A DNA stretch of 64,000 nt from an uncultured Methanomicrobiales archaeon (GCA_963758915.1 CAVWXH010000005.1:68936-132935); one strand, 5' to 3'. Positions 1 to 64,000 are shown, counted from the first letter of the stretch. Program-made: numbers and translations. The notes: generated by a model not told the origin, from the sequence alone.

Positions 1-587
1 ACCCCTGCGAAGAATAACACAAGTGCACCAAACACGGTGGTGAGGATATAGCTGTCGCTGTTCGCATTCGCCTGCCGGACGTTATCAAGGTTTACTGACA
101 TGTTGAGCTTCAACTGCTCCAGTTCCCGGCTTGTCTTCAGTGAGTAACTCGGCAACGAAAAAGGGGTTCCCTGGGGTATCTCGCCTGGTTTTGCTGCCTG
201 TAACCATTCATTAAAAGCCGGACGGAATTCATCACGGAAACGGTCTTCGAGAAAAACCATTCTCCCTGTCTGGTTTTCACTTGCCGCCTGTACCCATGAG
301 AGGAACATATTGACATCAATGGTCCGGAGCGTGTTGTCGTCATTCGTAAGGCGGATTGATTGTGCCTGTAAGAGTGCAATAGCACCAACATTCTCCATCT
401 GGACATTACCCCATGCAGAGGCCTCGTATACGCACCATGCTGAAGCAACGGTTGCTGTCGCAAGGAGTACGAGTATAACAATTTCAATTATCCTTTGAGT
501 TTTCTTTTTCCCTTCATCGGGCTCTTTGCCGTTACTGTTATTATTGCTTCCGGCGCCTGATAATCTCAAGATTGATAATAGACCCAT
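1..587 (-). CDS. Hypothetical membrane protein, runs off the left edge
   Basis: Manual translation from ATG at 587: MGLLSILRLSG...RIIEIVILVLLATATVASAWCVYEASAW...DSYILTTVFGALVLFFAG. Open to the window edge with two hydrophobic segments. Not in the ORF track because the stop lies outside the window. Confidence 0.75.
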   Translation of the reverse strand, partial: MGLLSILRLSGAGSNNNSNGKEPDEGKKKTQRIIEIVILVLLATATVASAWCVYEASAWGNVQMENVGAIALLQAQSIRLTNDDNTLRTIDVNMFLSWVQAASENQTGRMVFLEDRFRDEFRPAFNEWLQAAKPGEIPQGTPFSLPSYSLKTSRELEQLKLNMSVNLDNVRQANANSDSYILTTVFGALVLFFAG

Positions 588-781
588 GGGTACCCAAATC
601 CAGTCGGTGTTATTCCATATGAAACATGGATTATTGAAATCTTGCGCTTCGAACGCTCCAGTTCACATGCTCCCGAATCCCCCGCATACTATGAGAAATA
701 GTTACATGAGATAGTAAAAAACCAATGAATTCCCTGTCATGGTGCAATAAATTGATTCCGGGGATGAGGTACCAATAAATC

Positions 782-1135
782 GAATTTGTTGAAACCCTTC
801 GGTGTCATAAAAAATAAGAGGGAAATACGAAGACAGGAGGGGGTTTCACCCCCTCCCTGCCCCACCCCCATTAAGATATTCTTCGGGCAGGGTTTACCGA
901 AGGCTCATTAAATTCAGTGTATTGGGGGATGGTCTCTATCCCAACCGGGGTCGCCAAAACGGCGGGGCGGAGCCCCGGGAGCGTGACGAAATTTTGGAAT
1001 TACCAATCTGCAAGATAGACTTGAGAGGATTTCCCATGTAAATGCCTGAACGGCCACCAATATGAAGAGATTTTGAACGCGGCATTTTCATGGTTTGGGT
1101 GTGAACTTCCCGTTCATGCATGTTTCTACAGAGCC
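782..1135 (+). mobile_element. MITE copy 1 (354 bp, non-autonomous, IS5/IS903-like ends)
   Basis: Ends GAATTTGTTGAAAC...GTTTCTACAGAGCC form an imperfect TIR. Flanked by the 8-bp direct repeat AATAAATC (774-781 and 1136-1143). Near-identical to 7047-7307. Confidence 0.85.
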
Positions 1136-1173
1136 AATAAATCAGATTTTGCTGATGGATGCCTGTCCCGGGC

Positions 1174-1839
1174 TTAAAAATTACCCGGGCAAATCCCGTC
1201 GGTAAAAAAATTTATTCTTTGAAGAAATGGACTTTCACCGATCATTTCCTGCATGATATTCTCTTTTCCATACTTCTTCACGTAGGTATAACAGATCAGA
1301 GCAACAATTACCCCGGAAATAAAGACAAAGATCATATCAGACATAGTATCCGTGTTGTTCGCCTGCATTGGCCCGGCAAGGCTACCACCAATAAAGGTGT
1401 CCACGGTGAACTCATAGATCTCCCAGAGGTATTCCATTATCATGCCAAACGCAACCGTGAAAAGCCCGATAAACAGGGCGTCCAGGCGATAATTCCTGAC
1501 CTTGTCGAGAAACAGGATTGCAAGGAACCCTAACAGGGAGACGATGAACCCTGACACAAGGTGGGCGAGGTTATCCCAGTTGGGAATATTGTAATACCGT
1601 CCCTGTATGTATCCTGACAGGTGGATGAGGATTGCCAGGGAGATGAGGAAGTAAATGAACCACGGGAATTTAATGTTGGCATACTTTGTGATAACATAGG
1701 GTATCATACCCATGACGAACATGAGGATCCCGACTGATATACCCCCTGAATCACCGATTGCCACCGCATACAGGACATTCAGGCCTACCAGTGCCTGTAC
1801 GAAGTAGGCGAGGTACATACCATACGAACGATTAGTCAT
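1174..1839 (-). CDS. Integral membrane protein (YjdF/DUF2238-like)
   Basis: 221 aa with multiple TM helices; motifs WDNLAH, WEIYEF and DTMSDM are typical of this family. Confidence 0.65.
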   Translation of the reverse strand: MTNRSYGMYLAYFVQALVGLNVLYAVAIGDSGGISVGILMFVMGMIPYVITKYANIKFPWFIYFLISLAILIHLSGYIQGRYYNIPNWDNLAHLVSGFIVSLLGFLAILFLDKVRNYRLDALFIGLFTVAFGMIMEYLWEIYEFTVDTFIGGSLAGPMQANNTDTMSDMIFVFISGVIVALICYTYVKKYGKENIMQEMIGESPFLQRINFFTDGICPGNF

Positions 1840-2089
1840 AGGGTGACAATTTATGGCTGACAGTATATTTATTTTTGCGAGTAATCCATGATCTCCTCAA
1901 TAACGGCGTAGCGATGGAATTCCGGATCGGAAATGAGGAGTATATGACACGGATGCCGCAATACATACTTCAGGGAAATAATACAGCAACTTTTTCTATC
2001 CGCTTACAATCCGGGCAGATGTGTGCATGAGGGAATGTTTCCGTGAGAAAAAACCGGATTTCCAGCCAGGTATAAAAGAGGGCATCTCA

Positions 2090-3020
2090 TCAGCCCATCA
2101 GGGCTGTATTATCCGTGCCACCGTTTTGTGGCGGGGTGATATATACAATTTCGGGAGGCGATAAAAACCTGAGTTCTACATCCAGGTTGGACGTCCCTGT
2201 CCCCCGGGTTATATACGTGACGGTATCTCCCTCCATAATTTTCCCACTTAATGTGACCAGGCCGCCCGAAATGACCCGTTCGAAACCGGACGGGATAAAC
2301 TGGCCACCGTGGGTATGTCCGGCCAGGATAAGGTCTGCATCCCAGTCAGTCCGGCATTCGGGTTCGTGGATCATGTAGATGACGAAAGAACCGGTCCTGG
2401 GCACTTCCGGTGGGTCCGCCATCCCCGCCCAGCCATCGTCCACGCCGACAATCACCACGCTCCTGCCGTCAATCGTGATCTCTTCATATTCATTCCGGAG
2501 TACCCTGACCCCGTTGGCAGTCAGCACGGCAGCCAGCCGGTCGGCGTATTCATAGTCAGCAGATGTATCCCGGAGACAGCTGGTGTTATAATTCCCCGGT
2601 TCCATCGGGGCGTTCTGTACCCCTATCATTTTGCGAAGGCCACTCGCTGCACTATTACCTGACATGTAGTCATGGTTACCAAGTACTGCATACGCGGGTG
2701 CTTCCAGTCCGGACCATACCTCCTGGAGGGAAAGGTCTTCACCATCTTCGTACGTAAAGTCCCCCCCGATTAACACCACAGATGGATGTAGGTCATTGAT
2801 TTGCCGGATAATTTCCCGGGTATGGTTGATATTACTCGCCCGGAGGTGAGGGTCCGCGATAAACACGATACCTGCCGGGGCACCCTCAATTTCCAGCCGG
2901 GTGACCTCTGACGAGCCTGCCCTCCGTGTACATGTAGCCGACCGACGCGGGGAGAAGCACGGCGAGGAGCACAATGGTAAAATATAGTTTATAATTGGTA
3001 TCAGGCAATCGAATGCTCAT
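2090..3020 (-). CDS. Membrane-anchored calcineurin-like metallophosphoesterase (YkuE-like), 1-nt frameshift near 2920
   Basis: Motifs ADPH, GGDF, GNHD and GHTHGGQ. The N-terminal anchor MSIRLPDTNYKLYFTIVLLAVLLPASVGYMYTE starts at ATG 3020 in another frame. Confidence 0.8.
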
Positions 3021-3256
3021 CAGGTTATCTACGATCGGGTGGTAGTTCTTCTTTCATATTGTTTCTGATCATGGCAAAGTTTCTCTGCCTGGATCTACCG
3101 TAATCCAGAACGTCCTAATTGTGAACTCAAAGGCAGGGTAAATAAAATCTCACCTCATCGTGTCCACGAAATTTCTCACCGGTATTTGGCCGGCATTGTA
3201 CCTGGGGTAGTTTAATCTGCTCGGGTAACGAAAAAATCTGTATACGGGAGTCTATA

Positions 3257-4129
3257 ATGGAAATTGAACTGCTAATTACCATCGGCATCTACCTGTTCAT
3301 TCTTACATCAATGCTCTTTATCGGACTTGGGCATACCTACAGGGATTTTCTCGAACCTTTCAAGAATATTAAGCTGGTATTGTTTGCGCTGCTTGTAAAC
3401 CTCGTCCTTATCCCGGTTGCCGGCTACCTGGTTGCTACCGTGTTTGCCCTTTCCGGTGCGATGCTGGTCGGATTTCTCCTGATGACCAGTGCACCAGGTG
3501 CCTCCTACGGACCGAGACTTGCCGAGGTTTCGGGTGGCGATGTGCCGTTTGCTACCGGTCTCATGTTCCTCCTCTGTACGGTCGCATTGGTTTCAACACC
3601 GATCACCCTGATTCTCCTGATGCCGGAGGATTCGGTAATTAATATGTGGCCTGTCATCCGTACGCTTTTGCTCCTTATGGTAATCCCTATGGCAGCCGGG
3701 CTGCTGGTTCGTGCCAAATGGCCTGCCATTGCTAAAAAGCTGGAAGCACCTGTTGTATGGACTTCATATATCATGATCCTGGTTGTAATGCTCCTGTTCC
3801 TCGCGACCGTGCTATTCTCGCCAGGTGCAGTCGGCGGGCTTACGAAACTGTTTGGGACCTTTGGAATTGCTGCAATGGTAATTGTCGTTGGCATATCACT
3901 TGTTCTCGGATACCTTTGTGGTGGGCCAACGACCGGGACCCGAAGGTCGCTTGCCACAGGTTCTGCTATCAGGAACGCAGGGATGGCCATGCTTTTTGCT
4001 ACCAGTATATTCGGTGAGAATGTGAGCGAGGTCCTCCCCGTTCTTATTGTCTACATTATCGTCCAGACCGTGATGGTCGGACTCGCTGCAGGGAAATGGA
4101 GAAAACAATCTGCTCCCGGAGCGGTATAG
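3257..4129 (+). CDS. Bile acid:sodium symporter (BASS) family transporter
   Basis: 290 aa, highly hydrophobic; NLVLIP, APGAS and RNAGMA motifs. Confidence 0.8.
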   Translation: MEIELLITIGIYLFILTSMLFIGLGHTYRDFLEPFKNIKLVLFALLVNLVLIPVAGYLVATVFALSGAMLVGFLLMTSAPGASYGPRLAEVSGGDVPFATGLMFLLCTVALVSTPITLILLMPEDSVINMWPVIRTLLLLMVIPMAAGLLVRAKWPAIAKKLEAPVVWTSYIMILVVMLLFLATVLFSPGAVGGLTKLFGTFGIAAMVIVVGISLVLGYLCGGPTTGTRRSLATGSAIRNAGMAMLFATSIFGENVSEVLPVLIVYIIVQTVMVGLAAGKWRKQSAPGAV

Positions 4130-4138
4130 CGCAACATA

Positions 4139-4169
4139 ATCCCCCCTCATGGGGGGATGTACCTTTTTT
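4139..4169 (+). terminator. Hairpin plus T-tract terminator
   Basis: ATCCCCCC-TCAT-GGGGGGAT followed by a T-run just after the stop at 4129. Confidence 0.6.
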
Positions 4170-4591
4170 CTGAACCTGTTATCCATGATACCAACCAATT
4201 GCAATTGTTAACAATTCAGATCCAAGGACGATGGTGCCGGGTTCTTCCTGCAGGAGAGACAACCCGTCTTCCCTCTTAAAAGACGGATTGTACCATACAA
4301 AGTATACTTATTAGCCTTAAAATGCTAATCCAGAGTTATTCCGCCCTCCGTGTTCCGGAGCCAGGATGGAACTGTTGAACCAGGAGGAAAACATCATGGG
4401 ATTATCAAAAAGGTTGTTACCGTAAAGAAAGTTAAAGAACACTCAAAATCCAGGGTAGAGCAAAAAGAAGAATTTGCGAAGGCTGATGAGAAGAAATAAT
4501 GGTTATTTTGGCTGGTATGAAAAACTCCGGCAAAAACGATCTGAAACCCACCTTTTTTCGTGCTCATCTATGAGCCAAAGGTTCAATAGCA

Positions 4592-4948
4592 CGCTCTGTA
4601 GAAAAACACATGAACGGGAAGTTCACACCCGGGCTATGAAAATACCTCGTTCAAAATTTCTATATATGGGATTCGTTTTGTTATGTTCATGGGAAATGCT
4701 TTGCGAATCTCTGGCGACTTCGGGTTGTTCCAAAATTAACCCACGCCCCCGGGGCTCATGGCCCGCCGCTTTGGCGACCCCGGTTGGGATAGAGACCATC
4801 TCAAAAATACTCTGAATTTAATGAGCCTTCGCCGAAACCCTGCCTGAAGAATATCTTAATGGGAGTGGGGCAGGGAGGGGGTGAAACTCCCTCCCGTATT
4901 CGTATTTCCCTCTTCTTTTTTATGACCCCGCAGGGCTTCAACAAAGCC
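4592..4948 (-). mobile_element. MITE copy 2 (inverted, diverged)
   Basis: Reverse complement of copy 1 along its length. Ends CGCTCTGTAGAAA...TTCAACAAAGCC. No TSD seen. Confidence 0.8.
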
Positions 4949-4982
4949 GTTTTTTTTAAAAAAAAATAAATGAATTTCGGGA

Positions 4983-6467
4983 TTACAGGATAGGTGAGAA
5001 CAGCCGGGAGAAAGAAGACCTTGCCTTGAAATAGCGTGAACGACTGGCATACCATGCAGGAGTTAGTTCGGTACAATTCGGAAGGTCATTGAGGTACGCC
5101 TGGTTAAATTCTCCGGCCACTTTTTCATCATAGATAATTGCATTTGTCTCGAAATTCAGCCGGAAACTCCTGATATCCCAGTTGGCACTCCCAATTGATG
5201 CCGCCACCCCGTCGATCACGATGGTCTTGGCATGAAGGAACCCATTATCATACGTATAGACCTTGACACCTGATTCAAGGAGCTCTTCCGCATAGGAATG
5301 GCTTGCCCAGTACACAAACATGTGATCCGGTTTACTCGGGATCATAATCCGCACGTCAATTCCTGACAGGGCCGCAATATGGAGTGCATCCATCACACTC
5401 TGGTCGGGAATGAAATACGGTGTCTGTATATATACGGTATCCAAAGCGGTATTGATCATTTTCAGGTACGATTCCTTTACCGGGTTCCAACCCGTGTCAG
5501 GTCCGCCTGAAACGATCTGCATCGTGGAACCTTCCTGGTGGGGGCTCTGGTGGAAGTACCGCTCGCCAATACCCATTGTATCCTTGGAAGCGAAATTCCA
5601 GTCGAGATAGAACCGTATCTGGGCAACTAATGCACCCGTCCCCTTGATCCTTACGGCTGCATCCCGCCAGTACCCCCACCGCTTGTCCAGCCCGAGATAA
5701 TCGTCACCGATATTAAAGCCGCCAATAAACGCGGTCTCCCCGTCGATGATCGCAATTTTCCGGTGATTCCGGAAGTTCACCCGGTAATTGAAATAGGAAA
5801 ATAAGGAGGGGAAAAAGACTGCATGTTTCCCGCCGGCAGCAGTAAATTCATCATAAAAATGCTTTGGCAGACCTCCGCTTCCCACCCCGTCAACGAGAAG
5901 CCGAACTTCGACTCCCGACCGGGCTTTCTCGGTAAGTGCCTTCATGATGTCCCGGCCGAGTCCGTCATCTTTCAGAATAAAATATTCCATGTGCACATGG
6001 TCGCGGGCATTGCTGATTTCCATGATTAAGTCAGCAAACTTGGCTTTCCCATCTGTATAGGGGGTGATCTGATTATTGGTCGTGATAAGAGCCCGGTTAT
6101 TCTGGAGCAGCAGCAGTGCCATCCTGCGGATGGCCCCGGACCATCGACTGGTCATTTTCTCCTCCTTTTCTTTTACCTCCTTTATCTGGGCTGCCATCAG
6201 ATCCGTCAATTTCTGATCGCTCTCTTTTTTAATGGAAAACAACTTTTCTTTCCGGTAATTCTGACCAAAGACCAGGTACAGGAAAAAACCGATAAACGGC
6301 AGCAACAACAGTACCAGGATCCATGAAACTGCACGAGTCGGGTTTTTTCTCTCAACGAACACAATTGTGATAGCGAAAAAAATATTTACGACAGTTAGTA
6401 TCGGCAACAGGAAATAGTAAATCGCTTGCAGAAAATCAAATATCTGGACCAGAAGATCGGAAACCAT
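4983..6467 (-). CDS. cls: Cardiolipin synthase
   Basis: N-terminal TM hairpin (WILVLLLLPFIGFFLYLVFG) and two HKD motifs (HRKIAIID, HAKTIVID). Confidence 0.92.
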   Translation of the reverse strand: MVSDLLVQIFDFLQAIYYFLLPILTVVNIFFAITIVFVERKNPTRAVSWILVLLLLPFIGFFLYLVFGQNYRKEKLFSIKKESDQKLTDLMAAQIKEVKEKEEKMTSRWSGAIRRMALLLLQNNRALITTNNQITPYTDGKAKFADLIMEISNARDHVHMEYFILKDDGLGRDIMKALTEKARSGVEVRLLVDGVGSGGLPKHFYDEFTAAGGKHAVFFPSLFSYFNYRVNFRNHRKIAIIDGETAFIGGFNIGDDYLGLDKRWGYWRDAAVRIKGTGALVAQIRFYLDWNFASKDTMGIGERYFHQSPHQEGSTMQIVSGGPDTGWNPVKESYLKMINTALDTVYIQTPYFIPDQSVMDALHIAALSGIDVRIMIPSKPDHMFVYWASHSYAEELLESGVKVYTYDNGFLHAKTIVIDGVAASIGSANWDIRSFRLNFETNAIIYDEKVAGEFNQAYLNDLPNCTELTPAWYASRSRYFKARSSFSRLFSPIL

Positions 6468-6655
6468 AATACACCTCAGAACGTTTTTTTTTCAAAAACC
6501 GTTGAGGGAAACTTGCATATCCAATCCTATATATTATCTTTGATTTTTTTTCTATATCCCCCAAACCTTATAGCTCCCTTGGTTCGAACGAGTGTATCCA
6601 ATTACTGGCAATTGTTTTCGACACATTCATATTTCCTCTCACCAATTTTCTAGCA

Positions 6656-6967
6656 ATGAGTTCCAAAGTAGTTAACCGATCATACAAACCAAAGGACTGG
6701 GTAATAACCGTTCTCGGGGCAGTTATTTTAGGTTTTAGCGTGGGAGCGTTATTATTTCCCCCCATCGCAATTCAAAACGGACTTTCCAGCTATGTCTCTC
6801 CGTCGTTATTTTACCCCGTCACCCTCCTCATCAAGGGAATCTTAATAATTATAGGGCTGCTGATGTGGTACCAAATCCGGAGTAAGGCTCAATTAAACCG
6901 TGTTTTCTGGATAGTTACCGCTGTCTGCCTGGTTGCTGAGTTCCTTCTGGCAATACGCTACGTGTAG
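6656..6967 (+). CDS. Small membrane protein (3 TM), hypothetical
   Basis: 103-aa hydrophobic ORF followed by a poly-T tract. Confidence 0.6.
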   Translation: MSSKVVNRSYKPKDWVITVLGAVILGFSVGALLFPPIAIQNGLSSYVSPSLFYPVTLLIKGILIIIGLLMWYQIRSKAQLNRVFWIVTAVCLVAEFLLAIRYV

Positions 6968-7046
6968 AATCAGGCTACAATAATTTTTTTTTAATTGGTT
7001 AAACGCTATCAAGAACAGGTGAAAGGGTTACATCTTACCAAATAAC

Positions 7047-7307
7047 GGCTTTGTTGAAACCCTTCGGTGTCATAAAAAATAAGAGGGAAATACGAAGACA
7101 GGAGGGGGTTTCACCCCCTCCCTGCCCCACCCCCATTAAGATATTCTTCGGGCAGGGTTTACCGAAGGCTCATTAAATTCAGTGTATTGGGGGATGGTCT
7201 CTATCCCAACCGGGGTCGCCAAAACGGCGGGGCGGAGCCCCGTGAGCGTGACGAAATTTTGGAATTACCAATCTGCAAGATAGATTTGAGAGGATTTCTA
7301 CAGAGCC
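7047..7307 (+). mobile_element. MITE copy 3 (261 bp, internally deleted)
   Basis: TIR GGCTTTGTTGAAAC...ATTTCTACAGAGCC; 8-bp TSD CAAATAAC (7039-7046 and 7308-7315). Confidence 0.88.
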
Positions 7308-7603
7308 CAAATAACCTGATCTCTTTTTTTTGTAAATATCTTCCAGGAAAATTTTCTCCATCCTGATAAAACTGGTTAAATCCAAACATATTCAATTTCC
7401 ATCTGAGATGCTGCCGGAAATGATGGGCGCAATTACAATTATTACCTGGAGAACCGAAAATTCGGAACCTCGGATCTCCAGTCCTTTCCGATTACAAGAC
7501 CCCGTTTCGATTCAATAAGAAGGTTGCAATCGCTTGCGGAAAAAACACCGGTGCTAATTAATACTTAACAATTAAAGAATAACCACTCAAGGAGTGAGTA
7601 CGT

Positions 7604-7993
7604 ATGGAAAAAGCACGACCAATTGGTGTACTATTTCTGGTCTTCCTGGCCATTCTTGGTGCGATTAATGCGTTTATATACACGCTGCAGATGTTACATA
7701 TCCTTCCGACCTACCTTGGACCGGTGGCATTCTACCAGTTCAGCCTCATCGGGGCTGCTTTCTGGGGATTCCTGGCCTTTATCTGGCTCGGTGTAGCCGG
7801 GGCGTTATGGATCATGCACCCGCAGGGCTGGATGTTCATGATGCTGATTGCGACATTTGACCTGATATACGGGGTTATTTGTGTTCTTGGCGGGTCTTCA
7901 TGGGAAGCAATGGCACCGATTATCATTATCAGCGGTCTGGTCCTGGTCTACTGCATGCTGCCCGGCACGAAAAAAGCCTTTGGAATCCTGTAG
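7604..7993 (+). CDS. Small 4-TM membrane protein, hypothetical
   Basis: 129-aa hydrophobic ORF with an upstream AAGGAGTGA SD-like motif. Confidence 0.75.
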   Translation: MEKARPIGVLFLVFLAILGAINAFIYTLQMLHILPTYLGPVAFYQFSLIGAAFWGFLAFIWLGVAGALWIMHPQGWMFMMLIATFDLIYGVICVLGGSSWEAMAPIIIISGLVLVYCMLPGTKKAFGIL

Positions 7994-8184
7994 TAGTGTG
8001 ACTGATCTCTAAATCCCCTAATTTTTCGATTTTAAAATAGTTTCCGGGCAGTTATTCATCGTATTTCCGGTGGGTGTAAAACACTGTTCCCGGCTGTTAT
8101 TTACCGGGATAATCCGGAAATTTTCAAAAATTTGAAATCACAATGATTAAATTTTAAGAGATTAATCATTCTGGACGGAATACA

Positions 8185-8730
8185 ATGAATAAAGAGAATA
8201 TAACTCCCCCCGAAAGTAACGGTGGATCGCAGGACAACTGCCAGGAAACAGGTGGCGTTCACTCCTTTGTCCAGTCCCTGGCGGTAAGCAGCAAATGGCT
8301 GTTCAGCCTTGCTGTGATCGGGACCGGGATCATTTGTGCCATCCTGTTCATATATGGTTTCCTCCTGAGTATTTCCTCTGTTTACTATGCAATAGTGGGT
8401 TTCAGCTTTGAAATGCATACGGTCCAGGAATTCCTCGCACGGGCAATTGAGATCATTGATATCTTCCTCGTTGCGACGGTCTTTTACCTCATATCAATGG
8501 GGTTGTATGAACTCTTTATCGCCAAAGCCCCGCTACCCGGGTGGGTGGAAATTCGCACCCTTGATGATCTGAAAACAAAGCTTCTCGGGCTCATTGTCAT
8601 TGCCTTAGCCGTTATTTTCCTTGGGGCTGCCCTTACACTCAGTAAAGGGTTAAGCATCCTTGAATTCGGTGCTGCGGTGGCGGTTATAATTATCGCAATT
8701 TCAGCCTACCTGTGGGTAAAACATGAATAA
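8185..8730 (+). CDS. YqhA/UPF0114 family membrane protein
   Basis: IDIFLVATVFYLISMGLYELFI and LDDLKTKL motifs. Confidence 0.85.
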   Translation: MNKENITPPESNGGSQDNCQETGGVHSFVQSLAVSSKWLFSLAVIGTGIICAILFIYGFLLSISSVYYAIVGFSFEMHTVQEFLARAIEIIDIFLVATVFYLISMGLYELFIAKAPLPGWVEIRTLDDLKTKLLGLIVIALAVIFLGAALTLSKGLSILEFGAAVAVIIIAISAYLWVKHE

Positions 8731-8852
8731 TGCCTGGTAAATAGATGATATCCGGGTAATGCCCATTTTTTTGACCCCGGATAATTCAACCGGGAATATT
8801 ACCAATTATTATTCAGTCATTCCACTACATTATTAATTCAGGGGATTTTCCA

Positions 8853-9800
8853 ATGGTTCCAGAAGACGAACTCAGTAATGAAAAAGGGTTTGGGTATGAA
8901 ATATTCATTGCCCTTGTATCAATATTATCGGTTGTCAACCTCGCTCTGGTGTATATTCCGGGTGTGAACCCGGAAGCGGTCAACGTTGTAGAAATTATCA
9001 ACGTTTTCCTGACGGTTATCTTCGTTCTTGATTTCGTGTACAGGTTCACTACCACGAAGTCAAAGTCCCATTATTTCTTCCGTGACTATGGATGGGCTGA
9101 TTTACTCGCCTGTGCACCCCAGTTAAGATTTTTAAGGATTTTCCGTATTTTCAAGGCCTACCGGCTTATCAAAGAACACGGGGTCAAAGAAATTACCCAT
9201 TATCTATCGTATAACCGGGCTGAAGCAGCGTTATACATCCTTGTTTTCTCGGTAATCATCATCCTTGAAGTGGGCTCATTTTTAGTATTGCGTGCAGAAT
9301 ACAGCGCACCCAATGCAAATATCACAACAGCTGGTGATGCCTTGTGGTGGGCATACGTGACCATCACCACCGTCGGCTACGGTGATCAGTTCCCGGTTAC
9401 CGGTGCCGGGAGACTGGTAGGTGTACTGGTAATGACAACCGGTGTGGGGATTTTTGCTACGTTTGCCGGGTTCATATCGAATAAACTCCTCACACCACCT
9501 GAAAAGAAAGATGAGGAAGTGGAGAAACCCAAGGAGGAGATGTCCGAATTTGAAAAGCAGGTCCTCGCACGAATTGCCGAATTAAAAAATTCCCTGTCGC
9601 AACAGGAAAGAAAAAACAACGAGATATCAGCCAAGCTCGAAAAACTGGAACGGGCTCTTGCAGATACTAAACCCTCTTTACCCGCAGATGCCGGAGAAAA
9701 GCCTCTGGAGGGTCCGGAACCTGGAGAAAAATATTTCAAAGAGGGAAAATCAAAAACAGATTATAAATCTTCGTTCTGGAAAAATATTTCCGATAAATAA
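8853..9800 (+). CDS. Voltage-gated-type potassium channel (6-TM, KvAP-like)
   Basis: S4-like LRFLRIFRIFKAYR, filter TTVGYGD and a C-terminal coiled coil. Confidence 0.88.
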   Translation: MVPEDELSNEKGFGYEIFIALVSILSVVNLALVYIPGVNPEAVNVVEIINVFLTVIFVLDFVYRFTTTKSKSHYFFRDYGWADLLACAPQLRFLRIFRIFKAYRLIKEHGVKEITHYLSYNRAEAALYILVFSVIIILEVGSFLVLRAEYSAPNANITTAGDALWWAYVTITTVGYGDQFPVTGAGRLVGVLVMTTGVGIFATFAGFISNKLLTPPEKKDEEVEKPKEEMSEFEKQVLARIAELKNSLSQQERKNNEISAKLEKLERALADTKPSLPADAGEKPLEGPEPGEKYFKEGKSKTDYKSSFWKNISDK

Positions 9801-10045
9801 CCCGGTATGAACTAAAATTACCATTTTTCAGGTGGAATCCACAAACCCGGACTATCCGCAATTACAATAATGCCAGATCACGATCTGAAACCATAAACAC
9901 CATGTTCTCCATGGTCCTGAATAATTAAGAAAACCCGAGGGTCTGGAAAACTATACGATTTCTTCGTCTCACGCCATGTGGATGAAAAAATTTTACCGGT
10001 ATTCCAAATTCATTAAATACGTTACATCCAAAGGATCAGGTTGGT

Positions 10046-11326
10046 ATGCTATCCCTGATACTCATTGGTGCGATCATCTTTTCGATAGCAATTTTTATCT
10101 ATTCCCTGGTCTCGCACCGTATCGAGGGGTCAATTATCACAGCTCCCATGATTTTTGTAGGGATTGGCCTGCTCGTAAGTCCGGACGGGCTTGATTTCAT
10201 TTCCCTTGGAGTAAATAACCAGTTAGTATTGGTCTTTGCAGAAATCGCACTGGTCTTAATCCTTTTTTCTGACGCTGCGAGGATAGATTTCACCACCCTG
10301 AAAGGAAACCGGAATTTACCCGCCCGGTTGCTTGGGATCGGCCTTCCGCTTACGATTTTTGCGGGTGCTGTTACGGCGATACTCGTCTTCACCGATCTTG
10401 CACTGGCGGAAGCTGCGCTGATAGGGGCCATCCTTGCACCCACTGATGCGGGACTTGGCCAGGTAATAGTGAACAGCCCGAAAGTCCCGGCGAGGATCCG
10501 CCAGGCCCTGAACGTGGAGAGCGGGCTGAACGATGGAGGCGCTATACCGTTTTTCGCTTTCTTCCTGGTCCTTGCAGATGCAGAGAAAGAGAACCTTCCC
10601 GCAAGCCAGTGGGTCCTGTTTGCAGCTGAACAAATCGGTCTTGGTATCCTCGTAGGGCTGATTGTTGGCCTGTTAGGGGGATACCTGGTCAACAAGGCCA
10701 TTGATAAGGGACTCATGCAGGGAAGGTTCAGCTGGATCGGGTTCCTCGCTCTGGCAATAATATCTTTTATTGCGGCCGATGCAGTGGGCGGAAGCGGTTT
10801 CATCGCGGCTTTTGTAGGGGGCTTAGCCACGTCTGTTACCGGCAGACATGTGGGAGAGTCAGTAATCGAGTTCACGGCAACAGGGGGAGAGATTTTCAGT
10901 CTTGCAGTGTTCTTCATTTTTGGCATCCTCGCTGCCAGTCTTCTGTCAGGATTGACCCTTGAAATTTTAATCTATGCAGTCCTGAGCCTGACTCTTATCC
11001 GGATGCTCCCGGTCGCGATATCCCTGGTAAAAACCCGTTTACGACCAGAATCAGTGCTTTTCATTGGCTGGTTTGGTCCACGCGGGCTTGCATCGATTGT
11101 GCTGTTACTCATTACACTCAATGATGCCCCGGGTATCCCCGGGTTGCAGACGATAGCGATGGTTGTCAGTACTACTATCCTTATCAGTGTTTTTGCCCAC
11201 GGCTTATCTGCAAACCCCCTCATCAACTGGTATGCAGGAAAAATTGCAACATTACCAGGGGATGCACCTGAACTGAAAGTGGTGGTGGAGTCACCAACAC
11301 GAATCCCGGCGAAGGGAAAAAAGTAG
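10046..11326 (+). CDS. Cation:proton antiporter, CPA1/NhaP family
   Basis: LAPTD, ESGLNDG and GWFGPRG motifs; about 12 TM helices. Confidence 0.9.
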   Translation: MLSLILIGAIIFSIAIFIYSLVSHRIEGSIITAPMIFVGIGLLVSPDGLDFISLGVNNQLVLVFAEIALVLILFSDAARIDFTTLKGNRNLPARLLGIGLPLTIFAGAVTAILVFTDLALAEAALIGAILAPTDAGLGQVIVNSPKVPARIRQALNVESGLNDGGAIPFFAFFLVLADAEKENLPASQWVLFAAEQIGLGILVGLIVGLLGGYLVNKAIDKGLMQGRFSWIGFLALAIISFIAADAVGGSGFIAAFVGGLATSVTGRHVGESVIEFTATGGEIFSLAVFFIFGILAASLLSGLTLEILIYAVLSLTLIRMLPVAISLVKTRLRPESVLFIGWFGPRGLASIVLLLITLNDAPGIPGLQTIAMVVSTTILISVFAHGLSANPLINWYAGKIATLPGDAPELKVVVESPTRIPAKGKK

Positions 11327-11499
11327 TTAAACTGAACCTGGCTCTCCTTACTTCTCGTTTCTGCAGTTGTTGCAATGATACCCGGGTGGTTGCTCTCAAA
11401 GTACTCAGGGAAAAACATGCAGCAAAACGAGGGATAACCGCAATAATCACGAGATCTCCGGACCGCTTAACATTTTTTTTAATATGGGTAATGCCCGGG

Positions 11500-12108
11500 T
11501 TTTCAGCCCGGTGCTGGCATCCCATCCGGAAGGACCCCTGCTTTTTCTACCCTGATGGTACTGTTGATAATTCGTTTTGTACAGATTGCGATGGTTTTCT
11601 TTTCAAACAGGTACTGGTGAAGAAAAATATCAATCGGGTCCCATAAGGCAACCCAGCAGAAAATGACAATGGCGCCAACCAGAATGTCTGCGAGGACCGG
11701 GTCGGTGGTAGTGGAATACAGGTAGATGCAGAATAGGAGCAGTACCTGCAGAAATACTCAGTCCATAAATAAGTCCGTATTTTATTCTTTTCAACTGAAC
11801 CCGCAACTTTCCTCCTTGCACCCTCACACCGATAGGTGAAATAGGTCCGCACTGCCTCCGGAAGGTCAGACTCTGACTTCATCTGTTACCTGCGGAGCAG
11901 GAAACCTGATCGTATAGTGGACCGGTTTTTTCGGTTCCCTGTCAATTATTGCCGTGATCATGGCAATACAGCGCATCATCTGGAAAGGTCCCTGTTTTTT
12001 ACGGGTGACGGGTCATCCGGATCGAAGAACTGGTCAACACGTTTGAAACCAAGTTCGACAACCAGCTGGTCTTCCTCTTCCCTAATATGTTCAATATAAT
12101 TTGATCAT
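11500..12108 (-). pseudogene. Frameshifted hypothetical membrane protein (3' end approximate)
   Basis: Fragments in different frames read ...VDQFFDPDDPSPVKNRDLS...DLPEAVRTYFTYR...RIKYGLIYGLSISA...IVIFCWVALWDPIDIFL. GGAGG lies upstream of ATG 12108. May be intact in vivo if the indels are sequencing errors. Confidence 0.55.
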
Positions 12109-12322
12109 GTTGTTTGTAATCCTCCAGCCATCATCCGGGATGATTGCCGGATCCCGGGAATTCACGTGAGTGTATTCTACTGCATTTTTCTGCTGTACTG
12201 TATTAATAACTGTTTTGTTTCCTGAAGCCAGGAATAATATTGCTTTTCCGGCTATTTTGTTTCGTATTCTTTAAATTCGGGTAATTCCTACTATTTCCAT
12301 AGTTCATTAACGAGGGGATTTT

Positions 12323-13345
12323 ATGGCTGAAGGAATTTTCGCAAGACTGAAAGAGGGTCGTTTTGATCCGGACTATGTGCCGATCTTTGAAAGTAAGTTA
12401 TTTTTTGAAGGAGAAAAAAGAGAGCGGCAGACGATCAACTTTGCAGTACTTCTGGCACTCGCCACGGTTATTGCGACCTATGGTGTCATTACAGACTCTA
12501 CTGCAACGGTGATTGGTGCAATGATTGTTGCACCGCTGATGACCCCGATAATGGCTACCGGGGCAGCCGTGTCAATGGGGGCTTCAAGGCGGGCGATGAG
12601 TTCCATTACCCTTGTCACTCTCGGCGTAATCGGGGTTATTATGCTGGCGATGATCCTTACTGCGGTAGTGCCTGGTCAGCTGGTATCGCTGACACAAAAT
12701 CCGCAGATAACCTCCCGTGTCAGTCCGGGCCTGCTTGATTTGTTGATTGCCCTTGCAGCGGGTGCAGCAGGAGCTTTCGCAATAGGCCGGCAGGAGATAG
12801 CCGATTCCCTGGCAGGTGTCGCGATAGCAATCTCCCTTGTCCCCCCGCTGTGTGTTGTCGGAATAACCCTGTTCCATGGAGGTTTTATCGAGGCAAGTGG
12901 TGCTTTTCTCTTGTTCCTCACTAATTTTATCGCAATTCTGGTGGCAGGAACCATCATGTTCGGCCTGATGGGGTTGCCGGGGGCGATAAAGATGGAAATG
13001 AAGGCTGAAACGCGGAAGAAAGCCATGGTTGCGATAATGATTGCAGGTATCTTGCTAATCGGAGTTCTTGCGGTAACGAGTTACCAGGCATACCAGGCGA
13101 CAAATGACCAGATAGAAGCGAAGAACCTCGTAACAGAATGGGTTGGCCTCTCCCAGTACCAGGTACAGAAAGTGGTTCTTACCAGGTCAGGTGTTAATGT
13201 AATTCTCGTTGGTGAAGGTCCGTTACCCCCCCTCGAAACCCTGTCAAAGGATATGGAAGAACAATTTGGTCGGATGATGGTTATTCAACTGCATACAATC
13301 CCGGAAAAAAAAGTAACCTATCCGTCGGTTATGGCGGGGTTATAA
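12323..13345 (+). CDS. DUF389 / TIGR00341 family membrane protein
   Basis: DSTATVIGAMIVAPLMTPI and GVAIAISLVPPL motifs. Confidence 0.88.
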   Translation: MAEGIFARLKEGRFDPDYVPIFESKLFFEGEKRERQTINFAVLLALATVIATYGVITDSTATVIGAMIVAPLMTPIMATGAAVSMGASRRAMSSITLVTLGVIGVIMLAMILTAVVPGQLVSLTQNPQITSRVSPGLLDLLIALAAGAAGAFAIGRQEIADSLAGVAIAISLVPPLCVVGITLFHGGFIEASGAFLLFLTNFIAILVAGTIMFGLMGLPGAIKMEMKAETRKKAMVAIMIAGILLIGVLAVTSYQAYQATNDQIEAKNLVTEWVGLSQYQVQKVVLTRSGVNVILVGEGPLPPLETLSKDMEEQFGRMMVIQLHTIPEKKVTYPSVMAGL

Positions 13346-13500
13346 AATATTTATGAAAAAACCCCCACAGCTTACCCCGTTCAATGAGGGATCCCGTGGA
13401 AAAAATGCCAACATATCCGGCAGCAATAATAATTGAACGTCCCGAACAACTATATCCACAGGGCACTGAAATTACTAGAGCAAACCCATACCTTTGAAAA

Positions 13501-16131
13501 ATGAAAGAACCTGTTATAGTATCCCCGGAAGACCGGGCTCACCTTGAAATGAAGGGCGGTCTCCAGTCATCAGAAGTCCCTGAATATCGCAGTAAGTTCG
13601 GTGCAAATGTTATGACCCCCCCGGTACGGGAACCGTTATGGTTACAGTACCTGAAGAAATACGATGACCCGATAATCAAAATCCTTATTATTGCTGTCGT
13701 AATCTCTCTCATCGTCTCGATAATCCAGGGGATCAGCTTTTATGATACCCTTGGAATTATTATCGCTATCCTGCTTGCAACCGGCATATCTTTTTTCAAC
13801 GAATACCGGAGCAGCAGGGAATTCGATGTACTGAATGCTCACCGGGATGATGTGGGCGTTAAGGCAGTCCGCGATGGTCACCCGTCAATGATACCCTCGC
13901 GTGACATCGTTGTCGGGGACCTCATCATCCTCGAAGCGGGGGATGCAGTTCCGGCAGATGGCTGGCTGATCGCCTCAGATGCGTTCTCGAGTGACGAGTC
14001 CGCCTTTACAGGCGAGAGCGAACCGGTCGCAAAAGACAGGGAAGATCCGGTCCTGAAAGGCTCATTTGTTACTGCCGGGAAAGGACGGATGATCACCGGG
14101 GCAGTTGGTGACTCGGCCCAGATGGGGGTAATTGCAGCATCGCTTGGTATCGACCATGCAACCGCAACCCCCCTTGAACAGAAACTGGAAGCCCTTGCAG
14201 GGATCATCAGTAAATTCGGGTATACCATGGGTATCCTGATCCTTGTCAGCCTCTCGATCCGTGGGATATTACTCGGGGAACTGACCGGGCTGAACCTTGA
14301 AACCCTGAACCATGTCCTGCACTACCTCATGATAGCCGTCGCCATTATCGTCGTTGCAGTCCCTGAAGGGCTCCCGATGAGTGTTGCACTCTCTCTTTCC
14401 CTCGCAATGCGGAAAATGACCCGGGCCAACTGCCTGGTGAGGAAGCTGATTGCCTGTGAGACGATTGGCTCTGCGACAACGATTTGCACAGATAAGACAG
14501 GGACGCTCACAAAAAACCAGATGGAAGTTGCTTCGGCATCAGGTGGAGAACCCGTACGACCTGATAATACTCCCCATACCGCTTCTGAATGGATCACGCT
14601 GAATGCCGCACTAAATGGTACTGCCTACCTGGAAGAGCGGGATGGGCGGGTAATTGTCATTGGTAATTCGACAGAGGGGGCTCTCCTCCGGTGGCTCCAG
14701 CTCCATTCAATCAATTACATGACTATCCGTTCAGAAATCCACGTCAGCAAACAATTCCTGTTCGATGGCAACAGGAAACGGATGTCAACCGTTGTAACTA
14801 TTGCCGGAAAACCCTATCTGCTGGTGAAAGGGGCGCCCGAGATCCTCGCCTCGCTCTGTCTGGTCCAGCCTGACATGGGCGGCATAAGTGAGCTTGCATC
14901 ACGGGCTATGAGGACTCTTGCATTTGCCCATAAGGAAATTGTGGACGGTGACGACAGCGAGTCCGGTCTGCACTGGGACGGGTTTGTCGGTATACGTGAC
15001 CCGTTGCGGGACAACATTGCTGAATCGGTTGCTACCTGCAGGGCCGCCGGAATAAAAGTCCGGATGGTGACGGGTGATAACCGGGAAACGGCAAAGGCCA
15101 TTGCAGCGGATTCAGGGATCATGGCGGGCGGGATTGTCGTGGACGGAAAGGAATTCCGGTCACTGACACCTGACCAGCAGGTATCAGTTGCACAAAACCT
15201 TGATGTGATGGCGAGAGCTGAACCTATGGACAAGCTCCTCCTTGTCCAGGCGCTGCAGAAGAAAGGGGATGTTGTTGCAGTCACCGGTGACGGGACAAAC
15301 GATGCCCCGGCCCTTAAAAATGCCGATGTCGGCCTGGCAATGGGTATTGCAGGGACCGAAGTAGCGAGGGAAGCCAGCGATATTATCCTGCTTGACGACT
15401 CTTTCGCATCGATCACCAGTGCCGTCTGGTGGGGCAGATCACTCTACGAGAATATCCAGCGTTTTGTGCTGTTCCAGCTCACACTCAATTTCTGCGCCTG
15501 TATTCTGGTATTTATTGCCCCGCTCCTTGGATATCCGGAGCCGTTTACCATTATCCAGATCCTCTGGGTTAACCTGATTATGGACACACTTGCCGCATTT
15601 GCACTCTGTTCGGAAGCGCCACACCGTGACCTGATGAACCGCCTTCCCATTGAGAGAAATACCCCGGTTATCACCCCGTTTATGTGGTTTTCAATTATCG
15701 TGACAGGTACGTTCTTTATCATCGGCGGATTGATCCAGATGAAAACAGGTTTCCTGGGGGGTACCACGCCGGCTGAAATTACAACAGTGTTTTTCGCTGC
15801 ATTTGTCATTGCTGCGATCTGGAATGGTATCAACTGCAGGGCACTTGACGGGAAGATGCCGCCATTTTTTAAAGGCAACCCGACGTTTTTCGCAGTAATG
15901 GGATTCATTGTCCTCGCACAGATCCTGATTGTCCAGTACGGCGGGTCTGTTTTTGGCACAGTTCCACTGACACTCAACGAGTGGCTAACAATTATCGTCG
16001 TGTCATCTTCTGTGCTGGTTGTCGGTTTTGTAATCCGGGTTGCGTATCACCGGTTCGGAGACCGGATCAATTCTCTCATGCCAGGTGCAAAAGCAGGAAA
16101 CAAGACCCGGTATCCTCCGGAGGTCCCATAA
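13501..16131 (+). CDS. Calcium-translocating P-type ATPase (PMCA-like, type IIB)
   Basis: TGES, VPEGLP, DKTGT, KGAPE, TGDN and GDGTNDAPAL motifs; WVNLIMDTLAA in M6. Confidence 0.93.
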   Translation: MKEPVIVSPEDRAHLEMKGGLQSSEVPEYRSKFGANVMTPPVREPLWLQYLKKYDDPIIKILIIAVVISLIVSIIQGISFYDTLGIIIAILLATGISFFNEYRSSREFDVLNAHRDDVGVKAVRDGHPSMIPSRDIVVGDLIILEAGDAVPADGWLIASDAFSSDESAFTGESEPVAKDREDPVLKGSFVTAGKGRMITGAVGDSAQMGVIAASLGIDHATATPLEQKLEALAGIISKFGYTMGILILVSLSIRGILLGELTGLNLETLNHVLHYLMIAVAIIVVAVPEGLPMSVALSLSLAMRKMTRANCLVRKLIACETIGSATTICTDKTGTLTKNQMEVASASGGEPVRPDNTPHTASEWITLNAALNGTAYLEERDGRVIVIGNSTEGALLRWLQLHSINYMTIRSEIHVSKQFLFDGNRKRMSTVVTIAGKPYLLVKGAPEILASLCLVQPDMGGISELASRAMRTLAFAHKEIVDGDDSESGLHWDGFVGIRDPLRDNIAESVATCRAAGIKVRMVTGDNRETAKAIAADSGIMAGGIVVDGKEFRSLTPDQQVSVAQNLDVMARAEPMDKLLLVQALQKKGDVVAVTGDGTNDAPALKNADVGLAMGIAGTEVAREASDIILLDDSFASITSAVWWGRSLYENIQRFVLFQLTLNFCACILVFIAPLLGYPEPFTIIQILWVNLIMDTLAAFALCSEAPHRDLMNRLPIERNTPVITPFMWFSIIVTGTFFIIGGLIQMKTGFLGGTTPAEITTVFFAAFVIAAIWNGINCRALDGKMPPFFKGNPTFFAVMGFIVLAQILIVQYGGSVFGTVPLTLNEWLTIIVVSSSVLVVGFVIRVAYHRFGDRINSLMPGAKAGNKTRYPPEVP

Positions 16132-16321
16132 ATTTCCCGGGGAACGCAGTAATTTATTCCTGCCATCAGGGATACCAGTTGGACCCACGTTGGCATCCTC
16201 CTATAAAAAAAAGTGATTTAACGGGCCAGCTGAACAGATACGACTCATGCAAATTCAGTCGTCTGCCGTCCTCTTTTTTTATCCTGGCCTGATCAGATAT
16301 GCAGACCCTAAAAAAAAACGA

Positions 16322-17044
16322 TTATTCCCCTGCCTGCCTGTTTGAGAGGAATTTTCCCACCAGCCAGGAAACAAGAACCGCGATATACAGCGTACCGATA
16401 ATCATCTCAAACATCGTCACCGTCCGTGCTGTCGATGTAAGTGCTGCGACATTGTAATTTCCCGTGGTCGTGAGGATTGAGAAACTGTACCCGATGTAAT
16501 CAGATATGTACACCAGCTGGTCGGTTCTCTTTGTCACGATATCAAATGACGCTGGTGAAAAAATCTCCATTGCCATTATACCCATAGCCCATGTGAGGCC
16601 GAGGAGGAAGTAGACCGATATTGCCCCGAAAATTGTATCCCTCCGTATTTCACGTTCATGGATGACAACTAAAAAAATTGCAATGCTGACCAGGATAAAA
16701 AATACCAGGGTGACTACAACTGCGGCATGGAAATAATGAGCAATCCCGGTCAGGTAATAGAAGGAATATAAGATAATCGTGATTATCACAAGCACAACCC
16801 CGATGACCATGAGGTGCACGTTGCGACTTATAGCCTGGATTGCAAAGAATAATAAAATTACCAGCAGTATATCAGTGAAAATCCTTGCAGCTTCACTATC
16901 TTCGAGCAGGGGAAGGACAGAAAGGAAAACAATGAGTGCAATGAAATGGAATGTACATTTATTCTCATCCCTCCATTTCAGGAAAGCAGCAGTTTTGTTT
17001 TCTAATGAGCCCTTTATCATGTTTTTGCCGGGTGTGGAGGGCAT
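16322..17044 (-). CDS. Potassium-channel-family (Ion_trans_2-like) membrane protein with atypical filter
   Basis: IFGAISVYFLLG...YSFSILTTTGNYNV...EMIIGTLYIAVLVSWLV matches the pore-loop architecture. Confidence 0.75.
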   Translation of the reverse strand: MPSTPGKNMIKGSLENKTAAFLKWRDENKCTFHFIALIVFLSVLPLLEDSEAARIFTDILLVILLFFAIQAISRNVHLMVIGVVLVIITIILYSFYYLTGIAHYFHAAVVVTLVFFILVSIAIFLVVIHEREIRRDTIFGAISVYFLLGLTWAMGIMAMEIFSPASFDIVTKRTDQLVYISDYIGYSFSILTTTGNYNVAALTSTARTVTMFEMIIGTLYIAVLVSWLVGKFLSNRQAGE

Positions 17045-17224
17045 ATACCAGATGTATCTGCGAATAACAGATATTGTTTTATCTTTAAAATCCGGACCGG
17101 GAATATTCCCTGGACGAAGACTCCACCGTATCGTATATTAGAAATTTCCGGACGGTCCCGGAATCTGAAATGTCCCCCTGGTTTATCCGGAACCGTTACT
17201 TTCACCCTGCCCATGGCAAGATCG

Positions 17225-17246
17225 TTTATATGTCACTCATAGAGTG
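17225..17246 (+). promoter_or_regulatory. Archaeal TATA box (TTTATATG) followed by inverted repeat CACTC-ATA-GAGTG
   Basis: TATA lies about 25 nt upstream of the 5' end of the structured region. No credible + strand CDS follows. Confidence 0.55.
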
Positions 17247-17249
17247 TCT

Positions 17250-17730
17250 AATCGTGTCAGGATCATGCTACCGGGACGAATAGAGCGGACCGGTAACTAT
17301 ACTGGCTGCCATATCAGCCTGTGGTGGCGGCACCAGCCTTGTGCTCCTGGCACAAAGGGGAAACCAGTGATGAATGACCCCTCAAGACAACGGTCTGTGC
17401 CATAATCGTGATAGTTGCACCGTACCAACGACCCCGGCGCCACCAGGGATCGCATGATGCAGGTGAACAGACCTGTTGGAGATCGGGAAACCCGTTGGGC
17501 CGGTAACGCTCATCCGTTACCAGGCTGCCGGAAGAGGCCTGAGATAAACTGAACGTAAGGAGTGATGTAACAGGATCAAGACCCGCCAAAACCCACCTTT
17601 ACAATTGTAGCATACAACAGAGTCCGGTGTCCGGAATAACCTGAGCATGAGGGCCCGGTCCGGAAAATGGTAGATCTGCAGGGGTATACGCAGGAAATGC
17701 GTTTGCGATCTCCCTATAACCAACACGATT
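17250..17730 (+). ncRNA. Candidate large structured ncRNA of unknown class (~480 nt)
   Basis: Terminal stem AATCGTGT/ACACGATT, roughly ten internal helices, crossing long-range pairings, upstream TATA and downstream T-rich tract. No plausible ORF. Confidence 0.65.
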
Positions 17731-17828
17731 TAATTAATATTCAATCTCTTCAATCCATCTTTTTATTGATCACTGACGGTAACATTCCTAGAGAATTTCC
17801 TGACCGTGGCCAGGTATGCCCGGAACGT

Positions 17829-19766
17829 TCAAAGTCCCGGCTGCTGCTGGCTTGCACAGTGGAAGGTCCCGTACCCTTCAACCATTGCCCGGGCATTAAT
17901 CCCGATTACCTCCCGGCCCGGGAAGAGTGACCTAAGAATATGTAAAGCCCGGCTATCCTTGGGATCATTAAAAACCGGGACGATAACTACTGAATTACCA
18001 ATATAGAAATTTGTGTAACTTGCCGGGTACCGGAGATCCCCGTTCGAGACGCTATCCGGCATCGGTAGTTTTACAACCGTTAGCGGCCCCCCGTCCTGGT
18101 CCGTGGATTTTAACAGGGTATTATAATTCTCCTGCAGGGTACGGTAATTTTCATCGGCCCTGTCCTCCTCACATGCACAGACAACGGTGGAAGGGCCGGT
18201 AAACCTCGCAAAATCGTCAATATGACCATCGGTGTCATCCCCTGCGATACCTTCCTCCAGCCATAGTACGTGGTCGACTCCAAGGTTCTCCTTAAGGAAT
18301 GCCTCCAGGTCAGGTTCTGATAATCCTTTGTTCCTGTTCGGGTTAAGGAGGCATGAACGGCTGGTCATGACGGTCCCTCTCCCGTTCACATCGATCGAAC
18401 CCCCTTCGAGGATAATACCCGGGCTGAATACGGGAAGTCCCAGCCAGTCGCTCATCAATTCCGGAATTGTTCCATCCCTGATGAGGTTTTCATATTTTCC
18501 GCCCCACGCATTAAATTTCCACTGCACCATGGCAACCTGGGAAATGGCAGGATTGACAACGAAGGTGGGCCCGTAATCGCGGATCCAGACGTCCTGATAG
18601 TCAGTAACCCGGTACCGGACATGAGAATCGCCCGTCCCCTCCTTACAGAGACGTTCTTTGATCATTTCCCTTGTGCCCGTGTCCCTGACAAGCAGTTCTA
18701 CCGTTTCTGACCCGTGCATTGCAGAAATAAACCTGATATAGGCATCTTCAACTGCACCAATGTCAGGGAATGTCACGGTATTATGGGGCCACGAGAGCCA
18801 TACTGCCTCGTGCCTCTCCCATTCTGCAGGCATGCAAAACCCCGTGTTTCGCGGGGTATCTCCCTTGCGGACGATAAAACGGAGCCCGGTATTGTCGGGC
18901 ATGGTGACGATATTCCCGTATGTATCAGGACGCCGGTTGCGGAAAAAGCCCCATGAATCCTGAATTGTCCGGTTCATCGAGAGATCCAGGTCCGCGATGA
19001 TGATCTCCTCTGCATCTCCTGCACGGGCTATTACCCTGCCAAATGCATCGCTTACAAAAGAACCCCCGAAAAACCTGACTGCCCCTTCAGTTCCCACCCG
19101 GTTAACTGCTGCAACATGGATACTATTGGCAATCGCATGGCTCCGCTGGACCAGTTCCCATGATTCCTGCCAGTCACCTTCCAGGGGATCGAAGCTGAGA
19201 GGCTGGCCGATTGCCGTCGGGTAAAAAATTATCGATGCACCCATGAGAGCGGCGGAACGGGCCGCTTCAGGGAACCACTGGTCAAAACAGATTAAGACTG
19301 CAAAGCACCCGAAACGGGTGTGAAAGATCCGGTACTCATTACCCGGGTAAAAATATCCCTTCTCATAAAAACCAGGGTCCTGGGGAATATGGACCTTATG
19401 GTACGGTGGATGCAGGCTGCCATCAGCATCGATCACAACCGCTGTATTGAAAAAACGGCCATCAGTTGCTCTTTCATATACCGGTACGATAATTACGACC
19501 TGGGAACGCTTCGCGATCGTTGAAAAGAGGTCCGTGGATTTCCCCGGGACGCTCTCAGCAAGAGCTGATGCATCTCTCCGGATGTATTGTGGGAAGTAGC
19601 GGGTACGGAACAGCTCGGGGAGGCAGATAATTTTTGCACCTTTGTCGATTGCGGACTCTACCTTCATGACAGCACGCTGAAGGTTATCTTCAGGGTCTGG
19701 CCCCATTTCCATCTGGACCAGTCCGACTATAACGTTCCGTCCGTCTGCGATGGGTTGGCGCTCCAT
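17829..19766 (-). CDS. Fused N-carbamoylputrescine amidohydrolase (AguB, nitrilase family) and agmatine deiminase (AguA)
   Basis: N-half has nitrilase E-K-C motifs (LPELF, YHKVH, ICFDQWFPE). C-half has MPAEW, WIRDYGP, EGGSID, DTDGHID and GTFHCASQQ. Confidence 0.92.
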   Translation of the reverse strand: MERQPIADGRNVIVGLVQMEMGPDPEDNLQRAVMKVESAIDKGAKIICLPELFRTRYFPQYIRRDASALAESVPGKSTDLFSTIAKRSQVVIIVPVYERATDGRFFNTAVVIDADGSLHPPYHKVHIPQDPGFYEKGYFYPGNEYRIFHTRFGCFAVLICFDQWFPEAARSAALMGASIIFYPTAIGQPLSFDPLEGDWQESWELVQRSHAIANSIHVAAVNRVGTEGAVRFFGGSFVSDAFGRVIARAGDAEEIIIADLDLSMNRTIQDSWGFFRNRRPDTYGNIVTMPDNTGLRFIVRKGDTPRNTGFCMPAEWERHEAVWLSWPHNTVTFPDIGAVEDAYIRFISAMHGSETVELLVRDTGTREMIKERLCKEGTGDSHVRYRVTDYQDVWIRDYGPTFVVNPAISQVAMVQWKFNAWGGKYENLIRDGTIPELMSDWLGLPVFSPGIILEGGSIDVNGRGTVMTSRSCLLNPNRNKGLSEPDLEAFLKENLGVDHVLWLEEGIAGDDTDGHIDDFARFTGPSTVVCACEEDRADENYRTLQENYNTLLKSTDQDGGPLTVVKLPMPDSVSNGDLRYPASYTNFYIGNSVVIVPVFNDPKDSRALHILRSLFPGREVIGINARAMVEGYGTFHCASQQQPGL

Positions 19767-19891
19767 TGTTGTGTCTTATAAATGTATGAACTGAAGAGAC
19801 ATAATTGACTTACCCTAAAATGCCGGGGTCTAAAAAAAATCACCGCTAAAAAAAAGATGCAGAAAAGGGGCCTGCTTTCAACGCATTGTGA

Positions 19892-21229
19892 CTATTGGGA
19901 ATTCTTACGTTTCAGGTAACCTGACAGGTAATTCAATAACCCGTGGACGCCGTCAGTCTCGGGGTGGACTTCAAGGAATGAGGAGAAATCGTCTGCAGTG
20001 TACCCTTTCTGCATCAGGAATGCGATATAACTCGTGATAATCCCTGCTCCCGGGCCCGATGTTGAAACCCCCTGCAACAATCCCGTTTCAGGGTTAACGC
20101 TGACCTTCGCAAGACCCGTGGCATTGAAGGGGACTTTCCAGAACGTACCGGGACCTGCCGGCCCGGGGAGACTCACTGAGACTGTGCCGTCATTTGACGG
20201 GTTACAAAAAGCATGTTCGCTTGCAAGGCTGACCGACTGGGGAAAGTACTGGTAGTCCATCGTGGTCACCCTTCCAAGGATGTTCTCTGCGGCAACAATT
20301 CCTTCATGACGGGCGACAGGGGTAAGATACGGCGGGCCTGTAACATCCCCTGCAGCATACACCCCTTTTATGCTGGTCTCCATGTGACTGTCAACAAGCA
20401 CCTCCCCACCAGGCCCCTTTTTCATGCCATGGAGGTTTTCAGATCGAGGGGAGAGCCCGGTGGCAATAAAGAGTGCGTCACATTCAATCTCCTGTTGTGA
20501 TGCATCCGGTGTCCGGACGGAAACAGAGCTCAGGTGCCGCTCACCGTTAACGGTCAGCAACGAGGTCCCGGAATGGATAGTAACCCCTTCGAGCTCTGGT
20601 AATGCGACCGCGCGCTGCCGGTCGTCAAGTACTTTCAGTACATCACTGCGGGCAACCATGCTTACATCGCACCCGAACGAAGAAAAAATAAAGGCAAATT
20701 CGGCAGCCATTACACCGCCGCCGAGGACAACCATCGTTCGGGGTAACCGGTCCATCTGTGCGAGTGTATGCGGGTTATATACCCCCTCCATCGAGATCCC
20801 CGGGACGTCCGGTATTACAGGGGAAGAACCGGTTGCTGCAATAACGGCATCAGGCCTGATGACCTCGCTACCCAGCCGGACTTCGTTTCCATGGAGAACC
20901 GCATCAGTACCGTACTGGATCTCAACCCCCGTACTGCGGGTCTCAGCATCGAGGATACGGGCAATTTTTTTCTGGATTTCCAGCATTTCACAGATTAATG
21001 TTGGAAAATTTACTTGCGGTACCCGGTCGATGACACCGAGCCGCTGGAGGTCACGGGCATTCCGGACAACCCGTGCCGCGTCATTCAGCGCACAGACTAC
21101 CATGCAGCCGAAATTAAGGCACTGGCCCCCGATAGCACCACGCTCTGCAAGGAGGACCTCCTTTCCGGCATGTGAGAGGTGCATTGCGGCTATGCGGCCT
21201 GCCGGGCCACCACCAAGGACGACGATCAT
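19892..21229 (-). CDS. Dihydrolipoamide-dehydrogenase-like FAD-dependent disulfide oxidoreductase
   Basis: Starts MIVVLGGGPAG; redox motif GGQCLNFGC; VYAAGDV; C-terminal HPET. Confidence 0.88.
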   Translation of the reverse strand: MIVVLGGGPAGRIAAMHLSHAGKEVLLAERGAIGGQCLNFGCMVVCALNDAARVVRNARDLQRLGVIDRVPQVNFPTLICEMLEIQKKIARILDAETRSTGVEIQYGTDAVLHGNEVRLGSEVIRPDAVIAATGSSPVIPDVPGISMEGVYNPHTLAQMDRLPRTMVVLGGGVMAAEFAFIFSSFGCDVSMVARSDVLKVLDDRQRAVALPELEGVTIHSGTSLLTVNGERHLSSVSVRTPDASQQEIECDALFIATGLSPRSENLHGMKKGPGGEVLVDSHMETSIKGVYAAGDVTGPPYLTPVARHEGIVAAENILGRVTTMDYQYFPQSVSLASEHAFCNPSNDGTVSVSLPGPAGPGTFWKVPFNATGLAKVSVNPETGLLQGVSTSGPGAGIITSYIAFLMQKGYTADDFSSFLEVHPETDGVHGLLNYLSGYLKRKNSQ

Positions 21230-21236
21230 GGGATGA

Positions 21237-22205
21237 TCAGAGTATCTCGCACCCTTCATCCATCGGCTGGGAGAGGACTTCACCGGTGAATGCGTTCACT
21301 TCGACAATTTTTTTGCCCCTGACCTGCCAGACCGGGAAATGCACGAGGTCAATATCAATGCTGATATTCTTCTTTTCCGGCTTCATGACCTTTTCTTCGT
21401 AGAAGATGGTATCTCCCTTCACCTGCTTGATCCGCACACGCTGGGTGAGTTGCTCCACCAGTTCACCAAATATCCTGGTATTCGCCTCATCCTTCGAAGT
21501 TTTAGGTCCGACTACCTCTGCGTCCCCCGGGATTTCGCCTTTATCGATTGTTTTCGGATCAATCTCGAGTTTTAACCCGTTAATCGCGTTGATTGCACCC
21601 CACCCTTCAGAATCGAATGGAATACGGTGGTCCTGGTAGACCTGTTCGCCGCTGCTCATGTAGTGGTACACCCAGTGAGGCATAAACTTCAGGATGGCCG
21701 CCCCCTGCGTTCCGGAAATCCGTTCTGCATTCTGTTTTGTTACCTTTACCGGCAGGTGCGGGATACTGACCCCTGTACTTTCAGCTACGACCGGCTCTGG
21801 TGTGGTATCAGTTGCGCTATCTGGTATTGGCCCGGGTCCCGCTCCCGGGATGAGGGTGAGCGAGAGTTCGCGATCAAGGACCCTGGCAAGGGTTGCCTCC
21901 CCTGAAAGACGGACAAACTCCCTGACGCCCCAGATGATGCAATGCTCCGTATGAATCGTATTGTCAAGGGTAAACAGGAGTTTTTTACAGGGAACCTGCT
22001 CTCCCCCGATGATGATGTCATAGTTTGTCCTGTCAAACTCAGCAATGGTGTCAGCCTCCACAGAACAGAGCACTGCCACATATTCATCATCCCTGACCGC
22101 CGAGAGGTCAAGGGGGTCATCCACTTCCTCTACCTCGAATCCTGCCGCTTCAAGGATAAGTTTCACGGCATTTTTCGCCTTTTCCCGCGTCTCGTGTTCC
22201 ATCAT
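21237..22205 (-). CDS. Conserved hypothetical protein
   Basis: 322-aa ORF with normal composition, ending 7 nt before the oxidoreductase start. Confidence 0.75.
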   Translation of the reverse strand: MMEHETREKAKNAVKLILEAAGFEVEEVDDPLDLSAVRDDEYVAVLCSVEADTIAEFDRTNYDIIIGGEQVPCKKLLFTLDNTIHTEHCIIWGVREFVRLSGEATLARVLDRELSLTLIPGAGPGPIPDSATDTTPEPVVAESTGVSIPHLPVKVTKQNAERISGTQGAAILKFMPHWVYHYMSSGEQVYQDHRIPFDSEGWGAINAINGLKLEIDPKTIDKGEIPGDAEVVGPKTSKDEANTRIFGELVEQLTQRVRIKQVKGDTIFYEEKVMKPEKKNISIDIDLVHFPVWQVRGKKIVEVNAFTGEVLSQPMDEGCEIL

Positions 22206-22246
22206 GCATACATTTCCCCTGTCTTATAGAACAATTTTTCTCTTTC

Positions 22247-23011
22247 ATGATGGAAAACTGTACAATGACAAGCCCCCCGAAATTCATTAATCACCGGATA
22301 GAAGAATTTGCCATGCAGGTCACCTACAGTCCTGAGGAGAGGACCGGCACTCTTGTCTATAATCTTTCACTTATCCGGAGTGAAGACCTTGAATTTGCGA
22401 TAAAGATTTTTAAAGATGCTTACAGGGCGGGTATAAGTGTGAGCGGACTTGTGCGGTTCCTGCAACCTGGTGCAATGGTAGAAGATTACCAGGTGCCAGA
22501 GGGTTGCATTGGTATGGTATCCGTCTGCAGCTCCACCCTTGATGGCCTTCTGCTCAGGCGCGGGATCCCCATGAACCCGATAGGCGGGGGTATTGTTGAG
22601 ATTGATCACCGGGTCCCGAAACGGTTTATTCACATGATCCTGTACGAGCATACGACAATTGATCCTCTCCAGGTCCTTATATCGCAGGAGCTCACATCGG
22701 TAAATGCGGTCATGAGGCGGGGGAGCGGAAACCTCCTCGCAAATATCCGTGAATGCCACATGGAGGCGGAATCCCTTGTCGGGGAAGTGCTGGACAGTCT
22801 TACGGGAAGTGACCTGTCGGGCATCCTCGAGGTCGGCATGCCAAACACCCCCGCATTAGGTGTTACGGTGGACCCGCAGTACCTAGGAATTGTTGCGGTG
22901 GGTGGAACGAACCCGATGGCTGCAATCCGGGAAGAAGGGCGGTGGGAGGTAATCAGGGCAATGAAAGGTCTTATGGACGCCGGTGAAATGACCCATATCA
23001 ACGAATACTGA
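22247..23011 (+). CDS. NrpR regulatory-domain (DUF128) protein, NrpRII-like
   Basis: VCSSTLDGLL, YEHTTIDPL and GGTNPMAA motifs; no N-terminal wHTH. Confidence 0.82.
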   Translation: MMENCTMTSPPKFINHRIEEFAMQVTYSPEERTGTLVYNLSLIRSEDLEFAIKIFKDAYRAGISVSGLVRFLQPGAMVEDYQVPEGCIGMVSVCSSTLDGLLLRRGIPMNPIGGGIVEIDHRVPKRFIHMILYEHTTIDPLQVLISQELTSVNAVMRRGSGNLLANIRECHMEAESLVGEVLDSLTGSDLSGILEVGMPNTPALGVTVDPQYLGIVAVGGTNPMAAIREEGRWEVIRAMKGLMDAGEMTHINEY

Positions 23012-23041
23012 TTTCCTCTCCTTTTTTCCTGACATCTGAAT

Positions 23042-23809
23042 TTACTCTTTTCCGGCCCATTCTCTGAAAAAACGCCAGTATGAACTGAAAAATCTGACAA
23101 ACCCGTCAGATTCGGAATAGAGCCCTGTCAATCCCTCGTCCTGCGGGCCCATTATCACCATGACGCGATTGCAGTCAATTAAAAAGACCCCGCCCGCAAC
23201 GGTTTTACCCTGAATTTCATGTCCGATTGGTGGTTTTTTGATAATCAGCTGAAGGTTCTGCGGGACCTTTCCCGGCCACTGGTCGACAATAATTTCTATT
23301 GCCACGCTCTTACCAGCAGTTTCAAGCTGCTCTATCATGCCGGGGGTAAAAAAAGTGTTGCTGCTGATAATACGGATGTTCTGTTGTGCGTGACCGATAA
23401 GGTCTGAAATCCTGATATGGATATTTTCCAGGCCGTAGATACTCCATATCAGCTCCTGTGTCCCGCGTTCAACCCCGATCCTCTGGCTGAATATGTCAGA
23501 AAGGACTTTTTTGGCCTCCTGTGCATTCGCCTCAATACCTGAGAGGAGGTTGCTGATCCCTTCATCAGGGGGCATTGCATCGAACCGTTTCGGTGAGGTG
23601 TTCGATACGGAAACAAGATTCTTCTGGATGAGCCGGTCGAGGACGGGGTACACCGATGCGCGAGGCACCCCCGATATCTCGTGGATCTCAGTTGCAGTTG
23701 CCCCGGCAACTTTTAACAGGGCAATATAGACGAGTGCCTCATACTTTGTGAGCCCTAGTGACTTCAGAGATTCGGCAATATTTGAGAGTTCATCCTGTGA
23801 TTCGGCCAT
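23042..23809 (-). CDS. TrmB family transcriptional regulator
   Basis: LGLTKYEALVYIALL...SGVPRASVYPVLDRL wHTH domain. Confidence 0.9.
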   Translation of the reverse strand: MAESQDELSNIAESLKSLGLTKYEALVYIALLKVAGATATEIHEISGVPRASVYPVLDRLIQKNLVSVSNTSPKRFDAMPPDEGISNLLSGIEANAQEAKKVLSDIFSQRIGVERGTQELIWSIYGLENIHIRISDLIGHAQQNIRIISSNTFFTPGMIEQLETAGKSVAIEIIVDQWPGKVPQNLQLIIKKPPIGHEIQGKTVAGGVFLIDCNRVMVIMGPQDEGLTGLYSESDGFVRFFSSYWRFFREWAGKE

Positions 23810-23873
23810 TGAATACCTATATATACGGTTGAGTAATAAATGTTGTTATAACAATAACAACAAGTGATTTCGA

Positions 23874-25154
23874 ATGGAAATACGGTATTTTCTGATAGCA
23901 ATATTCATGGTTTTTTTAATGGCGCCGGCAATGGCCGGGACATTGTATATCTCCGATGGTCCGACGTTCACCGCAACGGTTGCAGGGACTAACCAGTTTT
24001 CACCGGGTAAAGATCTGCAACTCCCGGTTAAAATTGAAAACAGCGGCCTTAACCGCCTTAAATTTGTGCAAACCGGCTATATCGAACGGGACGACCTACC
24101 CAATACAGCGAAATTTGTTACTGCATCACTTTCACCCGGGGGCTCCCCGGTGATAATAAAATCTGATTCACAGGTAATGGGAGATCTTCCCGGTGGAAAA
24201 AGTGTCCAGGTGATCTATACTATCAAAATTCCGAAACAGGCAGCTGCTGGTGAATACTTACTGCCCCTGACCATCAGCTACCAGTTCCTTGCAGGAGCTG
24301 AGCAGAGTGCCGGCGATCTCATCGAGTACCAGTACAAGACAAAGAGTGTTGTGGTAACCCTGCCCCTGACAATCGAGCCGAACGTATTCCTTGACGTGTC
24401 ACCTGTAACCAGCGGGGGGCTGAACGTCGGTACCGAGGGATATCTCGATCTGAATATTACGAACAGCGGGGGGGAGGATGCACATGCTGCCACCATAAAA
24501 ATTTTGAGAAGTGGCAACAGCCCGGTAACACCAACTGACAGCAGCGTTTTTATTGGAGACTTCCCTGCCGGGAATTCAACGGTTGGCAGGTTTAAAGTGT
24601 CAGTCTCCCGCGATGCGGAAGCACAGGAGTACCCGGTTGATGTTATTGCCGTGTATAAAAATCATGAAGGGGACACGGTTACATCTGCCCCGGTCACCGT
24701 GGGGATCCCGGTGAATGGAAGGATCGGGTTTGACGTCGTGAACGCGGACTCGGATATGAGTGCCGGTAAGAAAAAGGTTATTGAAGTCACCTACCGTAAT
24801 TCGGGTGATGTTACAGCCTACAGCGCCCAGGCACGGATCAGTGTTGTGGACCCCTTCACCAGTAACGATGATTCTGCCTACCTTGGGGATATTGCCCCTG
24901 GAAAAACCGCTGTTGCGCGATATGAAGTAGGCGTGAGTTCCGATGCAGTAGCAAAAGACTATGCGTTCGATTCCGAGGTGAGGTACCGTGACTCTCTTGA
25001 CAACAGCCAGATATCAGATCCCGTGAAGGTGCCGGTCACCGTTGTCGAGGCAACGGCCATGGATGGCGTAATGGCCAACCTGGTATTGATAGTCGCAGGG
25101 ATCGTAGTGGTCGGAGCGGCAGGGTATTATCTGCTTGTAATGCGAAAGAAATAA
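23874..25154 (+). CDS. COG1361 S-layer-domain-like cell-surface protein
   Basis: Signal peptide, Ig-like repeats (DPFTSNDDSAYLGDIAPG, DSEVRYRD), C-terminal TM plus basic tail. Confidence 0.82.
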   Translation: MEIRYFLIAIFMVFLMAPAMAGTLYISDGPTFTATVAGTNQFSPGKDLQLPVKIENSGLNRLKFVQTGYIERDDLPNTAKFVTASLSPGGSPVIIKSDSQVMGDLPGGKSVQVIYTIKIPKQAAAGEYLLPLTISYQFLAGAEQSAGDLIEYQYKTKSVVVTLPLTIEPNVFLDVSPVTSGGLNVGTEGYLDLNITNSGGEDAHAATIKILRSGNSPVTPTDSSVFIGDFPAGNSTVGRFKVSVSRDAEAQEYPVDVIAVYKNHEGDTVTSAPVTVGIPVNGRIGFDVVNADSDMSAGKKKVIEVTYRNSGDVTAYSAQARISVVDPFTSNDDSAYLGDIAPGKTAVARYEVGVSSDAVAKDYAFDSEVRYRDSLDNSQISDPVKVPVTVVEATAMDGVMANLVLIVAGIVVVGAAGYYLLVMRKK

Positions 25155-25278
25155 TCAATTATTGATTTTTTTAATTTTAGACCTTTTTAATCAGGGTATC
25201 CGTTTTCCACTCCTGATCTGGTTCATGTCAGCACTGTCCGTGATATCCTTGGAATGAAAAAAGGATGATGGTATTATT

Positions 25279-26400
25279 TTAAGGTAAGAGTGATAAACCG
25301 GACTGGTACGCCATTACCTTATTGAAGGCTGTAATCGTTCCCTGGGTAGATGCTGTTTCAGAATAGATAAGGTCCTCGGACTTTGAGGAATTTGTGCCAC
25401 GGGCTTCCTGAATATGCGCCTTAATATATGCCATTGTCGAGCCACTTGCAGGGATTTGCCCCTGTGGTGTACCATATGGCTTGACATTTATTCCATAATT
25501 CAGGACAATGGGTGCAGTTGCGTCAGTGCCGATAAACCTGTCATTTGCACTAGATGTGACTGAACCGATGGTAAGGTCGTACTTACTACCAGCCTGGACG
25601 ATGTTGCAGTATGCCGGAATCACATTTGTTGTTGCAGCTGCAAATGGGCAGAGAATCTTATCGGAGAGGGTACCCCAGGTGCTCGAACCATCAAGCATGA
25701 GGTTTTCAGATCCTATTGCATTGCCACCGTTATCGGTTGCAACATAGGTAAGACCCGTTTCAGCCTTGATGTTCGACTCTCCCGTTACCTTGTTCCCGGT
25801 ATTGATTATCAGGCTCTTTGTGAACACTGTATGTCCCGACTGTGCAATGACATCCGCATCATAAGCTGATGTATAGGTTGCCATTTCAGGATCCAGAGGT
25901 GATTGGGCTAATATTATGTGATTATTATCCCCTGTTGTTCCAAATCCTCCAGTTAAATCATATTTGATCCCTGGCAGGATTGATGTACCCCTTAACTCAT
26001 CATAACGTCTCCAATTTGGAGAACTAACTGCTGGTTGCCAATGATTAAATGTATAAGTCCCAGGGGTAAGAATTGTATCGAGAATCCCCCCGTTTCCATT
26101 CCCACCAGCGGCGGGGACCTGACCTTGGCGTAACCCGGCAGTTCCCGATGAAACTGCTACATCCCTGCCTAAAATGTCAATTAAATGTAGTTCTGCATAA
26201 TCCTTGCTCCTGACCGGTGTAGTGATCTGCCATGTGACATCAGAAGTGGTCGTTACCAACCCGACAACGTCAATGGTGGTTGTAATATCAAACTGCTGGA
26301 TCTCCGGCGTTGCGTTGATACCCGGATCCGCAATCACTGCATAGGTAAATATAAGGAATGCTGACAGGGCAAGAATGCCCCAAAATCTCATATTATCCAT
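25279..26400 (-). CDS. Secreted beta-rich protein, putative sheath (MspA-like) family, with ~106-aa insert
   Basis: Signal peptide; LCPF...PAYCNIVQAGSKYDLT motif shared with the paralogues at 39.8-42 kb. Family name is from recollection of the Methanospirillum sheath protein and is not verified. Confidence 0.7.
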   Translation of the reverse strand: MDNMRFWGILALSAFLIFTYAVIADPGINATPEIQQFDITTTIDVVGLVTTTSDVTWQITTPVRSKDYAELHLIDILGRDVAVSSGTAGLRQGQVPAAGGNGNGGILDTILTPGTYTFNHWQPAVSSPNWRRYDELRGTSILPGIKYDLTGGFGTTGDNNHIILAQSPLDPEMATYTSAYDADVIAQSGHTVFTKSLIINTGNKVTGESNIKAETGLTYVATDNGGNAIGSENLMLDGSSTWGTLSDKILCPFAAATTNVIPAYCNIVQAGSKYDLTIGSVTSSANDRFIGTDATAPIVLNYGINVKPYGTPQGQIPASGSTMAYIKAHIQEARGTNSSKSEDLIYSETASTQGTITAFNKVMAYQSGLSLLP

Positions 26401-26850
26401 TTTTATGGTAAAACACCTCCATAAACTGAAAAATCCCCCCCCTATGAGTAGATTATCAGTTGTTGAATGTTATGATTAAGAATCCATAAAATTTTCGATA
26501 ATATTAGTTCATTCACTTCATCTCTCAAAGTTCTATGATATCAGAGTTAAGCGTGTATTCCAAATTATTATGAATTTCCTGATTACTCTGGAATCGAAAA
26601 TACAAAAACTCTTGTTTGAGTTATGATCGACAAGATAAAATTAATTCATATTATAATTGGAGATCTTCTGCTGGCTTTGCCAGAAAGGAGAAGAATTATT
26701 TACCTCCCGGGATCGATTCTTAATAGTATTATTACAGGCCATCAACAGGCAAATTCCTGCAGACCGAAGGATAGTGAAGCATATTTTCGTTGTGTGGCAG
26801 TTGAAAAATGAGTCATAATAACATGGTCAACAGGGGTTTATCTGGTTAAA

Positions 26851-27564
26851 ATGAAAGAAAAAGTGATGTTTACATGGGATGGGCCCCTGCCGGAACCGCA
26901 GGTGCGGATGGCAGAAGACCTCATGCAGGTGCTGGCTGACAGGAACTGCACCATGAAAGGCCCGGCTTATTTTATGTACCGGGACCTCGCCCGCTCGAAT
27001 GTGGACAGGGAATGGCTCCGGGACCAGGAACTCAGGTACGATGTTACCGTTATCCCCCCGTCAGTCCTGTGTGGGGAATATGTAAAAACGAAGGGGCATT
27101 ATCATCCCGATAATCATCATGGCGTCGGATACCCGGAAATTTATGAGATTATTGAAGGGTCAGCCGAGTATCTTCTCCAGGACAAAGCGCTTTCTGATGC
27201 GGTATGTATCGCTGGAGGGAAGGGGGATATTATTCTGATTCCACCCGGTTATGGTCATGTTACGATCAATCCTGGCAATACATCCCTTGTCATGGCGAAT
27301 ATTGTCTCTACTGCATTCGAAAGCATTTACGCAGATTATGAAGACCTCCGGGGGGCAGTGTATTACCGGATGGAACGCCAGGGTTATGTGAAAAACCCGG
27401 AGTATCCAAAACATCCACGACTGCGGCATATCAAAAAATGCAATGCTGCAGGATTTCCAACCATCCATAACCGGTCCCTGTATGGAATAATCGGTGAGAA
27501 AGACGCGCTCCGGTTCCTGAATTACCCTGAACAATTCCGGTTCGATGATGTTGTAAAGGGTTAA
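26851..27564 (+). CDS. Cupin-type (archaeal) glucose-6-phosphate isomerase
   Basis: YFMYRD, KTKGHYH, YPEIYE and IPPGYGHVTINP motifs. Confidence 0.88.
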   Translation: MKEKVMFTWDGPLPEPQVRMAEDLMQVLADRNCTMKGPAYFMYRDLARSNVDREWLRDQELRYDVTVIPPSVLCGEYVKTKGHYHPDNHHGVGYPEIYEIIEGSAEYLLQDKALSDAVCIAGGKGDIILIPPGYGHVTINPGNTSLVMANIVSTAFESIYADYEDLRGAVYYRMERQGYVKNPEYPKHPRLRHIKKCNAAGFPTIHNRSLYGIIGEKDALRFLNYPEQFRFDDVVKG

Positions 27565-28300
27565 AAAAGAAGGCTCGGGGTCGTTCTTTTGTGCCCGCTT
27601 TTTTTAACCATTGCCAGCACCTTTTCCTGGACAGGGGTTGTTGCCTGTTCCAGTCGTTTGCCTCGAGCGCGACCAGTGCCCCGTCGATTTCAGCATATGT
27701 CAGGCCGATCTCGTCCTCATCTTTCTGGCCATGCCAGAGTCCGGCTGAGGGGGCCTTCGTAATAATAGTATCAGGGACCCCGATTTCCCTGGCCGCTTCG
27801 TAGACCCCGCCTTTATAAAGGTGGAGGATAGGCTGGAAGTCTGCGGCATTATCGCCGAATTTTGTCGTATAACCAAGCATATACTCGGTGCGGTTTGATG
27901 TGCCACAGACAAGGCGGTTGTCCCGGTTCGCGTAATAATAGAGTATTGCCATCCGGGTGCGTGCCATAAGATTTCCAAGGATATACGAAGTCCCGGTAAA
28001 GCCCGGCAATTTCCGGTATGTGTCAAGGAAGGGTTCAATTGATATAATTTCGTGCCTCATCCCGAGTTCAAGGCACAGATCCGCCGCGTCCCTGATATCC
28101 GCATCACTCGTTATTGCGCTTGGCAGCGTGAGACCAAGCACGTTCTCCCCGCTCAAAGCTTTGCAGCACATTGCGGCTGCAACCGCGGAGTCCACCCCTC
28201 CGCTGACCCCGATGACCACACCGGCCGCCCCGCTGTTCCAGACGGTAAACCTGATCATCTGTTCAATACGGCCAAGGCCACACCCGCAGTCAACAGTCAT
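27561..28300 (-). CDS. nadE: NH3-dependent NAD+ synthetase (apparent frameshift near 27650)
   Basis: GVSGGVDSA, GNLMARTRM, GYTTKFGD and KAPSAGLW motifs. The usual C-terminus (EKVLAMVKKSGHKR) is in another frame ending at 27561. Confidence 0.9.
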
Positions 28301-28315
28301 GCAGACATCACATAT

Positions 28316-30034
28316 CTAACAGAGGCGGATAAATTTTTTCAACTGGTGCAGGTCGCCCGTGGCAATCAGTGCATCCCCCTCCAGGATGAGTTCTCCAGGC
28401 GCAGGTTTAACGATTGCCCTGTTCTCTCCCTCGAGCCCGATAATCAGGGAACCACTTTTTTGTTCAACCCAGCCGACGGTCATACCGGCGTGCTTCATCA
28501 TGTGCTTCCTTATCACCTTGTGCCCGTTTGGCAGGTCAAGGATCACGTGTACGCTGTCGGAGAGCACGACACGGGCAATTACCTGTCCACCGATAGTAGG
28601 CAGCAGGGCGACATAATCCGCACCCGCCCGGTAGAGTTTGTCAACCGAAGCAGGATCATTGGCACGGACTAAAATGCGAAGTGAAGGGTTCATATCACGT
28701 GCCATTAGCGTGGTGAAGATATTCACATTGTCATCGTTGAGCGCGATAATGCAGTACCGTGCCTCAGATATCCGGGCATCACGGAGTACCTCCTCGTCCT
28801 CTGCATTTCCCTCCACTCCAAGGACCCCCTGTGGTTTCTGGTCAATAACAACACAGGAAACACCCAGAGCGGTCATATCGTGGTATGCCGACCTCCCCAC
28901 ATCCCCAAACCCTGCAATGACGGCAAAATTCTCTCCGGAAAGCCCGGAAATAAATTCGTTCTCTACCAGCTCTTTCACCCTGTCTGCCCTTCCAAGCAGG
29001 AAGACCCCGCTTGAGAGGTCAATTACTTCATCGTCCCCCGGGTGGAAGACAAATTTCCCGCTCCGGGCCATGAACAGGGTATAAAACCCGTATTTTTCGT
29101 AAAGTCCAATTTCCTTTAATGTTTTGCCCGCAGACCTCGAACCGGGCATTACAGGAATATGGACTACTTTCAATACACTGTCATAGCTGCCTGAACTATC
29201 AAGGATTGCATGGTCTATACCTGATGTATCAAGGGCCCCGGGGTGGTGGGCAGTCAGCTCGGCGTGCCGTGCCAGGATCCTGCCGGTGATATGCTTCGGT
29301 GAGAGGACATACTCTGCACCGGCATGGTGAAGGTAACGGTCAAAAGACAGCTTGTCGACGACGGCGACAATCTTCCCCCGTGTCAACTCCCGAATACCAA
29401 GAATGATTGTTGCCGCTGTGCGCTCGTCTTCGCATATTATGACGGTGCCTGAATTTTTTATCCAGATATTTGACCAGGTCGACGGGTTATTGTAATCTCC
29501 CCAGACCGCGTAAACACTTTTCCGGTAGAGCCTGGCTGCTTCCTGGGCAGCCTTTTCATCCTTGTCAAGGATGACGATATCGTTTTCAGCTATCATCAGG
29601 CTCTCAACGAGCGCCTTTGTAAGCTCCCCATGCCCGACGATGATTATATGGTTTTTTAGCTCATGAGGTGTCCGCTGGGGTGGCGAAGCCCTGAGAATGG
29701 CTGTCAGGTATGGGGCGATGAGGAGCGGGACAATCATGAAGATCAGGGCAATCCCCGTAATCATCATAATGATTGCAAGGAACACCGTGTACTGGTTCTG
29801 GAATGGCAGGAGCTCGCCATACCCCACGGTGGTGATCGTTTCCACCACAAAAAGGAGTGATGAGGGCCAGGATATTGGCTTCTGTTCGAGAACCGGGTAG
29901 AGGTATTTGAACAAAACGGTATATGCCACCATCTGGAGAAAGAAAAGGACAAAATAAAGTCCTATCTTTACTTCCGGTGAACTGTGGACCAGCCTCCAGA
30001 ATAATCCCCGCGTGTCACCCATACCCTGGAGCAC
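28316..30034 (-). CDS. Potassium channel with two RCK (TrkA-N/C) modules
   Basis: Filter TTVGYGE; Rossmann-like IIVGHGEL and IAGFGDVG; AGADYV repeats. Confidence 0.88.
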   Translation of the reverse strand: MLQGMGDTRGLFWRLVHSSPEVKIGLYFVLFFLQMVAYTVLFKYLYPVLEQKPISWPSSLLFVVETITTVGYGELLPFQNQYTVFLAIIMMITGIALIFMIVPLLIAPYLTAILRASPPQRTPHELKNHIIIVGHGELTKALVESLMIAENDIVILDKDEKAAQEAARLYRKSVYAVWGDYNNPSTWSNIWIKNSGTVIICEDERTAATIILGIRELTRGKIVAVVDKLSFDRYLHHAGAEYVLSPKHITGRILARHAELTAHHPGALDTSGIDHAILDSSGSYDSVLKVVHIPVMPGSRSAGKTLKEIGLYEKYGFYTLFMARSGKFVFHPGDDEVIDLSSGVFLLGRADRVKELVENEFISGLSGENFAVIAGFGDVGRSAYHDMTALGVSCVVIDQKPQGVLGVEGNAEDEEVLRDARISEARYCIIALNDDNVNIFTTLMARDMNPSLRILVRANDPASVDKLYRAGADYVALLPTIGGQVIARVVLSDSVHVILDLPNGHKVIRKHMMKHAGMTVGWVEQKSGSLIIGLEGENRAIVKPAPGELILEGDALIATGDLHQLKKFIRLC

Positions 30035-30079
30035 CTCTCTTTCCAGGATGCGTTATAACAATATTTGAATTAGGTATTC

Positions 30080-30862
30080 TCATGAGACACGGTCCCTGAA
30101 TTGTTTGACCTGTTCCCCGATATTGACGAGTGCATAGGGGATACCCGGGTGCCTGCTGTACAACCGTTCCAGCAGTGTACTGACCGGGTCCTGTAATCGG
30201 GTATCGTTCTCTGCCTTTTCATAACAACCATTCAGAAAAATCTGCGTATACAGGTGCAGTTCCTTCCCTGGTATATGCATAAAAGGCCTGGCGATCTGCA
30301 CCCGCTTCAGGGTTTTTGTTGCATAACCCGATTTATGGCGCATATTCCCGGAAATGGCATTCCGGAGTACCCATTCAGCATGGTCTTCAAGTGTGTACCC
30401 CAGGACAAGCATTTCGGACTTCAGTTGTTCTGCTTTGTGCTTCAGCTTGCACTCTGTCGATGCATGGGCTGGAAACGGGGATTCATTTGTTGCACAAAAC
30501 CTGTTCCCCTGTTGAATTTCTGCATTGTCATCCGGAACAATAAACCAGGGAATACCCAATGATTCAGTTATTGCCTTCGCATTCTCCATCGCAACCGGAT
30601 CGTTATGGTTTATTGTTACGGCAACCAGGCTGATATCTGTCCGTTCTCCAACAAGGGTATGCATAAAATCCAGGAGCGCACAGCTTGCAGGTCCCCCGGA
30701 AAGTGCAATGGCATACCTCGTTCCGGGGATAAGCCAGAGGTTCTTCCGCACAGTTTTTTTCGCTTTATGATGAAGGTCTTGTCTGAAGTGCTGCTGGCAC
30801 AGGTGCAGGCCGGAATACTCCTGGAAAATAACCCCGGGTCTTCCACATCTGCTACACCCCAT
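30080..30862 (-). CDS. TtuA/Ncs6-like PP-loop protein, degenerate
   Basis: N-terminal Zn finger (CSRC...LCQQHF), altered PP-loop LSGGPAS, LGYTLEDHA and RPFMHIP. Confidence 0.7.
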   Translation of the reverse strand: MGCSRCGRPGVIFQEYSGLHLCQQHFRQDLHHKAKKTVRKNLWLIPGTRYAIALSGGPASCALLDFMHTLVGERTDISLVAVTINHNDPVAMENAKAITESLGIPWFIVPDDNAEIQQGNRFCATNESPFPAHASTECKLKHKAEQLKSEMLVLGYTLEDHAEWVLRNAISGNMRHKSGYATKTLKRVQIARPFMHIPGKELHLYTQIFLNGCYEKAENDTRLQDPVSTLLERLYSRHPGIPYALVNIGEQVKQFRDRVS

Positions 30863-30914
30863 ACTGCTACCAGATCAACCTTTATCATCCAAATAGATAA
30901 AATGTGTAGCACAG

Positions 30915-31772
30915 ATGGCAATTTCCGCCGATCATATCAGGACACTCCATAAGTACGAGATCGCTGTACTGCAGGCACTTGAACGGCTTATGAGAAATTA
31001 CGAGTGGGTCCCGCTCGAAGTACTGGTAAGGGCGCTAGGGCTGGCAGAATCAGAGGTATCGTTCCGCATAAGCCGGCTGATGCAGAAAGGGATGGTGAGG
31101 TATAACGCTGTCCCGTACGACGGGTACTCCCTGGTTTTCATGGGGTATGATGCGCTTGCACTTCGGACCCTTACGAAAAAAGGCACAATCCAGGCACTTG
31201 GGTGCATGATCGGGGTTGGTAAGGAGTCGGTGGTGTATGAAGGGCTGGGTCTCGGGTGTGTGGCACTCAAGTTCCACCACGTAGGGCAGCGGTCTTTCCA
31301 GTCCGTGCGCCTCAACCGTGAATATAAACCCGGACAGACCCATTCGCCATGGATTTTTACCTCGCGGCAGTCCGCAGAACGGGAATTTCTTGCCCTGAAG
31401 ACACTTCACCCGGGTGTAAAAGTACCGCTCCCGGTCGATCAGAACCGGCATATTGTGGTGATGGAGTACATTCCGGGTGTAAACCTCAATAACGCAAAGG
31501 TTGAAGAGCCGGAAGAATTTCTTAATGAAATAATCGGGGAGGTCAGGAAGGCGTATAAACTTGGAGTAATCCATGCTGATTTTTCTGAATTCAATATTAT
31601 GGTCAATGAGCGTGGCTGTACCCTGATTGACTGGCCTCAGTGGATGGAGACTGACCACCCCAATGCAGATACGATTCTCCGGCGGGATATCAATAATATC
31701 CTCACCTACTTCTTACGGAAGTACCAGTTGTCATACGATATCGAGGACACGATGAGATGCGTGACCAGCTGA
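30915..31772 (+). CDS. rio2: RIO2 serine/threonine kinase
   Basis: N-terminal wHTH; GVGKESVVY, IHADFSEFN and IDWPQ motifs. Confidence 0.92.
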   Translation: MAISADHIRTLHKYEIAVLQALERLMRNYEWVPLEVLVRALGLAESEVSFRISRLMQKGMVRYNAVPYDGYSLVFMGYDALALRTLTKKGTIQALGCMIGVGKESVVYEGLGLGCVALKFHHVGQRSFQSVRLNREYKPGQTHSPWIFTSRQSAEREFLALKTLHPGVKVPLPVDQNRHIVVMEYIPGVNLNNAKVEEPEEFLNEIIGEVRKAYKLGVIHADFSEFNIMVNERGCTLIDWPQWMETDHPNADTILRRDINNILTYFLRKYQLSYDIEDTMRCVTS

Positions 31773-33721
31773 AGGTATTCGGGATTGATATCATCCGGGG
31801 CTCTGTCAGGTCAAAGTCCCGGAGACCTCTCTATGCACTGGTAAGGCTTCAGGGTGGCCAGGTCATTTCCGAAGACGGGGTCTCGTCCTTCCGGCTCTTT
31901 CGGATACTTTCACAGGAACAACCGGATATCCTCGCCGTGGACAGCCTCCAGGAGGTCTCCACTGACCAGCACGAGTTATTTGCATTCATGCAGTCCCTGC
32001 CCCCGGCCACCCGCCTCGTCCAGGTGACCGGCGGTGACCGGCGGGAATCCCTCGTTAAAGTAGCAAGCCGGTACAATATCAGTTTTAACCGGCTCGATCC
32101 GTTTGACGAGGCCCGGACTATTGCGAGGGTGGCGTCCCTCGGTGCAGGGGCCGAAGTAATCGCCTTTGAAAACAGCTCTGACGTAATTGTAACGCGTAAC
32201 CGGTCCCCGGGTAAAGGTGGGTGGAGCCAGAACCGGTACGTGCGAAAGATCCACGGCGGGGTCCTGCAAAGGGCCCGCGAGATCGAAATGAACCTCGTTG
32301 CGGCGGGCCTGAAGTATGAAAAAAAGGAAGTAAAGGCGTTTGGCGGATGCAGCAAAGCCTCGTTCCGTGTATTTGCCCCGCGTGACCAGGTACCTGTATC
32401 CACCTACCGGGGGGCAGATGTCCAGGTTCGGATAAGCGGGAGGCGACTGGACCGGATCATGTTCAGGCCCCTCTCGGTCCGCCCGAAATTTATTATTGTT
32501 GGGATGGACCCCGGCACGACCACCGCCATTGCCGCCCTTGACCTTGAGGGAAACCTGCTCCACCTGAGCAGTTCCCGGCAGACCTCCCTGTCTGATGTCA
32601 TTGAATCGCTTTACAAGGTTGGAAAACCAGTTGTCGTGGCGACTGATGTCCGTGATATGCCGTTTTCTGTTGAAAAGGTAAGGCGTGCCTTCAATGCGGT
32701 CGCCTATGCACCACGCCTTGACGTGAGCGTGGATACGAAACTGGAGTATACGCAGCCGTACAAGTACATGAATGATCATGAACGGGACGCGTTATCAGCT
32801 GCTCTCGAAGCATACCGGCACTATAACCACAAGTTTCAGCATGTCCTGAAACGTGTACCCCCTGGCCAGGACCTTGATGAGGTAAGGGCTGGCATGATCC
32901 GTGGGCACTCACTGGAACAGGTGATTGGAGAACTGAGTGTTGCCCCACAACCCTCAAAAGTTGAGGGCCCCGTTGTTCAGGCTGACAGGAAATCTGATGA
33001 GAGGGTCAGGGTCCTCGATGGGACGGTAAAACGCCTGCGCACGTATGTCCAGGAATTACAGGAAGAGATTAAGGGAAAAGAACGTGAAATCATCAGGTTC
33101 CAGTCCCGGATACGGAAAATCCGGTCAATTCATGAGAAAGATATCATAAAAGATGCAGAAATTGCAAAAAGAGACTTAACTATACAGACGCTGAAAAAGA
33201 GGCTCCGTCGTGAAGAACGATCGAACCGGAACCAGAAAAAGAAGATCGAGAGACAGAACAGGATTGATGAACTGGCAGGAAGCCCGGATTCGATCCCGGT
33301 CAAAATACTTGGCGCTTTTACCAGGGACGCGGTCAGGGCGCTGTCAGATGACCTGGGGGTTACTGAGGGGGACGTCATTTATGTGCTCCGGACAGACGGG
33401 TGGGGAAGGAGTGTCGTCCGGGAGATAGGCGGGATGGGTGTAAAAGCAGTCATCACGGGTCCGGGACTTACTTCGCATGCTGACCCCCAGCTCCAGGCGG
33501 CCTGCATGGAACAGGACATTCCCCTTCTTGACGGCGAAGATCTGCCAATTCTTATCAGGGGAAAGATTGGAAGTGCCGGGAAAATCCCTTTTGAAACCTC
33601 GTTGAAAGTCTGGCAGGAAAAACACCAGGAATTTGAGAACGAGCAGAATGCAAGGCGCATCGAGGGAATTTTCCGGGATTACCAGACCGCACGGGGAAAG
33701 GAGATGAGGAAAAGTGGATGA
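31757..33721 (+). CDS. DUF460 domain protein (RNase H-like fold plus coiled coil)
   Basis: GKGGWSQNRY, VGMDPGTT and HERDALSAA motifs. Confidence 0.88.
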   Translation: MRDQLKVFGIDIIRGSVRSKSRRPLYALVRLQGGQVISEDGVSSFRLFRILSQEQPDILAVDSLQEVSTDQHELFAFMQSLPPATRLVQVTGGDRRESLVKVASRYNISFNRLDPFDEARTIARVASLGAGAEVIAFENSSDVIVTRNRSPGKGGWSQNRYVRKIHGGVLQRAREIEMNLVAAGLKYEKKEVKAFGGCSKASFRVFAPRDQVPVSTYRGADVQVRISGRRLDRIMFRPLSVRPKFIIVGMDPGTTTAIAALDLEGNLLHLSSSRQTSLSDVIESLYKVGKPVVVATDVRDMPFSVEKVRRAFNAVAYAPRLDVSVDTKLEYTQPYKYMNDHERDALSAALEAYRHYNHKFQHVLKRVPPGQDLDEVRAGMIRGHSLEQVIGELSVAPQPSKVEGPVVQADRKSDERVRVLDGTVKRLRTYVQELQEEIKGKEREIIRFQSRIRKIRSIHEKDIIKDAEIAKRDLTIQTLKKRLRREERSNRNQKKKIERQNRIDELAGSPDSIPVKILGAFTRDAVRALSDDLGVTEGDVIYVLRTDGWGRSVVREIGGMGVKAVITGPGLTSHADPQLQAACMEQDIPLLDGEDLPILIRGKIGSAGKIPFETSLKVWQEKHQEFENEQNARRIEGIFRDYQTARGKEMRKSG

Positions 33722-34581
33722 ACGGGCCCTGTTGCAGGAAGTGTATGCAATTATTGGTAAGGAGCACTGTCTCGATGATTGTGCAGTAATCCCCTGCGGC
33801 GGACAGACTCCTTGTTGCTACGACTGACATGCTCCACGAAACAACTGATTTTCCTGCAGGGATAACGGACTGGCAGATTGGATGGATGTCTGCAGCGGTA
33901 ACGCTCTCTGATATCGCGTCTATGGGTGCGACCCCTGCCATCCTCCTCCTGGCGGTAGGGCTTGATGACCCGTCAAGGCTCGGAGAAATTCTCAAAGGTG
34001 CCAGGGACTGTTGTTCAGAAGCTGGCGGATACATTGCCGGTGGCGATATCGATCACCATAGTGAACTGACGATTGTCAGCAGTGGTATAGGTATGGTAGC
34101 ACCTGGCCATATTGTGAGGCGCTCCGGGGCCAGGGTGGGGGATCTCATCTGCGTGACCGGGGTCCTTGGACGTGCCCAGGCAGCACTCAACGGGTATCGG
34201 GAGTATGACAAAGCACTCATGGAGCCCCGGGCAAGGGTCCGGGAAGGTGAAGTCCTCGGCAGGACTGGTGCGACGTCGATGATGGACATCAGTGACGGCC
34301 TCTCTATCTCGCTCTATGACCTGCTCGAGGCAAACTCCTGCGGGTACTCCATTAACCGGGAAAAAATACCAACCCCTGCCGGAGTCCCCCCAGGCGAGGC
34401 AATAACCCTGGCTCTCTATGGCGGTGGGGACTTTGAGTTATTATTCACAGTCCCCCGTGACTGGGTAGCACCGGCAGGTTTTTTCTATTCTGTTATTGGA
34501 ACTGTCATCAGGGACCATTCTGTACTTCTTGATGGAATTATGATGGAACGGAAAGGGTACCAACATTCATGGAATGGATAA
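33714..34581 (+). CDS. thiL: Thiamine-monophosphate kinase (apparent +1 frameshift near 33810)
   Basis: GTG start gives MDERALL...LDDCAV; the next frame has TTDMLHE, SDIASMG, GGD, MMDISDGL and GGGDFELLF. Confidence 0.9.
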
Positions 34582-34726
34582 CCTGAAGCATTCAGAAACC
34601 CCTGTTAATGTATAAGACATGTAAAATATGGATTTTAGGGCTCGAAAAGAAATGATTTTTCTCCATCTGACTAAAACCATGTAACCTGCTCTGCATAACG
34701 ATGCAACTCATTTCACATTCAGGTAA

Positions 34727-36714
34727 TTATCCGCTGAAGTGAGGCCAGATGATCCGGATCGCCTCAACTCTGCCATAGTATGCATCGGCATTATTCGGGT
34801 CAATATCGAGGGCTGTGTCATATGCTTTAATTGCTGCATCGATATAGCCCTGTTTATACAGGAGATATCCCTTATTTGTCCAAGCCATTCCATTATTCGG
34901 ATCAATCTGGATGACTTTTTCAAACACCTTCATTGCCTTGTCATACTGGCCACTTCGTACAAGTGCGATCCCTTTATAATTCAGCGAATCGGTGTTGTTC
35001 GGTTCGATGGAAATGGCCTTATCATAGGCCCGTATGGCTCCCGGATAGTTTTCAAGTGCCATCAGTGCAAATGCCTTGTTGGTGAGCGCTATGGTATTAT
35101 TCGGTTCAGCATCAAGGGCACGGTCGTATGCGATGATTGCCTCATCAATCCGTTCGAGCTGGAACAGGGCATAGCCCTTGTTCATCCATGCGACGGTGTT
35201 ATTTGGCTGGGACTTGAGGATTTTGTCATAGGCATGGACCGATTCTTCTTCCCGGCCAAGGCTCTTGAGTGCAGATACCTTGTATATCCAGGCCATGGTA
35301 TTTTTCGGGTCTGTTTTCAATGCCTGATCGTAGGCAATAACTGCTTCCTCGTAGTTCTTCATGTTATGGAGAGCGTAACCCTTGTTGAACCAGGTGACAC
35401 TGACATCCGGGGCCAGTTGAAGTGCTTTATTGAAGGATTTTACTGCCTGCTCAAATTGGCCACGCCTTGTCTCAGCAGTCCCCTTGTTAGTCCACGCTAT
35501 CGTGTTACCAGGGTCAAGACTGATGGCCCGTTCTGCTGACCTGACAGCCTCTCCATAGTCTCCTATCTGGTTATAAATCATTGATTTATAGCCCCATACT
35601 ACTGGACAGGTTAGGCTCAATCTTCAGGGCGTGTTCGTACGCGGCCATGGCCTCATCGTACTTTCCAACCGCACTCAACGCATATCCCTTGTTGGTCCAT
35701 GACACGGCAATATCCGGAGAAAGGTTAATACCCCTGTCATAGGCCTGTAATTGCCTCAGTGTATTTCCCAAGGCTGTTCAGTGCAAACCCCTTATTGTTC
35801 CATGCCTGCGTATTATTCTGGTCCAGGCTGATTGCACGGTCTGCAGACTGGTTTGCCTCTGAAAATTTTCCCGATGCTGTTCAGTGCATATGCCCTGTAA
35901 CCCCATGCATCAGTGTTATCCGGTGAAATTGAGAGTGCACGATCATATGCCCCTACCGCATCCTCATACCTGCCCGCACTATTAAAAATAAAACCAATAG
36001 AACTCCAGGTCACAGAGTTATTAGGCTCGGTAGCGAGGGCATTATTGTACGCGGCCATGGCGTCGTTGTACCTGCCAAGACCTTTTAAAATGTCCCCCCT
36101 GGCGTTCCATATGCCGGCAGGGTTGTAACCTGCCTTCAGGGCTGCGTCATACGCATTGAACGCATCCAGGTTCCGTCCCTGCATAGAAAGGACATCACCT
36201 TTTAATTTGTACGCAGATGAGAGCCCGGGATTTATTGAGATTGCCGTATCATAAGCAGCAATACTCTCATTAAGCCTTCCCAATGACCTTAAAGAATTTC
36301 CTTTTGCCTCTGCGGCAACGACCATCGCAGGATCTGCTGCCAGTGCATTGTCATAACTGATAATTGATTCATTAAAATTTTTCAGGGAGACGAGTGCATC
36401 TCCTTTCCCTTTCCATGCTGCGGCATTTTTTGGGTTGATCTTCAGTGAAGTATCAAACGATGCCAGTGCATCGCTATACCTGCCGGTTTTGAGAAGGACC
36501 TCTCCTCTTCCAGATCCATGCGACTGGCATCAGCAGGGTGTTTTATGGTGAGATTTTCATAGATTGCAAGGGATTCGTTGTATTTTCCCGCATCATAGAA
36601 TAGCTTTGCCTGTTGGATCCCTTCAGAACCCGAAGAATCCTGATTATATATGCAACCGGAAAAAAACGGGGTGATCAAAAGGATTAAGATCACCAGTACC
36701 CAACAGGATTTCAT
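34727..36714 (-). CDS. TPR-repeat lipoprotein, split by several frameshifts
   Basis: Lipobox FFSGC. Continuous 34-aa TPR repeats across ORF pieces 36442-36714, 35813-36325, 35586-35771 and 34727-35620. Confidence 0.8.
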
Positions 36715-36931
36715 AATAAATTCTCCATGTAAACCCTAATAAAGATAGGTCATCTGACGAAGATGAAATTTCAGGCAAAATGAGATTTTTTATCAAAACC
36801 GGGTTGATTGTTGTTTTGTCTTCCTCACGTGTGCGCCCACGACTGTCAGTATACTGAGAAAGTTTTTAAGTCAAGAGACTGAAATTTAGAATATAGTAGA
36901 TAATGGTAGAGCGACCATTTGGGAGGAAAAA

Positions 36932-37292
36932 ATGAAATTCAATAAAACTTGTCAGGATGTATTGTGGCACTCGTTGTGCTTATTGCGTTTATTGCGCCTG
37001 TTTCGGCCGCACCTTATTTTGGGTACAGCCAGACCGGGAGTAAGTATTCAGGGAACCAGGTATCATTGACATCAGCCCTGGGATCGACAACGACAGGCAC
37101 TTCTGGCAGCCCGAACCTGGGATATTCAGTTCGTCGTTAAGGGTTATGGGACAAAAGCCGACCTATGGTGATGTAAGTGCCTATTCCAACTTCTTCAGCC
37201 AGTCCCAGGGCCAGAAGTTCAGTTATTCCGAATCCTCGAGTGCCTCGGGAATAATTTATTCGTTCAGTAAAATAATTTCAGTCACCCTTTAA
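36932..37292 (+). CDS. Small secreted protein resembling the C-terminal domain of the sheath-like family (frameshifted)
   Basis: GGAGG SD, signal peptide (APVSA), then QTGSKYSG...LGYSV..KGYG..PTYGDVSAY...FSYSESSSASGIIYSFSK. Confidence 0.6.
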
Positions 37293-37724
37293 CTCAATAT
37301 TATTATTTTATTTTCTTGAAGTTTTTCCGGCCAGAATTGGGCTGGATGCATTTATATTGCGGTTTTAAGAACATTCAGAGAGGCATCAAAAAATTGAATT
37401 CCCGAAAATTGTTGTTAAAATTTACAGTTTGCGATTGGATTTCTGATTGAAAAGTTTCTGGTGTTCCAGTTTGGATCTCGCCTGTTTCTCTCCTGAATCT
37501 CCTGAATTATATTGTATCATGCAATGAATGACAATAATGCATGATAGTATCATGGGTATAGTCTTTTTGGTAATGACACCGGGACGAAAACGTACCAATC
37601 AGGTGGTGATTTTCTTAAATAACACTCATTGGTTATAACTTTTGAAAATCCTGGTTACATTAATTTTATATACTTCTATAGCTTAATTTCGATGCTTACA
37701 ACTTTATCGATCAAGGTGGCGAAG

Positions 37725-38532
37725 ATGAAGACAAAAGTATCGATAGGTGTGATCATCATAGCGATGGTGATCCTTATTGCAGTCTCTGGCTCAGCCATGG
37801 CTGCTCGTCCTGTACCGGCTGGAAATGAAACTTCTGTTATTACTGTGCAGACTTCAGCGAAAGTCATTGGTAATTTCCAGGCACATACTGACCTTGTTCT
37901 CCAGCAGAGCACAGGTGACCTTGTTCCCCCGCTCGCGGATGGTGAACAGGTATCACTGGTTGCGTATTCTGAGAACACAATGGCAATCAATGGTGAGACA
38001 GACTACTCAAAGAACACGAACATTAATACCGGTGACGTGGTAAACGGGCAGGAGAATGTCCAGACTGACAGGATTATCACGTTCGATGCCGGAGACGGCG
38101 GCCGGATGGTCTCAAGTGAAAACGTGCTGGTCCAGACGGTTGCAAACGAGGCTACGACTGCATCGGGTTGCTGCCCATGGGGAAGCACGACCAATGCTAC
38201 ATTACCCGCTGAGTGCGAGACGGTCCAGGCAGGCAGTAAGTTGGACGTATTCTGAGGTCTCTGCAAGTTCCAGCAGTGGTGTACGGGCAATTGCTGATAC
38301 GCCGGGAACAACGGTCTCGCTCGATTATTCGATCGACGCCCATGGCATTAACCAGACTCCGGGCAGCATGGAAAATGCAGCAATCGGAAGTGCTACGGCC
38401 TACGTCGATGGAAAGATTACGCAGGGTAACGGCACCGCACCGGGCACCAACATGGAATACCATGATGTGACATCGGTTGACGGACTCTTTGACCTGTCGA
38501 AGGATGTGAGTTACTCATCGGCTCCGAATTAA
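37725..38532 (+). CDS. Divergent sheath-like family paralogue (frameshift near 38250)
   Basis: Signal peptide; PPLADGE, GGRMVSSEN and CCPWG...PAECETVQAGSKLD align with the family's LCPF...PAYCNIIQAGSKYD. Confidence 0.72.
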
Positions 38533-38557
38533 CCAAAACTATCCATACCTGAGTAAA

Positions 38558-38592
38558 GGGAAGATCCAGTCAAAATCTTCCCCTATTTTTTT
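38558..38592 (+). terminator. Hairpin plus T-tract terminator
   Basis: GGGAAGAT...ATCTTCCC followed by T7. Confidence 0.65.
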
Positions 38593-39050
38593 GGATTATT
38601 AGTACTGGAAGGTGCTGTTTTAGTTATTCCAGGCACTATAGTAGTCCTGCTTTATCAGGGTTTTCAGCAGATTCCGGTTTATGCGGGTTAAACAATTGCC
38701 AGGTGGATTATTTTACGATTCGCCACCATTGTGCATTATCACCTGCAATACGAATACCACAATAGTTTTCATCGGGTGTGCACGTTCCTTACATTATGCC
38801 GACTTCACCGTCATATCGTTCGGAAAGAGATCAATGGCCCTGTTGATATCAGGGGTATTTATTACCGGCCTGCGGGAGAAGGAGCTGATACTAATGCTTC
38901 CCTGAAGGTTTGGATTACCAAATTTTTTATCACTATCCGGGTTTAACGTAATAGACCGCCACATGTGAGGTCCACATTTCCATTCAGTACCATGGCACTA
39001 TTCAGTCCTTGGTTTTAGGTGGGGCCCCATTCATTCCATTGTTAAATTTT

Positions 39051-39397
39051 TTTCTCTGCTGATGTCCTTGCGTTATGTAAAAAAAGGGAGTGTATAGGCA
39101 GGATGGGTTACCCCCCTCCCTGCCCCACCCCCATTAAGATATTCTTCGGGCAGGGTTTCCCGAAGGCCCATTAAATTCAGATTATTGGGGGATAGTCCCT
39201 TATCATAACCGGGGTTGCCTAAGCGGCGGGCCATGAGCCCCGGGAGCGTTACGAAACTTTGGAATTACAAATCTGCAAGATAGATTGAGAGGATTTCCCA
39301 TGAAAATAACAAAACGGACCCCAATAAATGGAAATTTTGAACGGGCTTTTTCATGGTCGGGTGTGAACTTCCCGTTCATGTGTGTTTCAATAAAGCG
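39051..39397 (+). mobile_element. MITE copy 4 (diverged, left end degenerate)
   Basis: Core CCCTCCCTGCCCCACCCCCATTAAGATATTCTTCGGGCAGGG is identical to copy 1; right end GTTTCAATAAAGCG. Confidence 0.78.
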
Positions 39398-39847
39398 TGC
39401 TATGAGCCTCCGGGCTCATAGATGACCTTTAAAAGGTAGTATCTATCATGATTCCCCATGTGTATGAAAATGAGCCATAAGCGTTTATAAGCAAGGTTAT
39501 AGATTTCCCGTTTCACCTAATAAACTCTAACCGTACCGGGGCTTCGCCCCTGGAATAATACCCACTGTGACACACCTATCGATTAGGAATAGTGACTTGA
39601 TTATACCAGATAGGACAATTTTCTCAGGTTCTCCCATAGGTGCCACAAAAAAAGCCATTAAAAGCCCGCCATTGGTTTCAGGTTAACGGATGTTACTGCT
39701 CCTTTGACAGTGATGATTGGGGTTAGCTGGATATATTTCCAAAAGCACTCTGAAGAAAAGAACAATACAATTAAACTTTCTCTAAAAGAACAAGGGGATG
39801 TTAGAGGATAAATCCTCCATTATCTCCCTATTCCTGGTTCAGCAACC

Positions 39848-40669
39848 TCAGAGTAATGACTTACCGGACTGGTAAGCGATTGTCTTGGTGAAGGAGCTGA
39901 TTGTACCCTGGACGCTTGAGGTCTCGGAGTAGGTCAGGTCTTCAGCCTTTGCCTGAGCCGTTTGCACGTGCTTCCTGGATGTGTGCCTTTACGTAGGCCA
40001 TTGCCGAGCCAATTGCGGGGATCTGTCCCTGTGATGTGCCGTATGGCTTGACATTGATGTTGTAGTTCAGGACGACTGGTGCGGTTGCATCAGTGCCGAC
40101 GAACCTCTCGTTCGCTGCGGTTGTAACTGATCCAACGGTCAGGTCGTACTTGCTGCCTGCCTGGATGATGTTACAGTACGCTGGAATTGTGTCTACTGGG
40201 TATGCTGAGAACGGACAGAGCATGCGGTCGCTTGCTGCGGTGTAGTTGCCTGCGCCGTCGAGCATGATGTTCTCTGAACCGACGATGTTGCCACCGTCTG
40301 CAGTTGCAATGAAGGTAACTGCGGTGTCAGCCTTTACGTTGGACTGGGAAATAACCTTGTTGCGGGTGTCGATTACCATTGTCTTGACAAAGGTGGTCGA
40401 TCCAGCCTGTGCTACGGTGCTTGCATCGTAGGCAGTGGTGTACTGAACTTCCTGGTCCGCAAGTGGCGGAGTCGATTCATTGACCATTGTTTGACAGAGT
40501 CCATGCGAGCCCTGCATTGTCCATTACGAGTCCGTCTGCAATGATTGCAGTTGAAGTTGTGATTGTCTGTGATTCAGGGGCTGCATGGTACGACCTGGTC
40601 GGCCATTACAACACCAGTGAGTGCAATCAGCATTGCGAGTGCAATGACGATAACGCCTGTTGTCTTCAT
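39848..40669 (-). CDS. Sheath-like secreted protein, tandem copy A (frameshifts)
   Basis: MKTTGVIVIALAMLIALTGVVMADQ...QYTTAYDAS...LCPFSAYPVDTIPAYCNIIQAGSKYDLT...AYQSGKSLL*; strong AGGAGG SD. Confidence 0.8.
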
Positions 40670-40689
40670 TTAATTTCCTCCTACATTTT

Positions 40690-40748
40690 ATGCTGATACT
40701 CTCAGCATCAACTAATGATTTTTAGCTACTGATACATAATAACCTTTC
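40690..40748 (-). promoter_or_regulatory. BRE/TATA (GAAAGGTTATTATG) and 5'-UTR hairpin of copy A; same at 42027-42084 for copy B
   Basis: 7-bp stem ATGCTGA-N5-TCAGCAT about 25 nt downstream of the TATA-like box and just before the SD. Confidence 0.6.
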
Positions 40749-41162
40749 TCTCTGAATCCTCTAAAGAAGACGGTATTCCAAGAGAAAGGGTTCAATTAAC
40801 CGTTCATTTGAAGCATGTAACCGGTCGGGTTATACCCATCTAATCATTCCAAGATTGTGAGACCTACCAGCACGGTACACTATTCAAAGTTCCATCGAAT
40901 TCGAGCAGTGACCTGATCATACCAGATGGACATTTCCTCAGGATTCTCCCGAAGTGCGACAAAAAAGGCCATTAAAAGCTGCCATTGGTTACATACGAAT
41001 GGATGTTATTGCCTTTGACAGTTGATCATTCGGGTTACTAGAAGATATAAACAATAACATTCTGAAAAAAAAGAACAATACAATTAGATTTTTCTCTAAA
41101 AGAACAAGGGGATGATTAGAGGATAAATCCTCCATTATCTCCCTATTCCTGGTTCAGCAACT

Positions 41163-42006
41163 TCAGAGTAATGACTTACCGGACTGGTAAGCAATTGTCT
41201 TGGTGAAGGAGCTGATTACTCCGCTGGACGCATGAGGATCTCGGAGTAGGTCAGGTCTTCGTTCTTGCCATTGATGTCGATGACCGCCCTCGTTGATGCA
41301 TCGTTCCTGCCTTCCTGGATGTGTGCCTTTACGTATGCCGATTGCCGAGCCAATTGCCGGGATCTGTCCCTGTGATGTGCCGTATGGCTTGACATTGATG
41401 CGTAGTTCAGGACGACTGGTGCGGTTGCATCAGTGCCGACGAACCTCTCGTTCGCTGCGGTTGTAACTGATCCAACGGTCAGGTCGTACTTGCTGCCTGC
41501 CTGGATGATGTTACAGTACGCTGGAATGGTGTCTACTGGGTATGCTGAGAACGGACAGAGCATGCGGTCGCTTGCTGCGGTGTAGTTGCCTGCGCCGTCG
41601 AGCATGATGTTCTCTGAACCGACGATGTTGCCACCGTCTGCAGTTGCAATGAAGGTAACTGCGGTGTCAGCCTTTACGTTGGACTGGGAAATAACCTTGT
41701 TGCGGGTGTCGATTGCCATTGTCTTTACAAAGGTGGTCTGACCCTGCCTGTGCTACGGTGCTTGCATCGTAGGCGGTGGTGTACTGAACTTCCTGGTCTG
41801 CGAGTGGCGGGGCAGTTCATTGCCTTGTTGGTCAGAGTCCATGCGAGCCCTGCATTGTCCATTACGAGTCCGTCTGCAATGATTGCAGTTGAAGTTGTGA
41901 TTGTCTGTGTCTCAGGGGTTGCTGGAACGACCTGGTCGGCCATTACAACACCAGTGAGTGCAATCAGCATTGCGAGTGCAATGACGATAACGCCTGTTGT
42001 CTTCAT
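41163..42006 (-). CDS. Sheath-like secreted protein, tandem copy B (frameshifts)
   Basis: Near-identical to copy A except at two loops. Confidence 0.8.
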
Positions 42007-42495
42007 TTAATTTCCTCCTACATTTTATGCTGATACTCTCAGCATCAACCAATGTTTTTAGCTACCGATACATAATAACCTTTCTCTCTGAATCCCCTAA
42101 AGAAGAGGTATTCCAAGAGAAAGGGTTCATTTAACCGTCCATTTGAAGCATGTAACCAGCGGGTTAAAACAAACGCTCATATATTAAGTTATCTGCAATG
42201 GGTCTACAGTCAAACCCGCAATCAGTGTTCATTTGGGGAACAAATACCGTTGCTTCAGTTTGTTGTGAACCCTGCGTTATCAGGCCGTTGCATGAATACA
42301 GGGTGGGCCAGGGTGAGTTCCCCTTAAAAGAACGCAGGAATACGGAATCCTCACCTGATGGTTCACTATTGTTCTGGAAAGGAAATTCGCGCATGATCAT
42401 GCAGACCATGGATCAAGGATAGAGTCTGGATGGACATTTCCCGAAAATAGTCAGATCGCCCGGGACCCGTCACATATCAATGGACTACCTGGAGA

Positions 42496-43221
42496 TTATT
42501 TCCTTGCGACCGTGATATACCCGCTATGGCAGACACTTGTTGACGGGCGTGTGCCCCTCTTGGTCCTGGTCATGACCCGCTCGATCAGTTCATAGGCAGT
42601 AATCTCGGGGAAGAGCCCCTCCATTGAATCCATTACCACGAACATGTGCTCGAGGAACGGTGTATAACAGGCGAGGTACCCGCCGGGACGAATGAGGCGT
42701 TCCGCATGTTTCACGTGCTCACCTGTCAGTGTCATATCAAGGTGTACCACATCATACTCGCCTTCTGCTGCAAGGAAGTCGGCAGCTACAACCCGGACAT
42801 TATCAAGACCGGCATCCTCAATATTGGACGCGGCAAGTTTTGCAAAGTCAGGGCGGTGTTCGTAGCTGGTAACTGTTCCCGAAACACCACCGAAGTAGAT
42901 GGCCGCGATCCCGCTTCCTGTGCCTGCGTCAAGGACATCATCCTTCTTGTTCATCCCCGTGCAGGCGATCACGAGCCCGATATCCTTCGGGAGCATGGGG
43001 GCACCGCTCCGGCGTGCATGTTCAAAAAAATCGGCAGGCCTGGGGATCTTTATGGCAAATTCATTTCCTTTATGACTTGCTACCATTGTCCCCGGGGTTG
43101 CACCCGGAAGGAGCCCCAGATCAATCATACCAAGGTCGGTAGAGAGTTGTCCCGGTCCTGCACGGACAAAGTACTTCCGGTTGTTGCCGACGAGGAGGAC
43201 CCGGTCCCCTGGTTCAATCAT
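42496..43221 (-). CDS. trmI: tRNA (adenine-N1)-methyltransferase TrmI/Gcd14 family
   Basis: PKDIG, LDAGTGSG, GTRPST and HSGY motifs. Confidence 0.85.
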   Translation of the reverse strand: MIEPGDRVLLVGNNRKYFVRAGPGQLSTDLGMIDLGLLPGATPGTMVASHKGNEFAIKIPRPADFFEHARRSGAPMLPKDIGLVIACTGMNKKDDVLDAGTGSGIAAIYFGGVSGTVTSYEHRPDFAKLAASNIEDAGLDNVRVVAADFLAAEGEYDVVHLDMTLTGEHVKHAERLIRPGGYLACYTPFLEHMFVVMDSMEGLFPEITAYELIERVMTRTKRGTRPSTSVCHSGYITVARK

Positions 43222-43556
43222 GAGGATGAGAGCCTCATGATCGCTTCTGCAATATCACCCTTTGTTTCGCCAAGCACTTTCTTTGCTGCCTCGATCGTTG
43301 CACCAGTCTGGTCAGCAACGAGGCGGACATCATCAGCCGGGATTTCCGGTTCAACCGGTTCGAACCGGGGGTCCCCGATGACCTGGTAGGTAGTAACACC
43401 CTGCATGGTCATCGCCGAGACCTCGGCATTATCAAATATATAGCGTCCCTTCGGGGTCGTGATGACAATCTGGCTGACATCTTCAATCTGCTCGACCTGC
43501 ATCCCGAGCTGTTTCATCATCTGTTTCATCTTTTTCGGGTTCATTCCGGGTAACAT
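43218..43556 (-). CDS. nac: Nascent polypeptide-associated complex protein
   Basis: MNPKKMKQMMKQLG N-terminus; UBA-like GDIAEAI C-terminus. Confidence 0.93.
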   Translation of the reverse strand: MLPGMNPKKMKQMMKQLGMQVEQIEDVSQIVITTPKGRYIFDNAEVSAMTMQGVTTYQVIGDPRFEPVEPEIPADDVRLVADQTGATIEAAKKVLGETKGDIAEAIMRLSSS

Positions 43557-44035
43557 TTTACTGACCTTCCCTGCCGTACTTTTACGGCTACTCCGTAATT
43601 AAATACCAGCATCTCGGCCCCGGCGAGCATCGCGGTGCCTGTCGCAAGAAGAGTATCCTCACCTGTAACGACCAGCACCTCGTCACCTGACCGGATCATC
43701 GGGTCTGCGGCAATAACGTGTTTTGCAAAGGCATTCTTTCCGGCCGCAACAAATTCGGCTACCTCAGCATTGACTTCTACCCTGTAGGATGGTGGGGGAA
43801 GTGCCTTCTGCAGCCTTTCTGCACATTCTATGCTAAGTGTCAGCCTTCCGTCCTCGGCCCGGACTGTTGCCAGGCGTGTCCCCCCAAGGAGGACCTGGCG
43901 GATACGGCCGGTGGTGGAGAAGCTGAATTCGCAGGAATCAGGGAAGAGTTCCGCTCCCATGCCCTTACCAAACTGGTAATCAGCAATGACCCGGACTCTC
44001 CGGACTGTGCTGTTCTCCGAGTAACTCGTTGACAC
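43541..44035 (-). CDS. PUA-domain protein (archaeosine TGT C-terminal-like)
   Basis: IADYQFG, GKNAFAKHV and GVAVKVR motifs; probable GTG start at 44035. Confidence 0.82.
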   Translation of the reverse strand: MSTSYSENSTVRRVRVIADYQFGKGMGAELFPDSCEFSFSTTGRIRQVLLGGTRLATVRAEDGRLTLSIECAERLQKALPPPSYRVEVNAEVAEFVAAGKNAFAKHVIAADPMIRSGDEVLVVTGEDTLLATGTAMLAGAEMLVFNYGVAVKVRQGRSVKCYPE

Positions 44036-45374
44036 GTATGACAAACCTCTCTTCACTGCCTCTGGGTATATATGCACCTGCTGCGATTTTATGGCCTCCC
44101 CCTGAGCCCCCCAGTTCTGCTGATACCTTGCTGACAACATCCTGGAGATCGATGCCCCGGGACACGACCCGCTCCGTCGTCCGCATGGACGCCTTGATGA
44201 GGGCAGGGTCTTCCGGAAGCTCGCACATGATAAGGATCGGTTTCTGCCAGTTTAATTTTGAAAGGGCCATACCGGCACCTATTCCTACTATAGTATCGGG
44301 GAACCGGTTACCGACATGGATATGCTGGAGGTGGGAGATCTCCACCACTCCTTTATCGAGGATATACTGCAGGAGTTCACGGATCACGGCACGGTGATTG
44401 GTGAGCATTTTCCTGGCCTCACGGTACGCAACTGACCGGTCACCACGGCATATCGCCCCGCCAATATCCGGCCGTGCCCATCTTCCGCATGCGTTAAGAA
44501 CGGTAGCAAACTCCTGTGCATTCCGGAGCGGTTCCCCTGCGGTTTCATCGGGAAATAAGTAGGTCTCACAGAACAACCGGTCAAAAGGTTCCCCGTTTGC
44601 CATAAGCTGCTCAACGAGGGCACTCATGACCTTCTTCCTGTCCTCAAAAGGAAGTCCCTCCCAGATCAGGTCTTTCCTGCCATCATTTCCCTGTATGTCA
44701 ATTTTCTTCAGAAACCTGCGTGCCCCGTTGACATCGTTGCTGATCCCGGTGATAAAGGGGTCGTCGTTATAGCTCAGGCAGACGTGGAGCGGGCGGGTTG
44801 AAGTGCCATAGCAGTTCAGGTCATGGGGCCTGACAACGATGCTCCCATGCGACACCCCGTCATCCACAATTTCCCGTGCAGGCCCGGTAAGGCCGCAATG
44901 TTCACGAGCCATCATATCCCCGACGTTTCCGATGACGGCAATTTTTGCAAGGTCAAGGTTATCAGGATCAAGACGACGTGCTACCAGGTAGGTGAGCCCT
45001 GCAGCACTCAGCTTTAACAGCCCGTAGGGGATGCAGTTTACCTGGAAATATCCGGTACTGCAGGGCTGGCTTACATGGTGGTCGATGATAAGGACATTTT
45101 CGCTATCCATTCCCCTCTCTTCAAGAAGGTTCTGCTGCCCGGCACCAAGGTCCGTAAATATTTTAAACGTACGGTCTTTTGGGACCTGGTGCATGGTGAG
45201 GGGTTCAAGCTGCCGCACAAAGACCGATTTTGTGGCAATTCCTTCGCGGGTCAGGGCCTCGGAGAGGATGGCCTCACAGGAGATACCATCTGCATCGATA
45301 TGAGAGATGATGGTCACCTCCTGCTGGTTGTGGATGATGTCTGCAGCTTTCGCCACCTCCTGATCGATCCCCAT
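43980..45374 (-). CDS. RecJ-like DHH/DHHA1 phosphoesterase
   Basis: HIDADG, DLG, IDHH and GGGHKIAAGA motifs. Confidence 0.88.
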   Translation of the reverse strand: MGIDQEVAKAADIIHNQQEVTIISHIDADGISCEAILSEALTREGIATKSVFVRQLEPLTMHQVPKDRTFKIFTDLGAGQQNLLEERGMDSENVLIIDHHVSQPCSTGYFQVNCIPYGLLKLSAAGLTYLVARRLDPDNLDLAKIAVIGNVGDMMAREHCGLTGPAREIVDDGVSHGSIVVRPHDLNCYGTSTRPLHVCLSYNDDPFITGISNDVNGARRFLKKIDIQGNDGRKDLIWEGLPFEDRKKVMSALVEQLMANGEPFDRLFCETYLFPDETAGEPLRNAQEFATVLNACGRWARPDIGGAICRGDRSVAYREARKMLTNHRAVIRELLQYILDKGVVEISHLQHIHVGNRFPDTIVGIGAGMALSKLNWQKPILIMCELPEDPALIKASMRTTERVVSRGIDLQDVVSKVSAELGGSGGGHKIAAGAYIPRGSEERFVIRVNELLGEQHSPESPGHC

Positions 45375-45533
45375 CGTATCTCATACTACACGTTTTAAAT
45401 TAAAGAAACTCTCTGTTAAGGCCTGATTTTCCCGTGATAACGTTTCCGGATATAGAATTGTCCCCTGCACCTGCCAGCCCGGCAGCCGATCATTTGATAG
45501 TTCACCGATGAAGAATCCTCTCCATATGATATT

Positions 45534-46964
45534 ATGCAGGGGGAGGAACCAATGACCGGGCGGAGCAATGGTCTTTACGAGTTTCTGGAAACGGGAATGA
45601 TCAGTCCGGCAGGCATGAAAGCGGTTGAAATCAACGCAATTTCACTTGGATATTCCGCCGGCCGGATGATGGAGAGCGCAGGCAGGGCTCTCGCTGACTT
45701 TGCGCGGAAACATGCCCCTGAAAAAGTCGTCGTGCTGTGTGGAAAAGGAAATAACGGCGGTGACGGGATGGTGGCGGCCCGTTACCTTGCCCGTGATATT
45801 GATGTTGAGACCTGGTACTTTGACCAGCAACCCGTAAGCCCAGGCGTCGAGCGCCAGCGCCGCCTGCTCGGGTATTGTGATACCCCGGTATCCCGGTTCC
45901 GGTGCCGGAATGATCTCGACCCTCTCCCGGGATGTCTCCGTGATTCAGACCTTGTAATAGATGCCCTTCTGGGCACAGGTGGTGATGGGCCCCCCCGTGA
46001 ACCTCTTGACACCTGCATCGCCATGGCCAATGAGTCCGGTATTCCGATTATATCAGCCGATCTTCCTACTCCCGGGATAATGGCCAGGTGGATTGTTGCG
46101 TTCCACCGGCCGAAAACCAGTGGGTCGGAGGTTGCAGATATCGGTATTCCCGTTGAAGCCGAAGTATTCACGGGACCGGGGGAGGTAACTCTTCTTCCCC
46201 GCAGGGGTCCTGCGGCACACAAAGGCGAGGGGGGGCGCATACTTGTTATCGGGGGCGGGCCTTACCAGGGGGCCCCCTATCTTGCCGGTCTTGGCGCACT
46301 CAGGGCAGGGGCAGATATCGTTAAGATAGCGTCACCTGTCTTCGAACCGGTCCCTGACTTAATCTATGAACATCTCAACGGGACTGTCATAAACCGGGAG
46401 CATATTCCCCGGTTGATTGAACTGGCCTGCCATTCGGATGTCGTTGTATGCGGCAACGGGCTTGGAGATGCAAGCCATGATGTCGTGTGTGCCGTTGCAC
46501 CGCACTGCAAAAAAGCGGTGTTTGATGCAGATGCCATCCGCCAGCCGCTGCCCGTTGCCGGGGTGTCAATTTATACGCCTCATGCGGCGGAGTTCACCCG
46601 TATGACCGGAAAGGTCGCCCCTTCAGACCTGGTTGGACGTGGACGTATCGTTCAGACAGCAGCGGCAGGATCAACGGTTCTCCTGAAAGGAGCAATTGAT
46701 GTGATATCTGACGGAACCCGGGTGAAATTTAACAGGACCGGGACACCTGCGATGACCGTCGGCGGGACCGGCGATGTCCTTGCCGGGGTTACTGCTGCAT
46801 TGTTCTGTCACCTGCCTGGATTTGAAGCAGCGACCATTGCCGCATATGTAAATGGCATGGCAGGTATGGCTGCCGAGAAAGCGATCGGCGGAGGTTTACT
46901 CGCAAGCGACCTTGTTAATTACATTCCACGCGAACTATTTGGCAAAGGTGTATCCAATGGTTGA
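45534..46964 (+). CDS. nnr: Bifunctional NAD(P)H-hydrate epimerase/dehydratase (NnrE-NnrD)
   Basis: GKGNNGGDG, DALLGTG, HKG, TPHAAEF and GGTGDVLAG motifs. Confidence 0.92.
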   Translation: MQGEEPMTGRSNGLYEFLETGMISPAGMKAVEINAISLGYSAGRMMESAGRALADFARKHAPEKVVVLCGKGNNGGDGMVAARYLARDIDVETWYFDQQPVSPGVERQRRLLGYCDTPVSRFRCRNDLDPLPGCLRDSDLVIDALLGTGGDGPPREPLDTCIAMANESGIPIISADLPTPGIMARWIVAFHRPKTSGSEVADIGIPVEAEVFTGPGEVTLLPRRGPAAHKGEGGRILVIGGGPYQGAPYLAGLGALRAGADIVKIASPVFEPVPDLIYEHLNGTVINREHIPRLIELACHSDVVVCGNGLGDASHDVVCAVAPHCKKAVFDADAIRQPLPVAGVSIYTPHAAEFTRMTGKVAPSDLVGRGRIVQTAAAGSTVLLKGAIDVISDGTRVKFNRTGTPAMTVGGTGDVLAGVTAALFCHLPGFEAATIAAYVNGMAGMAAEKAIGGGLLASDLVNYIPRELFGKGVSNG

Positions 46965-47436
46965 CTTTTCCCATATCACGGATTCCCGTGCGCAGATGGT
47001 TGATATCACTCTAAAAGAAGATGTAACCCGGGAAGCGACGGCAAAAGGGCGTATTTATCTCAGGAAAGAGACGATCCTCGCGATACAGGAAGGGGCGGTA
47101 ATTAAAGGGAATGTACTTGCTACCGCACGAATCGCAGCTACCCTTGCGGTAAAAGACACCCCCCGGATTATCCCGATGTGCCACCAGATCCCCATTGGTG
47201 CGATAGTGGTAGAATTCAGCGAAGACGTAACGTGGATTGAAGCAACGGTCCGGGTCAGGACTGTCGGAAAAACCGGTGTCGAAATGGAAGCACTTACCGG
47301 CGTAAGCGTGGCCCTACTCACTATATGGGATATGGTGAAATCTGCTGAGAAGGATAGCGGAGGCCAATATCCTGTTACACGAATCGAAGGGATATGCGTA
47401 ACGGAGAAGAAGAAAGGTGCTGTTAACAGGCAATAA
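46957..47436 (+). CDS. moaC: Cyclic pyranopterin monophosphate synthase
   Basis: MVDI, IPMCH, TGVEMEAL and WDMVKS motifs. Confidence 0.95.
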   Translation: MVDFSHITDSRAQMVDITLKEDVTREATAKGRIYLRKETILAIQEGAVIKGNVLATARIAATLAVKDTPRIIPMCHQIPIGAIVVEFSEDVTWIEATVRVRTVGKTGVEMEALTGVSVALLTIWDMVKSAEKDSGGQYPVTRIEGICVTEKKKGAVNRQ

Positions 47437-47591
47437 CAACGCCGTCCACCGGTACCAGTGATAGTACTGTCGGGTCATACCTGGTACGACGTAGTTCATT
47501 TTATATCCCGACCCGTCGAACTGTTTAGGAATACGGGATGCGTCCCGTGTAGGAATGTAGCTCTGAAAAGAGCTGAACCTTGGTGAATATC

Positions 47592-48182
47592 ATGTCAAAA
47601 TCGATGTATGCGTACGTCCGCGACGCATGGAAGAAACCCGATGATTCTCCGGTCAGTGCCCTCCAGTGGGAGCGCATGCAGGTCTGGAGACGGGAAGGGA
47701 GCGTAGTCCGTGTTGACCACCCGACTCGTATTGATCGGGCCCGGAGCCTCGGGTACAAAGCGAAACAGGGCATTATTGTTGTCCGCGTGAATGTCAGACG
47801 TGGTGGCCGCAGAAGGTCCCGGTATGTGCGTGCACGACGTACAGCAAGAATGGGTGTCAACCGGATTACCGCGGGAAAGAGTATCCAGAGGATCGCTGAA
47901 GAGCGTGCCTCAAGGCGGCACCCCAACATGGAAGTCCTCAACTCGTACTGGGTTGGTCAGGACGGGCGACAGAAATGGTACGAGGTAATCCTTGTCGATG
48001 GTCACCATCCGTGTATAATGAGTGATCGCAATCTTTCGTGGATTGGCAACCCTGTCCACCGGGGCCGTGCAGAACGTGGTAAGACAAGCGCGGGAAGGAA
48101 AGGCCGTGGCATGATGACCCGCGGAAGGGGTACAGAAAAGACCCGCCCAAGCATCCGGTCCCATGCGAACCAGGGAAAATAA
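47592..48182 (+). CDS. rpl15e: 50S ribosomal protein L15e
   Basis: LGYKAKQG and [10 protein letters not shown] motifs. Confidence 0.97.
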
Positions 48183-48213
48183 TTCCTTCATTTTTTCAGA
48201 TATGGGCTGCCGG

Positions 48214-48855
48214 ATGATAGCCACTGATGCGACCGTATTTCCATCCCCCCTGGGTAATACTTCGGTTCGCCGGATGGTCCTCGAGACCCGGGAGCTTGGT
48301 TTTGATAGTATCGTAGCTATCGGCCAGACAGGATGGGAAATTGATGGCTTTTCAGTAATTGGGGGGACGCTGATACGCGAGCCGCAGGTGAAAGCCGTAA
48401 TTAATGCAGCACGGGCGAATTCTTCTGGTACAGGCTTAGTCGTTGTGAATGCTGGTAATAATGGGTTTAACCGTGCGATTATCCAGATCAAGGGGGTTCA
48501 CGTAATCAGGCATCTTCACAAGACAGAAAAAAACTCTTTTGACCATATTATTGCACGAATGTCAGCAGAAAACAATGTTGCCATCGATATTGACCTCCGT
48601 CCAATTGTAATGTCACGCGGGGTCTGGCGACAGAAAACAATCCAGCGATATAAGGACATTATTGGTCTCTGCGAGCGGTTCGAGTTTCCCCTCACCCTAT
48701 CGAGCAACGCACGATCTGTTGTTGAATTAAAATCGGTGAGAGAGATGGTGAACCTTGCCTCGGTGGTGGGTATTACAGAACCTGATGCGAGGGAAGCCCT
48801 TGCAGGGATTAGGAATCTGATCGCCCCCCGCGGCCCTGTGCAGGTGGTCGGATGA
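48214..48855 (+). CDS. rnp3: Ribonuclease P protein component 3 (Rpp30)
   Basis: Conserved position after rpl15e; FDHIIAR and LSSNARS motifs. Confidence 0.85.
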   Translation: MIATDATVFPSPLGNTSVRRMVLETRELGFDSIVAIGQTGWEIDGFSVIGGTLIREPQVKAVINAARANSSGTGLVVVNAGNNGFNRAIIQIKGVHVIRHLHKTEKNSFDHIIARMSAENNVAIDIDLRPIVMSRGVWRQKTIQRYKDIIGLCERFEFPLTLSSNARSVVELKSVREMVNLASVVGITEPDAREALAGIRNLIAPRGPVQVVG

Positions 48856-49340
48856 AACCCCGCCCCCCGACAATGCGGGATAAAAGAAGGTATGTCCTGG
48901 CGAGGATAACCCCGGCATGGGTATGTCCTGAAACAAAATCCATCTACCTCGTAGTGCAGGAAGCGATCACGTCCCTCTGGGGAGACGCAATGGCAGCCGG
49001 CATCCAGATGGCAGTGGTGTACGGGGATAAAGAATTCTGTATTATCCGGTGCAGGAGAGGGTGCGAGGGGTGGCTTGAGACTGCCCTCTCTACAGTATCG
49101 TGCGTAAATGACCAGGGCATTTCCCTCCGGAGTTATGCCGTTTCCGGGACAATTCATGCACTGAAACAGAGGATTGAAAAGTGCAGAAAGGGACCTGTCC
49201 CCGATGCCAGAGAGCTTATAATTGGTGAGAGAATATTCGAGGCATATTACTTCCCGGGTCAAAGAGTTGATGTATTAGAAAAGGGATTTAAAAGCCGGGA
49301 GCTATTGTTCCTCACAGAAACAGATATTGAGGAGATGTAA
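48852..49340 (+). CDS. rnp2: Ribonuclease P protein component 2 (Pop5/Rpp14)
   Basis: PPTMRDKRRY and VSGTI motifs. Confidence 0.9.
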   Translation: MKPRPPTMRDKRRYVLARITPAWVCPETKSIYLVVQEAITSLWGDAMAAGIQMAVVYGDKEFCIIRCRRGCEGWLETALSTVSCVNDQGISLRSYAVSGTIHALKQRIEKCRKGPVPDARELIIGERIFEAYYFPGQRVDVLEKGFKSRELLFLTETDIEEM

Positions 49341-50062
49341 TGCAACCACAGTATCAGATGGGTTACGACCGCGCAATCACTGTATTCAGCCCGGATGGAA
49401 GGTTATACCAGGTTGAATATGCCCGTGAAGCGGTCAAACGCGGTACTACCGCGGTAGGGATCAAGTGTGTGGAAGGCGTGGTCCTGATTGTTGATAAACG
49501 GGTCAGCTCCAGACTGCTGGAAGCATCATCGATCGAGAAAATTTTCAAGATTGATGAGCATATCGGCGTTGCGTCGTCGGGTCTTGTCGGGGATGCCCGG
49601 TCACTTGTCGACCGTGCACGAATTGAATCCCAGATCAACCGGGTCACCTACGATGAGAAGATCGATGTTGAAGCGCTATCCAAGAAACTCTGTGACCACA
49701 TGCAGACGTACACACAGTTTGGAGGTGCCAGGCCATACGGCACGGCGCTGTTAATCGCCGGTATCAGCGACGGTGAATGCAGGCTCTTCGAGACAGACCC
49801 GAGCGGGACTCTTCTTGAGTACAAAGCGACGGGTATCGGCATTGGCCGCCCGGCTGCCATGAAACTCTTCGAGGAGGAATACAATTATGATGCAACCGTT
49901 CCTGATGCGATCATACTCGGGCTGAAAGCGCTCCGCGATGCAACAGAAGGGAAGTTTGATGTAAACACCGTTGAGATAGGGGTTATTGAAATGAACAACC
50001 CGGTGTTCCGTAAGATGAGCAAGGATGAAGTAGCTTCATTCGTTGAGATATTTGAAAAATAG
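49340..50062 (+). CDS. psmA: Proteasome subunit alpha
   Basis: YDRAITVFSPDGRLYQVEYAREA. Confidence 0.98.
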   Translation: MQPQYQMGYDRAITVFSPDGRLYQVEYAREAVKRGTTAVGIKCVEGVVLIVDKRVSSRLLEASSIEKIFKIDEHIGVASSGLVGDARSLVDRARIESQINRVTYDEKIDVEALSKKLCDHMQTYTQFGGARPYGTALLIAGISDGECRLFETDPSGTLLEYKATGIGIGRPAAMKLFEEEYNYDATVPDAIILGLKALRDATEGKFDVNTVEIGVIEMNNPVFRKMSKDEVASFVEIFEK

Positions 50063-50074
50063 GAGGCCCATTAC

Positions 50075-50779
50075 ATGATACCACTAGACAAGGCAGTGGT
50101 AGCGCGACTAGAGAGCCATGGGGAAAAGTTTGAGATCCTGGTGGATCCTGACGAGGCGGTAATATTTCGGCAGGGAGGAGAGATAGACCTTGAAGATGTG
50201 GTTGCAGCTCTCAACGTGTTTGAAAATGCAGCACACGGGAAGCGGGCATCAGATGAATCATTAATGAAGGTCTTTTCAACCACCGAGTTCCCTGTAGTAG
50301 CAAGAAAAATTATCGAAAAGGGAGAAATCCACCTCACTGCCGATCAGCGCAGGCATATGATTGCCGAAAAAAGAAAGCAGGTAATTACGTTTATCAGCCG
50401 CAACGCGGTTAACCCGCAGACCGGCCACCCACACCCGCCACAGAGGATAGAAATGGCGATGGAAGAGGCAAGGGTCAATATTGACCCGTTTAAAAATTTT
50501 GATGAAAGTGTCAAGGAAACGGTCAAAGCACTCCGCCCTCTCCTGCCGATCCGGTTCGAAGAATTACGTATTGCTGTAAGGATCCCGGCAGACTATGCAC
50601 ACCGGGCGTACGGCGAGCTTCACAGCGGAACGGTTATGGAAAAGGAAGAATGGCAGAAAGACGGCTCCTGGATCGGGGTCATCAGAATTCCTGCAGGCAT
50701 CCAGGGTGAGTTCTATGATACGGTAAACCGTCTCACCAAGGGTGAAGCAGAAGTGAAAGTGCTTGATCAAGTATATTAG
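50075..50779 (+). CDS. Ribosome maturation factor SBDS/Sdo1
   Basis: FEILVDP, NPQTGHPHPPQRIE and EEWQKDGSW motifs. Confidence 0.95.
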   Translation: MIPLDKAVVARLESHGEKFEILVDPDEAVIFRQGGEIDLEDVVAALNVFENAAHGKRASDESLMKVFSTTEFPVVARKIIEKGEIHLTADQRRHMIAEKRKQVITFISRNAVNPQTGHPHPPQRIEMAMEEARVNIDPFKNFDESVKETVKALRPLLPIRFEELRIAVRIPADYAHRAYGELHSGTVMEKEEWQKDGSWIGVIRIPAGIQGEFYDTVNRLTKGEAEVKVLDQVY

Positions 50780-50822
50780 TCGAGATGACAAATAATATAA
50801 GACATACATTGGGGAATACGAT

Positions 50823-51113
50823 ATGAGCAAGGCAAACCAGAAAGCGAAAGGAAGGGTCACAGGCAGTGCAGGCCGGTTCGGGTGCAGATACGGGAGATTC
50901 GTTCGTAAAAGAGTCGCAGAAATGGAAAAGGTCTCACGGGCATATCACCGCTGCCCGAGATGCGATGTAATGGGTGTACACCGCAAAGGTACTGGTATCT
51001 GGGAATGCCGTAAGTGCGACTTCAAATTTGCAGGCGGCGCATACCAGCCGCAGACTCCCATCCTTCGGGTAGCCCTCAGGACAATCGAGCGCTCACTGCA
51101 GAAGGAGGCCTGA
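50823..51113 (+). CDS. rpl37ae: 50S ribosomal protein L37Ae
   Basis: AGRFGCRYG, CPRC...GIWECRKC and AGGAY motifs. Confidence 0.96.
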   Translation: MSKANQKAKGRVTGSAGRFGCRYGRFVRKRVAEMEKVSRAYHRCPRCDVMGVHRKGTGIWECRKCDFKFAGGAYQPQTPILRVALRTIERSLQKEA

Positions 51114-51119
51114 GGTCTT

Positions 51120-51254
51120 TTGGCAGGCTCATATAAGTGTGCACGGTGCAAGCAGAAGGTGGAGATTGACGTAAATGTCCGCTGCCCCTACTGCGGTCAC
51201 CGCATCCTCTTTAAGGAGAGAGGCGCGGCGATCAAAGAGCTGACGGCCAGATGA
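51120..51254 (+). CDS. rpoP: DNA-directed RNA polymerase subunit P (Rpo12)
   Basis: Manual translation from TTG gives 44 aa: [44 protein letters not shown]. Below the ORF-track cutoff. Confidence 0.93.
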
Positions 51255-51685
51255 CGGTTGTCACAACCTCGAGAAAAGCAGCACCAGGAGTCCGGTCTTT
51301 TGCAAAAGACCTGGCATTTGCACTTGGGTATTCGTTTTTGACCAGGGGCAAAATGGGCCTTCAAGAACTGAATTCAATTGATACATCTTTTTTGATTATC
51401 TCCACAGAACCTGCAGGAACAAGGATGCAGATCTTTTCATGCGGGGAACCTGTTGCAGATTACCTCGTAGCAAACCAAACAATCGAAGATCGGACCGGTA
51501 CGATGAGTAAAGAGGTTTCTGTCACTGACCAATCGGTTTATGATGTGATGAAACCATATATACGAGTGGCATTTAGCCGGGAAAAGGGCGGTACCATGAT
51601 ATTTGACGGGACCCGCCGCCGACGATACTTTCTGGGGCTGACCCCCTATGGAGAATCGTGCGGGACTGCGGATACCGCGTTATAA
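51251..51685 (+). CDS. Brix-domain ribosome biogenesis protein
   Basis: VTTSRK...RSFAKDLA...RGK motif; conserved position after rpoP. Confidence 0.8.
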
Positions 51686-51710
51686 TCGTGATATATGCCG
51701 GGAAAACCTT

Positions 51711-51971
51711 ATGCAGCATAATGCGGTGTTCCGCTTCACCGGACATGATATCGGGCATGTATATCAGGCGATTGCGCCCGAAACGGCCGGCGAAGTCAAT
51801 GCGAGGTCTCAGGTAGAGTGCTGGGTAGAAGCCCCGGACACCCTGGTCCTCGTTGTAAATGCATCGGATATCGGGGCACTCAGGGCATCGCTCAACATGT
51901 GGCTACGGCTCGTGAATGTTGCAAAGGAAATGCAGGAAATTATACATAACCGTGGTGGTTACAAACTATGA
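51711..51971 (+). CDS. pcc1: KEOPS complex subunit Pcc1
   Basis: ASDIGALRASLNMWLRLVNVA. Confidence 0.88.
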   Translation: MQHNAVFRFTGHDIGHVYQAIAPETAGEVNARSQVECWVEAPDTLVLVVNASDIGALRASLNMWLRLVNVAKEMQEIIHNRGGYKL

Positions 51972-52330
51972 ACCAGATCTCACCAAAAGTCCAGAACCAG
52001 CTTGCGATGCTGCAACAGATCCAGCAGCAGATGCAGAATGTCATGGCACAGAAAAACCAGTATGAAATGGCGCTCCGGGAAGCGAAACGAGCCGTTGAAG
52101 AGCTTGCAGATGTCCCCGAGGATGGGAATGTATACATGAGCGTTGGGACTGTGATGATGCAGAAGAAAAAGGAATATGTTATCCAGAACCTGACGGAAAA
52201 ACAGGAAACCCTTGACCTTCGTATAAAATCACTTGAAAAACAGGAAAAAATGCTCCAGGGGAAATTTGAGCAGCTCCAGGCCCAGATTAAACAGGCTATC
52301 GAAGGCCCCGGTACCCCGTCCGCAGCATAA
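51968..52330 (+). CDS. pfdB: Prefoldin subunit beta
   Basis: Coiled coils flanking VYMSVG; operon context. Confidence 0.93.
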   Translation: MNQISPKVQNQLAMLQQIQQQMQNVMAQKNQYEMALREAKRAVEELADVPEDGNVYMSVGTVMMQKKKEYVIQNLTEKQETLDLRIKSLEKQEKMLQGKFEQLQAQIKQAIEGPGTPSAA

Positions 52331-52540
52331 CCTCCGCATCAACCTCTTTTAAAAATTTGCAGGATCAAATCAAATCCTTTTCATGGATCTTTTTTCCCCC
52401 TCCCGTCGTTCAACCCTAGGATAGCCAGTTGCCAATTATTCTGGTGCCCATGTCGCAGGGGGCCGGAAATCTCTTGATTTCAAGCAATAAAATGCCCGGA
52501 AAAACCGGTGAAAAAAGGTGATAAACCCATTTTCCCGTAC

Positions 52541-54064
52541 TTACTGTTTCACATGGTGCAGGAGATTAATCGCATTGATCATCGCCTCCGCGGAAGCGAT
52601 AACGATGTCATCACCTGATGCACTCGCATCAAATATGCGCCCGTGTTCATCCTCTACGGCGATGGTCACATGGCCGATTGCATCAGAACCCCCTGAAATT
52701 GCCTCGATATTGAACTCCTTCAGGGTGATCCGGGCTGAAACAATGCCGAGAATTGCATTCAGCGCGGCGTCAACGGGGCCGCTTCCGACACTCGAGTAAA
52801 CATGCTCCACTCCTTTTACTTTTGCCCGGATGCTTGCCGTAGGAATTGCATGATTGCCGGTCATTATAGCAAGGTCATCAAGTTCAATCAGCTTCTCGCC
52901 GTTTACTGAACCCGTCACGCTGCCTGCAATTTCATAGAGGTCCCCATCGGTCACCCTCTTTCCTTTTGCTGAGATGAACTTGACCCGCTCTACAATCTCA
53001 TCCAGCTGGTCATCAGTCGGGTTCACATGTGCATCAGTCAGCATCTGCCGTACTGCATGGCGTCCCACATGTTTCCCGAGTGTCAGCCTCCGGCGGTGGC
53101 CTACCATCTCCGGTGTCATTATACCGGGTTCAAAAGTAGCGGAACACGCGATAACCCCGTGGGAGTGGATACCACTTTCATGCGAGAATGCGTTATCCCC
53201 TACCACCGGCTGGGTCGGCGGGACGCCAAACCCACCGTAGCGGGATACAAGCCTGGACGTTTCTACCAGTTTTTCCAGTTTAATCCCGGTACCAATGCCA
53301 TAGATTGCCTCAAGGACCATGACGGTCTGCGCGAGGTCCGCATTACCTGCACGTTCGCCGAGTCCGTTCACGGTCACCTGTACCTGGGACGCCCCGGATT
53401 CTACTGCAGCAATGGTATTACCCACTGCAAGGCCGAAATCATTGTGGCAATGCACATCAATCGGACAGGTAACTTCGGTTGCAATTTTCCGGACAAGTAC
53501 TTTCATTGCAGACGGGGTGATCACCCCGACGGTATCGGGGACATTTATCACCGTTGCTCCCGCCTCTGCTGCAACCTGGAACACCTTTACGAGATAGTCC
53601 CAGTCAGTCCTCGTTGCATCCATTGCAGAGAACATGCACATGTCGCTGTGGTCTCGTACGTAACCGACAATCTCTCTCGTGATATCCAGTACCTCTTCGG
53701 CACTTTTATGGATCGTGTGGGTACGCTGGACTTCGGAAGTCGGGATAAAGACATGGACCATGTCCACGTCGCAGTCAAGGCAGATATCCACATCCTCTTT
53801 CTTTGACCGCGCAAGGCCGCAAATCCTTGAATCAAGTCCCAGGGCTGCAATTGCCTTCACGGTCTCCCGTTCGGCTTCTGAAGATGCAGGAAACCCTGCT
53901 TCAATTGTATGGACTCCGATTGAGGAAAGCTGCCTGGCTATATCGAGTTTCTGATCAAACTTGAAAGATATACCCGGCGTCTGTTCACCATCGCGTAGCG
54001 TGGTATCGAAAACAGCAATTTTTTTTGGCGCATGGCTAGCGACAAAGAAGACAATTCCCCGCAG
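52541..54064 (-). CDS. 2-isopropylmalate synthase family enzyme (LeuA/CimA); start codon unresolved
   Basis: Frame extends upstream of the tracked GTG through FDTTLRDGEQTPG to a TAG with no in-frame ATG. HCHNDFG, GERAGN, HESGIH and a regulatory domain are present. Confidence 0.9.
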   Translation of the reverse strand: MRGIVFFVASHAPKKIAVFDTTLRDGEQTPGISFKFDQKLDIARQLSSIGVHTIEAGFPASSEAERETVKAIAALGLDSRICGLARSKKEDVDICLDCDVDMVHVFIPTSEVQRTHTIHKSAEEVLDITREIVGYVRDHSDMCMFSAMDATRTDWDYLVKVFQVAAEAGATVINVPDTVGVITPSAMKVLVRKIATEVTCPIDVHCHNDFGLAVGNTIAAVESGASQVQVTVNGLGERAGNADLAQTVMVLEAIYGIGTGIKLEKLVETSRLVSRYGGFGVPPTQPVVGDNAFSHESGIHSHGVIACSATFEPGIMTPEMVGHRRRLTLGKHVGRHAVRQMLTDAHVNPTDDQLDEIVERVKFISAKGKRVTDGDLYEIAGSVTGSVNGEKLIELDDLAIMTGNHAIPTASIRAKVKGVEHVYSSVGSGPVDAALNAILGIVSARITLKEFNIEAISGGSDAIGHVTIAVEDEHGRIFDASASGDDIVIASAEAMINAINLLHHVKQ

Positions 54065-54197
54065 GGACCGTTCGTTCTATCATACTTCAGTATTAGGTAA
54101 TCCCTGATATAAAATGAATCCTCAATAACCTCAAAAAAATGCCCCCTATATCGATACGTTTAATACGATTATTTCCCCTATATTATGAGCGCAAGAC

Positions 54198-54303
54198 CCC
54201 GCCTTAACTCAGCCTGGTAGAGTGCGCGGCTGTAGTATGGTTTGCCGATTGAGGCAACTGCGCGGCTACCGCGATGTCCCCGGTTCGACTCCGGGAGGCG
54301 GGA
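54198..54303 (+). tRNA. tRNA-Tyr(GTA) with 32-nt intron at 37/38 (54236-54267)
   Basis: Acceptor CCCGCCT/AGGCGGG, anticodon GTA at 54232-54234, T-arm GGTTCGACTCC, BHB-compatible junctions. Confidence 0.93.
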
Positions 54304-54321
54304 TAATTTGTGCGAAACGGA

Positions 54322-54394
54322 GCCCAGGTAGTGTAGCGGCCCATCATGTCTGCCTGTCACGCAGACGACTCGGATTCGAATTCCGACCTGGGCG
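54322..54394 (+). tRNA. tRNA-Asp(GTC)
   Basis: Acceptor GCCCAGG/CCTGGGC; anticodon arm TCTGC-CTGTCAC-GCAGA. Confidence 0.95.
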
Positions 54395-54564
54395 TTCTTA
54401 TTTTATGGTTATTTCTGTAATTGACCTCTATTTTATCGATACCTGGAAGGTCCCGGACAGCCCGGGACAAGATCAGGCCCCTTCATACAACGTTTCAGGG
54501 GTTATGTTCATGGAATCGTATAAACCGGATGCCCAACGTATCATTGGGGTAGGAAGAGTGCAAA

Positions 54565-55287
54565 ATGGAGCCCAGGCAAAACGTTCGAATAATTCAGGTA
54601 CTCGTGATTACGTTCATTACCTGCTGTTTCATGGCCGGAACCGTGAGCGCGGGTTGTTCCAGCCAATTATTTCCGGGACTGGGTGGCTGCTGTTCCGACC
54701 CCTGTTGTGAATATAACCAGTCTCTTTGTGTATTCGGTGGACCATGTAGTGAAAGGATGACGATAGTCAGTCTTGGCATGATCGGTTCCCGTTTTTCCGG
54801 AACACCTACCTCAGGCCCGGCTCCCCTTCAGGTACAATTTACGGCTAATTCAGGACCAGATATCGCCTCGTGGTCATGGGATTTCGGAGACGGGTCCTAT
54901 GGTTCAGGGATGAACCCGGTCCATACCTATACTGCGCCGGGTACCTATACGGTGAAGCTAACGGTACGGCAGGGCCAGACAAATGTTAATTACCAGACTT
55001 CGACGTCTTTCTCGTGGGGCCAGGAGAACACGTGGCAGAAAGAGGCAATGATACAGGTAACCGGACCCGTTACTACCGGAAGCCTGGGGTTGTCGGATCA
55101 GAAAGGGGTACTTATCCCGGCGACAGGGCTCATCCAGGCAGGTAACCCTGAACAGCCTGAACTCGCTACCCTGTACCAGCCTGGAATGTACCAGGCCGTT
55201 TGGAAACCCCAGCCTCTTACGTATCAGCAGGGAAAAATATCCCCAAGGGCGTCGGGGCTGACTTCATGGAAGACCGGGGTGCTTTGA
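54565..55287 (+). CDS. Secreted PKD-domain protein with Cys-rich N-terminus
   Basis: Signal peptide; SGPAPLQVQF...WSWDFGDG...NPVHTYTAPGTYTVKLTV. Confidence 0.85.
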   Translation: MEPRQNVRIIQVLVITFITCCFMAGTVSAGCSSQLFPGLGGCCSDPCCEYNQSLCVFGGPCSERMTIVSLGMIGSRFSGTPTSGPAPLQVQFTANSGPDIASWSWDFGDGSYGSGMNPVHTYTAPGTYTVKLTVRQGQTNVNYQTSTSFSWGQENTWQKEAMIQVTGPVTTGSLGLSDQKGVLIPATGLIQAGNPEQPELATLYQPGMYQAVWKPQPLTYQQGKISPRASGLTSWKTGVL

Positions 55288-55331
55288 GACTGGAGGGAAA
55301 GACAGACTATTGTCTGACCCGGGCCCCTGGT

Positions 55332-55514
55332 ATGAAAGCAGTCGTTGACAGGATAGAGGATGGTACTGCCATCCTTGATCTCTGTGAAGGTGGCGGGACC
55401 ATTATCCGGCTTCCGCTCTTTTTATTGCCTGATGCACGAGAGGGGGACATCGTGGACCTGATAGTCACGAGAGATGAGGCAGGAACTGCAACTGCAAGGG
55501 AAAAGAGCTGGTGA
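55332..55514 (+). CDS. DUF3006 family protein
   Basis: MKAVVDRIEDGTAIL...LPDAREGDIV. Confidence 0.8.
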   Translation: MKAVVDRIEDGTAILDLCEGGGTIIRLPLFLLPDAREGDIVDLIVTRDEAGTATAREKSW

Positions 55515-55736
55515 ACTGATTAATAAACTTGAAAACAACTTATCTGTATGAATCCTATATGCACAATTCTTTTATCAATATTCTAACCCGTAAAAAGATA
55601 TATGCTGTTTGCGTCTGTATCTTAACTATAGATATATTGGAGGGATCATATGAAGGGATGATTACTGATCTCTTATACACTCGGTTGTTCCGAATTGTAT
55701 GAATCATGGATAGTAAAGAATCAGGTGAGAGTGATG

Positions 55737-56410
55737 ATGGGAACGAAGTGTATAAAAAAATCTGTTTTACATGCGGTATTGATTGTCCTCATATGTGCGG
55801 TATTAATGATGACGGTATCCGCGACAACCGTGGATTTAGGAAAGAATAACCAGTTATTTATCCAAAAGGCGGATTGTTTATCAGATTCCACCCGGAAATC
55901 AGGAAATTCTGATCTGTTAAGATGCAACCCCGAATGGTGTATCCTGCATTCTACACCATTATCAAACCTCCTCCAATGCCTCATATTTCAAAAAGCTGGT
56001 GCATATACCCCTATTGCTAATTATGGGTACAAGATAACCCAGCCAGTTTATTATCCATCGGTTACGCCAGTGCCGGAACAGGGAATTGGAGTAATATCTG
56101 TTCCAGGAAGTTCAAATTCAACATTGGGTGGGCTTATTATTCGTGGGAACCAGGACGGGGACTGGATTAGTCTGAGATCTAATTTTTATAACCCCAGCAA
56201 GGAGATATATAATGGTCGTTGGCAAATTGATGTGGGTGTGACTCCGGCATATTGGGAAAATATGATATTACCCGGATCTTATACAATAAAAATCGCTGCA
56301 GGTACCGATGCAAAAGGGTCTTTACTATTGTGAAACGGTTACTGTAATGGCAGGACAGACAACCATCATCCAGGCTAAACAGCTTGTGCCCGCTCTGCTC
56401 AAGTTGTTAA
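55737..56410 (+). CDS. Secreted hypothetical protein with PEGA-like C-terminus (probable frameshifts; ends approximate)
   Basis: Signal peptide (MTVSA); GVTP...PGSYTIKI, with CETVTVMAGQTT in the next frame. Confidence 0.5.
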
Positions 56411-56815
56411 CCGGAAACGTAACATTTCACCTCACTTTTTTTGTCGAACCTTTGTTTCAAATCTGATTTGTATTGAAATTCAGGTAGAACACGACCTGGA
56501 CAATAAATGATTAGTGATCAGATCACTGTTCTTTCCATAATCTCATTTTGAATTACATCGGCCAGGATTTATTGCGTGGTCTCCTTAATGCGTATGAGAT
56601 GTTAAACCCCACTATTGATTCAATCGCCCTGTATTAACAGTAATTAAATATTCCGAAGGGATCTCAATTACTTATCCCTCACTAGGAATGAAATCTTCGT
56701 TGTGAATCACCATTAATTAGGGGTGTAAGATTCCCCTCCTGCTATCTGAAATAGGGTGGGAGCTGGAAAATCAATCCCACCCTTCAATTAATAAGTTTGG
56801 GTTGTTGATTTGAAG

Positions 56816-58402
56816 CCCAAGTTTGCCAGTTTGAATCATAACATACAGAAGAGGTAACCTATCGCCACCACTTTTTTTGTCAGTAAAAGCAATTTGACAG
56901 TTCGGTAATTTATCCCCCTCTCACCACATGAAATACCCCAGTTTGACCTTAAAACCATCATGTTAATGGCATCGAAGTTGGAGTAGACATACGTTTTGAC
57001 CTTCCGTCCCCATGAGTCAACGGTGACTGTCAAATTCGATAGAGATTTTTTGATGAATTTCGTGGATATATGCTTGAGATCTGAAATTTCGTATCTCATC
57101 AGCGAGATAAATAACTGAGCAATAAATCCAATGATTAACGCCCCTTAAATGCTGTTATCAGTCCATACTCTGAGTGGTTTGATTTCAATCTCATTCTTCA
57201 GAGAATTGAAAATCTTCTCGATTGAGTCTTTTTTCCGGTATGTCAGAAGAGCCTCGGCAAGTGTCAAATTCTTACTTGATTTCAGGCAGAAAAATCCCCT
57301 CTCTGCCGGTTATGATATTTTCTTCAAGCAGTTTCACCGCCTCATCTTCGGAGAGTTCAATAAGCTTTGTCTGGATAGAATATTCGACATCTATTAGCAG
57401 ATTATTGATTCTGAATCGTTTTGGAAGTTTTTTCCCATGATCGATGCTTTCCTGTATGGCCTTTGCTTCGTGCATCTGTCTCAATATTTTTCTGGCTCTG
57501 TGATTCGAGCTGCTCTTTTTGAAGTTTTTTTGAAAAGAAGAGATAATTCACACTGTTTGGTTTTTCGATTTTAATCCCTTTAATTCCATTTTCTGCGTCA
57601 ATGGTAAGAGGATTATATTCATCGAATCTCGAAATTATTCGGTCGTCACTTTTGTTGAGCTTCTTGGCAGTCATATACTGCAGGTTATCTGCCTTGATCA
57701 TAGCTGTATTTTCGATACTGTTCGCGCCTTTATCGAAAATTACCAGTGAGCCTTTTTTTAGCCTATCCTTTACCCGGAGATAGGTTTTTTCGAAATGTTT
57801 CTGATCGTTGGTATTTCCGGGTTCAATGGTGAGGCCAATCGGGATGTTTATCGGATCGGCAAGTTCAGTGATTCCCAAAGTGATTTGCTTTTTATCCGGC
57901 CGGTGATCGCGGCTGTAACCGTACTTTCCGAGGTTTGCTTCTTTTCCATGCAGGACTAGACTGCTCCAGTCCATATTGATATCCGTATGCTCAAAATCGT
58001 ATCTTGCAAACAGGTTGTCCTGTAGGTCTGAAATGATCTCTTCTTTGTTGGCTCCGATTGTTTCAAGAATACGATAAAGCGTCCTTTCACCGAATGGTTC
58101 AAGTTCAAATATCTCAAGAACTTCTTCGCGGTTTATCCATTCGTGCGCTCGTTTTATGCTGAAATCGTCATTCAGTTTGTAACTGAAGAGGGCTTTTAGC
58201 AGTTTATTGATATCTATGCCATTCTTCTTGTGTTTCCCGAAGATTTCACTGCAATTCAAAAACCGATACAGATTTTCTACCGAATATATGGTCCCTATAG
58301 GAAAGGATATATTCTGATTGGGAACAATTTCATATGTTCTTGGTTTTTGAGGCATAATTCAATTTGACCAAGAAAAATCTTATTTTCAGTGGCAAAGTTG
58401 GG
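56816..58402 (-). mobile_element. IS1634-family insertion sequence (1587 bp)
   Basis: Imperfect TIR CCCAAGTTTGCCA / TGGCAAAGTTGGG; 6-bp TSD TTGAAG (56810-56815 and 58403-58408). Confidence 0.9.
56836..58355 (-). pseudogene. IS1634-family DDE transposase, frameshifted
   Basis: GYSRDHRPDKKQ, FDKG and YRKKDSIEKIF motifs spread across several frames. Confidence 0.85.
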
Positions 58403-58881
58403 TTGAAGACATTTTTTGCACCTCCTGTATTTGCCCCGATAATAGGGCACCTCTCTGTGCCCACGGAACTCAAGCACACCCCTTAAAAATACCTTTAAAT
58501 TTAGCGATAGGGCTGTGAATGACCGTTTTCTGGTAGATCCTGGTAAATAATCCTTCCTCCTGTAATAAACTACATATTGCTATACATAACTGGACTATCA
58601 ATTGATGACCTGATACATCGTTCAATTAAAATATTCAGATCTTTTTTCGAAAAATAAGTGTACTAGCCTTATTTTCTTTCAAAGGATTTGGAAGACACTG
58701 GATAGCAATAAGGAATTAATTGCCTCGACTCCCTTCCGAGTCATGGCCGGATATGTAAACCCGGCGCGATTGAATCCTATCCTGGTTCACCTGAAGGATA
58801 CAGCGAAAATCGTTTAATTTATCTTCCTGTCCTATCCAATTAAGTGAAGTAATACCGGCAACCCTGGAGAATTGGAAAGAT

Positions 58882-59505
58882 ATGACTGGGAAAACAGAAA
58901 ACTTTGCTAAAAAAACTGAAGAACAAAATATTGAGAACGCCAAGGGGGAGATCGCCAGAAGTACGCGGCCTGGTAGCGACCCCCAGGTCAGGCAATATGC
59001 ATCGATCCTCCTTGGTAAGTTAAAAGAGTCGGATGGGGTAGAGCCCCTCCTCATGGCTCTCCGTGACCCCGAGAAAAAAGTCCGGGAACAGGCCGCAAAA
59101 GCACTTGGTGAAATCGGTGGTCCGTCCGTGGATCCCCTGATACTTCTATTGGATGACCCGGACTGGAAAGTGAGATATCGTGCAGCTGAGGCGCTTGAAA
59201 TAACCGGATCGAACAAAGCCGTTCCATTTCTTATCAATTCGCTTGATGATCCAAAAGATCATGTTCGGTACATGGCAGCGAAGGCGCTTGGGACATTAGG
59301 GTCCGGAGATGCCGAGAAAGCACTCATTGCCAGGCTTGGGGATGAAAATGAATTCGTACGCAGGAGTGTGGCAACGGCTCTCGGAAAAACCGGTGGCATT
59401 GCCGCGAAGGAAGCGCTAAAAAAATCCCTGGCCAAAGAACCATCGGGAGAGGTCTGCGATGTTATAGGATCTGCGTTACAACTTCTCGAAAAAAAGGGAG
59501 TGTGA
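58882..59505 (+). CDS. HEAT/PBS-lyase repeat protein
   Basis: Repeated L.D....VR..AA.ALG units. Confidence 0.88.
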   Translation: MTGKTENFAKKTEEQNIENAKGEIARSTRPGSDPQVRQYASILLGKLKESDGVEPLLMALRDPEKKVREQAAKALGEIGGPSVDPLILLLDDPDWKVRYRAAEALEITGSNKAVPFLINSLDDPKDHVRYMAAKALGTLGSGDAEKALIARLGDENEFVRRSVATALGKTGGIAAKEALKKSLAKEPSGEVCDVIGSALQLLEKKGV

Positions 59506-59552
59506 GTTTTTTTATTGCTACCTGTTCCATAGGGCCCGGGGTAACAATGGGA

Positions 59553-61541
59553 TTACCTGATTTTTGTACCCGGCTCGACAGGTGTTTCCGGTTTCAGCAG
59601 GGATGCACGGTCCCCGGCGGCAAGGACCATTCCCCTGCTTTCAATTCCGAAAATTTTTGCTGTTTTTAAATTAACAAGTACAACCACGGTTTTCCCTACT
59701 AGTTCTTCAGGCTTATAAAACTGGGAAATACCACTGACAATCTGCCGTGTCTCGGTGCCGATGTCCACCTGGAGTTTGAGAAGTTTACTCGATTTCGGCA
59801 CCGCCTCCGCCGAGATAATTGTTCCTGTCCTGATATCCAGCGCAGAAAAATCCTCAATGGTGATATCAGGAATCTTTTCCTGCGGTTTTCCTGCGGCAAG
59901 AACCCGGCTGGCAAGGAGGGTATCGAGTTCTTTCAACAATGTATCATCGATCTTCTCAAACAGTGGTTTTGGTGGTTCCAGATTTCCCGGGGTCAGCCCA
60001 AGGATGGACTCACTCACCGGATGATCAGTCAGGTCGTCCTGGTACCCGAGCATTGCCCATATAGCACCCGCCTTGCCAGGCATTACGGGTTCGATAATCA
60101 GTGCCAGCGCTTTCACGATCTGGAGGCAGTTCCTGATAACCTTCCCTGCTTCATCCTTGTCGGTTTTTATTAATTTCCATGGAGCTGTTGTCTGGATATA
60201 GTTGTTACCCAGTGCGGCAAGCCCCATCATCGCATCGACCGCATTTTTAAATTCATACTGGCGAATTGCTGAATCGACGGTGGTCAGGCATTTATTAATC
60301 TCATCGGTTATTCGTGGATCAGCATCCCCTTCAGGAATGCCTCCGTACTCCTTGTGGGCGAAATAAAGTGTCCGATAGACAAAATTTCCGAGCGTATTGA
60401 CCAGTTCGTTATTTACCCGTTCCTGGAATACCTTCCATGAAAAATTGAGTTCTTTTGTGTGGTTGGTATACGAAAGGAGGTAATACCGGAGATAATCGGG
60501 AGAAAGGCCTTTATCAAGGTAATCCTCGTTTGTCCAGACGACGTAACCCCGTGACTTTGAGAATTTATGGTCATCCACTTTTACCATGCCGCTCGCTACG
60601 ATTGAATGAGGGATACCATAACCGGCTCCTTTGAGCAAGGCCGGCCAGAAGATACAGTGGTGGTAGATGATGTCTCCGCCTATGAAATGGGTTACCTGTG
60701 TATCACCGCACCAGTAGTTTCTCCAGTTTTTACCATGTTTCTTTGCCCATTCTTCGGTAAACGAGATATATCCAACCGGGGCATCGACCCAGACATAGAC
60801 CACGAGGTCCTCTCTCCCCGGAAATTTAACCCCCCAGTCAAGCGTCCGTGTGACACACCAGTCGTGTAACTCATCCGTGACCCATCCAAGGGCATAATTG
60901 CGGGCATTGGACGTCCCTTCAAGGGTATCGAGGTAGGAAAGGAGGAAATCTTTGAATTCGCTCAGTTTGAAGAAATAATGTTCCTGGTCCCGGAATTCAG
61001 CCCTGGTCCCACACACGGTGCAGGTCGGCTCTTTTATTTCCCCGGGTTCGAGGTGGCGGCCACACCCCTGGTCACATTCATCTCCCCGTGCGGGAGTGTT
61101 GCAGTGGGGACAGAGGCCTTCAACGTACCGGTCAGGAAGGAACCGTTTACATTTCGTGCAATAGCTCTGGTGGACTATTTTTGAATAAATATAGCCATTA
61201 TTAATCAGTGTGTTCATTATTGCCCGGGTCCGCTCGTGGTTCGTCGGATTATCTGTCATACCGAAATGATCAAAAATTACATTAACACGCCTGAATGTTT
61301 CAAAGAAATGCAGGTGATATTTTTCGGCAAGGCTTCGCGGTGAAACGCCTGCTTCTTCAGCACTTACTACGACAGGTGTTCCATGATTGTCTGACCCGCA
61401 GACGAATACGACCTCCTCGCCCGCTCTTCGCAGGTACCGGACATAAAAATCCGCCGGAACATAGGTACGGAGATGCCCGAGGTGGCAGGGACCGTTCGTA
61501 TACGGGAGTCCGCAAGTCACCAGTATTGGTTTCCTGATCAT
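59553..61541 (-). CDS. metG: Methionine--tRNA ligase
   Basis: LPYTNGPCHLGH, Zn knuckle, KFSKS and a C-terminal tRNA-binding OB domain. Confidence 0.97.
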   Translation of the reverse strand: MIRKPILVTCGLPYTNGPCHLGHLRTYVPADFYVRYLRRAGEEVVFVCGSDNHGTPVVVSAEEAGVSPRSLAEKYHLHFFETFRRVNVIFDHFGMTDNPTNHERTRAIMNTLINNGYIYSKIVHQSYCTKCKRFLPDRYVEGLCPHCNTPARGDECDQGCGRHLEPGEIKEPTCTVCGTRAEFRDQEHYFFKLSEFKDFLLSYLDTLEGTSNARNYALGWVTDELHDWCVTRTLDWGVKFPGREDLVVYVWVDAPVGYISFTEEWAKKHGKNWRNYWCGDTQVTHFIGGDIIYHHCIFWPALLKGAGYGIPHSIVASGMVKVDDHKFSKSRGYVVWTNEDYLDKGLSPDYLRYYLLSYTNHTKELNFSWKVFQERVNNELVNTLGNFVYRTLYFAHKEYGGIPEGDADPRITDEINKCLTTVDSAIRQYEFKNAVDAMMGLAALGNNYIQTTAPWKLIKTDKDEAGKVIRNCLQIVKALALIIEPVMPGKAGAIWAMLGYQDDLTDHPVSESILGLTPGNLEPPKPLFEKIDDTLLKELDTLLASRVLAAGKPQEKIPDITIEDFSALDIRTGTIISAEAVPKSSKLLKLQVDIGTETRQIVSGISQFYKPEELVGKTVVVLVNLKTAKIFGIESRGMVLAAGDRASLLKPETPVEPGTKIR

Positions 61542-61582
61542 CACACTATTTCTTGAAGTGATGATATAAATAAGATGATACA

Positions 61583-62386
61583 ATGAGTAAAAAAATAAAA
61601 TTTCAGACCTGTTCTCTTGGATCAGAGCCGGATCCAAGCCCGGATAAAGACGAACTGGTCAGTTGGATCCGGTCGAGGGCCGGTCTTGGCGGAGACCTGG
61701 CCCGGTACTGGTTTCAAAACCCCCTGCGTTATCAGCGGGAGGCTGAAGTGGACGTTCCCTGTGCAGGTGGGTTATTCTACGGTGAACGTCTGCTGGAATG
61801 CCTCGCAGGGATAGATAAGGGAACAATTACCGGGGAGTTAGGTCTTGATCCCGGCCTCTTGAAAACGGATGTAGGGGAGGTTGTCAAAAAGCCTCTCCCC
61901 CTTTGGGTCGCAATGCCCAGCCCCGGGCGGCTTGGCATTACCGATGAGTACTATGGGGACCCGGAAGAGGCATCAAGAAACATGTATCTCTTGTTCAGGC
62001 GGCTGATGCGTGAAATGCGTGATTCAGGGGCCGATGGCCATGTCCTAATCTGCGACCATGTTGTAGAGGAGGAGCTTGAATCGTTATGCAGGAAAAAAAT
62101 TCTCTTTTATTTATCCGTCCCTGACCAGGAAGGTCTTGAAATGCTCCTTGAACACCAGAGAACGATTGCAGTTTCAGGCGCTGCTATTGACCTGGTCGTG
62201 AGTCTCAAAGAAGAGTATCCCGTAGATAACCTGATACTTATCGATCCCACAAATGTCGGGCTGGAAAAATCGTTAGAACACTGGGAAAAGGACCATATTA
62301 AAGCCGGAGGTTACTGCATTGAAAACTGTGCAGAATACTGGAAAAAAATTGTTAATACGGCTGATTTCCAGGCGCCGTCAGAATGA
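61583..62386 (+). CDS. Conserved hypothetical protein
   Basis: 267-aa ORF divergent from metG. Confidence 0.72.
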   Translation: MSKKIKFQTCSLGSEPDPSPDKDELVSWIRSRAGLGGDLARYWFQNPLRYQREAEVDVPCAGGLFYGERLLECLAGIDKGTITGELGLDPGLLKTDVGEVVKKPLPLWVAMPSPGRLGITDEYYGDPEEASRNMYLLFRRLMREMRDSGADGHVLICDHVVEEELESLCRKKILFYLSVPDQEGLEMLLEHQRTIAVSGAAIDLVVSLKEEYPVDNLILIDPTNVGLEKSLEHWEKDHIKAGGYCIENCAEYWKKIVNTADFQAPSE

Positions 62387-63343
62387 TTCAGCAATTTCTG
62401 TAAATTTTTCAAAATGATGATTTTTTCCAAATAATAAGAATAAAATCCTGTCTTTCCATGTAAAATCGAAGTTACCACCGGCAGCATGCGGGTGGCCTCC
62501 ACCCCGGTACTCCCGCGTAATGAGGTGACTTACCGGTGGTACAGACCTCAGGGAAAATCTACCCCCCCGGGAAATTATTACTTCTATGTCGGTACCAAGG
62601 GTTTTCCTGATATAGGCCGCGGTCTCACTAGGGTACCCGAAGAGCGGGGCAAATGCAATGTTATATTTCTTCCCCATTATCACCGCTTTCCGCCTGCTTT
62701 TTTCCATCATCTGTTCCATTTCCTGCCTGATATCGTTGTACTCTCTCTCTATCAGTGGATCGGAAAAAACACCGTTTTTAAGGCAGTCACGCACATGGGT
62801 AAGATTTTCCCGTCTCTGGAGGACCTGACCTAGTACCGCCGCTCTCGGGTCTTCGTTTTTCCACAGGTCGTAATCACAGACCACCCTTGCAACTTCCTGA
62901 GCAACAGGGTTGTCCGGTTGCAGGTCTGTAGCGCAGATCCCGCACCCGCACCTGTTCGTGTCAATATGGAGGAGGTCGACACTTTTTTCAACAACGGCGA
63001 CCTCTTCATCTGTCCACCGGTGATGATCACGCCATTCGACTTTCCAATTGTTAACCTTCAATTTTTTAACGGACCTTTCTGCGCCCCGTGGAAAGCCGAG
63101 ATCGCTGATGCTGATCAGGTCCCCGTTGCCAGGAAGATCTGCTATCGCATTCAGCAGGAGTGGAAATTTTCCGACAGATGAAAAAATGGAGACTATCTCT
63201 CCAAATTTCATGCGGTGAATGGCATCGGCACCGGCGGCATCAAGGTCGTTATGCGTCAGGTGAATTACATGAGAGGACCTGTCCCTGACAAGCCCAATCT
63301 CTGGCATTTCCTCTTCTGTACCCTTCATCAACCTGATACCCAT
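62378..63343 (-). CDS. DHH/DHHA1 family phosphoesterase
   Basis: THNDLDA, SDLG, RDHH and GGGHPHAAG motifs; start approximate. Confidence 0.85.
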   Translation of the reverse strand: MGIRLMKGTEEEMPEIGLVRDRSSHVIHLTHNDLDAAGADAIHRMKFGEIVSIFSSVGKFPLLLNAIADLPGNGDLISISDLGFPRGAERSVKKLKVNNWKVEWRDHHRWTDEEVAVVEKSVDLLHIDTNRCGCGICATDLQPDNPVAQEVARVVCDYDLWKNEDPRAAVLGQVLQRRENLTHVRDCLKNGVFSDPLIEREYNDIRQEMEQMMEKSRRKAVIMGKKYNIAFAPLFGYPSETAAYIRKTLGTDIEVIISRGGRFSLRSVPPVSHLITREYRGGGHPHAAGGNFDFTWKDRILFLLFGKNHHFEKFTEIAESF

Positions 63344-63447
63344 CCCCAAAGGATCCAGCATGCAGATATAAAAAAGGATAGGATCGCACGTTGTTTTGTC
63401 AGAATGCAAATCATTTATTAATCTTTACGTCAAATATGTAATCCCGC

Positions 63448-63521
63448 GCCTTAGTAGCTCAGTTTGGGAGAGCGCCAGACTGAAGATCTGGTTGTCCCCG
63501 GTTCAAATCCGGGCTGAGGCA
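63448..63521 (+). tRNA. tRNA-Phe(GAA)
   Basis: Acceptor GCCTTAG/CTGAGGC; anticodon arm CCAGA-CTGAAGA-TCTGG. Confidence 0.96.
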
Positions 63522-63712
63522 CTTTTAATTGAGCGATTATATGGGCTTATTTTAAGATTCAAGGGCTAAAATATAGATATTTATTGTTAATTTTTCCAAA
63601 TAAGGCTGGTGCAATTGACCATCATGTCCGCAAACTGTGTTGGTCCCTCCTCTCCCTTAGTCCAAGATTGCATCAATAAGCCCTGATTTTGAATCCCTTA
63701 TACTAGCAATAT

Positions 63713-64000
63713 TTACCTGGCCGGGACCATCCGGGCAAGGTCGGCTTCGACAGTCGTGTTGGGTTTGAGATCGAAATTTTTCACGAGCACATCGAGCACC
63801 GTTGGGGAGACAAACGCCGGAAGTTTTGGACCGAGCGTGATGTCTTTTACGCCGAGGGACAACAATGAAAGCAGGACCAGGACCGCCTTCTGTTCGTACC
63901 ATGCGATATTGTACGAGACCGGCAGTTCGTTGATGCCGACACCGAATGCCTTGGCAAGTGCCTGTGCAATCACGACCAGGGAGTAGCAGTCATTACACTG
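63713..64000 (-). CDS. hcp: Hydroxylamine reductase (hybrid-cluster protein), 3' end only
   Basis: QCNDCYSL...[18 protein letters not shown]...LGPKLPAF. Confidence 0.93.

Follow-up and report, generated by a model that had tools for sequence, protein, structure and literature searches.

To our knowledge, besides rRNA, RNase P RNA, and SRP RNA, only a handful of large non-coding RNAs have been described from archaea. OLE RNA occurs in Bacillota and is genomically associated with partner protein genes. Non-coding RNAs of damage regulons, such as the SOS-controlled small RNAs and the radiation-induced Y RNA of Deinococcus, are bacterial, comprise ~100 nt or less, and have known partners, be it a target mRNA or the protein Ro. 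GOLLD and ROOL are described as large ornate RNAs of bacteria and phages (10.1101/2024.12.08.627333). Here, we analyzed a 64,000-nt stretch of DNA from an uncultured Methanomicrobiales archaeon (the window), in which a first-pass annotation had proposed a novel, ornate, and pseudoknotted non-coding RNA at 17250–17730. Judged by sequence comparison, ~17254–17764 on the + strand holds a single-copy, stand-alone gene for a non-coding RNA, with putative transcript ends. The predicted RNA length is ~510 nt in subtype A and ~490 nt in subtype B, the two forms found among relatives. The reading we favor, with middling confidence, is that of a genus-specific RNA of ~510 nt that would be driven by a promoter box together with a set of recombination and repair genes and would act in trans as a structured RNA.

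Like OLE RNA, the RNA is large (0.5–0.6 kb), non-coding, and stand-alone, and its helices are separated by long invariant stretches; the biochemical function is likewise unsolved, with OLE RNA being presumably stress-related. Unlike OLE RNA, it has an archaeal and not a bacterial host, matches no Rfam model, is not adjoined by a conserved partner gene, and lies in a varying ion/membrane context; furthermore, a far smaller share of the molecule is demonstrably structured. Large size and unsolved function are also common to GOLLD and ROOL. In contrast to these, the archaeal RNA is without an Rfam match and is chromosomal, syntenic, and single-copy, with no phage or tRNA-rich context. A comparison with the 4227 covariance models of Rfam 15 yielded no match at the gathering score in the whole window, and at E ≤ 10 only two chance-level matches to unrelated small families (E-values of 7.4 and 8.6) were obtained over 16900–18000. 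The same scan of four homologue loci, covering both subtypes, revealed nothing inside the element. OLE, GOLLD, ROOL, HEARO, group I/II introns, tmRNA, and riboswitches were thus unmatched, as far as they are held in Rfam 15. With RNase P RNA and SRP RNA the element would share the character of a stable structured archaeal RNA; however, it was matched by neither RNaseP_arch (RF00373, cut-off 84 bits) nor Archaea_SRP (RF01857, cut-off 96.5 bits) at E ≤ 10, and the genome's own RNase P RNA and SRP RNA were located on contigs C16 (200.5 bits) and C10 (184.2 bits), respectively. The proposal of an RNA outside the known families therefore agrees with the scans of the window and of the homologue loci. 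Box C/D RNAs and K-turns bring together motifs resembling boxes C and D, which form tandem G.A pairs beside a 3-nt bulge. By eye, subtype A contains GUGAUGU and a conserved CUGA with no flanking stem joining them, and subtype B lacks CUGA at the corresponding place of the alignments. A literature search, whose reach excluded supplementary files, surfaced no report of such an RNA, and a term search of a 2026 preprint showed methanogens to be absent from it. It is the RNA family that is new; the stand-alone non-coding RNA as a general idea is already known.

The gene lies in an ORF-free gap of 784 bp between the flanking genes (17045–17828), in agreement with the ~780 bp noted before. Its upstream boundary is marked by a promoter box, ACTTTCACCCTGC (17198–17210, +), which is located 14 nt 5' of the TATA box, coincides with a sharp onset of conservation among relatives, and is present in 13/13 genus genomes. 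The TATA box had been read correctly as TTTATATG at 17225, and the hexamer TTTATA (17225–17230, +) is invariant in the loci of both subtypes (10 of A, 3 of B). Given the distance that usually separates TATA box and start in archaea, we infer a transcription start at ~17251–17257. Downstream, the T-rich tract was found as a T5 run (17760–17764), a putative terminator within the conserved 3' tail (17740–17766, +), where TCTTTTTAT is invariant in 10/10 subtype-A loci; in subtype B, the gene ends earlier, at a T4 run. In a MAFFT alignment that included the flanks, conservation starts at ACTTTCACCC(Y)GC...CGTTTATA and stops directly past the invariant TCTTTTTAT. One genus genome (G010) retains the RNA module although its flanks fail to align, because extra DNA adjoins the RNA gene there. 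No frame is open through the 460–493-nt body in any of 14 distinct sequences, and only 10 of 115 pairwise indels among these sequences are multiples of 3. The RNA was placed on the + strand because of the orientation of the box, the TATA box, and the T run, and because of the many U-A/U-G and C-G/U-G exchanges within helices of the relatives. The locus has a TATA box of its own ~25 nt ahead of the conserved body and an oligo-T terminator, lacks a conserved ORF, and is conserved only over the unit itself. These are the general hallmarks of a stand-alone archaeal non-coding RNA gene, and the earlier idea of such a gene on the + strand is upheld. Comparison of the loci showed a discrete module of predicted promoter, body, and terminator that is kept genus-wide. 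The "GC-rich block" of the first-pass annotation is only partly apt, as the GC content of the element (0.52–0.575) is above that of the immediate flanks (0.41–0.47) but modest and close to that of nearby genes (~0.5–0.55). Short metatranscriptome contigs lie inside 17286–17682 in 4/4 runs from four studies; such contigs carry no strand, ends, or level and may contain DNA, and parts of the window without contigs do not indicate silence. One run has an additional contig in a gene neighboring the RNA. Among DNA runs, 13 contained no fewer than half of the sequence words sampled.

The RNA gene is single-copy in its own genome and was identified in all 13 genomes of one uncultured Methanoregulaceae genus (10 of subtype A, 3 of subtype B), which bears out both the call for homologues and the assignment to a methanogen, the relatives being Methanomicrobiales or Methanoregulaceae metagenome-assembled genomes (MAGs). 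By blastn, 11/12 other genus genomes were matched vs. 0/28 genomes outside the genus. Nine of the 11 matches cover the whole element or both of its ends. The other two, of only 26 nt, were read by eye as divergent subtype B with the same box, TATA box, anchors, and T-run end; the last genus genome carries subtype B, too. The subtypes are old, since their neighboring fusion proteins share only 61–64% identity; for comparison, the fusion protein is 63–67% identical to that of the largest sister genus. A three-anchor pattern of 24 fixed bases was then applied to larger collections. Among contigs of one genome per GTDB species, it gave 16 matches, 12 of which are Methanomicrobiales/Methanoregulaceae MAGs identical to 12 genus genomes. 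The remaining four (Hymenobacter, Blastocatellia, Bacteroides, and Natronococcus) were rejected as chance matches lacking the promoter box as well as the hallmarks CCACC and GATCT. Of 12 matches in JGI metagenomes, nine were true, comprising two new variants (~88% identity) and near-duplicates, and three were discarded as chance matches without the box, CCACC, and GATCT. As the pattern demands 24 exact bases, diverged relatives would escape it. A covariance model built from the subtype-A 5' domain (R1; 25 candidates scored per genome) matched the own genome and 9/12 other genus genomes, and had no match in 138 genomes from 18 other genera; it scores subtype B at merely 14–19 bits and therefore cannot exclude more distant relatives. 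The alignment derived from R1 was contaminated with antisense matches and was discarded. With subtype B as the blastn query, 228 family genomes gave 10 short matches outside the genus, and the two that were examined are both within coding sequence. In addition, 20 box sites were fetched from other genera; nearly all of the 19 usable ones precede an ORF starting within ~70 nt, with a later ORF start (93–191 nt) at three, and the combination of RNA hallmarks was found at none of the 19. As far as the searches reach (family genomes, GTDB species contigs, and JGI metagenomes), the RNA gene appears to be restricted to the genus. Effective sequence diversity is low, with ~6–7 lineages from one genus.

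Every string listed in the first-pass annotation was located at its position, and the listed strands are complementary. Self-complementary 6-mers are more frequent in 17250–17730 (46) than in dinucleotide shuffles (26.8 ± 6.2; 0/300 as high), as are 7-mers (17 vs. 6.8 ± 3.2; 1/300). In contrast, 8-mers are not above chance (4 vs. 1.7; 41/300), and the longest self-complementary match of 8 bp was reached by 221/300 shuffles. Since both values are ordinary in a single sequence, each listed helix of 7–8 bp could be due to chance. The minimum free energy (MFE) fold of the full-length element stands out little (z = −1.59 for the + strand and −2.19 for the − strand), and RNAalifold structures differ between full and partial alignments. 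Across the homologues, a model of 14 helices has 81.3% of its cells paired, compared to 32–39% with slid partners, and 21 pairs with both-sided changes, compared to 14.0 ± 2.2 in shuffled alignments (0/500 as high) and 4–13 with slid partners. Individual helices were ranked against decoys, for which every complementary stack of ≥ 5 bp present in the window sequence (392 in total) was scored on seven distant subtype-A sequences. P1, P3, P8, and P9a ranked at the 89th–98th percentile, whereas P2, P4, P6, and P7a were no better than random complementary stacks (21st–35th percentile), the low ranks of central helices being partly due to misaligned variable regions in the MAFFT alignment. Of the long-range helices proposed before, UCAUGCU/AGCAUGA has 78.6% of cells paired and 3 pairs with both-sided changes (81st percentile). 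The helix CGGACCGG/CCGGUCCG keeps only a palindromic CCGG core in relatives and clashes with P2. The terminal helix AAUCGUGU/ACACGAUU retains only GUG/CAC, competes with the conserved P1, and ranks at the 23rd percentile. "Ornate" is thus an overstatement: the 5' domain of ~100 nt folds better than its shuffled counterparts (mean z = −3.0; 12/14 distinct sequences below −2 and 14/14 below −1), but this hardly applies to the middle part (mean z = −0.9 over ~200 nt) or to the 3' part (mean of −0.5; 2/14 below −2), and the central helices are at decoy level. These comparisons showed an RNA composed of a folded 5' domain and conserved, largely unpaired blocks.

The 5' domain (17254–17353, +) was delimited by MFE folds, shuffle z-scores, and the alignment. 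P1 (17254–17262/17345–17353) closes a junction that holds the hairpins P2 (17269–17274/17290–17295) and P3 (17304–17308/17315–17319). This helix encloses the domain in every MFE structure (14/14 distinct sequences), and 98.9% of its cells are paired in subtype A. In the alignment of both subtypes, the P1 column pair 11/115 is AU in 10 subtype-A and GC in 4 subtype-B sequences, a compensatory switch that represents a single evolutionary event. P3, identical to the GGCUG/CAGCC hairpin listed earlier, holds in relatives; it is 100% paired in subtype A, with a C-G/U-G exchange, and is replaced by a different hairpin of 7–8 bp in subtype B. The UUGUGC/GCACAA hairpin, in contrast, clashes with P1 and ranks at the 14th percentile of decoy helices. 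Taken together, folding and alignment strongly support a stably folded three-way junction as the predicted structure of the 5' domain.

This domain also bears on the question of whether the element has a function at all. The narrow distribution, the unstructured appearance of the middle and 3' parts, and the unalignable flanks of G010 with extra DNA beside the element would fit the functionless leftover of a protein gene or mobile element in decay. Decay, however, is at odds with the promoter box, TATA box, and terminator being retained in both old subtypes, and with the maintenance of the invariant blocks and of P1–P3, the latter with a compensatory change. Moreover, the element is single-copy, the indel lengths are unlike those of coding decay, and in the loci inspected, neither repeats nor transposase genes turned up. 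We thus regard a functionless remnant as barely credible, and a maintained, structured RNA remains our preferred reading.

Alignment of the loci showed about five invariant sequence blocks in the RNA, two of which are complementary (GGUGGC and GCCACC, ~110 nt apart). The first of these is part of the invariant junction strand CUGUGGUGGCGG (17319–17330, +), which forms the 5' strand of a candidate pseudoknot and is complementary to 17438–17444. The sequence CTGTGGTGGC is identical across 13 genomes, and the junction strand CUGUGGUGGC is invariant in the same number and complements GCCAC(C) 104–113 nt downstream. The 3' strand would be the loop CGCCACC (17438–17444) of the hairpin P6 (17429–17435/17446–17452, +), in which GCCAC is invariant; if GCCAC is constrained to remain unpaired, stems of differing sequence flank it in most lineages. 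In total, 95.7% of the pseudoknot cells are paired, and covariation was not found. The GGUGGC/GCCACC pairing is unproven because both strands never vary; it is a plausible pairing and, among the predicted long-range interactions, the best candidate. As for the pseudoknot GGUGGCG/CGCCACC claimed at the outset, conservation of both strands in all 14 distinct sequences speaks for it, and covariation between them is missing. According to the reading preferred here, the 5' domain and this pseudoknot would form the core of the RNA. The long-range helix said to be crossed by the pseudoknot, P4 (17388–17398/17467–17478, +), encloses P6 and is a candidate that has not been established: 8/11 pairs show both-sided changes, 56% of the cells are paired in the MAFFT alignment, it ranks at the 35th percentile of decoys, and duplexes are present in the individual sequences, those of 5 bp being expected by chance. 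Further weak candidates on the + strand are the local hairpins P7a (17484–17487/17491–17494), P7b (17502–17508/17515–17521), and P7c (17522–17525/17537–17540), with 70–75% of cells paired, 2–3 both-sided changes each, and decoy percentiles from 27th to 66th.

A long RNA with a candidate GGUGGC/GCCACC pseudoknot at constant spacing, and with invariant blocks of 10–20 nt that simple helices do not explain, could also be a new class of ribozyme whose pseudoknotted core carries out cleavage, ligation, or another reaction. We consider this highly unlikely, given that nothing points to a specific chemistry, no known ribozyme family was matched, most of the molecule is thermodynamically poorly folded, and the narrow distribution is unlike that of widespread ribozymes. 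For the trans-acting RNA that we favor instead, the invariant and mostly unpaired blocks of the 3' part would be recognized by a partner, either a protein or a nucleic acid. A search for complements of the conserved blocks in the own genome returned only 11–13-mers at chance level and no target.

The first of the 3' blocks, AAGGAGUGAUG (17557–17567, +), resembles a Shine-Dalgarno site with an AUG; its counterpart in subtype B is AAGGAGGGAUG, and AGGAG.GATG is invariant in 13/13 genomes. It complements the 3' end of the genome's own 16S rRNA with 5+4 bases in subtype A and 6+3 bases in subtype B, with one bulge. The invariance of this block, its complementarity to 16S rRNA, and the AUG that follows could indicate an mRNA for a tiny protein, a dual-function RNA, or a decoy that captures 30S subunits via AAGGAG(U/G)GAUG. 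The mini-ORFs past the AUG, as read by eye in the alignments, comprise only 1–12 codons, differ among genomes, and are unconserved, and there is no other conserved frame. The spacing between AGGAG and AUG, also read by eye, is 2 nt, which is too short for a normal start, where the Shine-Dalgarno sequence is farther from the AUG; binding of 30S subunits is pure inference. Overall, translation or ribosome capture has a slender chance of being the function of the RNA, and recognition by a partner remains our preferred role for the block.

Further downstream, the conserved block CCCACCUUUACAAUUGUAGCAUAC (17592–17617, +) keeps CCACC..TGA in both subtypes and extends over the small hairpin P8 (17605–17609/17613–17617), which is 96% paired, shows U-A/U-G exchanges, and reaches the 98th decoy percentile. 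The P9 region (17623–17627/17660–17664 and 17631–17634/17655–17658, +) is 90–94% paired in subtype A, with P9a at the 97th percentile; at its place, subtype B has a hairpin of 8–11 bp with different sequence and wobble exchanges. Conservation and pairing define a 3' arm (17666–17713, +) that consists of the conserved block AAUGGUAGAUCUGCAGGGGUA, the helices P10 and P11, and a terminal CUCC. P10 (17672–17680/17704–17711) contains one bulged U and is 86% paired, and the hairpin P11 (17688–17692/17698–17702) is 90% paired. In two genomes, the 3' strand of P10 is altered and the bulge shifted, with pairing kept (by eye), and subtype B uses a different segment as the P10 partner. The sequence GGTAGATCTGCAGGG is identical in subtypes A and B, and P8, P9, and P10/P11 have subtype-B counterparts that differ in sequence but occupy equivalent positions relative to the anchors. 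From the first-pass annotation, both the 3' arm and the UCCGG/CCGGA hairpin hold in relatives. As a speculation from the sequence, the adjacent palindromes AGAUCU and CUGCAG in a conserved block could in principle support RNA–RNA self-association.

Next to the RNA lies a gene for a CN_hydrolase + PAD_porph fusion protein (17829–19766, −; Pfam E-values of 1e-57 and 5e-115) of the agmatine-to-putrescine pathway type. In all 13 genomes, the two genes converge, and this tail-to-tail order is kept while the upstream neighbor changes. Such an arrangement could mean that the RNA acts in cis on putrescine synthesis, either as a convergent/antisense transcript or through a shared terminator region, with transcription of the RNA or read-through modulating the 3' end of the fusion gene. 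However, the T5 run ends 64 nt short of the fusion gene's stop codon, and hence there is no overlap between the two. The spacing is ~340 nt in G010 and ~800 nt in genome G007, in which an additional ORF of 118 aa lies between the RNA and the fusion gene. Synteny inside one genus may be plain inheritance, and a synteny search 3' of the fusion gene at 19 loci in three other genera revealed no comparable ORF-free gap, motif, or hallmark. In addition, antisense interference requires neither a conserved 5' domain nor invariant internal blocks. Cis action is therefore unlikely, and we return to the RNA acting in trans. On the other side, the divergent upstream neighbor outside the element (16322–17044, −) encodes a 240-aa membrane protein without a Pfam match at 1e-3; Ion_trans_2 remained sub-threshold (17.2 bits vs. 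a cut-off of 22.5). This gene varies by subtype, being replaced by an amino-acid permease or ICMT/TauE, and with it the previously suggested OLE-like link to ion transport fails.

Regarding the promoter, box promoters were defined by ACTTTCACCCYGC lying 10–16 nt ahead of a hexamer that resembles TATA, read along the transcribed strand, and the box was found in this position 5' of the RNA gene in 13/13 genus genomes. Exact box + TATA combinations occur at 4 sites in the own genome and at 43 sites across all 13 genus genomes, with 0 sites for the reversed control in either case. A relaxed scan of the own genome gave 9 sites vs. 0 in the control. Besides the RNA gene itself, box sites in the own genome were found, by Pfam assignment, at the genes for RadA (Rad51 family, 279 bits), an OB-fold SSB/RPA-like protein, Nre (nre), a Metallophos (Mre11-like phosphoesterase) protein, and a RibD_C protein, at a Redoxin/DsbD operon, and at two unknown small proteins. 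The box was absent from the upstream regions of the RNase P RNA, the SRP RNA, and two tRNA genes. Its presence in front of the radA, RPA-like, nre, and Mre11-like genes points to co-regulation of the RNA with recombination and repair, as read from the box distribution. The family-wide box would govern the RNA promoter, and the RNA, sharing it with the recombination/repair genes, would be produced together with that set. A cis-regulatory element common with recombination/repair genes likens the RNA to the non-coding RNAs of damage regulons; it differs from those in its length of ~510 nt and in that its co-regulation is deduced from the box. One could go further and see a new class of large archaeal RNA in the recombination/repair response. 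Its pseudoknotted 5'/central core and its invariant single-stranded blocks would then help to assemble a repair-related ribonucleoprotein, regulate one, or react themselves. This extension is doubtful; if it is true, archaea would have their first large structured RNA linked to DNA-damage control. By placing the RNA in the repair set, the box turns the question of its function into a testable idea. One box-linked protein, of 146 aa, came into question as a partner of the RNA specific to the genus but was rejected due to its presence in 102/121 family genomes. Separately, it was noted that this protein has no Pfam family and no informative Atlas neighbor.

The promoter box, a by-product of greater use, marks a family-wide set of recombination/repair genes in Methanoregulaceae. 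A literature search on such a regulon surfaced none, with supplementary files, which might list the motif, outside its reach. Exact box + TATA combinations are present in 87/228 family genomes from 10/19 genera, compared to 0 for the reversed control, and in other genera the box likewise lies 5' of radA and RPA-like genes.

The promoter box ACTTTCACCCYGC is found family-wide in Methanoregulaceae, 10–16 nt 5' of a TATA element. At the RNA gene it occupies window positions 17198–17210, and within the same genome (G000) further sites lie on contigs C2 (34188 and 39163, both minus strand), C3 (139783 and 297583, both minus), C9 (197309, plus), C10 (22915, minus, and 66337, plus), and C16 (249460, plus). 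Genes marked by the box include several with a role in recombination and repair, namely radA, an RPA-like SSB gene, nre, and an Mre11-like Metallophos gene, along with RibD_C, Redoxin/DsbD, and two unknown small proteins. Together they have the appearance of a regulon for recombination and repair, so far undescribed, in the family. The Metallophos gene (locus L152, G000 C2:32488–34198, minus strand) is read as two overlapping frames of 104 and 301 aa, so that it is either frameshifted or misassembled.

Across genera, the gene most commonly linked to the box encodes a 146-aa protein (locus L078:1556–1996, corresponding to G000 C16:249515–249955, plus strand), which occurs in 102 of the 121 family genomes and matches no Pfam family. 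We speculate that it might be the factor of the box, regulating itself.

At the Redoxin/DsbD operon, the box promoter is followed by about 150 nt without an ORF, terminating in CCCTTTTATC (locus L077, ~1501–1755, from G000 C10:66337 onward); no Rfam match was found in this locus. Likewise, ORF-free stretches of 120–170 nt with a T run at the end lie 3' of box promoters in another genus (loci L145 and L146). Such stretches may represent a leader or a small RNA. Regarding the RNA gene itself, its invariant 3' block contains the adjoining palindromes AGATCT and CTGCAG (window 17672–17682), which might permit intermolecular pairing.

The neighboring CN_hydrolase–PAD fusion gene is widespread, being present in 91 of the 121 family genomes. 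In one other genus of the family, the two genes are probably unfused, since the matches there are either two adjacent ones or interrupted by a single in-frame TGA. Within the RNA-bearing genus, the fusion-gene match of genome G006 contains two TGA codons. RNA gene and fusion gene are separated by extra DNA in two genomes, ~340 nt in G010 (locus L005) and ~800 nt in G007 (locus L028), the latter containing a 118-aa ORF without any Pfam family.

Elsewhere in the window, Rfam matches taken at the gathering score comprise an eL15-Euryarchaeota leader (47534–47584; 37.0 bits) and two tRNAs (54322–54394 and 63448–63521).
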